A DNA stretch of 40,952 nucleotides from a virus (lineage: Duplodnaviria > Caudoviricetes), in IMG/VR virus record IMGVR_UViG_3300021082_000062, positions 1-40,952 of that record; one strand, written 5' to 3'. The translations under genes were made by a program, and so were the position numbers. The notes below the pieces were generated by a model, which was not told the origin of the DNA, searched no databases, and worked only from the letters and a program-made list of their open reading frames with translations. Shown here piece after piece: positions 1-40,952 of the stretch. Numbering within the stretch: position 1 is the stretch's first letter; every line of letters starts with the position of its first letter.

Positions 1-365
1 TGGGCAACGCGCCTCTGATTGCCGTTGCCGCCGCCTGGGGCGCGGGCCGCGTGGCGCTGTCTGCCAATGGCGGGGCGGTCCAAACAAGCGGCCTGACCGG
101 CTTGCCCACCGTCAACCGGTTGGTGCTGGGTTGGGGGTTTGGTGGGATAGGGCCGTTGCAAGGCTACCTGCGGTCGGTCGCATACTACCCGCGCGCCCTG
201 GCAGACCATGAGCTAATCGCGGTGACATACAACCCCGGTGCCACGCTACTGCCTGCACCAGAGCCGCCCGTGATCGACAACGAGCTACCCACGCCGCCAC
301 CAGCGCGGCCTGACAACGAGCTACCCGAGACGCCGACACCGAGAGGGCGACGCAATGGCCGGTAG
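1..365 (+). CDS. C-terminal part of head-fibre/LamG-like protein starting at 39785 (wraps around)
   Basis: Frame from position 3 is open; ends GYLRSVAYYPRALADHEL, typical of concanavalin/LamG-like phage fibre C-termini, then Pro-rich tail with two DNELP repeats. Confidence 0.8.
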   Translation, partial: GNAPLIAVAAAWGAGRVALSANGGAVQTSGLTGLPTVNRLVLGWGFGGIGPLQGYLRSVAYYPRALADHELIAVTYNPGATLLPAPEPPVIDNELPTPPPARPDNELPETPTPRGRRNGR

Positions 366-783
366 CGCGACAGTCTACGTTGAGCGCGGCGTGCTGGGGC
401 ACACGCTGGCCTATACGGCGATGCCGGCGCCCGCTGCGATCTACATCGGCTTGTGCCAGGCCGACCTGCCACCCACCGCGGCGACCGGCGGCACCGAGGC
501 GGCCGGCAACGGCTATGTGCGGATGCTGGCCACGTTCGCGCTCACTGCAGATCCGGACGAGACGATCGCCGCCAACACCGCCACCATCGAGTGGCCGGCG
601 GCGACCGCAGCCTGGGGCACGCTCGGGTTCTTCGAGCTGTGGGACGCCGTGACGGCGGGCCAGCGGCTCTACTGGGGGCCACTAGTCGATCCGGTGGACG
701 GTATCACGCCGATCACCCGCGCCGTCATGGGCGGCGACATCGTGCGGCTCACTGCCGGGACCGTCCAAGTGCAGGCGATCTGA
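355..783 (+). CDS. Small virion/tail-associated structural protein
   Basis: YIGL...GGTEAAGNGYVR...N.ATIEWPAATAAWGTL..F.LWDA.T.G.RL pattern common in phage tail clusters; overlaps upstream stop. Confidence 0.7.
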   Translation: MAGSATVYVERGVLGHTLAYTAMPAPAAIYIGLCQADLPPTAATGGTEAAGNGYVRMLATFALTADPDETIAANTATIEWPAATAAWGTLGFFELWDAVTAGQRLYWGPLVDPVDGITPITRAVMGGDIVRLTAGTVQVQAI

Positions 784-784
784 T

Positions 785-1240
785 GTGGCGGACTGCACCA
801 CAGCCGCCGGCTACGGTCGCTTCCTCTACGGGCGCAACCGGTATGGCGGCTGGCCTGGCGGTGCCGGGCGACCGTATGGCGTCGGCGCATACAGTGCAGG
901 CGCGTATGCGCGCTATGGCGCCAACATCTTCTGTATGGGCGGCAGTTCCGGCGTCGTCTTCGATGCGCGCATTGCCCAGCCGGCTCTCAAGTTTTCCCTG
1001 GCTGCGGCGAGCAGCATCACCTTCCTGCCGCGCATCGACGGGTTCTCGCGTGTCTTCAACGCCCAGGCGGTGACGCAGATCGTGTTCCATATGCACGCCG
1101 ACTGGACGCTCGCCTGGGCCGACACGGCGCCGTGCATGACCGGCGGGTGGACGCCAGCCGTCCCGTGCAGCACGGGCGCCTGGACGGTCGTGGGGGCCTG
1201 TGGCGTGGGCGCGTGGAATGGGACGGAACTAGTGCGATGA
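785..1240 (+). CDS. Hypothetical tail-region protein with YG repeats and W-x4-5-C-x2-G-x-W repeats
   Basis: GTG start just after previous stop; ATGA overlap with next gene; N-terminal YG repeats and C-terminal Trp/Cys repeats. Confidence 0.6.
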   Translation: MADCTTAAGYGRFLYGRNRYGGWPGGAGRPYGVGAYSAGAYARYGANIFCMGGSSGVVFDARIAQPALKFSLAAASSITFLPRIDGFSRVFNAQAVTQIVFHMHADWTLAWADTAPCMTGGWTPAVPCSTGAWTVVGACGVGAWNGTELVR

Positions 1241-2799
1241 GCGACTACACCAAGACCAAGAATTACGACCTGTACCTGCCCGTGCCAAACGCCGACAATG
1301 ATGTGTGGGGCGACCATCTGAACGCCAACACGACCACGCTGGACGGGCTGATTAAGAGCGTCTCAGATAAATCCGGCGTCGTCACATTCAACACGCGAGC
1401 CGGCGCGGTCACGCTCACCACGACCGACGTGACGACGGTACTGCCGCCTGGCAGCTCGCCGCCTACCATGGACGGCACCGCCTCGTCCGGCACCGCCACC
1501 GCATGGTCCCGCCAGGACCACGTCCACCCGACCGACACGACGCGCGCGCCGCTCAACAGCCCGATATTCACGGGCGTGCCTGTCATGCCAACCGGCACGC
1601 AGGCGGTGACGCAGACGGCGGGCACCAGCAACCAGACGCTAGCCACGACGGCGTTCGTCACCACGAGCCTGGGTGCGGTTCCGGGCGGCGCGGTGATCGC
1701 CCCCACGGCGCCTGCACTGAACCCTGGCGGGCTCTGGTGGGACAGCGCGGGCGGGCAGCTCTACGTGCGCTACGACGACGGCACATCGGTTGCCTATGTC
1801 GCCGCCACGAACGTCGAGGGGCTGGCCAACGCGGCGACCAAGGCCGAGGTAGGCGCGGCGCTGAATAACAGCGGGCGTAACCTGCTGCACAATGGGCTGT
1901 TCAATGTGGCGCAGCGTGGCAGGGGCGGGTTCAACACGGCTGGTGCCTACACCGTCGATCGGTGGCAGATATCTTTCGTGTCCGATACTATGCTCGTTCA
2001 GCCATTTCAATCGTCTGACGCCACTCGGACACAAATCGGCGATGAAGCTGTGTTGTGGGAATTATGGAACAGCAACTTTGTCGGAAGCGCAGCGGCGGGG
2101 GCGAGCAGCGTCATCTTTCAGAAGATGGAAGATGTGCGTCGCCTCACGGGGAAAACCGTCACCGTGAGTTTTTACGCACGGGCGCTTACCGTATTGAAGC
2201 TGGGCGTCTCGCTGGATCAGGTCTTTGGTTCCGGTGGCTCGCCATCCGCGACACGGTATGGCAACGGCCAATCGGTGCAACTCACGACATCCTGGGCGCG
2301 CTACAGCCTGACATTCACCCTGCCTAGCGCGAGCGGCGTGACGCTGGGCGCTAATAACGATGACCAGACTACGCTCGCCTTTTGGTATTCTAGCGGCAGC
2401 ACGAACGCCACCCGGGCAGGCAATGTTGGCGTGCAGAGCGGATCGATTGGCCTCTGGGGCGTGCAGCTAGAGATCGCCGCCGCCGGTCAGACGCAGCCGT
2501 CGCCGCTCGATAAGCCGGACCCGCGCGAGGACTTGGCGAACTGCCAGCGGTTCTACCGCATCGGCTCTATGAGCATGCGCGGTTACAACACTGCCGCTGC
2601 CTATCTGACAGCAACGTATCCATTTGGCACGACCATGCGAGCGGTGCCGTCCATAACCTTGGGCACGGCAAGCTCTTCCAATATGGGCGCGCCTGCGACG
2701 GCGGTAATTGCAACAGACATGGTGGCGATGGGTGCGCCGGTAACAGCTTCAGGCGATGCCTGGATCAATATGACATTCACCGCATCGGCGGACCTCTGA
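1237..2799 (+). CDS. Tail fibre / receptor-binding protein 1
   Basis: ATG at 1237 (ATGA overlap); N-terminal anchor (NYDLYLP...WGDHLNAN..TLD), APLNSPIFTG/ATTAFV shaft motifs, carbohydrate-binding-like GRNLLHNG..QRG..DRW..WGVQLE..CQRFY module. Confidence 0.85.
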   Translation: MSDYTKTKNYDLYLPVPNADNDVWGDHLNANTTTLDGLIKSVSDKSGVVTFNTRAGAVTLTTTDVTTVLPPGSSPPTMDGTASSGTATAWSRQDHVHPTDTTRAPLNSPIFTGVPVMPTGTQAVTQTAGTSNQTLATTAFVTTSLGAVPGGAVIAPTAPALNPGGLWWDSAGGQLYVRYDDGTSVAYVAATNVEGLANAATKAEVGAALNNSGRNLLHNGLFNVAQRGRGGFNTAGAYTVDRWQISFVSDTMLVQPFQSSDATRTQIGDEAVLWELWNSNFVGSAAAGASSVIFQKMEDVRRLTGKTVTVSFYARALTVLKLGVSLDQVFGSGGSPSATRYGNGQSVQLTTSWARYSLTFTLPSASGVTLGANNDDQTTLAFWYSSGSTNATRAGNVGVQSGSIGLWGVQLEIAAAGQTQPSPLDKPDPREDLANCQRFYRIGSMSMRGYNTAAAYLTATYPFGTTMRAVPSITLGTASSSNMGAPATAVIATDMVAMGAPVTASGDAWINMTFTASADL

Positions 2800-2800
2800 C

Positions 2801-3970
2801 ATGGCCCTCGATTTTCCCAACAGCCCGACGCTCAACCAGCAATACACGCACCCGACGACGGGCATCATCTGGGTATGGGACGGCGCCAAGTGGGTGTCCG
2901 GCACAGGCGCGACTGCCTACGCCCCGATCGCCTCGCCCGTGTTCACCGGCAACCCGCAGGCGCCCAATCCGCCGGCTGGCGATGCAGATACCAGCGTGGC
3001 CACGACCAGCTTCGTGTCGGCGGCGGTGGGGACGACGCAGGGCAACGTCGGGCGCAACCTCATCCACAACTCGATGTTCAATGTGCAGCAGCGTGGTGCG
3101 GGGCCATGGACGACGAGCGTTTACACCGCAGACAGATGGCGGGCTGGCACTGTTCTCGACACGGTTAGCTTTGTTGTCGCGCCGTTTAATGACGAGGCGC
3201 GTGCTATGATTGGGGATGAGACGGCGGCGCAGTTTCTCAGCAACACGTTCACCGGCAACGCGGGTGCGTCGGCACAAAATTACATCGACCAGTGCATTGA
3301 GGGCGTGCGACGGCTGAGTGGCAAGACGGTCACCGTCAGCCTATGGGTGGCGAGCAGCTCACCGTCGCTAAAGCTCGGTGCCAACATATACATGCACACA
3401 GGCTCGGGTGGCTCACCAACTGGTGCCGTCTGGGCGTCGGCAACAGGTGTCGCGTTGCCAACCACAGCGTCGTATGTGCGCGTCTCGTTCACAATGACAT
3501 TGCCAAGCCTGTCTGGCGCTGTGCTCGGTTCCAATCGCGATGACAGTGTAATCCTGCGGCTACACTATTCGTCAGGCGCTACAAACAACGCCGTTACCGG
3601 CAACATCGGTGTGCAGTCTGGCACCATTAACATCTGGGGCGTGCAGCTAGAGATCGGCAGCGTCGCCACGCCGCTAGAGAAGCCCGACCCGCAAGTCGAG
3701 TTGGCGAACTGCCAACGGTTTTATGCCACATTTGCGGTGATAACTCTGTGCCCCGTTGCGACCAGTATCAACGGCCACGCTGCCTATGTTGCTCACCCAG
3801 TGACCATGCATCATACGCCGACTTATGTGTCACAGCATGTGGCAGGCAATGTTAGTCTCGGCATAACCTATAATTATCAGAGTACTGTAGGCGTTTGGAC
3901 AAGTATGGCTGGAACACCAGTTGCTGGGAACTATGAAGTATTATCTGTCACCGCATCCGCTGATCTGTGA
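2801..3970 (+). CDS. Tail fibre / receptor-binding protein 2 (paralogue of fibre 1)
   Basis: Starts MALDFPNSP...WVWDGAKW; same GRNLIHN..QRG..DRW..GKTVTVS..WGVQLEI..CQRFY module and same terminal TASADL. Confidence 0.85.
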   Translation: MALDFPNSPTLNQQYTHPTTGIIWVWDGAKWVSGTGATAYAPIASPVFTGNPQAPNPPAGDADTSVATTSFVSAAVGTTQGNVGRNLIHNSMFNVQQRGAGPWTTSVYTADRWRAGTVLDTVSFVVAPFNDEARAMIGDETAAQFLSNTFTGNAGASAQNYIDQCIEGVRRLSGKTVTVSLWVASSSPSLKLGANIYMHTGSGGSPTGAVWASATGVALPTTASYVRVSFTMTLPSLSGAVLGSNRDDSVILRLHYSSGATNNAVTGNIGVQSGTINIWGVQLEIGSVATPLEKPDPQVELANCQRFYATFAVITLCPVATSINGHAAYVAHPVTMHHTPTYVSQHVAGNVSLGITYNYQSTVGVWTSMAGTPVAGNYEVLSVTASADL

Positions 3971-3979
3971 GGACATAGC

Positions 3980-4174
3980 ATGGCAAGCGAATACCAACTA
4001 GTCGCACAGCTTCCAGGCATGACGATGCAGACCGTGCAGCGCATGCGGGACCATGCATTCGTGCCGTTCGATCCGGCCAATCGGGACTATCAAGAGTTCC
4101 TGGCGTGGCAGGCCGAGGGCAACGAGCCGGACCCCGCGCCTGATGAGCCGCACATACCGACAGCGAAGGAATAA
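3980..4174 (+). CDS. Small tail-fibre-associated (chaperone-like) protein
   Basis: VPFDPANRDYQEFLAWQAEGNEPDP motif typical of small genes following fibres; GAGGA RBS. Confidence 0.7.
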   Translation: MASEYQLVAQLPGMTMQTVQRMRDHAFVPFDPANRDYQEFLAWQAEGNEPDPAPDEPHIPTAKE

Positions 4175-4178
4175 CACC

Positions 4179-4496
4179 ATGGCAACGCAGGCCGGTGAGA
4201 TGACCCAGACGCCCCCAGGCAATCCGCAGTGGGTCGCGTGCAGCGGGCAATACATCTACGGCTACGCGCCACCCGTAGCGCCACAGACTGCGCGGCCTCA
4301 CACGGGCGTCTCGACCGGCACGCGACGGGACTACGAGCGAAGGGTCGGCGGGTGGTCCGGCACCAGGGGTGTCGGCGGGTGGATGCTGCGGATGCCGCTG
4401 ATTGCGACGTGGTACATCAGCACGGCGGACGACAGCGGCGAGACGGCGCTTGTGACGCCGCCCACGGCGATGAAACCACCGCCTGGGACTAAGTGA
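4179..4496 (+). CDS. Hypothetical protein
   Basis: ATG with AAGGA RBS; fits operon between fibre genes. Confidence 0.6.
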   Translation: MATQAGEMTQTPPGNPQWVACSGQYIYGYAPPVAPQTARPHTGVSTGTRRDYERRVGGWSGTRGVGGWMLRMPLIATWYISTADDSGETALVTPPTAMKPPPGTK

Positions 4497-4705
4497 GCGA
4501 CAGCCCGCCCGTCCCGCCTGGGACGCCCCTGGCGGTCACGCTGACCTTCCAGCAATGGCGCGAGCTGGTGGACGTGCTGGCCGACGCGCCGTTTCGCAAG
4601 GTTTCGCATTTCGTCGGCGCGATCGACCGGCAGTGCGGCGAGCAACTCACGCGACTGATGCCAACGCTACGCACCAACGGTGCAGGGAAACACGCCGATG
4701 CCTGA
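4493..4705 (+). CDS. Hypothetical protein
   Basis: GTGA overlap with upstream gene; operon context. Confidence 0.6.
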   Translation: MSDSPPVPPGTPLAVTLTFQQWRELVDVLADAPFRKVSHFVGAIDRQCGEQLTRLMPTLRTNGAGKHADA

Positions 4706-5711
4706 TACCTACACGCCCAACCTGGCACTGGTTAAGCCGGAAGTCGGCGCCTCGCGCGACTCTTGGGGATCGAAGCTCAATGCCAATGCCGACACTCTGG
4801 ACAAACTGGTGTCGCAGGCGATGCCCATCGGGGCCATCCTCGACTTCGCCGGACCCAATGCGCCGCCAGGCTGGTTGATCTGCGACGGCCGGTGGATCTC
4901 GCGCGTCACCTTTTCCGCTTTATTCAGCGTGATCGGTACGTGGTGGGGGACCGGCGACGGCAGTACTTCGTTTGCGCTGCCGGCGCCTAATGGCCGCGTA
5001 TCGATAGGGGCGGGGCATCTGTGGGGGGACGACCAGGGTAACCCTGGGGACTATGGGCTCGCCGGATATATTGGCGCGCAATACCGCCAGATCGCCAAAG
5101 CCCATTTGCCCAACTACAACATGGTCAGCGACTCGCAGGGCTACCACGCCCATGGTGGCGTCACGGTCGGCGCGGGCGGCCACACGCACACGACCGACGT
5201 GCAGGGCAGCCACAACCACGACACGGGCGGGACAGCCGGCGGCGCGTCGCCCGGCGGCGCGCACCGGCACGACGGCAACACAGACGGGCAGGGATCGCAC
5301 GCGCACAATGTCGTGCTGCCAAATCAGAGCGCGGGCACTAGCGGCGGCGGGTATAACGTCATGAGCGACGTATTTGGCAATCGCGCATATGCGACCGACG
5401 CAGCCGGACACCACGCGCACAACGTCAACGTGTTTGAGGCCGCCGCGCACCAGCATTACCTGTACTGGGACGGCAACCACGCGCACAATGTCTACGGTGT
5501 CGGCGATCACACGCACGGCGTCTACGGCGACGGCACCCACGCGCACAACATCTCGCTGGGCGGCGGTGGGCAGTGGTTCGATTTGCGCCAGCCGGCGCTT
5601 GTAGTGACGAAAATCATATACGCCGGTCCGCAAGCCTCGGCGACCCTTGGGGCTCTTGCCGCGCCACTCGTGCAGCGCCTGCTGTCCGCGCCTCTACGCG
5701 GCACCCACTAG
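4698..5711 (+). CDS. Tail collar domain fibre with ten HxH metal-binding motifs
   Basis: MPIGAILDFAGPNAPPGWLICDG...LFSVIGT.WG.GDGSTSFALP is the phage tail collar signature; followed by repeated GxHxH motifs. Confidence 0.9.
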   Translation: MPDTYTPNLALVKPEVGASRDSWGSKLNANADTLDKLVSQAMPIGAILDFAGPNAPPGWLICDGRWISRVTFSALFSVIGTWWGTGDGSTSFALPAPNGRVSIGAGHLWGDDQGNPGDYGLAGYIGAQYRQIAKAHLPNYNMVSDSQGYHAHGGVTVGAGGHTHTTDVQGSHNHDTGGTAGGASPGGAHRHDGNTDGQGSHAHNVVLPNQSAGTSGGGYNVMSDVFGNRAYATDAAGHHAHNVNVFEAAAHQHYLYWDGNHAHNVYGVGDHTHGVYGDGTHAHNISLGGGGQWFDLRQPALVVTKIIYAGPQASATLGALAAPLVQRLLSAPLRGTH

Positions 5712-5712
5712 C

Positions 5713-7257
5713 ATGCGCCTGCCCCAAGCCCCACCGCCAGGCGTGGTCCGCAACGCCACGCCCGAGGCGACCCCCGGCAGATGGTGGGACGTCAACAACA
5801 TCCGATTCCGCGGCGGGCAACTGCAGCCGATCGGCGGCAACGTGGTCATGTCGGGCACTGGCGTGACCGGTAGCGGGCCGCGCGATCTGCTGACCTGGCA
5901 CGACAACGCGCATGTACGTTGGGCTGCGTTCGGCACCGACACGAAGCTCTACGCGTTCCGGTTTGACACAGACGTGATCTACGACATTACACCGGCTGGC
6001 GTCGGCGGCCTCGATGACCCCGGCGCCCTGGTTGGTTATGGATTGGCGGATTATGGCACCGATGCATACGGGACCGCGCGCGATCCAGAGGACATCGGGC
6101 CGCAAGATATTGCAGCGACCATGGGCGATCGGTGGTCCCTCGCCACGTTCGGGCAGGATCTCATGATCGTCCCAACACAGGACGGGCATTTGTTCCGCTG
6201 GTCACCCACCACGCCCGCCACGCTGCCCGCCATCGTTACCAACGCGCCCGTGCTGAACCGCGGCGTGATCGTCAGCGATCAGCGGCATGTCGTCCTACTC
6301 GCAGCCGGCGGCGACCCGCGCAGGATCGCCTGGTCCGACCAAGAGGACCCGACAGTGTGGGCGCCTACCGCGGTCAACATGGCCGGCGACAAGATGTTAC
6401 AAACGCAATCATACGCCATGACGGCCTGCAAGGTATCGGACGGCATCCTGATCTTTACCGCTAATGACGTACACAAAATGACGTATGTCGGCGCGCCTTA
6501 CGCGTACGGAATAGTCCAGATCGCCGCCGGGTGCGGGCCTATGTCGCCGCGAGCTGTGGTATCGATCGGCAACGCCGTGGCATGGCCTGGCCTGCAAACC
6601 TTCTGGACCTATCAGGGCAGCGTGCAGCCGGCGCAGTGCGATGTGGGCGACTGGTTTTTCTCGCTGGTCAATCGATCGATGCTCGGTCGCGTCTTTGGCA
6701 GCCCCAACCCCGCATTCAGCGAGATGTGGTGGGACTGGCCAGATGAAGGCGCCTTGGAATGCAATCGCTACATCGCAATGAACTACTCGGACCCGGCGCA
6801 TCCATGGACGATTGGGGTGCGCAATCGGACGGCGGCTGACCCGAGCGGGACTATGGATTTCCCGATCCTCGGCGGCGAGGTACCCTACTCGCCGGGGCAG
6901 GGCTGCCTGTTCCTGCACGAGTATGGATGGACCGACAGCGGCGTGCCGCGCGCGTCGATGGGCGCCGTCTACGCTGAGAGCGGCAATATCACGATGGGCG
7001 GCGGCGACATCCGATACCACGTCAAGCAGGTCGTGCTGGACGCGTCCAACGATAACAGCCTGGGTTTCCGGTTCCTGACCCGAGAGCAGCCGATGGGCAG
7101 CGAGCGCGACACCGGCCTGTATACACACACGCACGACGGGCTGATGGACGTCAGGTTTAGCGCTAGGCATATGCGCATGCGCATCGAGGCGCTGGCGGAC
7201 GAGCCGTTCGCCCTCGGGCGGCCTCATCTGAACATTCGTAAGGGGGGCAGGCGATAA
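5713..7257 (+). CDS. Tail nozzle / stabilisation protein (P22 gp10 / T7 gp12-like)
   Basis: Beta-rich ~514 aa protein with RRIAWSDQEDPTVW motif, located just before ejection genes. Confidence 0.7.
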   Translation: MRLPQAPPPGVVRNATPEATPGRWWDVNNIRFRGGQLQPIGGNVVMSGTGVTGSGPRDLLTWHDNAHVRWAAFGTDTKLYAFRFDTDVIYDITPAGVGGLDDPGALVGYGLADYGTDAYGTARDPEDIGPQDIAATMGDRWSLATFGQDLMIVPTQDGHLFRWSPTTPATLPAIVTNAPVLNRGVIVSDQRHVVLLAAGGDPRRIAWSDQEDPTVWAPTAVNMAGDKMLQTQSYAMTACKVSDGILIFTANDVHKMTYVGAPYAYGIVQIAAGCGPMSPRAVVSIGNAVAWPGLQTFWTYQGSVQPAQCDVGDWFFSLVNRSMLGRVFGSPNPAFSEMWWDWPDEGALECNRYIAMNYSDPAHPWTIGVRNRTAADPSGTMDFPILGGEVPYSPGQGCLFLHEYGWTDSGVPRASMGAVYAESGNITMGGGDIRYHVKQVVLDASNDNSLGFRFLTREQPMGSERDTGLYTHTHDGLMDVRFSARHMRMRIEALADEPFALGRPHLNIRKGGRR

Positions 7258-7484
7258 TGGCGGTCCCCGTCCGGCATCCAGCCGCCCCGTTCCAGGCGCC
7301 GACCGGTGGCAGCATCGATGAGCGCCTGGCCGTCATCGCCACCGAGCTGAACAAGAAGGCCAACGCCGGAATCGCCGGGCCTTCGTACCACTTCCTGGGG
7401 CTCATCAGCCCCAACGGCACAGCCTGGCGCGTGACGGTCGATGATGCCGGCGTGCTGCACACTGAAGCGACGCCGCGCGCATGA
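7257..7484 (+). CDS. Small tail protein, hypothetical
   Basis: Coupled start; LISPNGTAWRVTVDDAGVL motif common in small podovirus tail genes. Confidence 0.6.
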   Translation: MAVPVRHPAAPFQAPTGGSIDERLAVIATELNKKANAGIAGPSYHFLGLISPNGTAWRVTVDDAGVLHTEATPRA

Positions 7485-7849
7485 CAGACGACGAAAAGGC
7501 ACGACGCCTCGAGCGAGCGCTGGCACACGCCGGCAACACGCACACGCCTGCAGATGTGCTGGACCGGGTGCGCGAGGGGCGCGCGCGATGCTGGCCCAAC
7601 GGGGACAGCGTGGTGATCACGGAAGTACTCGTCTTCCCGCGCCTGCGTGTCTGCAATTACTGGCTCGGCGTCGGCAATCTGCGCGAGTGCTCTGACCTGC
7701 AGCCGGCGATCGACGCGTGGGCCATAGAGCAGGGCTGCAGCGTGGCTACGTCAACAGCGCGCATGGGATGGCTGCGCGTGATCAAGACGCCGCTCGGCGA
7801 AGGGTGGCGGCCCGCTGGCATCAAATACACGAAGGATCTGAGGTCATGA
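7481..7849 (+). CDS. GNAT-like small protein preceding ejection proteins
   Basis: WAIEQGC....ARMGW pattern and conserved position between nozzle and ejection genes. Confidence 0.55.
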   Translation: MTDDEKARRLERALAHAGNTHTPADVLDRVREGRARCWPNGDSVVITEVLVFPRLRVCNYWLGVGNLRECSDLQPAIDAWAIEQGCSVATSTARMGWLRVIKTPLGEGWRPAGIKYTKDLRS

Positions 7850-8988
7850 GCGGCGGCGGTGGCGGGGGCCAGAACACCACAACCCAGAACAGCAACGCGT
7901 ATATACCGCCCTGGCTCGAGGCTGCGGGTGCGGGTGCGGTGGAACGTGCCACCAACCTGAGCAATCAGGCCTATACGCCATACACCGGACAGACGATCGC
8001 CGGCTTAGATCCGGCGCAGCAGCAGGCCTACGCCCAGGTGCAAGGCATGCAGGGCATGGGCATGGGCGGCTACAACAGCGCCCTCGGCGCCCAGCAGCAG
8101 CTCGCTAACCAGGCAACGCCCCTATCTGCCGCCGGCATCCAGGGCAATGCCGATACCCTGCAGCAGGGGTTCAACAGCAACGTCTACAACCCCGCGGCCG
8201 GGCTGCTCGGCAACTTCGCCAGCCAGGGGCCAATGACAGCGCAGGGCGTCGCCAGCAACGCGCAGCAGCTTATGAGCCCCTACACGCAGTCGGTGATCGA
8301 CCCGGCGAACCAGCTGATGCAGCAGCAGCTGCGGTCCAACCTCAACACGATCGGCGCCGGGGCGAACAGCGCTGGCGCATTCGGTGGCAGCCGGCAGGGC
8401 GTGCAGGAAGGTATCGCGCAGTCACAAGCCGCGCTGGGCAGCGAGAAGTATCTGGGCGACATGCTCAATCAGCAGTGGGGCAACGCGCTGACGCAGGGCG
8501 GCAGCATCGCGCAGTATGGCGCGCAGCAGGGCCTCGCCGCGAATACCACGCTGGCCAACCTGCTGCAGGGTGGTTACGCCGGCAACCAAAAGCTCGGCGC
8601 GGACATCATGAACCAGAACCTGACTGCCGGCCTGAACGCAGCGCAGCAGCTGCCGCAAAGCCTGGCGGGACAGCAGGCGGCGATGCTCGGCCAGGCCAAC
8701 GCGCTGAACCAGGCAGGCGGGCTGCAGCAGCAATACCAGCAGAACATCCTCAACGCACAGCAGGGTGCTTTTGCACAGCAGCAGGCATTCCCCTACCAGC
8801 AGCTGCAGACACTGCTGGGCGCGGTCAGCGGCATCCCCTACAGCACGAGCAACACAGGATATCAGCAGGACTACAGCCCGATGTACTCAAACCCGTGGGG
8901 CCAGGCGATCGGCGGCACGGCGGCGCTCGGTGGCCTGGCCAGCGGCGTCGGCAACATCCTCGACAACAACCAGGCGGGGAACGCGTAG
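7846..8988 (+). CDS. DNA ejection / internal virion protein 1
   Basis: MSGGGGGG start, Q/N/G/A-rich, MSPYTQSVID and GAFGGSRQGVQEG motifs typical of podovirus ejection proteins. Confidence 0.75.
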   Translation: MSGGGGGGQNTTTQNSNAYIPPWLEAAGAGAVERATNLSNQAYTPYTGQTIAGLDPAQQQAYAQVQGMQGMGMGGYNSALGAQQQLANQATPLSAAGIQGNADTLQQGFNSNVYNPAAGLLGNFASQGPMTAQGVASNAQQLMSPYTQSVIDPANQLMQQQLRSNLNTIGAGANSAGAFGGSRQGVQEGIAQSQAALGSEKYLGDMLNQQWGNALTQGGSIAQYGAQQGLAANTTLANLLQGGYAGNQKLGADIMNQNLTAGLNAAQQLPQSLAGQQAAMLGQANALNQAGGLQQQYQQNILNAQQGAFAQQQAFPYQQLQTLLGAVSGIPYSTSNTGYQQDYSPMYSNPWGQAIGGTAALGGLASGVGNILDNNQAGNA

Positions 8989-9699
8989 ATGGCAGACGGC
9001 GGCGTAGGCGAAGCGGCCCTCATCGCTGCGGCGGCAGAGAGCGCCGCGGCGGCCGGCGGCACAGCGGCGGCCACGGCTGCGGCGGTCGCGGCGGCTGAAG
9101 CGGCGGCGACCGCAACGGCGGCTGGTGCCACAGCTGCAGCAGTGGCGCCGGAAGTGGCAGCTGCAGCCGCGCCCACACTGGCACTCGCTGCGCCAGAGGC
9201 GGCGGCGGTCGCCGCGCCAGAGGCGGCGGCAGAGGCCGCGCCCGCGTTTTTCAGCACGACGGCCGATCCGCTGCTGGGCTCTGCGGTGCAGGGCGGCACC
9301 GTAACCGACGCTTCGCTACTAGGCCCCACCACTGTCGCGGCTGACGCGCCTCTCGCCACCCCGTCCGGCGTCACGGTAGGCACCGAGGCGTTCGGGCCGC
9401 CAACGGATGCAGGCCTGCTGGGCAACTGGTGGAACCAGGCGACGCTCGGCGAGAAGCTAGGTGCCGGCGGCAAGCTGCTGTCTGGCGTCAGCGGCGCCAA
9501 GGGGCTGGCGAGTGCAGCCAGCACGCCAGCCAAGGGATCAACGAACCAGATCCGGCCCGGCACCACGGGCAAGCCAACGGGCGGCGAGCAGGCGCTGGCG
9601 CAGATCGTGGACGCCATGCTGAAGAGACGCGATGCGTATCAGCAGGGCCAGCTGGGCGGCGTGCCGGTGGTCTATCGGCCGCGCGGACTGTTGGGGTGA
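8989..9699 (+). CDS. Ala-rich internal virion / ejection protein
   Basis: Abuts upstream stop; low-complexity Ala-rich N-half; ends RPRGLLG. Confidence 0.65.
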   Translation: MADGGVGEAALIAAAAESAAAAGGTAAATAAAVAAAEAAATATAAGATAAAVAPEVAAAAAPTLALAAPEAAAVAAPEAAAEAAPAFFSTTADPLLGSAVQGGTVTDASLLGPTTVAADAPLATPSGVTVGTEAFGPPTDAGLLGNWWNQATLGEKLGAGGKLLSGVSGAKGLASAASTPAKGSTNQIRPGTTGKPTGGEQALAQIVDAMLKRRDAYQQGQLGGVPVVYRPRGLLG

Positions 9700-9702
9700 G
9701 CC

Positions 9703-11685
9703 ATGCCAATCGGTGACGAGCAGTGGGTACAGGACCAGATCGACGCGCAGCTGGCGCAGCCGCCGGTCGAGATGCCAACCATGCGCCGCGGCTCGGCCGA
9801 CGATGGCTCACGCCCCGGCTGGCTAGGCCTGCTCGGTGAGGCGTTGGGTGGCGGGCAGTCGCCAGGCTACAGGCTACGCGGGCACGAAGAGGGCGCGGCC
9901 GGGTCCAAGGCCTTGCTCAATTTCGGCATCAACATGCTGCTGGCGAGCGGGCCGCAGCGCACGCGGCCGGACCTACTGACGGCCGCCGCGACCGGCCTGC
10001 AGGGCGCGCAGCAGAGCCTGGGCGCTGACCAGCAGGCAGCACAGGCGCAGGCGCAGGCGGACTACAACCAACAGCTCGGCGTGGCGAAGTTCGGCCAGCT
10101 GCAACAGCACGCCCAAGTCGAGCGGCTCAAGGCCGTGATCCCGCTGCTGCAGCTGCAGCAGAAGAGCAAAGAGCTGGCCGGTCTAAAGGGCGGCGACACG
10201 ACGGCCGCCCCGGCTACTGCGACCGGCGGTGATCTGCCGGCCGACAAGGCGGCGGCGCTCAAGGCGATCGCGCAGCGCGAGAGCGGCGGCGATCCCACCA
10301 TCCTCAACTACGTTGCCCAGCAGGACCCGACAGCCTACGCGCGCGGCGCCACGGCCTCGGGCAAATATCAGATCGTCAACACGACATGGCGCGAAGGCCT
10401 GCAGCTCGCGGGGCTCGATCCTACGAAGTATGCCACGGCGCGCGATGCACCAGAGGCGGTGCAGGATCAGGTGGCGAGCGTGCTGTGGGACAAGTACGGC
10501 AACAAGCCGTGGCAGAAGGGCGCTAAGGACTGGGTCAAGGACGAGAAGGGCCAGTATCAGCTGGCGACCGTCCGCCCGCCCAACCAGCCCACCGCCGCGC
10601 CCGCAGTGACTGGCGGCACCAAGGTCGCAGGGCCGCCTGGCGTGGTGCAGCCTGGCGCTGGCACTACACCACCAGCTGCAGCGCCCGCTGCGGGGCCTGG
10701 CGCGGGGTTCACGTTCGTACCACCGACCGGCCCGGCATATAGCCCCGAGCTGCCGCCCGAAGTGCTCGCCGATTACCAGCGGCGCATGAAGGCCGCGACA
10801 TCGCCGGACGACTACAACAAGGCCGCGCAAGAGCTGGCCACGGCGAAGCAGAAGCAGGCGCACGACGCGGCAGCGCTACTCGCCACCGAGCGCGATCGGC
10901 AGCAGAAGGACTGGGCCGCACAAGCGCGCCCGGCGACCGACGCTGACCTGGCAGCGCACGGCGTCCCGCGTGAGCAGGGCGTGACCTACACGCTCGACAA
11001 CAACGGCAAGCTGTCGATGAACGCGACGCCGCTGGACCCTCGCCTGGTGCATATGGCCGAAGCGGACCAGAAGGCGTTCCAGACGCAATACGCCGACAAA
11101 TACCACTCGATCCTCAAGATGCGGCCGATCCTGTCCGAGATGGAATCGCTGCTGCACCGCGTCGAGGCAGATCCGAAGTCTGGCCAAGGCGGCATCGGCG
11201 CAGAGTATGCCCGCAAGGTTAATGGCGTGCTGGTGTCGCTCGGCCTCGCGTCGCCGCAACTCACCGAGGCACACGGCGCGCAGGAAGCATACTCTGCGCT
11301 CGCCAATTCACTGACGCTGGCCATGAAGTCGGGCATATCCATGGGCTCGGTGTCCGACCGCGATCTGGCATTCCTCGAGGCGAACACGCCCGGCCTCGCG
11401 ACATCCCCCGCCGGCCGGCGCCTGCTGATGGGCGGCCTGCGGCAGATGTGGGATTACCAAGAGCGCCTCTACGACCTGGCGGCCGACACGATCCGCCAGC
11501 GCCCGCACACGCTCGCCGGGTTCAGCGACAAGGTACGCAATCTGCCAGACGCTATCCCGCTCGCGCCGGACCCCAGCTCGAGCCCCGCCGCGCTCACGGC
11601 GTGGAAAGAGAAGTACAAGCCTCGCGTCGGGCAGACCGTCTACCGATCGCATGACGGCACGATGAAAGTATGGGGTCAGGGCTGA
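9703..11685 (+). CDS. Ejection protein with SceD/Rpf-like lytic transglycosylase domain
   Basis: LKAIAQRESGG...ASGKYQIVNTTW...APEAVQDQVA..LW...G.KPW (about 10250-10515) matches the SceD/Rpf transglycosylase motif set with catalytic Glu in RES. Confidence 0.8.
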   Translation: MPIGDEQWVQDQIDAQLAQPPVEMPTMRRGSADDGSRPGWLGLLGEALGGGQSPGYRLRGHEEGAAGSKALLNFGINMLLASGPQRTRPDLLTAAATGLQGAQQSLGADQQAAQAQAQADYNQQLGVAKFGQLQQHAQVERLKAVIPLLQLQQKSKELAGLKGGDTTAAPATATGGDLPADKAAALKAIAQRESGGDPTILNYVAQQDPTAYARGATASGKYQIVNTTWREGLQLAGLDPTKYATARDAPEAVQDQVASVLWDKYGNKPWQKGAKDWVKDEKGQYQLATVRPPNQPTAAPAVTGGTKVAGPPGVVQPGAGTTPPAAAPAAGPGAGFTFVPPTGPAYSPELPPEVLADYQRRMKAATSPDDYNKAAQELATAKQKQAHDAAALLATERDRQQKDWAAQARPATDADLAAHGVPREQGVTYTLDNNGKLSMNATPLDPRLVHMAEADQKAFQTQYADKYHSILKMRPILSEMESLLHRVEADPKSGQGGIGAEYARKVNGVLVSLGLASPQLTEAHGAQEAYSALANSLTLAMKSGISMGSVSDRDLAFLEANTPGLATSPAGRRLLMGGLRQMWDYQERLYDLAADTIRQRPHTLAGFSDKVRNLPDAIPLAPDPSSSPAALTAWKEKYKPRVGQTVYRSHDGTMKVWGQG

Positions 11686-14063
11686 TGGCAACAGCTGCAG
11701 AGTTCAAAGCCATCTTTGGGTTCGACCCACCCGATGGCGCAGTGAGCGGCCCGACGCCGGACGACCAGCCGCCGCCGGCAAAGGTCGCGCCCGTGGACGA
11801 TCGACCGGCCACGCCGGAAGAACGCCGCCTGTTGATGGATATACCGGCCCCGCCGAAGCCGCCCCCGCCCGAGGCCGTCAACGCGTTGAAGACGCCGTTC
11901 TGGAAGACCGGCGCCACAGAGCACGGCGGCGAGGCTGTGCCGATGCCGATGTTCCCCAAGACGCGCGAGGCGGTCACCAACGCAGTGACCGGCGATTCGA
12001 GCGTCGCGTATCCAGCCATCGGACCGTTCACCCCGTCCGGCCTCGGCCTCGGCGGCGGACCAGACGCCGGGTTCTGGACGCGTGTGATGGCGAACGCCAC
12101 CGACCCGCGCGCGCTGCGCATGCTCGGCCAGGCGATGACCAGCCGCGACCCGGCGGCGATGGAACGTGTGATCGCGGCCAACGTACCCGAGGCCAAGTTC
12201 GCGACCGACCCGCAGGGCAAGCGGATCGTGCAGGTGCCAGGCCACCCGCCGATGTATCTCGACCGGGGCGGCGTGATGGACCCCAGCAAAGCCGCGTTCT
12301 ATGCGCCGCAGACAGCCGTCGCCCTGGCGCAGCGCGGCAAGAGCATCGCCGGCATGGTATTCGGCAACGTGGTGCAGGACGCCGCCAGCACGGCCGCCAG
12401 CCACGCCGTGGGCGGCGAGCAGGAATGGATTGACCCGACATCCCTAGCCGCCACGGGCGGCATCACGGCGGGCCTGGGGCTCGCCGGCAAGGCTCTCGTA
12501 CAGGGCGGCAAGGCTGCCTACAACTACGCGACAGGCGCGCTCGACAACCTGCCCGGCAAGGAAGAGATCCGCGCCGCAGCTCGTCGCCTGATCGCGAAAG
12601 AGTTCGGGCACCAGCCCACGCTAGGGCAGGTTACCGGCAATCCGTATCAGCTGAAAAAAGAAGACTTGCTGCTGAACGCCAAGGCGTCGCCCGAGCAAGG
12701 GTCGCGCCTGCACGATCTACACGCGGCCAATGTCGAGGCAACCCAAACAGCCAAGACGGGCGTGATCGCCGAGGCGTCCGGCGCGGCGAAGCTAACGCCA
12801 GGCGCCCCGCCGGTAATCCCCAAGGGGTTCCAGGGCGACGAGCAGACGTTCGGCACGCAGATACTGGACAACGTGCGCGCCAAGCACGAGGCACTAAGCA
12901 CAGCTGAGGCGAAAGCCTGGGACGCATTGGGTGGCGGCAGCATCACCCCCACCAGCGCAGCCGGCCGCTCGGTAGAGTTCACCCAGGACGTGACGCACGA
13001 CGCGCTGGGCAAGGCCTACAAGACGGCGCTCGACAATTTCGGCCAGCCGATGGGGCCGAATGGAACGTTCTCTGCCGGCCAGTTGCGCAATGGCGGGCAG
13101 TCGGTGCGCGACGCACTCGACGTGCTGAAAACCTACACGATGAAGGAAGGCGACGCGGTCGGGTTCAATCTCGGGCACTACCGCGACATGCGCCAGCAGC
13201 TCGAGAACATCATACAATCCGCACCGACGCCCAACGTCGCGCGCATCGTACGCAAGATGAAGGGCGACCTAGACGATGCCGTCGCTGCGGCTGAGATCAA
13301 CGGGCACATCGTCGGCGACCCCGCGGCGCTGACCGCATTCCGCGAGGCGAACAAGGCAACGCGCGACAAACACGCATTCCTCAACCCGCGAGATAACGAC
13401 GCGGCGCAGGCATTCCTCGAGCGGGCGACGCATCAGATCGAAGGGCCAGGCGGCGCCAAGACGTACAGCATGGGCGGGCAGGAAGCCGTTGATAACGTGT
13501 TCGGCCGCAGCAATGTGGTGGACGCCGGCAACGGCACGATGGACATCCTGCGGCATTTCGGCACGCATCTCGGCAACGACAGCCAGGCGATCAAAGCGTC
13601 GCGCGGCCTGGTGACGAAGCGACCGCTATACGGCACGCGATCGCCTGGCGAAGAGGGCACCGAGATTGTCGGTGGGCCGCGATACGGCAGCACAGCGCAG
13701 AACCTCGACAACCAGCTGCGCGGCACCGGCAAGCAAGTGACCGAGCATCTGTTGCCGATCGAGATGCAGCTGCGCCTGCACAATCTCAAACAGGCGATGG
13801 ACACGCTCAATCGCAGCTACACGCCGTCTGGCCCGCGGCTGAACACGTCCGGCAGCGGCTACCTGTTCCAAGGCGCAGGCAATCTGCCGCTGCCGAATTT
13901 CGTCAAAGACATGCTGATGAAGTATGGCGCCGGGAAGAGCATCGACAACGCCATAGCCGGTGGACAACGTCGCGTGCTGGCCATCCCCGCCGGCCCCACG
14001 CCGGGCGTCGCGCCAGCCGCGCGTGTCGGTGGCCTACTCGGCAGCGAGGCGCTCATTCCCTAG
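11685..14063 (+). CDS. Large ejection / DNA transfer protein
   Basis: ~792 aa, TGATG overlap, last gene of the virion operon; PTLGQVTG motif seen in large podovirus ejection proteins. Confidence 0.7.
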   Translation: MATAAEFKAIFGFDPPDGAVSGPTPDDQPPPAKVAPVDDRPATPEERRLLMDIPAPPKPPPPEAVNALKTPFWKTGATEHGGEAVPMPMFPKTREAVTNAVTGDSSVAYPAIGPFTPSGLGLGGGPDAGFWTRVMANATDPRALRMLGQAMTSRDPAAMERVIAANVPEAKFATDPQGKRIVQVPGHPPMYLDRGGVMDPSKAAFYAPQTAVALAQRGKSIAGMVFGNVVQDAASTAASHAVGGEQEWIDPTSLAATGGITAGLGLAGKALVQGGKAAYNYATGALDNLPGKEEIRAAARRLIAKEFGHQPTLGQVTGNPYQLKKEDLLLNAKASPEQGSRLHDLHAANVEATQTAKTGVIAEASGAAKLTPGAPPVIPKGFQGDEQTFGTQILDNVRAKHEALSTAEAKAWDALGGGSITPTSAAGRSVEFTQDVTHDALGKAYKTALDNFGQPMGPNGTFSAGQLRNGGQSVRDALDVLKTYTMKEGDAVGFNLGHYRDMRQQLENIIQSAPTPNVARIVRKMKGDLDDAVAAAEINGHIVGDPAALTAFREANKATRDKHAFLNPRDNDAAQAFLERATHQIEGPGGAKTYSMGGQEAVDNVFGRSNVVDAGNGTMDILRHFGTHLGNDSQAIKASRGLVTKRPLYGTRSPGEEGTEIVGGPRYGSTAQNLDNQLRGTGKQVTEHLLPIEMQLRLHNLKQAMDTLNRSYTPSGPRLNTSGSGYLFQGAGNLPLPNFVKDMLMKYGAGKSIDNAIAGGQRRVLAIPAGPTPGVAPAARVGGLLGSEALIP

Positions 14064-14200
14064 ATCAGATACACCACGCCCGTGATGCCGGCGGCCACGA
14101 TAGCCAGGATAAAGAGCGGCACTGCGTTCTCAATGAGGAACGTCAACACATGCAAGCCGAGCCACAGTCCAAGCACGAGCAGGACTAGCATCTCGATCAT
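14060..14200 (-). CDS. 46-aa two-helix membrane protein
   Basis: MIEMLVLLVLGLWLGLHVLTFLIENAVPLFILAIVAAGITGVVYLI; ATGA-coupled to upstream 30-aa ORF. Confidence 0.6.
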   Translation of the reverse strand: MIEMLVLLVLGLWLGLHVLTFLIENAVPLFILAIVAAGITGVVYLI

Positions 14201-14289
14201 GCGAATGCCTTGACGATCAGGCTGGCCACGCCACCCAGCAGCGCTGCCAGCATCCACTGAATAAGGGTCAGGCGCCTCTCGATGCTCAT
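14197..14289 (-). CDS. 30-aa membrane peptide (not in ORF track)
   Basis: MSIERRLTLIQWMLAALLGGVASLIVKAFA; ATGA overlaps with both neighbours. Confidence 0.6.
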   Translation of the reverse strand: MSIERRLTLIQWMLAALLGGVASLIVKAFA

Positions 14290-14546
14290 GGCCGGCGCTC
14301 CAGTGCGTCGAGCCGGGCAGCGATGGTGGTGAGGTGATCGCCTAGCGCGGCGGTTACCTTCTCGGCGATGACATCGCCCAGTGCGGTAAACTGCTCATCG
14401 ATGGCGGACAGCCCGGCCTGGAACTGGTCGAGCGTGGGCAACTGAGCTTGCCCGGCCTGGAGTATGGCCATCTGGCGCTGCAGTGCGCGGACGTGCGTGC
14501 CGAGTAGTCTCAGGTCAACGTTATCGGGTAGTTTGTCGGTAGCCAT
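14286..14546 (-). CDS. Coiled-coil hypothetical protein
   Basis: GAGGA RBS, 86 aa, heptad-like. Confidence 0.7.
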   Translation of the reverse strand: MATDKLPDNVDLRLLGTHVRALQRQMAILQAGQAQLPTLDQFQAGLSAIDEQFTALGDVIAEKVTAALGDHLTTIAARLDALERRP

Positions 14547-14638
14547 GTGGTCCTCGCCAGTAGGATCGTTGGTCAGGGCGCCAGGGCCGTTCTCAGCGGC
14601 TCGGGGCGCCCGCTTTGTTTAGCACGGGCTGGCGACAA

Positions 14639-14803
14639 TTGCCACGAACAATAGCCGAACTCTTGCCAATCAGAAGCTGGCATTTGCCAATTAACCCATT
14701 GAAATGGTCGCAAAAAGACATCTGGCATCGCGAGGTCGGAATCAAACGCCGTCAAAAACTTAGAAAGGCCATTTGACACTGGTTGCCGACTGTCAGTTGC
14801 CAG
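14639..14803. other. Probable attP site
   Basis: Two clusters of TTGCCA-like repeats (14639, 14663, 14684; 14773, 14783, 14797) flanking a core bracketed by IHF-like sequences (TAACCCATTGAAA, GTCAAAAACTTA); lower GC; downstream of integrase. Confidence 0.65.
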
Positions 14804-15332
14804 ATGGCGGTATGATCCTTGTCGATATGACATCCCTGCTCCGGCGGTCATAGGTGTATTCTTTGATCTGGCCGTTCGCCAGGAGCTTGCGCACACGATG
14901 GAATTTGCCTGATGGAGGCGGAGGGGTACGATATGCCCTTGGCCTTCTGGTTGCCATTGGGATGACACCAAAGAGCGACCAAGCGTCTTCAGATTCCTTT
15001 GGTAGCGCCCGTTTCACGACGCAAAATCCTTCCGCATCATTGCGTGCGAAAGACAGTACTTCTGCCTGAGACAGCACCCAACATCTTGCCTCTCCGATAT
15101 CGGTGAGGATGATGAATTTAACGCGGGTCAATTGCTCGCGGCGAAGGTTCCACTTTCCCTCAAATGAGGCCTTTATCTCGACGGGGACCAAGCCCCCAAC
15201 AGGTAGTCGAACCCACATATCACCGGCGTCGCTGTTGCCAATGGTGGTAACAAATTCCAGACCATTCCTGGCAAGGTGAAACATAGATAGGCCCACGCCA
15301 GCTTTGGCGATCAGACTTGTTGCCTTCATCAC
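14793..15332 (-). CDS. PD-(D/E)XK-type nuclease with C-terminal integrase-like arm-binding motif
   Basis: GDMWV...VEIKAS catalytic-type motif; C-terminal VRKLLANGQIKEYTYDR; AGGAG RBS; lower GC than neighbours. Confidence 0.65.
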   Translation of the reverse strand: MMKATSLIAKAGVGLSMFHLARNGLEFVTTIGNSDAGDMWVRLPVGGLVPVEIKASFEGKWNLRREQLTRVKFIILTDIGEARCWVLSQAEVLSFARNDAEGFCVVKRALPKESEDAWSLFGVIPMATRRPRAYRTPPPPSGKFHRVRKLLANGQIKEYTYDRRSRDVISTRIIPPSGN

Positions 15333-15359
15333 GTAACTCCTGTGTGGCTACGTGGTAGT

Positions 15360-16376
15360 TTACATTTTCCTTGGCAATTTAACAACGTTTTCTAGTCGTC
15401 TGATCGCTGCCTCCGCCAACTGCTGTTGACGTGCACTGGCCGTGTAGAGCGCCACCATGGCCAAGCTCTTGTGCCCGGTGATGGACGCGATCTCGTGCGG
15501 GCTGCAGCCGGCTTCAGCGAGTGCTGTGGCAGCCAGCTTGCGCAGGCCATGCACGTTGAGCTTGTCGGGCAGCCCGATCGTCTCAAGGCCTCGCGCTAGT
15601 GCGTTGGACAAATGGGTTGGCTGCCATGGCACGCCTTGGGCGGTAGTCAGAATCAGAGTTGACGTGGCAACCCGGCGCCAGGCGTCCAACTCCACCTTCA
15701 GCGCAGCGTGCACCGGCAGCACCATCTCGGCGCCTGTCTTCTCCTGGCGCAACCGGATGAAGCGGCCGTCGTAGGCTGACCACGGCATGCGGATCAGATC
15801 GCCACGCCGCTGCCCCGTGTAGCGCGCCAGGACGACTGTGCGTCGCAGATGCTCTGGCAGGGCCGCGGTTGCGGCGTCGGCCTGAGCGTCCGTCCAGGCC
15901 TGCCAGTGACCACCGGGGAGAGACTTGATCCGGTCGAGCGGCGAGTGTTCCATCCAGCCGTTGTCACGGCCCCAGGCGAAGACGCTGGCCGCGAGCTGGG
16001 CGAAGGCGTTTGCTGCGGCCGGGCCGGTAACCTGGGCGATGATGGATCTGATCTTCAGGATATGTGCCCGCTTCACATCGCTGACCATCAGGTGGTGCAG
16101 TTCTTCGAGCGGGCGGATGTAGTGCAGCTGCTTGATCTGTGTTCGGAGCTTCTTTGCCCGCCATTCCGGGCTGGCACGATAGGCAATTGTCAGCGCCCCA
16201 AGTGTGCCCGGCGCGTATCGGCCAGCCTTCGGCTTCGCTGCAGCGAGTTTGGCACCGAACGTCGGATCGGTTGGAGGCGGGAGGCGCGCACCAGTCGCCC
16301 GGTGATAGTAGTAAGTGGTGGTGGACCCATCAGCGAGCCGCTTGCGGACGGCGCGCACGCCCTTGGGCAATCTCAT
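15360..16376 (-). CDS. int: Tyrosine integrase
   Basis: TGQRRGDL (R), QEKTG (K), HGLR, TGH and LYT (Y) catalytic motifs; N-terminal arm-binding beta domain. Confidence 0.95.
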   Translation of the reverse strand: MRLPKGVRAVRKRLADGSTTTYYYHRATGARLPPPTDPTFGAKLAAAKPKAGRYAPGTLGALTIAYRASPEWRAKKLRTQIKQLHYIRPLEELHHLMVSDVKRAHILKIRSIIAQVTGPAAANAFAQLAASVFAWGRDNGWMEHSPLDRIKSLPGGHWQAWTDAQADAATAALPEHLRRTVVLARYTGQRRGDLIRMPWSAYDGRFIRLRQEKTGAEMVLPVHAALKVELDAWRRVATSTLILTTAQGVPWQPTHLSNALARGLETIGLPDKLNVHGLRKLAATALAEAGCSPHEIASITGHKSLAMVALYTASARQQQLAEAAIRRLENVVKLPRKM

Positions 16377-16599
16377 GGATCAATGCCTCCACCGCTGCAT
16401 CGGCAGTGGTCGATGCTGTGCCGCCGCCGAACAGTGCGTCAAGCGCCAGGCGGTCATAGCGCGGCTTGCGGGGGCCCAGGTGGTAGGACGGGGTGGGTAG
16501 CTTTCCTGTCCGCAGCAATCGCGGCAGGTGATCCACACGCTCACCGATATAGGCTGCGGTCGCCTCCGGATCGAGCCAGCGAGGCTCGGCCGCTGTCAT
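16330..16599 (-). CDS. Excisionase / recombination directionality factor
   Basis: RWLDPEATAAYIG...GKLPTP...PRYDRLALD winged-helix pattern directly upstream of and overlapping int. Confidence 0.8.
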   Translation of the reverse strand: MTAAEPRWLDPEATAAYIGERVDHLPRLLRTGKLPTPSYHLGPRKPRYDRLALDALFGGGTASTTADAAVEALIHEIAQGRARRPQAAR

Positions 16600-16838
16600 G
16601 CGGCGTCCTGATCTGCCGTCTCGTCAATCAGCTTCGAAACCAGGCGTGGCGTGCGTGGCTTGCGTGTGGCGCGGCTGGTCCGTGTTTCGTTCACCGCGAA
16701 GGTGGGCGTGCAGGGCGTTGGCTCGATCGCGGCGAGCAGGCTAGCCCAGGCTTCGGCCACGGAAGCGAGTGCGCCTGCCATGTCTTTCGGATCGTCCGGC
16801 AGCAGCACCTGGATTGACGCAATGACTTCGTGGGGCAT
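16596..16838 (-). CDS. Hypothetical protein
   Basis: GAGGA RBS; ATGA-coupled to xis. Confidence 0.65.
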   Translation of the reverse strand: MPHEVIASIQVLLPDDPKDMAGALASVAEAWASLLAAIEPTPCTPTFAVNETRTSRATRKPRTPRLVSKLIDETADQDAA

Positions 16839-16864
16839 GGGTATCCTCTCGGAATTGTGGGCGG

Positions 16865-17113
16865 TCAGAACGAGGCCGTTTCGCGCGTAGCGGCACTGAA
16901 CTTGTCAGGCTCCTCAGTCGATTCCGGTTCGACCACATCCTGCAAGCTCACTGTATCCAGCCATGTCTCCTGATCCGGCTGAACATAGTAAGGCCCCTGG
17001 TAGCCGTTCTGCTTCACCACCCGCATACGCGATGCAATGGCCAGCAACTCAACCGCGTCGGCCTGCTCGATGCAGTAGTCTGTGTAGCTGATGCGGACGA
17101 TGAATTTCTTCAT
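16865..17113 (-). CDS. Hypothetical protein
   Basis: MKKFIVRISY... with GGAGA RBS; early-left operon. Confidence 0.6.
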   Translation of the reverse strand: MKKFIVRISYTDYCIEQADAVELLAIASRMRVVKQNGYQGPYYVQPDQETWLDTVSLQDVVEPESTEEPDKFSAATRETASF

Positions 17114-17138
17114 TCTTCGTTCGTCTCCGACGATCATT

Positions 17139-17324
17139 TCATAGCTGCGCCGCAGCCTGGACGAGCGCCATGGTGCCGGCGATAGAGAGCGCGACCAGGG
17201 TGCTGGCGCCGAGCATGATCGGGGCCCAGGCGCGCAGGCGGCCGCGGCGTTCCAGCCGGCGCCACATGCGACGCTGGTGGATGCGATCCTGCTCGCGGAC
17301 AAGGTATTCAATGGAGGGCTTCAC
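17139..17324 (-). CDS. Small protein with C-terminal TM helix
   Basis: Basic N-terminus then hydrophobic stretch; GTGA coupling. Confidence 0.55.
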   Translation of the reverse strand: MKPSIEYLVREQDRIHQRRMWRRLERRGRLRAWAPIMLGASTLVALSIAGTMALVQAAAQL

Positions 17325-17512
17325 AGTATGCCGTCTCCCTCGCCTGCACGGATGAGCGATTCACGCAGGCGTGCATTCTCCGCGCGCAGCCGCTCGATCT
17401 CCTTCACCATCGCGATCGTGAGAGACGGCCTTGGCTGTCCAGCCTTGATCCAATCGTCATGGAACGCCGCCAGGAACGCCTCTAGCTCGGTGGTTTCGGG
17501 TTTGTCAGTCAT
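17321..17512 (-). CDS. Hypothetical protein
   Basis: MTDKPETT...EIERLRAENARLR, a common phage early-gene coiled-coil ending. Confidence 0.6.
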   Translation of the reverse strand: MTDKPETTELEAFLAAFHDDWIKAGQPRPSLTIAMVKEIERLRAENARLRESLIRAGEGDGIL

Positions 17513-17688
17513 CGCCGCAGGCTTTCCTTCACGCGCCACGCCGCCTCGTATTGCTCCTGCACCACGCTGCGTGGGCGCGGGGTGATTGTGTGCGCCGCGG
17601 AGATGCGGGCCTTGGCTGCCAGGTGCTGGCGCAGGTCGTTGTCGGTACCGAACTGCTTTTTGCAATGCGGACACTGGACGATGGTCAT
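17509..17688 (-). CDS. C2H2 zinc-finger-like small protein
   Basis: CPHCKKQFGTDNDLRQH; ATGA coupling on both sides. Confidence 0.6.
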   Translation of the reverse strand: MTIVQCPHCKKQFGTDNDLRQHLAAKARISAAHTITPRPRSVVQEQYEAAWRVKESLRR

Positions 17689-17927
17689 GCTACCGCGTCC
17701 TCCAGCCATGCGGCGTTGTGAGCGTCGCACAGCGGGTATTGGATGCCGGTTTGCGGATCGGTGTAGACGGTCACCGCGTCGTTGCTGCACTCCTCGCACA
17801 AGCGGGTCATAGTGCCGTCGCAGTGGTGGCAAGGGCCGTCAGCCCACACGTCGGGATCATTGCCGCCGTAGCGCGAGGTCCAGTGCAGACCATCGTCGCA
17901 ATGCTGGCAGGGGAGAAGGGCACGCAT
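17685..17927 (-). CDS. Zn-binding hypothetical protein, first gene of leftward operon
   Basis: Three CxxC plus CxxH; GGAGA RBS. Confidence 0.65.
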   Translation of the reverse strand: MRALLPCQHCDDGLHWTSRYGGNDPDVWADGPCHHCDGTMTRLCEECSNDAVTVYTDPQTGIQYPLCDAHNAAWLEDAVA

Positions 17928-17952
17928 ACTAATGTCTCCAACCGATGGAGAC

Positions 17953-17981
17953 AGTCTGTCAGAAAATCTGAACATAGGCAA
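17953..17981 (-). promoter_or_regulatory. Leftward early promoter (PL-like)
   Basis: TTGCCT-N17-CAGACT on minus strand with an operator in the spacer. Confidence 0.6.
17959..17971. promoter_or_regulatory. Operator OL1 (TCAG-N5-CTGA)
   Basis: TCAGAAAATCTGA. Confidence 0.8.
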
Positions 17982-18001
17982 GCCGGGCAGTCAGGCTGTA
18001 A

Positions 18002-18014
18002 TCAGGAAATCTGA
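18002..18014. promoter_or_regulatory. Operator OL2 (TCAG-N5-CTGA)
   Basis: TCAGGAAATCTGA. Confidence 0.8.
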
Positions 18015-18067
18015 AGGAAAATCGATGCACGTTCGTGCTTTTCTGAGGCTGGGGGACGCGCCCCCAG

Positions 18068-18376
18068 CTAAACCTCCGTCTTTTCCTCCGCGGCCCGGCG
18101 CAAATCGTCCGCCCGTTCGGCGGAAACCCCGGCCATCACCCCTCGGTAAAACCAGTCCGTCGTAAACCCGTAATCGTCGCACAGGCGGCTCAAGAACCAA
18201 GGCTCCGGGTAATACAATCCCCGTTCCCACTGGTTCAACTTGTTCGGCTCCATACCGTAGGCGCGGGCCAGCCTGGCCTGGGTCAGACCGACCGCTTCCC
18301 TGGCCAGCATCAGATGACGGCCGACAAATTCCTTATGTTCTGATGCTTTGATCTTGTCGCGCGCCGTCTTCGCCAT
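18068..18376 (-). CDS. CI-like XRE repressor (HTH only, no S24 peptidase)
   Basis: LAREAVGLTQARLA...LNQWERG..YP HTH; divergent from cro; flanked by operators. Start taken at MAKTARD; longer starts are possible. Confidence 0.85.
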   Translation of the reverse strand: MAKTARDKIKASEHKEFVGRHLMLAREAVGLTQARLARAYGMEPNKLNQWERGLYYPEPWFLSRLCDDYGFTTDWFYRGVMAGVSAERADDLRRAAEEKTEV

Positions 18377-18411
18377 GGCGACAAGGTAGGGGAACGCATG
18401 GCTTGGGATAT

Positions 18412-18424
18412 TCAGCATAGCTGA
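18412..18424. promoter_or_regulatory. Operator OR2 (TCAG-N5-CTGA)
   Basis: TCAGCATAGCTGA. Confidence 0.75.
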
Positions 18425-18447
18425 TGGCAACGCATATCACTGGCGGC

Positions 18448-18476
18448 TTGACGCCCTATCAGATTTTCTGAATGAT
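18448..18476 (+). promoter_or_regulatory. Rightward early promoter (PR-like) containing operator OR1 (18459..18471)
   Basis: TTGACG-N17-AATGAT with TCAGATTTTCTGA in the spacer. Confidence 0.7.
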
Positions 18477-18483
18477 AGGAAGC

Positions 18484-18720
18484 ATGAAGTCAGCCATTCG
18501 CCCCATCCATACCGTGACTGATGTCATTCAAGCCTTCGGCGGATACTCGGAGGCGGTCATCCTGTTCGGCGTATCCCGCAGCCTGTTGAGCCGGTGGGAA
18601 ATCGAGGGGCTGCCAGGCAAACGACTGCGGCAGATCGCGGCGCTGGCCGAGGCCAAGAAACTACCCGGCATCACCATCGAGGCGCTGGCGCGGACGGTGC
18701 CGTCCAAGGTGGCGGCCTGA
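18484..18720 (+). CDS. Cro-like regulator
   Basis: VIQAFGG.SE...FGVSRSLLSRW...GLP pattern; divergent from repressor. Confidence 0.8.
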   Translation: MKSAIRPIHTVTDVIQAFGGYSEAVILFGVSRSLLSRWEIEGLPGKRLRQIAALAEAKKLPGITIEALARTVPSKVAA

Positions 18721-18723
18721 GCG

Positions 18724-19170
18724 ATGAACAGCGGCCGGGCCTGGACCACGGAGGAGCTTGAGCGGCTGCGCGCGCTGCTCGCCGAGCGGGAGTTGGACTA
18801 TACCGGGATCGCCGTGGCGATGGGCCGGTCCAAGGACGCCATCATCGGAAAGGTGCACCGACTTAAGCTGCCGTCGCCGCCGTCGTTCTACGATCCGGCC
18901 CGTCGCGGGCCACGCGGCCAGTGGCTGTCGCCCGTGCAGCGCGTCTCGCCCGGACGTAAGCTGCCGGCGGTGGAGGGTCCGGCGCCACCACCCGCTGCGC
19001 CGGCCTACGCGCCGCCTGTGGCGGCCATACCGCCCGCCCGCGTGTGTCAGTATCCAACGTCAGCCGACAAGCCCTGGCGCTTCTGCGAGGCGCCCGTGGC
19101 CGCTGGGCGGCCGTACTGCCCGCAGCACCTGGCGGCCTGCTACATCCGCCACCGGCTGCAGGTCGCATGA
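18724..19170 (+). CDS. gcrA: GcrA-family cell-cycle regulator homologue
   Basis: WTTEELERLR...IA..MGRSKDAIIGKVHRLKL N-domain and CQYP...FC......RPYCPQH C-domain. Confidence 0.9.
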   Translation: MNSGRAWTTEELERLRALLAERELDYTGIAVAMGRSKDAIIGKVHRLKLPSPPSFYDPARRGPRGQWLSPVQRVSPGRKLPAVEGPAPPPAAPAYAPPVAAIPPARVCQYPTSADKPWRFCEAPVAAGRPYCPQHLAACYIRHRLQVA

Positions 19171-19739
19171 GTGACCGCGTCCCCGGCGGCCTCTGGCAGC
19201 CTATGCCAGACCAGCCCGTCCGGCGCGCGCACGTCGCCCGCGAGGCGGCCTTTCAACTCCAGGTCGTCCACTTCCTTGAGCGCGTGCTGGTGCCGCCGTT
19301 CTTTTATACCGCCATCGCGCACGAGAACGAGCTGACGGAGAACGCCCGTGCGCGTGCGCGTGCCAGGGGCGTACAGCCGGGGGTGCCGGATCTGTTTATC
19401 TGTCAGTCGCCGGCACGCACGCTATGGCTCGAGCTGAAGTGGGGTAAGAACAAGCCCAGCGAGGCGCAGCGTCACATCGAGGTGCGGCTGCGCGCGTGCC
19501 TGGTGCCGGCGTTCACCGCCTGGTCCATGCAGGACGCGCTCGCGGCACTCACAACGGCCGGCTTCAAGATGCACGGCAACGCGGCCAACCTGGCCACCGA
19601 ATACCAGCAGCGCGCCGAGGCGGCGGTCCTGAAGGCCGAACAGCACGCGCCGGCGCGCACCGCCACGAACAAGCCCAGGCGCACAGCAAAGCCCAGCCTG
19701 CGGGCGTTGCGCAGTGCTGCGACGAGGTTGGGATTATGA
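19167..19739 (+). CDS. VRR-NUC domain nuclease (resolvase-like)
   Basis: GVQPGVPDLFI...LWLELK...KPSEAQ motif. Confidence 0.85.
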   Translation: MSDRVPGGLWQPMPDQPVRRAHVAREAAFQLQVVHFLERVLVPPFFYTAIAHENELTENARARARARGVQPGVPDLFICQSPARTLWLELKWGKNKPSEAQRHIEVRLRACLVPAFTAWSMQDALAALTTAGFKMHGNAANLATEYQQRAEAAVLKAEQHAPARTATNKPRRTAKPSLRALRSAATRLGL

Positions 19740-20044
19740 GCGCCATTACCGTCCCGCTCCACTGCGTCGGGCCCGACGCCTATGAGGGTGAGCTAGGCTC
19801 GCTCGCCATCCACATCCGTATCACCGGCCGCAACGCCGCGCGCATCGGACTGTGGATGCCGCACGGCTGGGGTCGCAATCCGTGTGGCAGCGGCACGCTC
19901 ACGCGATACGACGACAACGCCTGGACCGGCACCGCCGAGAATACCGTGGCCAAGCGACGGTGGCGCATATCCGGCAATCCGGAGGGCGGCACGCTGATCT
20001 TTGAGAATGACGGCGGGCCTTCGCCCGTCGCATCGGCTGCGTGA
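19736..20044 (+). CDS. Hypothetical protein
   Basis: ATGA-coupled 102-aa ORF. Confidence 0.55.
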   Translation: MSAITVPLHCVGPDAYEGELGSLAIHIRITGRNAARIGLWMPHGWGRNPCGSGTLTRYDDNAWTGTAENTVAKRRWRISGNPEGGTLIFENDGGPSPVASAA

Positions 20045-20066
20045 GCGGCTGTAACCCAGCGGAAGG

Positions 20067-20993
20067 ATGATTCCGATGCCGGAAGGCGTGGCTACACTTA
20101 CCAAGCGTAAATCCAGACTGACCGCGGTCTCTCCGGAGACGGTCGAACCCAAGAAGCCCAAGGCTCTGGTGTTTGGGCCACCAGGCGTTGGCAAGACGTG
20201 GTTCTCCATTGACTTCCCCTCAGTGTACTACTTCGATACCGAGGGTGGCGCCGATCTGAACCACTACCGCGAGAAACTGAAGAAGGCAGGCGGCGCCTAC
20301 TTCGGCCCTGATCAGGGCTCGCTCGACTTCGAGGCAGTCATCAGCCAGGTGCAGGCGCTGGCCACTGAAAAGCACCCCTACCGCACGATGGTTTTTGATT
20401 CGGCCACCAAGCTGTTTAACAACGCGATCAGCGAAGAGGGCGAGCGCCTCGGCGACAAGGACGTGTTCGGCGCCTCCAAGAAGCCAGCGGTGCGCCAGAT
20501 GGCCCGCCTGGTGCGCTGGGTCTCGCGCGCCGACATGAACGCCATTTTTATCTGCCACCAGAAAGACGAGTGGGGCATCGTCAACGGCAAGCGTGAAACC
20601 ATCGGCTGGACGTTCGATTGCTACGATAAGCTGGCCTATGACCTGCATCTCGTGCTCCGCATCGATCGCATCGGCTCGGGCGAGACTGCCCGGCGTTTTG
20701 CCCACATCGGCAAGTCCAGGCTGCTCGGCTTCCCGGAGGGTGGGCGCTTCGAGCTGTCCTATGACGAGTTCGCCAATCGCTACGGGCGTGAGATCCTCGA
20801 GAACGATGTGAAGCAGATCATCCTGGCGAACGAGGAGCAGGTCGCCGAGGTGAAGCGGCTGCTCGAGGTCGTGAAACTACCAGACGGCACTGTGGAGAAA
20901 TGGTTCACCAAGGCTGGCGTGGATGCCTGGGAAGAAATGGACGGCGCGATTATCGCCAAGTGCATCACGTCATTGAGGGAGCGGGTCGTATGA
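20067..20993 (+). CDS. AAA_24 / Sak4-like ssDNA-annealing ATPase
   Basis: Walker A GPPGVGKT, FDTEGG, MVFDS Walker B, FICH motifs. Confidence 0.85.
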   Translation: MIPMPEGVATLTKRKSRLTAVSPETVEPKKPKALVFGPPGVGKTWFSIDFPSVYYFDTEGGADLNHYREKLKKAGGAYFGPDQGSLDFEAVISQVQALATEKHPYRTMVFDSATKLFNNAISEEGERLGDKDVFGASKKPAVRQMARLVRWVSRADMNAIFICHQKDEWGIVNGKRETIGWTFDCYDKLAYDLHLVLRIDRIGSGETARRFAHIGKSRLLGFPEGGRFELSYDEFANRYGREILENDVKQIILANEEQVAEVKRLLEVVKLPDGTVEKWFTKAGVDAWEEMDGAIIAKCITSLRERVV

Positions 20994-21484
20994 GGTTCCA
21001 GCCCAGGACTGAAGCTGACATCAAGGCTGAGTCAAATCAAAGAAACCTCTGGCCCAAGGGCACATACGACTTCGAAGTCGTGAGTGCCTCCGATGAGGTG
21101 TCCAAGAGCGGCAACGACATGATCAAGTTGGTGCTCAAGGTCTACGATGCATCCGGTAATTCCCAGATGGTCTGGGACTATCTCCTCGAGGCCATGGCGG
21201 CAAAGCTGGTTCATGCCTGCGACGCGCTGGGTCTGAATGACCGCTATGACAGCGGCGAACTGGACGCCAGCGACTTCGACGGCAAGGCCGGCCAGGTCAT
21301 CCTCTACATCCAGAAGGGACAGAACGGTTACCCCGACAAGAATGCGGTTGCTGACTATGTGAGACCGAAGGGCGGGGCTGCCGCGCACGCGGTTACGCCG
21401 CGGGTGCCTGCCGCCGTGGCGGCGCGAGCGAAGGGCGGCGGTGATATAGACGACGAAATCCCGTTCGCTGCGTGCTGGCAGTAG
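20990..21484 (+). CDS. SSB-like protein (DUF669-type)
   Basis: PKGTYDFEV...SKSGNDMIKL and acidic DDEIPF tail; follows Sak4-like gene. Confidence 0.8.
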   Translation: MRFQPRTEADIKAESNQRNLWPKGTYDFEVVSASDEVSKSGNDMIKLVLKVYDASGNSQMVWDYLLEAMAAKLVHACDALGLNDRYDSGELDASDFDGKAGQVILYIQKGQNGYPDKNAVADYVRPKGGAAAHAVTPRVPAAVAARAKGGGDIDDEIPFAACWQ

Positions 21485-21490
21485 CCGCTG

Positions 21491-21691
21491 ATGACGGCTC
21501 GATACACTGGACGTCTGGAGCGTGCTGCTGACGGCACGATCACCGGGTATCTGATGGACGAGTGGCAGTGGCGGATCACGTTGTTTGCGACGCGCGATCC
21601 GGCGGGCGGTTACACGCTCTCCGGCGTGCTGGGTGAGCCGCCCGAGGCGTTGGGCATTTCGTTGCCGGATCGGGCGGAGGGGGGTGCATGA
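21491..21691 (+). CDS. Hypothetical protein
   Basis: Operon position, ATGA overlap with primase. Confidence 0.55.
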   Translation: MTARYTGRLERAADGTITGYLMDEWQWRITLFATRDPAGGYTLSGVLGEPPEALGISLPDRAEGGA

Positions 21692-22500
21692 TCCCGCCTG
21701 ACATCGAGCGTGTGGCGTTGCTTGGCTGGCGGGTATATCCCGCCAGTCGCATCTCGAGGGCGGGGTGCATCAAGCGTGGCGTCGATCTGGCCACGCATGA
21801 CCTGAACCAGATCAGCCGGTGGTCGCACGAGTTCCCCGGCTGCAACTGGCGCGTGGTCATGCAGGGTTCCGGCATCTGGGGTCTGGATCTGGATGTGCCG
21901 CCAGGCCACGTCCACGACGGCATCGCCGCGCTGGCGGATCTGGTCGCGCAGCACGGCGAGTTGCCGCCGCGTCCCATGGCCCGCTCGGGCGGCGGCGGGC
22001 TGGGCTTGTTCTTTGAGCACACCGCCGAGAAGATCATCGGCGAGGGCGGCCATCCTGCTCCCGGCATCGACCCGCGGCGCGGACGGCAGAGCCAGACCAT
22101 CCCGCCCTCCATCCACATCGTCACAGGGCGCCCGTACCGGTGGCTGGTGCCGCCCTGGGAGGTTACCCCCCCCAAGGCGCCTTCCTGGCTCCTGCGGGCG
22201 TTGGAGCCTCCGCCAGAGCCGGCCTGGCGCCGGCCTGTGATTGATACCAGCGACGCGGCGCGTGCCGGGCTGTATCGGGCGGTCTTGCGGGCGATCCACG
22301 CACCGCCAGGCCAGCGCAATGCGGTGTTGAACCGGTCGGCATTTCGTGTCGGCGCGTTGATCGGCACCGGTCTGCTTGGTCACCAGGAGGCGGTGAACGC
22401 GCTGTATGGTGCCGGTCGTGCGGCCGGGCTCGATCACCGGGAAATCAGGGACACGTTGCGGTCGGGCATTGCCGCTGGAGTGCGCCACCATGGCAGATGA
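21688..22500 (+). CDS. Bifunctional primase-polymerase (Prim-Pol) domain protein
   Basis: GWRVYP...AT.D...W...P.CNW...LDLD...SGGGG...F motifs; C-terminal GQRN..LN. Confidence 0.85.
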   Translation: MIPPDIERVALLGWRVYPASRISRAGCIKRGVDLATHDLNQISRWSHEFPGCNWRVVMQGSGIWGLDLDVPPGHVHDGIAALADLVAQHGELPPRPMARSGGGGLGLFFEHTAEKIIGEGGHPAPGIDPRRGRQSQTIPPSIHIVTGRPYRWLVPPWEVTPPKAPSWLLRALEPPPEPAWRRPVIDTSDAARAGLYRAVLRAIHAPPGQRNAVLNRSAFRVGALIGTGLLGHQEAVNALYGAGRAAGLDHREIRDTLRSGIAAGVRHHGR

Positions 22501-23749
22501 TGAATTTGAGGCGTTTCGGCACGGCGCGCATAGTTGGGAGAGCCGCCTGGCGGTGACGGAGAAGGGCGTGGTCCTGCCCACGGTCTCCAATGCGATGCTC
22601 ATCCTGGGCAACGATCCGGCTTTGGCCGGGACGCTGGGGTTCAACGACTTCACCTCGCAGCACCTGCTGATGCGTCCCGCGCCAGCGTCGGAGGGGGTAG
22701 AGCTGCCAGGCCCTTATCCCAGGGCCTGGGAGGCCGCGGATGTCATTCTGATCCAGAGCTACATGCAGCGCGTCTGGAGCCAGAAATTTACCCGCTCCAC
22801 TGTCGAGGACGCGATGCTGGCCGAGGCGTCTTCCCACCGGTTTCATCCTGTCTTGGATTGGCTGGGCAGCCTGCGGTGGGATGGCATTGGCCGCCTTGAT
22901 GTGTGGCTGTGTGCTGCGTTCGACTGTGACGACACGCCATACGTCCGCGCGATCGCCGCCAAGGTGCTGATTGCCGCCGTGCGTCGCGTGCGCCAGCCTG
23001 GTTGCAAGTTCGATTACATGCTGGTGCTGGAGGGCGCCCAGGGCATCGGCAAATCGGAAGCATTGCGCCGTCTGTTTGGTCCGGACTGGTTCTCCGACGA
23101 CATGCCGCTGGACCTGGCCAACAAGGATGCCGCTATGGCTCTTTTGGGGGTCTGGTGCCTAGAGTTCGCTGAGATCGAGCACTTGATCCGGGCCGAGGTG
23201 GAGACCATCAAGGCGTTCCTGTCGCGCTCCACCGACCGCTACCGGCCGCCCTACGCGCGCGCGTTTGTCGAACGGCCCCGCCAGGGCGTGCTCATCGGCA
23301 CGACAAACTCCGACGACTACCTGCGCGACGTTTCAGGTAACCGGCGCATCTGGCCAGCGAAGTGCAATTGTGCCTCGCCAGAGTGGGTGTCCGCCAATCG
23401 CGGGCAGCTCTGGGCCGAGGCCGTTGTGCGGGAGCGCCAGGGAGAGCCGGTCTGGCTGGATGATGACATTGTCCAAGCGGCGGCCGTCGAGGCTCAGTCT
23501 GGTCGGATGTTCGTGGATAGCTGGCTTGATGTCGTCGCCAGGTGGGTCGAGGGACGGGACGAAACGACAGTCCCTGACATTCTGTCCCAGGCCCTCGATG
23601 TTCCCTTGGAGCGACATGACAAACGCCAGCAAATGAGGGTGGGCACAATCCTCCGCCTCCTCGGATGGCAGAGAATCGTCAAGCGAACAGGGTCGGTAAC
23701 AAGACGCGTCTGGCTCCCCTCAAATGAGGGGGTAGATGACCTCTTTTGA
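22490..23749 (+). CDS. VapE/VirE-family P-loop helicase
   Basis: FHPV.DWL..L.WDG..RLD, PGCKFD..LVLEGAQGIGKS, D.YRPPY, GTTN...L.D.SGNRR.WP. Confidence 0.9.
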   Translation: MADDEFEAFRHGAHSWESRLAVTEKGVVLPTVSNAMLILGNDPALAGTLGFNDFTSQHLLMRPAPASEGVELPGPYPRAWEAADVILIQSYMQRVWSQKFTRSTVEDAMLAEASSHRFHPVLDWLGSLRWDGIGRLDVWLCAAFDCDDTPYVRAIAAKVLIAAVRRVRQPGCKFDYMLVLEGAQGIGKSEALRRLFGPDWFSDDMPLDLANKDAAMALLGVWCLEFAEIEHLIRAEVETIKAFLSRSTDRYRPPYARAFVERPRQGVLIGTTNSDDYLRDVSGNRRIWPAKCNCASPEWVSANRGQLWAEAVVRERQGEPVWLDDDIVQAAAVEAQSGRMFVDSWLDVVARWVEGRDETTVPDILSQALDVPLERHDKRQQMRVGTILRLLGWQRIVKRTGSVTRRVWLPSNEGVDDLF

Positions 23750-23750
23750 C

Positions 23751-23951
23751 ATTCTCTAACATTCTCTAACAAACATGGCGCTCTGTTACCACAAAAACCT
23801 TGGCAGGTGGTTGCAAAAATGATTAACGAAATCAGTCTTGTGTCCTCTGTTACCACGTTACCACATATATTAATGATGTGTATATATAGGTGATATGGGG
23901 GGATATATAGGGATGGGGTGGTTTAGTGGAAACAGTGGAAACAGTGGAAAC
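23751..23951. repeat. Probable replication origin with iterons
   Basis: ATTCTCTAAC x2; GTTACCAC x3 left and AGTGGAAAC x3 right (near reverse complements) around a TATA-rich tract, directly after helicase. Confidence 0.75.
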
Positions 23952-23965
23952 ATGGTGCGCACCAA

Positions 23966-24583
23966 ATGACCGCGCCGCTTGACGGACACGCCCAGGCTGG
24001 CATAGTCGCCAACCAGAACGACAGCACGGACAGCCGAGCCAGTCTGCGCGTGCCGTGCTGCGGCAATGGTGCGCCTGGTTATTGGTGCGTCGCTCACACC
24101 GAGCCACAGGCGGAACACTGGGCTAACGATAATCTCCAACGCCTCGGCTACACCACGTTCCTGCCACTCATCGCCACATACCGCCGCAATCACGTCACAC
24201 ACCGCCGCACCGTCCTAACCCTCGCGCCACTGTTCAGCCGCTACCTGTTCGTCGCCAATGATAACGCCAACGCCTGGCGCCCAATCCGCGAGGCCCCAGG
24301 CGTCCAAAACGTCATCACGATAGCAGGGAAGGCGCAGTATGCCCGTGCGGGCGCCGTGGAGGCGCTACAGGCCCTCGAGCACACGCGCCGCCAGCTACCC
24401 GCCAGGCGGACGGTAGGCGCCGTGGGGGACGCTGTGGCGGTTCGCTACGGTATCGTGGCCGGACACCGCGGTGTCATTACCAGCGTCAGCAGGGACACCG
24501 CCCATATCGCGCTGCTCTTCCTGGGGCAACTGCGGGATGTCCGGCTGCCGTTGGACTGCCTCTCGCCCGTAGCGGTCGAGTAG
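23966..24583 (+). CDS. NusG/RfaH-family antiterminator
   Basis: NGN domain (WCVAHT.P..E..A..NL...G...FLP...PLFSRYLFV) and KOW (VGDAV.V..G..AG..G.I). True start may be later. Confidence 0.9.
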   Translation: MTAPLDGHAQAGIVANQNDSTDSRASLRVPCCGNGAPGYWCVAHTEPQAEHWANDNLQRLGYTTFLPLIATYRRNHVTHRRTVLTLAPLFSRYLFVANDNANAWRPIREAPGVQNVITIAGKAQYARAGAVEALQALEHTRRQLPARRTVGAVGDAVAVRYGIVAGHRGVITSVSRDTAHIALLFLGQLRDVRLPLDCLSPVAVE

Positions 24584-24772
24584 GGGTGGCGGCGGATGCG
24601 CCTCGTGGTACTTGGCCAGATCCTCGAGCCAGTGGCTGATCGCCCAAGGCGGCCGATGGATGCCCTTGCACCAGCGCCATATCGTCTGTCGGTTCCTGCC
24701 GGTGATGGCAACCAGCTTGGGCTGTGACCAGCCGATGGTGGCCAGCCATGTGCGTATATCGGGCTGCAACAT
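24395..24772 (-). CDS. XRE-type HTH protein, convergent with and overlapping nusG paralogue
   Basis: LATIGWSQPKLVAITGRNRQTIWRW..G...PP HTH pattern. Confidence 0.65.
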   Translation of the reverse strand: MLQPDIRTWLATIGWSQPKLVAITGRNRQTIWRWCKGIHRPPWAISHWLEDLAKYHEAHPPPPLLDRYGREAVQRQPDIPQLPQEEQRDMGGVPADAGNDTAVSGHDTVANRHSVPHGAYRPPGG

Positions 24773-24804
24773 GCAAGGCGTCCTGCCTGAGTGACGTAAA
24801 TGTA

Positions 24805-24816
24805 GGCGGTAGCGTG
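24805..24816 (+). promoter_or_regulatory. ops-like element GGCGGTAGCGTG
   Basis: Exact match to RfaH ops consensus GGCGGTAGnnTG between NusG paralogue and terS. Confidence 0.5.
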
Positions 24817-24844
24817 ACGCTACGTGTAGGCGGGGTGTTACAGA

Positions 24845-25216
24845 TTGTCAGCGTCAGAAAATACTAAACTAAAGCGCCCAACGCCCGGCGTGAGGCCGCC
24901 GCAGCTCACTGGGCGGCCTCGCGGCGTGCCAAACAAGATCAATCGCGACGTTCGCGAAATGATCTTTGAGGCTCTCAATAGGGTTGGTGGGGCGCGATAT
25001 CTAGCCCGCCGGGCAGAGGACAACCCGGTTGCGTTCATGTCGCTGTTGGGCAAGGTATTGCCGACGCATATCGTGGGCGGCGAGGGTTCGGACGTGTCGC
25101 TGCACCTCATTGCGGCCGGCATTGTGAGCCAGCAGCTACTCGAGGCGCGGCTCGAGCCTGGCCCGCAACAGCTCGAGGCGACCGCGATCGACCTGGCCAA
25201 ACAGCCCACGGAATAG
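24845..25216 (+). CDS. terS: Terminase small subunit
   Basis: GRPRGVPNK...I.EAL...GG..YL...A..NP.AFMSLLGKVLP; TTG start uncertain. Confidence 0.8.
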   Translation: MSASENTKLKRPTPGVRPPQLTGRPRGVPNKINRDVREMIFEALNRVGGARYLARRAEDNPVAFMSLLGKVLPTHIVGGEGSDVSLHLIAAGIVSQQLLEARLEPGPQQLEATAIDLAKQPTE

Positions 25217-25217
25217 C

Positions 25218-25797
25218 GTTGTCAGCTACTATAGCTGGCAGCGAATGCGCAGATATCGCTGCGGCGCAGGCATAACTGCGATATCCGGGTAAGCGTTTAC
25301 CCGTGATTTACCCAGGAACGGAAGGGCCGAAGCGGCCCTAGTTCTGCCAACCCATTGATATTGCTCGAATGCTGTATGTGATGCGTTTGCACGGCGCATT
25401 GCCGGGGCTGGACGTGGTCAAGCTGGGTCAATCGGCATGGCCAGACCATCGATGTGTGTCTGTTCGAGGGATGGTGCGCAAGCACTTTGGCCCAGGCGTC
25501 AGGGTAGAGTTGGTGCGTGTGATACGGGACAGGCGGGGTGGTGAGCGTGCGTTACATGCCCGCTTTGCCGATCGTCGCCTGGTGTCTGAGTTCTTCCTGT
25601 TCCACCCTGACATGCTCACACACCAGCCAAGGGCCAGGTAGATCGGACCGGGGGTGGTACCCCCCTCGATGGGACCCAAGCGGGTAAGCACTGGTGTCAC
25701 ACCCATTTCCCCCGCCATCCGAATCCGAGCTGTATATACACGCCGCATTTTCGTCGTCGCGCCAGAATCAGCGTCGTATATACACGCGTAGACACGC
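25218..25797. other. Candidate packaging-initiation region
   Basis: Hairpins, exact IHF consensus CAACCCATTGATA (25348..25360), GGGGG-TGGTA-CCCCCC (25650..25665), GTATATACACGC x2 (25732, 25776) between terS and terL. Confidence 0.45.
25369..25641 (+). CDS. T5orf172/MUG113-type GIY-YIG nuclease-like protein
   Basis: LYVM...VKLGQS..P..R...ERALH.RF...R..SEFF. Confidence 0.75.
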   Translation: MLYVMRLHGALPGLDVVKLGQSAWPDHRCVSVRGMVRKHFGPGVRVELVRVIRDRRGGERALHARFADRRLVSEFFLFHPDMLTHQPRAR

Positions 25798-26052
25798 ACG
25801 CCGGAACGGACGCAGCGCAGCACCGCGTCCTAAACTGTGGCCCCGAGGTGACCGGTGGTGCGGTCGGGGCACTGAGATCGGGGTGCCGGACGGCCTCACA
25901 CACGCGACGAACGCACGCGGCGACATGACCAGCCTCTCTAAGCGCGCCGGCCCCTGGGTAGTCAGCGGCGCGCCATGAGCAAACCGGGTCCGGCGGCAAG
26001 ACACACCGGCAAGGCTGGTCGGCGTTCACCCCCACCCACATAAGGACACCCC

Positions 26053-26721
26053 ATGCGCGCAGTACTACTAGCGGCGACGTTCATTGCGATGCCTGTGCTC
26101 GCGCACGCGATGCCGACCTGCAGCGGCGTGACGCAGACGGTGGCGAGTGGCGACACGGTGCCCACGGCGTTTTTGACCACGTCCGGCAACTGTGTGGCGG
26201 CGGGCGACAAGCTATTCGGTGATTTCGCTGTGACGGGTGCGGGCTCTGGCAGCTCGAGCTTCTCGTTCCTCGGCCCACTGAGCAACGTGACGTTGGGTTT
26301 CCAGGGCGCGATCGGGCCATCCAGTGTGGCGACGCTGCATTATCAGGTGGCGGTCAATCCGTTGATCACCACGGCGATGGCGATCATCGCGCTGCAGAAG
26401 GACTTCACGCTCAACTCTAATGTACTGGGTGCGCCGGCCACGGCGACGTTGGTGGGCGTGACCAATCCGCTGACCAACCCGCCCGTGGCGATCAGCTGCA
26501 CGCGCACGGTGAACCCCAGCACGAGCGGCTGCCCCGAGACGGACAGCTTTGCGCCCGTGCTGTCGCTGGTGATTGACGAGACTTTGACGACGGGCACGAA
26601 CGCGGTGGTGACGGCGCTGACCGACACGATTTTCCAGGCGCCCGTGGCAGAGCCGGCGACGTTGGGCATACTCGGGTTGGGCCTGCTGGGCCTGGCTGCT
26701 GTGCGGCGGCGTGCGTCATGA
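26053..26721 (+). CDS. Secreted PEP-CTERM-type (exosortase target) protein
   Basis: Signal peptide ending AHA; Thr/Ser-rich body; C-terminal VAEPATLGILGLGLLGLAAVRRR. Confidence 0.85.
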   Translation: MRAVLLAATFIAMPVLAHAMPTCSGVTQTVASGDTVPTAFLTTSGNCVAAGDKLFGDFAVTGAGSGSSSFSFLGPLSNVTLGFQGAIGPSSVATLHYQVAVNPLITTAMAIIALQKDFTLNSNVLGAPATATLVGVTNPLTNPPVAISCTRTVNPSTSGCPETDSFAPVLSLVIDETLTTGTNAVVTALTDTIFQAPVAEPATLGILGLGLLGLAAVRRRAS

Positions 26722-26725
26722 GGTG

Positions 26726-26866
26726 ATGCGGGCGGTGTCGGTCTGGTTCTGGTGGCAGATGCAGCGGGTGACGCATCCGCTCTATCGGTTGGGCCTCACC
26801 CGTCCGTATGGATGGGCGCACGTCCGGTGGCTGGCGGCGGTGTGTCGAGAGATGCAGCGTGGCTGA
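26726..26866 (+). CDS. 46-aa Trp/Arg-rich hypothetical protein
   Basis: GAGGTG before ATG; fills the gap between flanking genes. Confidence 0.4.
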   Translation: MRAVSVWFWWQMQRVTHPLYRLGLTRPYGWAHVRWLAAVCREMQRG

Positions 26867-27092
26867 TCCGCCGCCCACGGTAAACGGCAACGGCAACCAC
26901 ACCACGATTGTCGGCGCCGGGCTGAAGCTGGGGCACGGCGTGATCAATGCGTTGAGCCCTAACTTCCTCGCGTTGCTGCTGATCAATGTGCTCTTCCTCG
27001 GCACGCTGTACTGGTACGTCGATGCGAGAGCGAGACATACCGCCGAGTTGGTTGAGAAGCTGTTGAACGCGTGCCTGCAGAACAACGGGTGA
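26859..27092 (+). CDS. Small membrane protein, possible holin
   Basis: GTG start; TM FLALLLINVLFLGTLYWYV followed by amphipathic tail. Confidence 0.55.
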   Translation: MADPPPTVNGNGNHTTIVGAGLKLGHGVINALSPNFLALLLINVLFLGTLYWYVDARARHTAELVEKLLNACLQNNG

Positions 27093-27208
27093 TGGTTGTG
27101 AGCGATCTGGAACGCGCGCATTGCGTCGGCTGGGGGCGATATGAGTAGGTGGCGCCGTCTGCGCGACTGGCTGTGTCGCGAGTATCAGATACTGACGGGA
27201 CAACGCTG

Positions 27209-29761
27209 GTGAGTGACGCTGAGGCCCTGCCGATCGACTGGGGCGCGGCGATCGCGGGCAGCCAGAACCCGTTCCTCACCGCGATCACCAGATACGCGCG
27301 CGCCCCCGTGGCATTTGTGCGCGAGGTGCTGCACGCCGAGCCGGATAACTGGCAACTCGAGGCGCTGCGTGCGGTAGCCAGGGGACACACCAGAATAGCT
27401 ATACGAAGCGGTCATGGTGTAGGAAAGGCCATGACCATATCCAACAGTGTGGACACGCCGGACGGGTGCCGGCGGTGGGGTGATTTGCGGCCTGGCGACC
27501 GGTTGTTCGGGCGTGACGGCGAGGCGACGCACATTGTGGCGCGGCACGATCAGGGTGTGCGGGCGATTTACCGCGTGACGTTTGATGACGGCACGAGCTG
27601 TCGGGTTGACGGCGAGCATTTATGGACGGTGCGGGGTCGTGCGCAGCGGCGCGTTGATAACAAGCGGTCGCATCGCAGGGGTGTCGGTCGCACAGAGCAA
27701 CCGAGCGAATACGCTGCTGACTTCATCAACATTACTACTGCCGACATCATCCGCCGCGGGGTTAAGCGGGCGAATGGTGCGGCGTTGGCGCGGCAGTGGG
27801 AATTACCGGTGCACGGGGCGGTGCAGTATCCGGCGCGGGATGTGCCGCTGGCGCCCTATCTGCTGGGGGCTTTGCTAGGCGATGGCAGTCTTCGCAGGAC
27901 GACGCCTCTTCTGACAACGGCCGAGGCTACGGTGGCGCATTGGCAGGCGGCTGCGGATGCTGCCGGGGTCAGGACGACGCAATATACGTCGCCAGGGCGC
28001 ACGGCGGTGGCGCTTAGTCTGCTTGGCATTGCCGGGGCGTTGCGGGATCTTGGCGTGGCGGACTGCTTGTCGGCGTACAAAAGCGTGCCACGGCGTTATC
28101 TTGAGAACAGCCAATCGGTGCGACTGGCGGTGCTGCAGGGATTGATGGACACCGATGGCTACATCGATGACCGCGGTATTGCGGTTTTCACTTCCGTGTC
28201 GAAGCAATTGGCTGTGGACGTGGCGTGGCTGGTGCGGTCGCTAGGTGGCAAGGCGTTCATGGGGGACGCGCGGTCAAGCCACTATTACAAGGACGACGAG
28301 CGCATCCGCGTTCAGGACCATTACGACGTGACCGTGCGTATGCCGGTTGGGTTGGACTTATTCACTTTGCCGCAGAAGACGAAACGGATGCGGCCATGCC
28401 AGCCGCGTTATCTGGCACGCTGGATCGAGTCGATCGAGCCGGACGGCGAAGAAGAGGCGATGTGCGTCACGGTTGACGCTGCCGATGGGCTGTATCTGGC
28501 GAACGACTTCATAGTAACGCACAACACAGCGTATGCGGCTTGGCTGATCTGTTGGTTCGTGAACACGCGCGTGCCGTTCAAGGTCGCCGTGACGGCCCCG
28601 AGCAGCTCGCAGCTGTTCGACGTGTTGTGGCCAGAGCTGTTGAAGTGGTTTCAGAAGTTACCACCCGGTTGGGCTGGGCTGTGGGACTACACCAGCGACC
28701 ACATTACGCTGAAGGGCGACGCGGAATGCTTCGTCACGGCGCGCACATCGCGCAGCGATAAACCCGAGGCGATGTCCGGCATACACAGCACGCATGTGCT
28801 GCTCGTAGCGGACGAGGCATCGGGGATAGACGAGGCAGTATACCAGGCTGCCGGCGGCTCGATGTCGACGCCCGGCGCGATCACGGTACTTATTGGCAAT
28901 CCCACCAGAAGCAGTGGCACGTTCTACGCCGCGCACATGCTCGAGCGCGACCGCTGGTTCACGATGCGGGTGAGCAGCGCCGACAGCCCCAGAGTGACGC
29001 GCGGCTACGTCGAAGAGCTGGCGCAGCGGTATGGGATGGACAGCAACGCCTACCGCGTGCGTGTCCAGGGTGAGTTCCCGGCGGCTGACAGCGACACGTT
29101 GATCGCCGCGAGCCTGGTGGACGACGCCATGGCGCGGGACGTGGACATTGACCCCGATGCGCCGTGTATTTGGGGCGTAGACGTCGCGAGATTCGGCAGC
29201 GATGCGAGCGTGCTGATCAAGCGCAAGGGCAACGTGGTCATCGAGATGCCGAGACGCTGGCGCCAGGTCGATACCATGATGCTGGCCGGCGCGATCAAGG
29301 CCGAATACGACGCGGCAGGGCCGTATAAGCCGGCATTGATCTGTATAGACGTGATCGGCATCGGTGCCGGTGTAGTCGATCGTCTACACGAGCAAAATCT
29401 GCCGATTCTGGGCATAAATGTCGCCGAGGCGGCGTCTACGAGCGGCCGATTCGGGCGTTTGCGCGACGAATTGTGGTGTCGGTGCAAGGACTGGCTCGAA
29501 ACGCGCGCTGTGCGGCTGCCGCGCGACGAGCAGCTGCGGGATGATTTGGTTGCGCCGAAATACGCGTTTTTGAGCGACGGCCGGATGCAGATCGAGAGCA
29601 AAAACCTCATGCGCGCGCGTGGTCTGGCCAGTCCGGACGCTGCTGACGCGCTGAACCTGACATTCGCAGAGCAGGGCTTGGGAATTGCCAGCGGGATGAC
29701 TAGTGGCCTGCACGATTCGATGCCGATACGAATGGTCTTGTCGTCTGGTGACCTGGTGTGA
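27209..29761 (+). CDS. terL: Terminase large subunit containing an intein
   Basis: SGHGVGK/T Walker A split by intein, LLVADEASG Walker B, IGNPT, GVDVARFGSD and SPDAADAL nuclease motifs. Confidence 0.95.
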   Translation: MSDAEALPIDWGAAIAGSQNPFLTAITRYARAPVAFVREVLHAEPDNWQLEALRAVARGHTRIAIRSGHGVGKAMTISNSVDTPDGCRRWGDLRPGDRLFGRDGEATHIVARHDQGVRAIYRVTFDDGTSCRVDGEHLWTVRGRAQRRVDNKRSHRRGVGRTEQPSEYAADFINITTADIIRRGVKRANGAALARQWELPVHGAVQYPARDVPLAPYLLGALLGDGSLRRTTPLLTTAEATVAHWQAAADAAGVRTTQYTSPGRTAVALSLLGIAGALRDLGVADCLSAYKSVPRRYLENSQSVRLAVLQGLMDTDGYIDDRGIAVFTSVSKQLAVDVAWLVRSLGGKAFMGDARSSHYYKDDERIRVQDHYDVTVRMPVGLDLFTLPQKTKRMRPCQPRYLARWIESIEPDGEEEAMCVTVDAADGLYLANDFIVTHNTAYAAWLICWFVNTRVPFKVAVTAPSSSQLFDVLWPELLKWFQKLPPGWAGLWDYTSDHITLKGDAECFVTARTSRSDKPEAMSGIHSTHVLLVADEASGIDEAVYQAAGGSMSTPGAITVLIGNPTRSSGTFYAAHMLERDRWFTMRVSSADSPRVTRGYVEELAQRYGMDSNAYRVRVQGEFPAADSDTLIAASLVDDAMARDVDIDPDAPCIWGVDVARFGSDASVLIKRKGNVVIEMPRRWRQVDTMMLAGAIKAEYDAAGPYKPALICIDVIGIGAGVVDRLHEQNLPILGINVAEAASTSGRFGRLRDELWCRCKDWLETRAVRLPRDEQLRDDLVAPKYAFLSDGRMQIESKNLMRARGLASPDAADALNLTFAEQGLGIASGMTSGLHDSMPIRMVLSSGDLV
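27428..28525 (+). mobile_element. 366-aa intein (Ala1, WCT triad) with LAGLIDADG endonuclease
   Basis: Starts AMTISNSVDTPDG after GK, block B EHLW, LLGALLGDG and LQGLMDTDG, block F MCVTV, ends IVTHN/T. Confidence 0.95.
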
Positions 29762-30024
29762 GCGATTACGAGCGCCCGGTTGTGACGACGGAAACAACCG
29801 ACGCCCAGCTCGAGGCTATTGGCCAGGCGATGTGGGCGTGCCTCGATGGCGAGCCCGAGCTGACGGCTGCCGCTGTGGTGTGTATCGGGCGCGCCTATCG
29901 GACGCTGCTGCGGTGTGGCTCTACGCCGGCTGGGGCGGTTAAGTCGATCGGTGCCATGGCGTTGTTCATGAGCGGCGAGGCGTTCGACATGATCGACGGC
30001 CCGCGCGCCAAGTTGAGGCGATAA
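29758..30024 (+). CDS. Hypothetical protein
   Basis: GTGA-coupled to terL. Confidence 0.55.
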   Translation: MSDYERPVVTTETTDAQLEAIGQAMWACLDGEPELTAAAVVCIGRAYRTLLRCGSTPAGAVKSIGAMALFMSGEAFDMIDGPRAKLRR

Positions 30025-30026
30025 CA

Positions 30027-30212
30027 ATGACCGAGGGCTACGGCGACGGGCGCATGGCGCTGGTGGGCGGGCAGATCCCGATCCCCGCAATAGCGCAGCT
30101 CGAGGTGCGGGTGGGCGAGATCGAGCGGCTGTTGGTGGCGTTGCACGCGAGTTTCGAGCGGATCGAAGCCGGCATGGCGGTGTTATTGAGCGAGGTTCGG
30201 GACCTGGGATGA
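30027..30212 (+). CDS. Small coiled-coil protein
   Basis: GAGG RBS, ATGA overlap with portal. Confidence 0.55.
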   Translation: MTEGYGDGRMALVGGQIPIPAIAQLEVRVGEIERLLVALHASFERIEAGMAVLLSEVRDLG

Positions 30213-33004
30213 GCGGCATGATACCGCCCGTGATACCACCCGGCCTGCGGCAGGGCATCAACCCGATGCCGATGCAGATCGGGCAGCAGGGCGTGAACCC
30301 GCCGATGCCGATGGGCCAGGCGCGCATGAACCCGCCGATGCAGATGGACGGCGGCCTGCTGGCCCCGAGCGGTGCGTCCTACCCAACGCCGATGCCGCCG
30401 ATCCCCGGCCTGATGCCCGCCGGCATCCGCCCGGTCGGGCTCGAGCTGGGCGACAGCCAGATCCTGGCATTCCTGCGCCGCGCTGAAGAGCAAGAGCCGG
30501 ACGACAGCGAGGAAGGCCTGCCAGGCGCGCTGAAACCATACGCAGCCGGCCTGCGCCCGAGCGTGAAGCCGGCCGAAGTAGAGTGGCAGCAAGAGATAGC
30601 ATACGAACGCCTGGGCAAGACCGATCAAGAGATAACGGCGATCGCCCGGCATTATTTCCAGTCAGCCGAACACTACGACAACGCGTTGAGCCTGGAACGC
30701 GTGACCGCGAGCCAGTTCTACGCAGGGTTGCCTGAGGGGAAACTTGAAGACGGGCGCAGCAAACTCGTCATGACCGTGGTCAGGGACACGATCCGCCAGA
30801 CTTTGCCGTCGCTGCTGCGGCTATTTACCGCGGTCGAGGACCCGGTATCATTTGAACCCATCAGCAACGAGATCGTCGGCAACGACAAACTAGCGACGCA
30901 GTTGGCCAGACAGGCCACGGATTATTCGCGCTGGGCCTTATTCACTGCGAACAAAGGCTGGCAGGTACTGCATGATTGCCTGCTCGATGCGCTAACCCGC
31001 AAAGCGGGCTGGGTGCGCTGGTATTGGGGCTCGCGCCGCAGCATCCGCACCGAGGTATGCGAAGGCCTGCTGCTGCCGCAGCTGCAGCTGTTGCTGTCAG
31101 AGCCTGGCATCGAGGCGCAACGCATTGTGCGCCGCCCGATGACGCAGGACGAGCGCCAGGCTGTGCAGAAGACCCCCGAGGGGGCGATGTACCTGCAGCA
31201 AGGCCCGGCCGAGCTGTGGTCCGCGACGATCACCCGCACCGCCGCGCAGCCGTGGCCGCAGATCGAGCACGTCGCCGCGGACTGTGTGTGGATCGTCGCC
31301 GAGGCCAACACGGTCGAGAACGCCAATGCGGTGTGGCATGTCCGCGATGTCACGGTGTCCGAGCTGATCGAGGCGGGCTTGCCGGCCGACAAGATCATGG
31401 CGCACCGCGGTGCCGGTCAGCGCATGCAGGGCCGCCGCGAGGCGATCGCGCGCAGCAACGCACAGGGCCAGAACATTCGGCAGACGCCGCCGAGCGATAA
31501 ATCCATGGCGCTCGTACGCTACGCCGAGGGTTGGATTAAATGCGACGCGGACAACGATAACCGCGCGGAACTGATCCACGTACACATGCTGGGCAACGCG
31601 CAAACGCTCGTGCAGTGGGAACGGTGCGACGAAATACCGCTGGCGTGTTTTACCCCATACAGGGAACCGGGGCGCGTGATCGGCAACAGCCAAGCCGATA
31701 TGGTAATGGATCTGCAACGGGTAGAATCTCGCGTAATGCGAGCTATACTCGACAGTCTTGGCCAATCGATGTTCCCGCGCACGGCCGTCGTCGTCGGTCA
31801 GGCGAATATGGCCGACGTCCGTCAAACGGCGATAGGCTCGATCATCCGGGTCGCGCAGCAGGGCGCGGTGCAGGAACTCGTCAAGCCTTTTTCCGGCAAA
31901 GAGGCATTGCCGGTCATGCAAGTGCTGGAAGCCATCCGCGAGTCTCGGACAGGGATTACGCGGGCGTCCAGCGGCTTAACTGTCGATGAACTGCAGAGCA
32001 CGACGCCGGCCGCGATTAGCCAACAATCCAGTGCTGCACAGGATCGTTTGGACATGGTCGCGCGCACGCTGGCGGAAACCGGCCTGGCGCCGCTATACGC
32101 CGGTATACTCAAGATGCTGGCCAGACAGCAGGACCGGCCGAGTGTGATCCGCATCCGCGGCGAGTGGGTATCGATCGACCCGCGAGCCCTCGCCACGATG
32201 TGGGAAACGTCCGTCAACGTGGGCGGCCGCGGCATGCCGCACGAGCGCTTGGCGATGCTGGCGCAGGTTGCCGCGAAACAAGAGCAGATCATGATGCAGG
32301 GCGGGCTCGATAATCCGCTGGTGGGCATTCCGGAATATCGCAACACGTTGGGCCGCATGCTCGAGACTGTTGGCGTCGCTGATGTGTCCAATTACTTCCG
32401 CGCATTGCCGCCAGGCTGGCAGCCGCCACCGAAGCAACCGCAGCCGACGCCCGAGCAGCTGCTGGCCGAGGTAGAGAAGAACAAGACGGCCGCGGACGTC
32501 GAGAACCGCCGCGCGGAACAGCAGACCAAGCGTGCGTCGCTGCTACTCGAGGATGAGCGGGAACGTGACAAGGCGGCCCTCGATGCGTGGTCGCGAACAT
32601 GGGTCGCGGCGGCGCAATACGGCACGCCGGCCCCGAGCCTGACCGAGTTCCAAGAGGCGATGAAGAACCAGGCGCCGACTGTTGGCCTGCTCGCCGACAT
32701 GCCGGCCCCGACCAGCGCCGAGCCGCCTGCAGTCGGTGCGCCACCGAAGCCGCCGCAGCAGCCTGGCCCGCAGCGCCCGATGATGGGCGGACCCGGCCCG
32801 GCGATGATGCCGCCACGCCCGCCGGCCCCGGCACAGCAGCCGCCGATCTCACCCGTCGCCGCGCAGGCGATCCAGCAGGGCCTGCAGGGCCGCGGCCTGC
32901 CCACGGCATACGGCCAGCTCGCGGCGCGTGCCAGCGGACTGCCGCTGTTCGGACCAGGCGGCCCGCCGCTGCCACAGCCTGCGGGGGTGCCGGGTGCCGC
33001 TTGA
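30209..33004 (+). CDS. Portal protein (P22-like) with Pro/Gln/Met-rich extensions
   Basis: GRSK.V...VRDTI....PSLLRLF, ARQATDY, DALTRKAG motifs; follows terL. Confidence 0.9.
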   Translation: MSGMIPPVIPPGLRQGINPMPMQIGQQGVNPPMPMGQARMNPPMQMDGGLLAPSGASYPTPMPPIPGLMPAGIRPVGLELGDSQILAFLRRAEEQEPDDSEEGLPGALKPYAAGLRPSVKPAEVEWQQEIAYERLGKTDQEITAIARHYFQSAEHYDNALSLERVTASQFYAGLPEGKLEDGRSKLVMTVVRDTIRQTLPSLLRLFTAVEDPVSFEPISNEIVGNDKLATQLARQATDYSRWALFTANKGWQVLHDCLLDALTRKAGWVRWYWGSRRSIRTEVCEGLLLPQLQLLLSEPGIEAQRIVRRPMTQDERQAVQKTPEGAMYLQQGPAELWSATITRTAAQPWPQIEHVAADCVWIVAEANTVENANAVWHVRDVTVSELIEAGLPADKIMAHRGAGQRMQGRREAIARSNAQGQNIRQTPPSDKSMALVRYAEGWIKCDADNDNRAELIHVHMLGNAQTLVQWERCDEIPLACFTPYREPGRVIGNSQADMVMDLQRVESRVMRAILDSLGQSMFPRTAVVVGQANMADVRQTAIGSIIRVAQQGAVQELVKPFSGKEALPVMQVLEAIRESRTGITRASSGLTVDELQSTTPAAISQQSSAAQDRLDMVARTLAETGLAPLYAGILKMLARQQDRPSVIRIRGEWVSIDPRALATMWETSVNVGGRGMPHERLAMLAQVAAKQEQIMMQGGLDNPLVGIPEYRNTLGRMLETVGVADVSNYFRALPPGWQPPPKQPQPTPEQLLAEVEKNKTAADVENRRAEQQTKRASLLLEDERERDKAALDAWSRTWVAAAQYGTPAPSLTEFQEAMKNQAPTVGLLADMPAPTSAEPPAVGAPPKPPQQPGPQRPMMGGPGPAMMPPRPPAPAQQPPISPVAAQAIQQGLQGRGLPTAYGQLAARASGLPLFGPGGPPLPQPAGVPGAA

Positions 33005-33221
33005 TGACACAGTCGGCGGCGACTGGGACCGGGCGCTGCATGTTGCCAATGTGCTGTATCGGTTCCTCGAGCGGGCGCTGGACGACAACCCAGAGCTGAT
33101 GCTCGCCGTGATGGGGGCGTGTACCGAGCGGCTGCTGAAGGAAGTGAACCTGTCCAGAACCGCAACGGACACATTCCTCGCCCAGCTGACCGCACGCATG
33201 GCCGATGCCACTGACGAGTGA
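32994..33221 (+). CDS. Hypothetical protein
   Basis: Helical ORF overlapping portal stop; start uncertain. Confidence 0.5.
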   Translation: MPLDDTVGGDWDRALHVANVLYRFLERALDDNPELMLAVMGACTERLLKEVNLSRTATDTFLAQLTARMADATDE

Positions 33222-33462
33222 CCAGATCCAGCAGGCGCTGGCCGCGCAGCGCATGCTGGCGGACCCGGCGCTCGAGGCAGTGCTGCAGCGGATCGAGAAG
33301 GACGAGACGCAGCGGGCCATCTATATCAATGACCCCGCCACGCGCGAGGACGCCCGCCAGCTCGTGCTCGCCGTCACCCGCCTGCGCGCCGAGCTGCTCT
33401 ACGACGCCGAGCTGCCCGACGCTGAACGCCGGCAACAGGGCCTGTCAGACTCGCTGGAATGA
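33205..33462 (+). CDS. Conserved small protein between portal and scaffold
   Basis: A.RML.DP.L......I.........DP..RE helical pattern typical of this position. Confidence 0.65.
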   Translation: MPLTSDQIQQALAAQRMLADPALEAVLQRIEKDETQRAIYINDPATREDARQLVLAVTRLRAELLYDAELPDAERRQQGLSDSLE

Positions 33463-33689
33463 AGGCGCGGCGCCCGCAGTGGACCGAGCGCGAGATCCGG
33501 CTGCTGTGGGTTCTGGCAGACGCTGGCATGACCAGGCGCCAGGCGGCCGAGCGGGCGCGCATTCCGCTCACGCAGGTTCACCACGCGGCCCGCCAGTACG
33601 GCGTCCCGTTTAAGCCCGGCCAGCGTCGGCCGGCGCGCTACAGTCCGAGCGTGATCGTCTGGGACCGCGAACAACAGGTGTGGCGGTAG
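33459..33689 (+). CDS. Small HTH protein (GcrA N-domain/Myb-like start)
   Basis: QWTEREIRLL...GMTRRQAAER...V...A..YG. Confidence 0.6.
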   Translation: MKARRPQWTEREIRLLWVLADAGMTRRQAAERARIPLTQVHHAARQYGVPFKPGQRRPARYSPSVIVWDREQQVWR

Positions 33690-33722
33690 CTACGCGCGAT
33701 AACCCACAATTATCGCGCGTAG
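33690..33722. terminator. 13-bp perfect inverted repeat between convergent genes
   Basis: CTACGCGCGATAA-CCCACAA-TTATCGCGCGTAG; no clear U-tract. Confidence 0.55.
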
Positions 33723-33728
33723 TGGAAT

Positions 33729-33914
33729 TTACCGGCGAAACCGGCGTATTCCCCTGTCCGCATAGGCCCGCAGCTCGGCGCGGGTGACGTATCCAACGAT
33801 CTTGCCGCAGCGCACGCACTGGCCACCGCAGCCGCCGGCATCCTCGTAGGGGCGACAGGGGCAGCCGCCCCAGCATACGAGCCAGTGCCACCATCGACGG
33901 CTCACGACCAACAC
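33729..33914 (-). CDS. Cys/Trp-rich small protein
   Basis: CWGGCPC...CGGQCVRCG; start uncertain. Confidence 0.45.
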   Translation of the reverse strand: MLVVSRRWWHWLVCWGGCPCRPYEDAGGCGGQCVRCGKIVGYVTRAELRAYADRGIRRFRR

Positions 33915-33918
33915 TCGT

Positions 33919-34098
33919 TCACGGCGTGTCTCCCTGTGCGTGCTGCAACAACAACTTCCGCGCTAGATCGCACAGCACCTTGGTGGTGGCATTTTCTTCG
34001 CCGGTCAGCATCACCCATTCGTTCCTGTCCTGGCCGGTCCATTGACCACCGCGATGAAACAACAGGACAGCCCTACCTAGACGATCCAGATCGCTCAC
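33919..34098 (-). CDS. Hypothetical protein
   Basis: GGGAGA RBS, GTG start, MSDLDRLGRAVLLFH. Confidence 0.55.
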   Translation of the reverse strand: MSDLDRLGRAVLLFHRGGQWTGQDRNEWVMLTGEENATTKVLCDLARKLLLQHAQGDTP

Positions 34099-34186
34099 GG
34101 CGCGTCTCCCTGTGTTCGGTGTATCTGAATTTATGCCGTACTCGATGAGCCTGCCACGGCCACCCGTAACCAGTTGAGGTAACGCC

Positions 34187-34363
34187 ATGAACCTCGTCAC
34201 TGTGCTCATCATCGTGCTGCTGGTGGTCGTGCTGGGCGGCGGCTACTACGGCTACCGCGGCGGCTACTACGGCAGCCCCTACGGCGGCTACTACGGCGGC
34301 ATCGGCATCGTCGGCCTGATCCTCATTGTGCTGGTCATCCTGCTGGTGATGGGTCGCCTCTGA
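34187..34363 (+). CDS. DUF3309-like small two-TM membrane protein (not in ORF track)
   Basis: MNLVTVLIIVLLVVVLGGGYYGYRGGYYGSPYGGYYGGIGIVGLILIVLVILLVMGRL; GAGGT RBS; ends MGRL as in DUF3309. Confidence 0.8.
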   Translation: MNLVTVLIIVLLVVVLGGGYYGYRGGYYGSPYGGYYGGIGIVGLILIVLVILLVMGRL

Positions 34364-34548
34364 TGGGCGTGCTCGAGCCAGAGCAGGACGACCGCTACGG
34401 CCTGCTGGGCATCGCTGATATGATCGACCGCATGAACGCGAACAAAGTCGGCGGATTCACCAACTGGAACGCGGCGAATGTGCAGGCGGCCCCTGCGGCG
34501 ACTGCGGCGGCCGTCTCGCGCCGTGTCCTCTCGCCCATGGCCCTGTAG
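34363..34548 (+). CDS. Hypothetical protein
   Basis: TGATG coupling to previous gene, but an antisense ORF competes. Confidence 0.4.
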   Translation: MGVLEPEQDDRYGLLGIADMIDRMNANKVGGFTNWNAANVQAAPAATAAAVSRRVLSPMAL

Positions 34549-34592
34549 GCCGCGGCGCGTCGCCGGGTCCAATCGGATATCGTCACTTGCAT
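34395..34592 (-). CDS. Possible antisense small membrane protein
   Basis: Purine-rich leader AGGAAGGAACGAGGT before ATG; basic then hydrophobic sequence. Confidence 0.4.
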   Translation of the reverse strand: MQVTISDWTRRRAAAYRAMGERTRRETAAAVAAGAACTFAAFQLVNPPTLFAFMRSIISAMPSRP

Positions 34593-34626
34593 ACCTCGTT
34601 CCTTCCTTCCCAAGGGGCGGGGTTAG

Positions 34627-34658
34627 GGCCGGCATCGGTGTCGCTACCGATGCCGGCC
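34627..34658. other. 13-bp perfect hairpin upstream of scaffold gene
   Basis: GGCCGGCATCGGT-GTCGCT-ACCGATGCCGGCC. Confidence 0.65.
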
Positions 34659-34719
34659 TGCTTGCCGCGTAGCACACGCCGCGGCCCGACTGCCAGAACA
34701 ACCACCCCAGGAACCACCC

Positions 34720-35793
34720 ATGTCCGAGTCCACCTCGGCGCCGGCTGCCGACGCCCCCGCCACGCCAGCGCCGGCCAGTCAGCCCGGCATCAGCGTATCC
34801 GACGCCGCCCGCCTGCTAGGCCAGCAGCGACGAGCTGCACCGGCAGCCGCGCCGATCGCCCAGCCGGCCGCACCCGCCCAAGCCGCCCCAGATCGCAAGC
34901 CCAGCCCCAACGAGCTGATCGCCGCCGGGGCGAGCCCCCAGCCGGCACCCGCCGCGCCAGCCGCCCCGGCGCAGTCGGCGCTCGAGCGGGCGCTGGGCGT
35001 GCCAGCCGGCGAGCCGGCCAACACGAACCAGCCCGTCCAGCCGGTCGCCCAGATCGACATCGAGGGGCGCGCCTACACGCAGGCCGAGCTGCGCGAAGCC
35101 GTGCTGAAGAGCGCGGACTACACCGCCAAGACACAAGAGCTGGCGCAGGGCCGCCAGGCGCTCGCCCAGCAACGCCAGGCGCTCGACGCGCAGGCGCAGG
35201 CACTGCAGATGGTGCTGCCGTATATCCAGCCGGAATTGCAGCGCCTCGCCGAGAGCGTGAACCAGCAGGCGCAGATGCCCGACCCTGCGCTCGCCGAGTC
35301 AGATCCGGCGGCATACGTCCGGCAGCGCGCGCTATACGATCAGGCGATCGCCGAGCAGCAGCGCCTGGGCGGCCTGACGCAGCTGCAGCAGCAGGCGCAA
35401 GCGCGGGCGATGGAACAGGCCGTGGCGAACGCCAACGAACTGCTCGCCAGGGAATACCCGTTCTGGGCGGACCCGCAGGAACGTGCCACGGCGCAGGCGC
35501 AGATCGTCCAGTGGGCCACGACGCAAGGTGGTTTCGATCGGAACGAGCTGCGCAACCTGGCGTCAGCCCATCATCTCAAGACCATGATGAAGGCCATGGC
35601 CTACGACCGCTGGGTGGCCGGCGCCAAGACGACCGCGCCCACGGCATTGACCACAGCGCCCACGCGCGGTGTGCCCCCGCCACCGGCCCCGGCCGCGGCT
35701 GTACAGCAGGCACAGCAGGCGTTCGAAGAACGCGCCACGATCCGCTCGGGCGCGGCGCTGCTTGCCGCTAGGCGGGCCGCAGCGGGGCGTTGA
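34720..35793 (+). CDS. Scaffolding protein
   Basis: EL....LKSADYTAKTQELA motif, coiled coil, position before MCP. Confidence 0.85.
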   Translation: MSESTSAPAADAPATPAPASQPGISVSDAARLLGQQRRAAPAAAPIAQPAAPAQAAPDRKPSPNELIAAGASPQPAPAAPAAPAQSALERALGVPAGEPANTNQPVQPVAQIDIEGRAYTQAELREAVLKSADYTAKTQELAQGRQALAQQRQALDAQAQALQMVLPYIQPELQRLAESVNQQAQMPDPALAESDPAAYVRQRALYDQAIAEQQRLGGLTQLQQQAQARAMEQAVANANELLAREYPFWADPQERATAQAQIVQWATTQGGFDRNELRNLASAHHLKTMMKAMAYDRWVAGAKTTAPTALTTAPTRGVPPPPAPAAAVQQAQQAFEERATIRSGAALLAARRAAAGR

Positions 35794-36092
35794 TGGCGTA
35801 TGCCGCAAAACCACTTCCGATCGGCAGTAGGATCGGGCGCCTTAAGGTCGTGGCTAAAGAGGTGTCAGGCGCTCGGCGCAGGACAATCTTGGTGCGCTGT
35901 GATTGCGGCACTGAGAAGATGATGCTGAAAGCCAACCTGACCGGAAAGCGGCCGGCTATGTCATGCGGCCATTGCAACAGCGGCCACCCGATACGTGCGC
36001 GGGCAACGCCAGAGGCAGTGGCGGCAAGGGTTGCCGGCAAATTGCGCAGGCGTGGGCGATTGGCATTTTATCGCAATCTATCCGACGATTGA
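35793..36092 (+). pseudogene. Homing-endonuclease N-terminal Zn/DNA-binding module without nuclease domain
   Basis: GSRIGRLKVV...VRCDCG...NL......SCG motif of HNH/AP2 endonucleases; ends after ~99 aa. Confidence 0.6.
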
Positions 36093-36118
36093 CGCAACCA
36101 CTGTCTGTCTCATAGTAT
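36089..36118 (+). promoter_or_regulatory. Sigma70-like promoter upstream of capsid leader
   Basis: TTGACG-N18-TAGTAT. Confidence 0.5.
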
Positions 36119-36126
36119 AGACACCG

Positions 36127-36315
36127 CTGCCTGCCAGAGTGCTGGTCACCAACTGGTCAGGCGGGACGTGCCGTCGCTAATGCCCGATCGCGGCCCCGAG
36201 AGTGCTAGTCACCAACTCGGACCAGCCCCGTCGCCGCCATTGCGAAATCAACAATTTTGGTTTCACCGGCCCGGCGTATCTACGCCGCGCCATGCAATGG
36301 GAATCCGGCCATGGC
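36127..36315 (+). ncRNA. Structured 5' leader of major capsid gene with twin hairpins
   Basis: CCAG-AGTGCTGGTCACCAA-CTGG and CCGAG-AGTGCTAGTCACCAA-CTCGG; further stems at 36244-36264, 36272-36287, 36289-36315. Confidence 0.65.
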
Positions 36316-37294
36316 CGTTGGCGCACAGGGTGCAGCACCCGCAAACACGTATATTCAGACCGCCGCCGTTGGGGTCCTCGAGGACTTGAGCGACGTCATT
36401 TTCCGCATCGATCCAGACGAGACACCCCTTGTCTCAGCGTGTCCCAGATCGAATGCGAAACAGATCAATCACGAGTGGCTGGTTCAGGAATTGAACGCCG
36501 CCAGTGATAATGCGCAGCCGGAAGGTTTCACTGCCGTAATGCAAGCTGCCACCGCCCCGGTGCGCTTGTCAAACATCGCGCAAATCCTGGCCCGCACAGT
36601 CGGCGTGTCCAACACACTGCGTGTCGTGGACGTTGCGGGCGGCGAGGATGAATACAATCGTCAGCTCGTATTGCGTGGCATGGAAGTCAAACGCGACCTC
36701 GAGCTGATCATAACCAGCCCGCTGGTTCGTACGATCACCGATCCGCGGCATATGTCGGGCCTACCGTGCTACTGCGTGAACGGCAGCCGCGGGGCCGGCG
36801 CTGGCGTCATGCCAGTGGGCAACGGCAGCAACGCCGGAACGCCTGGCACCAAGCGCGATCTGACGCTGGACCTCGTCAACACGGCGATGCAGCAGTGCTG
36901 GGTCGCGGGCGGCAAGCCGACACTCGGGATCATGAGCGGTAACGTGAAGAACTACTTCGCGACGCTGTCACAGGGCGGCACCGGCAACCCGATCGTCGCA
37001 CAGAATATCCAGTCCACGACTGCACGCGAGGAAGTCACGATCCTCGGTGCCGTCGATGTCTACCGCACGAATTTCGGCTCGCTCAACCTGGCGCCAGATC
37101 GGTTCTGCCCGGCAAACCAGATCCTGCTGATCAGCACCGACTATATCGAGCTGTCGCCGCTACCAGAGCGCGACATGGTGCAGATCGACTTTGCCCAGAC
37201 GGGCGATAACAGCCAAGGCGCGGTGATCTGGGAAGGAACTTTGACGCCCACGGCACCGAAATCCCACGCCTGGGTGGCTGACCTCAATCAATAG
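36311..37294 (+). CDS. Major capsid protein (SU10/DUF5309-like)
   Basis: EDLSDVI.RIDP.ETP...HEW..., N..QI...VS.T, E.KRD.E, VDVY.T.FG, GD......EGTL motifs. Confidence 0.9.
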   Translation: MAVGAQGAAPANTYIQTAAVGVLEDLSDVIFRIDPDETPLVSACPRSNAKQINHEWLVQELNAASDNAQPEGFTAVMQAATAPVRLSNIAQILARTVGVSNTLRVVDVAGGEDEYNRQLVLRGMEVKRDLELIITSPLVRTITDPRHMSGLPCYCVNGSRGAGAGVMPVGNGSNAGTPGTKRDLTLDLVNTAMQQCWVAGGKPTLGIMSGNVKNYFATLSQGGTGNPIVAQNIQSTTAREEVTILGAVDVYRTNFGSLNLAPDRFCPANQILLISTDYIELSPLPERDMVQIDFAQTGDNSQGAVIWEGTLTPTAPKSHAWVADLNQ

Positions 37295-37313
37295 TTAAGG
37301 ACCATATACCCAG

Positions 37314-38039
37314 ATGGTCGCCATGACGTATGCTGTGGGGATGAGACATCCCCCCCCATGGCAGTCCCGTGTAGTCCAGCAGCAGTCTAATGACGGCTGC
37401 TGGCTTTGGCAGGGTCGTGTGGAACCTGGCGGACACGGTCAGGTAACCCGCGGCGGCAAGGTCTACCGCGTCCATCGCCTGGCCTGGGAAGATGCGTATG
37501 GTTCCGTACCTAGGGGCCATACCGTCACTCAGACATGCGGCATTCCGACATGCTGCAATCCCGCCCATCTCGTTCTGTCAACAATGGCAGAGCTAAGAAG
37601 ATCCGAAGCTACGCCCTGGCAGGACCGCCTGACTAAGCAGGCAGACGGATGCTGGATATTCCAAGGCGCCCGTTCGACCGACGGCTACGGCCAGGTCAGA
37701 CACGACGGCCGCACAGAGAGGGTCCACCGGCTCGCGTGGGAAGCCGCTAACGGCCCGATCCCAGCGGACATGCGCGTCTGTCATTCATGCGACGTGCCAG
37801 CTTGTTGCAACCCGGCACACCTCTTCCTTGGTACGCAGCAGGACAACGTAACGGACATGATCGAGAAGGGCCGTTTTAAGGGCCGCTCGTATCTCAACTC
37901 ACTAAAGACGCACTGTCCATACGGCCACGAATATACCACCGCTAATACCATGACCTACAACGGCATGCGCTCGTGTCGTCAGTGCATGAACGAACGGTCA
38001 GCCGCACACCATCGCCAAGCAAGGCGCAAAGGCCAATGA
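37314..38039 (+). CDS. Tandem HNH homing endonuclease
   Basis: Two GCW.W/F.G...G.V......RVHRLAWE...C..P.CCNPAHL units (first lacks the His) plus KTHCPYGH..N...CRQC Zn finger. Confidence 0.9.
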   Translation: MVAMTYAVGMRHPPPWQSRVVQQQSNDGCWLWQGRVEPGGHGQVTRGGKVYRVHRLAWEDAYGSVPRGHTVTQTCGIPTCCNPAHLVLSTMAELRRSEATPWQDRLTKQADGCWIFQGARSTDGYGQVRHDGRTERVHRLAWEAANGPIPADMRVCHSCDVPACCNPAHLFLGTQQDNVTDMIEKGRFKGRSYLNSLKTHCPYGHEYTTANTMTYNGMRSCRQCMNERSAAHHRQARRKGQ

Positions 38040-38359
38040 CCGCACCCCTATACGAGAGCTACAATCCCCAAACCCAGCGCGCCACCGAGGTCACAACGGA
38101 CCCTGACACCGGCAATCTGGTCTTCATACACAGCCAGAATACGCGCCCGATTATCGAATCCGCCAAGGCTCTGGCTGCGAACTTCGACCCACACGTTGCG
38201 CGCCCTGCGCATGGTTTCACACACGTTGCGCGCATCCCCCTGGTGATTTGGCGCGAGCTGGAACGCCTTGGGATCACGCAGGACGAGAAGGCCATGAACA
38301 AGTGGCTGGACGAACGCGACAACTCGGTGTTCCGCGTAGACGACAGAAGGAAGCTCTGA
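38036..38359 (+). CDS. Conserved small podovirus protein after MCP
   Basis: Q...PII..AK...HVARIP......L....I.......KWL...DN..FRV pattern. Confidence 0.75.
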   Translation: MTAPLYESYNPQTQRATEVTTDPDTGNLVFIHSQNTRPIIESAKALAANFDPHVARPAHGFTHVARIPLVIWRELERLGITQDEKAMNKWLDERDNSVFRVDDRRKL

Positions 38360-38360
38360 G

Positions 38361-38669
38361 ATGGCACAACCAACAAACGACAAGCACGACCCCCCGGCAC
38401 AGATGAAGCCGATGACGCCGCCTGCGCCAGCAGCGACCACAGTCCCGGTGGAACCCACGCTGCCGGATGACATGGACCGCGTGCTGCTGCTGCGCCTCTA
38501 TCCCGACCTCGGCTACGAGGAAGCGCGCGCCAAGGCGATCGCCGATGGTAAGGCTACCGCGGCAGCCGGCGCCGTGCTGGTGGCATCAGCGCAGAGTGAC
38601 GTCGTAGGCGCCGAGCCGCCGCCACCGCCACCGCCGGCACCGCGGTCTGACCATCCAGACAGGAAGTAG
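38361..38669 (+). CDS. Pro-rich hypothetical protein
   Basis: AAGGA RBS; operon context. Confidence 0.55.
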   Translation: MAQPTNDKHDPPAQMKPMTPPAPAATTVPVEPTLPDDMDRVLLLRLYPDLGYEEARAKAIADGKATAAAGAVLVASAQSDVVGAEPPPPPPPAPRSDHPDRK

Positions 38670-38679
38670 GGGCGGCCTG

Positions 38680-39345
38680 GTGCCCACGTACCAGATGCTG
38701 CAGGACGAAGTCGCCTCGTGGCTCAACCGCGCCGACATTTCCGACAAAATGGCCGGTTGGGTTGCGATGGTGGAAACCGAGATCGCGCAGACGTTGAGGG
38801 CGCGCTGCATGGTGGTGACGGCCAACCAGCCGATTGACGCGCCATACGTCACCATGCCGCCCGACTTCTGCACGATGGCGTCTATACGCGACGCCACCAC
38901 GGGCGAACTGCTCGAGCTTCGTGACGAGTGGTCGGGCCATTGGACGGGGCAACAGCACAACGTCTGGCGGGATGGCGCGATCGTCGGTGTGGGCACCCCA
39001 TGCACGGCCTACCGGCTGGTCGAGGATTGCATAGAGTTCCTGCCGCACCCACAGATCCCCGATCCGCCGGACCCCACCTGGCAGCCGCAGATCGTACGTA
39101 TGTCGTGGTATGCCAAGCCGGCGCCGCTACTGCTGCCCAGCGACACCAACACCGTCCTAGAGGCGCTCTATGGCGTCTACCTCTGGGGCTGTGTGCATCA
39201 GGGCGCGCTGTTCGAGTTGGACGACGACCGGGCCGCGCAGGCTGACGCGAAGTGGCAACAGGCTGTCACCCGCGCAAACTTGCACAAACAGCAGAGCGAT
39301 TATTCCGGCTCACCGCTTAGAGCAGAAATAGCGGCTAGTTTTTAG
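38680..39345 (+). CDS. Head-tail adaptor protein
   Basis: TY..L...VA.WLNR.D......V...E..I...LR...M, YVT.P.DF, Y......L......N.VL......YL.G pattern. Confidence 0.85.
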   Translation: MPTYQMLQDEVASWLNRADISDKMAGWVAMVETEIAQTLRARCMVVTANQPIDAPYVTMPPDFCTMASIRDATTGELLELRDEWSGHWTGQQHNVWRDGAIVGVGTPCTAYRLVEDCIEFLPHPQIPDPPDPTWQPQIVRMSWYAKPAPLLLPSDTNTVLEALYGVYLWGCVHQGALFELDDDRAAQADAKWQQAVTRANLHKQQSDYSGSPLRAEIAASF

Positions 39346-39347
39346 GG

Positions 39348-39785
39348 ATGCCTATGAGCATAGCTATTCCATGGCAGGACCGGGTAATCCCTGAGCCAAA
39401 TTCCGGCTGTTGGTTGTGGGACGGCGCGCAGGCATCAGGCGGCTATGGCAAGGTTACTCGTGGTGGGAAGCAATTCCGCGTCACCCGTCTGGCCTGGGAA
39501 GAACGACACGGGCCAATCCCATTAGGCCTGTTCGTCCTGCATCGTTGTGACGTTCCCGCATGCTGCAATGTCGACCATCTTTTCCTTGGCACGCTGCGGG
39601 ATAACGCGCGGGACATGGCGGCGAAGGGCCGCGTTGGTGGTGGATCACCACGACAGGCGACATGTAAATACGGGCACCCCTTCGATGCGGTGAATACCTA
39701 CATCAAGCCGAATGGGGACCGTCGCTGCAGACTTTGCGCCCGACTCTACCTTCGACAGTGGCATCGGGCGAGAAGGACGCCCTGA
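39348..39785 (+). CDS. HNH homing endonuclease
   Basis: PEPNSGCWLW.G...YG...VLHRCDVPACCNVDHLFLGT..DN..DM..KGR plus C..GH...C..C. Confidence 0.9.
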   Translation: MPMSIAIPWQDRVIPEPNSGCWLWDGAQASGGYGKVTRGGKQFRVTRLAWEERHGPIPLGLFVLHRCDVPACCNVDHLFLGTLRDNARDMAAKGRVGGGSPRQATCKYGHPFDAVNTYIKPNGDRRCRLCARLYLRQWHRARRTP

Positions 39786-40952
39786 TGGCATATCCCATGC
39801 TCTCGAAAGAGTCGGTTCGCTACCGCGGCGATGGCGGACGCGAGCACTGCAGCCTGTGCAGGCATTTCGAGTCGAGCCGCGGCGGTCGCTGCAAGCGCGT
39901 GCTCGGGCAGATCTCGCCACGCGGCTGGTGCCGCCTGTTCTCGCAAGAGGCGCGCGGGCTGATCGCTGACGTAGGCCAGGCGGCGATCGGCGGCGGCCCA
40001 TCGCTCGGCCTCGACTTCATGCAGCCCGGCGTGCTGGACCCGCGCATTACCTTCACCCGCGCGTCCACCGCCACGTATTTCGACAGCGCGGGCGTGATGC
40101 AGAACGCGGCGACCAACGCGCCGCGCTGGGACTATGATCCGGCCACGTTGGCCTTGCGCGGGCTGCTGATCGAAGAGGCGCGCACCAACGGCATCCCCAA
40201 CGGAAATGCTGTAGGCGCAGTGGTTGGCGGCACGCTGCCCACCGGCTGGGCCGAGTCCAACAACACCGGCATCGCCCCTGCGGTGACCGGCTTTGGCACA
40301 GAGAGCGGCATTCCATATGTCGATATCCGGTTCGCTGGCACCACGTCATCCGGCACCGCGAACAACATATACATTGCGAACGGCACAGTGCCGGCTGGCA
40401 ACAGTCAGGCGTGGACCGCCAGTGTTTATCTACGGCTGACTGCCGGAACGATGCCAGCCAACAGCGTCAGCGTGCTGGCAGCCAGTAACATCGGGCCACA
40501 CTACCCGCCAACGGTTACGCCAACCGGCGCCCCGCTTGTGTCCCAGCGTTATCTGAACGCCTTCACCACCGCCGCTAGCGGCGTGACATCGCTCAGTCTG
40601 ATCATCGGCATCTCAATGCCGCCCCTCACAGCAGTGGACTTCACGCTGCGTATTGGTGCTGCACAGCTAGAGGCCGGCGCCTTCCCGACGAGCTACATCG
40701 CCACGGCGGGCAGCGCGCAGACCAGGGCGCAGGACTACATGTCGATACCAACGGCTGGCTGGTATAGCACCACGCAAGGGTCGGTGGTCGCCAAGGTTGG
40801 TGGATTGTCCTGGAACGGTTCGGGCACGTTCAATAACGGCATATTTACGTTTGACGATAATGCCAGCAATCGGGTCAACGCGATCGACCTGATGGGGTTC
40901 ACTAACAACGGCACATACATACAGCCAAATATTGCTGTTGCTGTTGGTGGGG
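39785..40952 (+). CDS. Head-fibre/LamG-like virion protein with N-terminal HiPIP-like domain (continues at 1..365; ~510 aa total)
   Basis: TGATG-coupled ATG, no stop to window end; C22-x2-C25...C36...GWC49; then TFTRASTATYFD...PRWDYDP...GLLIEEARTN and QLEAGAFPTSYI.T....TRA.D motifs. Confidence 0.85.
   Translation, partial: MAYPMLSKESVRYRGDGGREHCSLCRHFESSRGGRCKRVLGQISPRGWCRLFSQEARGLIADVGQAAIGGGPSLGLDFMQPGVLDPRITFTRASTATYFDSAGVMQNAATNAPRWDYDPATLALRGLLIEEARTNGIPNGNAVGAVVGGTLPTGWAESNNTGIAPAVTGFGTESGIPYVDIRFAGTTSSGTANNIYIANGTVPAGNSQAWTASVYLRLTAGTMPANSVSVLAASNIGPHYPPTVTPTGAPLVSQRYLNAFTTAASGVTSLSLIIGISMPPLTAVDFTLRIGAAQLEAGAFPTSYIATAGSAQTRAQDYMSIPTAGWYSTTQGSVVAKVGGLSWNGSGTFNNGIFTFDDNASNRVNAIDLMGFTNNGTYIQPNIAVAVGG

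Follow-up and report, generated by a model that had tools for sequence, protein, structure and literature searches.

HiPIPs are exported bacterial electron carriers. Among them, PioC of Rhodopseudomonas palustris TIE-1 (PDB 6xyv, PF01355) is described as binding its cluster through Cys22, Cys25, Cys34 and Cys47, and HiPIPs are reported to receive the cluster in the cytoplasm before export (PMC7462912). Aromatic residues are described as shielding the cluster in HiPIPs (PMC10879576). Two further systems concern virions. The head-spike fibre of RcGTA, Rcc01080 (PDB 6tb9), is reported to bind the host capsule, with its residues 2-10 held in a pentamer of Rcc01079 on the capsid vertices (PMC7296036). 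Lambda gpL and the RcGTA hub are described as carrying a four-Cys Fe-S cluster on the outer virion surface, in a role that the reports leave open (PMC10721106, PMC7296036).

We have identified a gene that joins elements of these systems. Judged by homology, its product is a relative of the RcGTA head-spike fibre in which the anchor peptide is replaced by a HiPIP domain. The window, i.e. the whole stretch of 40,952 nucleotides that was analysed, is a phage genome in circularly permuted form, which CheckV rates as 99% complete. The phage is a SU10-like podophage with terminase, portal (PF23899), scaffold, capsid (PF17236), adaptor (PF24175), gp80 (PF23140) and ejection proteins, and the genome also encodes three tail-fibre-type genes and an integrase. 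The portal, capsid, adaptor and gp80 families are shared with the SU10/GP4-type module, which differs from the present one by a cassette inserted here between adaptor and gp80. The features of this region, in window coordinates, are as follows.

38680..39345, + strand: SU10-type adaptor gene (PF24175 E=4e-20, PDB 7z47), the upstream neighbour of the cassette in relatives
39348..39785, + strand: HNH endonuclease gene, an insertion that separates adaptor and fibre gene here; most relatives have none at this place
39772..39787, + strand: GAAGGA, resembling a Shine-Dalgarno sequence, and a TGATG in which the stop of the preceding gene overlaps the start (translational coupling)
39785..39949, + strand: HiPIP-like domain, residues 1-55, with Y13, C22, C25, F28, C36, W48, C49 and F52 and no signal peptide
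39950..40195, + strand: Gly-rich linker followed by the first half of the fibre's conserved 'hinge' module (residues 56-137), homologous to Rcc01080 from about its residue 22
40196..40663, + strand: variable carbohydrate-binding-module (CBM)-like beta-sandwich inserted in the hinge (residues 138-293)
40664..40738, + strand: second half of the hinge module (residues 294-318)
40739..40952, + strand: start of the LamG/concanavalin-like C-terminal domain (Pfam, Foldseek)
3..365, + strand: end of LamG and Pro-rich tail (residues 403-522), across the circular junction
355..783, + strand: GP4 gp80-like fibre bead protein, the downstream neighbour (PF23140 E=2e-26)

The open reading frame at 39785, absent from the annotation track, has the frame and motif given for it in the preliminary description. 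Its ATG (39785) overlaps the TGA (39783-39785) of the HNH gene, and GAAGGA is located 7 nt 5' of the ATG. The frame stays open through the window end (40952) and resumes across the circular junction, where 3-365 encodes residues 403-522 of the same fibre protein; the complete fusion protein (P0003) has 522 aa, with 13 codons missing in the gap that joins the window ends. The full HiPIP motif occurs once in the window and in none of 300 triplet shuffles, and the short form C-x-I-x3-GWC-x2-F had one occurrence across the 300 shuffles. The pattern C-x6-I-x3-GWC-x2-F is the short 'classic' signature of HiPIPs. Over 379 pairs of related domains, non-independent through common ancestry, pN/pS of the HiPIP domain was 0.20 in frame versus 1.8 and 2.2 in the shifted frames. 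A chance or shadow ORF is ruled out by the shuffles and the frame-specific pN/pS, and the HiPIP domain is translated in this frame under purifying selection. Translation from a later Met, which would leave the domain out of the protein, was also considered. The stop-start overlap or abutment at Met1 is kept in most of 14 relatives examined, including loci in which another gene separates adaptor and fibre (L007, L017, L083 and L093). A start at Met79 is ruled out because it would remove the strand aligned to Rcc01080 from residue 22 onward and because the Met1 overlaps are conserved; the Met1 start thus holds.

The HiPIP kinship first proposed from the motif was borne out by PDB, profile and ESM Atlas matches. 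All three PDB matches of the single domain are HiPIPs, PioC being the best (E=3.6e-4), and a 13-row profile aligned with PioC at E=5.9e-13 across residues 3-51, the top four of its seven matches being HiPIPs. Pfam HIPIP does match residues 1-55 (E=0.03), but at 15 bits, below the gathering score of 22; 11 of 13 family members match this model, weakly. The phage domain resembles PioC in its length of about 54 residues and in its four Cys, three of them at nearly the same spacing (positions 22, 25, 36 and 49, aligned with 22, 25, 34 and 47 of PioC), and these four are invariant in both the 106-row and the 30-row alignment. The aromatic cage of Tyr, Phe and Trp is also shared: Y13, F28, W48 and F52 correspond to PioC aromatics, with Y13 and W48 invariant. 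The Cys/aromatic pattern is complete in 135 of the 137 fused proteins, a set that counts the window's among them, and the other two have Met at F28. Unlike PioC, the phage domain lacks a Tat signal, is fused to a virion-type fibre, belongs to a phage late gene and is strongly basic, with a net charge of +7 for the HiPIP core of the window protein. The missing Tat signal, already remarked on for the window, is general, since no RR pattern stands ahead of the domain in the 135 motif-bearing fused proteins.

Structure prediction agreed in part. Residues 1-56 of an ESM Atlas model (pTM 0.74) match a HiPIP-family model at TM 0.80, both models being predicted, and also a mostly viral cluster of 132 members of 56 residues at TM 0.76. 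Two AlphaFold models, on the other hand, have no confident fold for the domain (pLDDT < 50 over residues 1-134 of the full protein and 51.8 for the domain alone), and Foldseek and VIA searches with the model of the lone domain returned no match. On the strength of the alignments, residues 1-55 are a PioC-type HiPIP relative, and the domain likely binds a [4Fe-4S] cluster.

The remainder of the protein had been called a phage head-fibre-type body, which agrees with its homology to Rcc01080. A 106-row body profile found Rcc01080 in the PDB at E=1e-38, and the single sequence of P0003 aligned over residues 66-329 to Rcc01080 22-286 (E=2e-7). For the better-modelled part, Foldseek returned CBM-type and LamG-type sandwiches (best E 2e-5) as well as phage lectin or fibre proteins. 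The LamG-like end that was suggested earlier is thus in agreement with Foldseek, but its Pfam match is weak (E=0.004) and below the cut-off. Because the alignment of the body begins at Rcc01080 residue 22 and the anchor comprises residues 2-10, the HiPIP domain stands at the anchor position of the solved fibre. Both proteins have a hinge with an inserted CBM and an N-terminal segment preceding the same body; the phage fibre differs by having a HiPIP in place of the Leu-Gly anchor peptide, which is missing, and by an additional LamG domain. Unlike RcGTA, the phage is a podophage rather than a gene transfer agent, its fibre is an optional one-gene cassette, and the companion-profile search recognised no base gene. 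Since the fusion protein has no Tat signal and no Leu-Gly anchor and stays below the Pfam cut-off, it was placed in neither the HiPIP nor the RcGTA-fibre family outright. One HiPIP fibre (L085:5980-6714) has lost the hinge module and has its CBM-like part attached directly. Lambda gpL and the RcGTA hub are a precedent for [4Fe-4S] in virion proteins; they are, however, core tail-tip proteins with a different Cys pattern and an oxygen-sensitive cluster, whereas here a HiPIP relative is on the predicted accessory fibre of a podophage.

The HiPIP-fibre fusion recurs in related phages, as had been anticipated, and was found in more than 100 proteins. All 24 candidates examined have it, 182 of 7992 longer proteins scored with a profile matched (best 120 listed), and the fibre body is present in 134 of the 137 fused proteins. 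Loci were also collected through the adaptor. Among the best 80 of 154 viral adaptor loci, found with a query from HiPIP-bearing loci and comprising partly redundant records, 43 have HiPIP and body, 2 have a HiPIP cut by the contig end and 35 have neither; a body lacking a HiPIP within 5 kb occurred at none of these 80. On a tree of 64 adaptors, presence and absence require 11 changes, 5 of which are forced by starred branches. Five complete cassette-less genomes were searched for the HiPIP domain or body elsewhere, and neither was found in 5/5, with positive controls recovered in 5/5; one 15-residue partial match at E=0.004 was returned. The gp80-like gene lies directly after the adaptor in most phages without the cassette, and a SU10-type adaptor adjoins the HiPIP fibre in 214 of 214 locus records, which are redundant. 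The HiPIP fibre is an optional one-gene cassette between adaptor and gp80 in SU10-like podophages, and an essential core protein is rejected by the absence of the whole gene from 35 of the best 80 adaptor relatives.

Conservation differs sharply along the cassette. Comparisons were made over 31 loci with complete genes, those with cut or double bodies being dropped. In 45 locus pairs with adaptors at least 85% identical, pairs that are not independent of one another, identity was 96% for the HiPIP domain, 97% for the capsid protein, 81% for the hinge, 41% for the CBM, 38% for LamG and 76% for gp80. Linkage to the neighbouring adaptor gene may account for part of the HiPIP identity; gp80 is farther from the adaptor than LamG, yet better kept. 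These identities are read as the pattern of a protein that keeps one end fixed for binding to the virion and exchanges the ends that bind receptors.

Other N-termini are found on the same body. Twenty-five distinct non-HiPIP bodies comprise 9 with RR-signal-like starts, 8 with GVAxF repeats and 8 others, and the N-terminus of the fibre body goes with the virion type. Bodies behind twin-arginine-like signal peptides (L026, L027, L031, L034, L039, L044, L046, L047 and L050) occur in phages with another capsid type and a signal-bearing small companion gene. Several GVAxF-x-W repeats, possibly a third kind of anchor, precede the body in loci that have no companion gene (L016, L020, L021, L024, L025, L035, L040 and L048). 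The small companion gene lies beside 14 of the 25 distinct non-HiPIP bodies, 11 of which lack it, and beside none of 62 HiPIP fusions. It was also absent from the window genome and five other HiPIP genomes in a search with a companion profile seeded from five non-HiPIP loci, for which the control was 3/5 and those 3 were among the seeds. In its size and position the companion resembles a spike base. Its identity with Rcc01079 was not confirmed: it had no PDB match and weak Atlas leads only, and no search tied it to Rcc01079. One HiPIP-less body was seen in a SU10-type locus (L089), where a second body is fused to a preceding gp80-like domain; gp80-like domains with long variable C-terminal passengers (500-1200 aa) occur at L206, L208, L214, L217 and L089.

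The HiPIP module also exists outside the fibre, in phages unrelated to this one. With a 30-row profile, 4555 representatives matched at E<=0.001, of which 703 reached E<=1e-10; cellular HiPIP-like proteins of the Tat type were among them, at E about 1e-14. Among the best 150 listed, 115 were new, which a crude rule split into 62 short proteins, 20 others, 18 fibre fusions and 15 Tat-type proteins. Stand-alone HiPIP genes of 58-62 residues lie near portal or terminase genes (L121, L122, L124 and L194), and a HiPIP-like domain precedes DUF3008 at L123. Internal HiPIP-like domains were found behind a short basic module in DUF2213 head proteins (L119:5722-7623 and L197:4803-5397); the portal of L119 also bears a histidine-phosphatase domain. 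The gene right after terminase has a HiPIP-like N-terminus at L189:4977-7277, L192:3243-5302 and L196:4986-7103. These proteins are probable portals, a reading supported by position and, for L189, by a match to phrog_1216 (E=2e-8), with no such support for L196. Another protein (L193:4248-5147) combines an HExxE-like N-terminal part with two C-terminal HiPIP-like repeats, the first degenerate, and has similar counterparts, e.g. P0191. The Synechococcus phage S-SRM01, a cultured phage, encodes a 67-residue HiPIP (QPX48026; L126:6959-7162) that scores 23.7 bits, above the Pfam cut-off, and its leader appears to resemble the T4 capsid-targeting sequence. A 10-residue capsid-targeting tag of T4 is described (PMC9958956, PMC10229621). 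With the exception of S-SRM01, the module lies within morphogenesis modules at all loci examined. A tblastn search with the window's domain against annotated phage records gave no match. In a tree of 203 domains (50 columns), 109 fibre-type rows, four of which lack a body match and were labelled fibre by hand, fall on one side of a branch with SH-aLRT 91 that is not starred. Fibre-type HiPIP domains are basic (+2 to +7), whereas other HiPIP-like domains range from -5 to +4.

It is hypothesized that the HiPIP domain, built round a structural [4Fe-4S] cluster, is a docking knob for an accessory adhesion fibre, a reading to which we give about an even chance. The protein would be made late, coupled to the neck genes, and the domain would receive its [4Fe-4S] cluster from the host cytoplasmic Fe-S machinery without export. 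Having no signal, it would remain in the cytoplasm and dock on the assembling particle, at a conserved surface of the virion that is more likely capsid than neck, and no separate base protein would be needed. The compact, positively charged knob would fasten an accessory sugar-binding fibre to the virion, and the swappable CBM and LamG domains would bind capsule or another surface polysaccharide in a first, reversible attachment. The cluster would be mainly structural, and its aromatic cage would make it fit for exposure to air once outside the cell. That the knob fastens the fibre is likely because the HiPIP domain occupies the anchor place of a solved, related fibre. The preliminary description had offered three functions, and its capsid anchor appears to fit best, given the anchor position, the capsid-like conservation and the link between N-terminus and virion type. 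A full HiPIP cage is, however, more than a mere anchor needs. A redox-responsive role, another of the three, may also apply. The oxidation state or integrity of the cluster might determine whether the virion retains the fibre or deploys it, a redox latch that we regard as quite improbable. With such a latch, the particle would tune attachment to oxic or anoxic surroundings, and the module, which also occurs on portals, proteases and mini-proteins, would act generally in phage particles as an Fe-S sensor and address label.

Stand-alone, portal and head-protease forms have no fibre to anchor, which speaks for a function of wider scope. Through the stand-alone and portal forms, two readings in which the domain does not anchor the fibre are real competitors. 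The first is a redox-active or protective passenger, in which the fibre is attached via linker or hinge and the HiPIP is an electron carrier, oxidant sink or iron store, with the same job as on portals, proteases and mini-proteins. The complete cage in nearly all fused proteins, the many short forms lacking a fibre and the restriction of the module to morphogenesis modules (S-SRM01 excepted) would all suit such a passenger. We nevertheless consider it unlikely, with no other anchor visible in a protein whose Rcc01080-like body begins about 10 residues past the domain, and with fibre-type domains forming one branch that has its own basic surface, as expected of a binding interface. The second would place the protein in the head interior, where the basic HiPIP would act as a loading tag by binding to DNA, to scaffold or to the inside of the capsid, and the lectin-like protein would be packaged and ejected. 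The domain is Arg-rich, its relatives occur on head-interior proteins (the probable portals and the DUF2213 proteins), and the cyanophage mini-HiPIP has the leader that we liken to the T4 sequence. This cargo role is rather improbable all the same: the solved homologue of the body is a fibre on the outside of the particle that binds capsule, CBM and LamG are exchanged in the manner of receptor-binding domains, and the gene has neck and fibre genes as its neighbours, the ejection genes being elsewhere (window 7717-14063).

The two remaining alternatives concern the cluster and the binding partner. The anchor role would be otherwise unchanged in a HiPIP-derived knot without Fe-S, whose four Cys bind Zn or form disulfides post lysis. 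CxxC pairs often bind Zn, and AlphaFold has low confidence for the domain; against this, the Tyr, Phe, Trp, Phe cage and the Cys spacing match PioC position by position, and the profile reaches the Tat-type cellular HiPIP-like proteins, so that we think this knot very improbable. Least probable of all is a receptor mimic, which had been offered at the outset as a domain that docks on host redox proteins; as a second receptor-binding module it would contact a host cytochrome or porin-cytochrome. The close likeness to PioC, the basic surface and the likely surface exposure speak for it, but HiPIP partners are reported to be periplasmic (PMC7462912) and the domain is at the virion-proximal end. 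Of the three functions first offered the mimic fits worst, since conservation of the domain goes along with that of the capsid genes, and it is the host-facing domains that are exchanged.

The use of a HiPIP on a phage fibre is real, recurrent and apparently undescribed: titles and the beginnings of abstracts yielded no paper on a phage HiPIP or on the fibre fusion, and supplementary annotation tables could list such domains. The docking knob, if true, would put the HiPIP fold to a new use and would attach a fibre to a virion in a new manner, by one gene and with no recognised base. A 55-residue, putatively cluster-bearing domain on a gene that is missing from close relatives makes the question of virion Fe-S directly testable. 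The finding is also relevant to the question of whether phage particles in the environment contain iron. As a small tag for display, the domain could be of practical use.

Several further observations were made on the genome and its relatives. Small conserved genes at 38036-38359 (g128) and 38361-38669 lie between capsid and adaptor whether or not a HiPIP fibre is present. As dedicated partners of the HiPIP fibre, g128 and g102 were rejected; g102 occurs in 39/39 HiPIP and 32/32 non-HiPIP loci that reach g128, and a PDB search with g128 gave no match. A domain scan of genome contigs for a host, too narrow in its scope, gave no match. Five MAG contigs were located through the adaptor, two of which carry the HiPIP-fibre fusion. 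The MAG taxa were not taken as the host because they are three unrelated taxa and the contigs look like binned phage contigs. Three HNH-type genes are within the morphogenesis operon (35790-36092, 37314-38039 and 39348-39785), and such genes often occupy the slot after the adaptor in relatives. The gene after gp80 (785-1240), which has no Pfam or PHROG match, encodes Gly-Tyr motifs and about three short repeats and is a candidate 'rope' for the gp80 beads. The terminase large subunit (27149-29761) contains a LAGLIDADG-like stretch at residues about 313-396, which is probably an intein.
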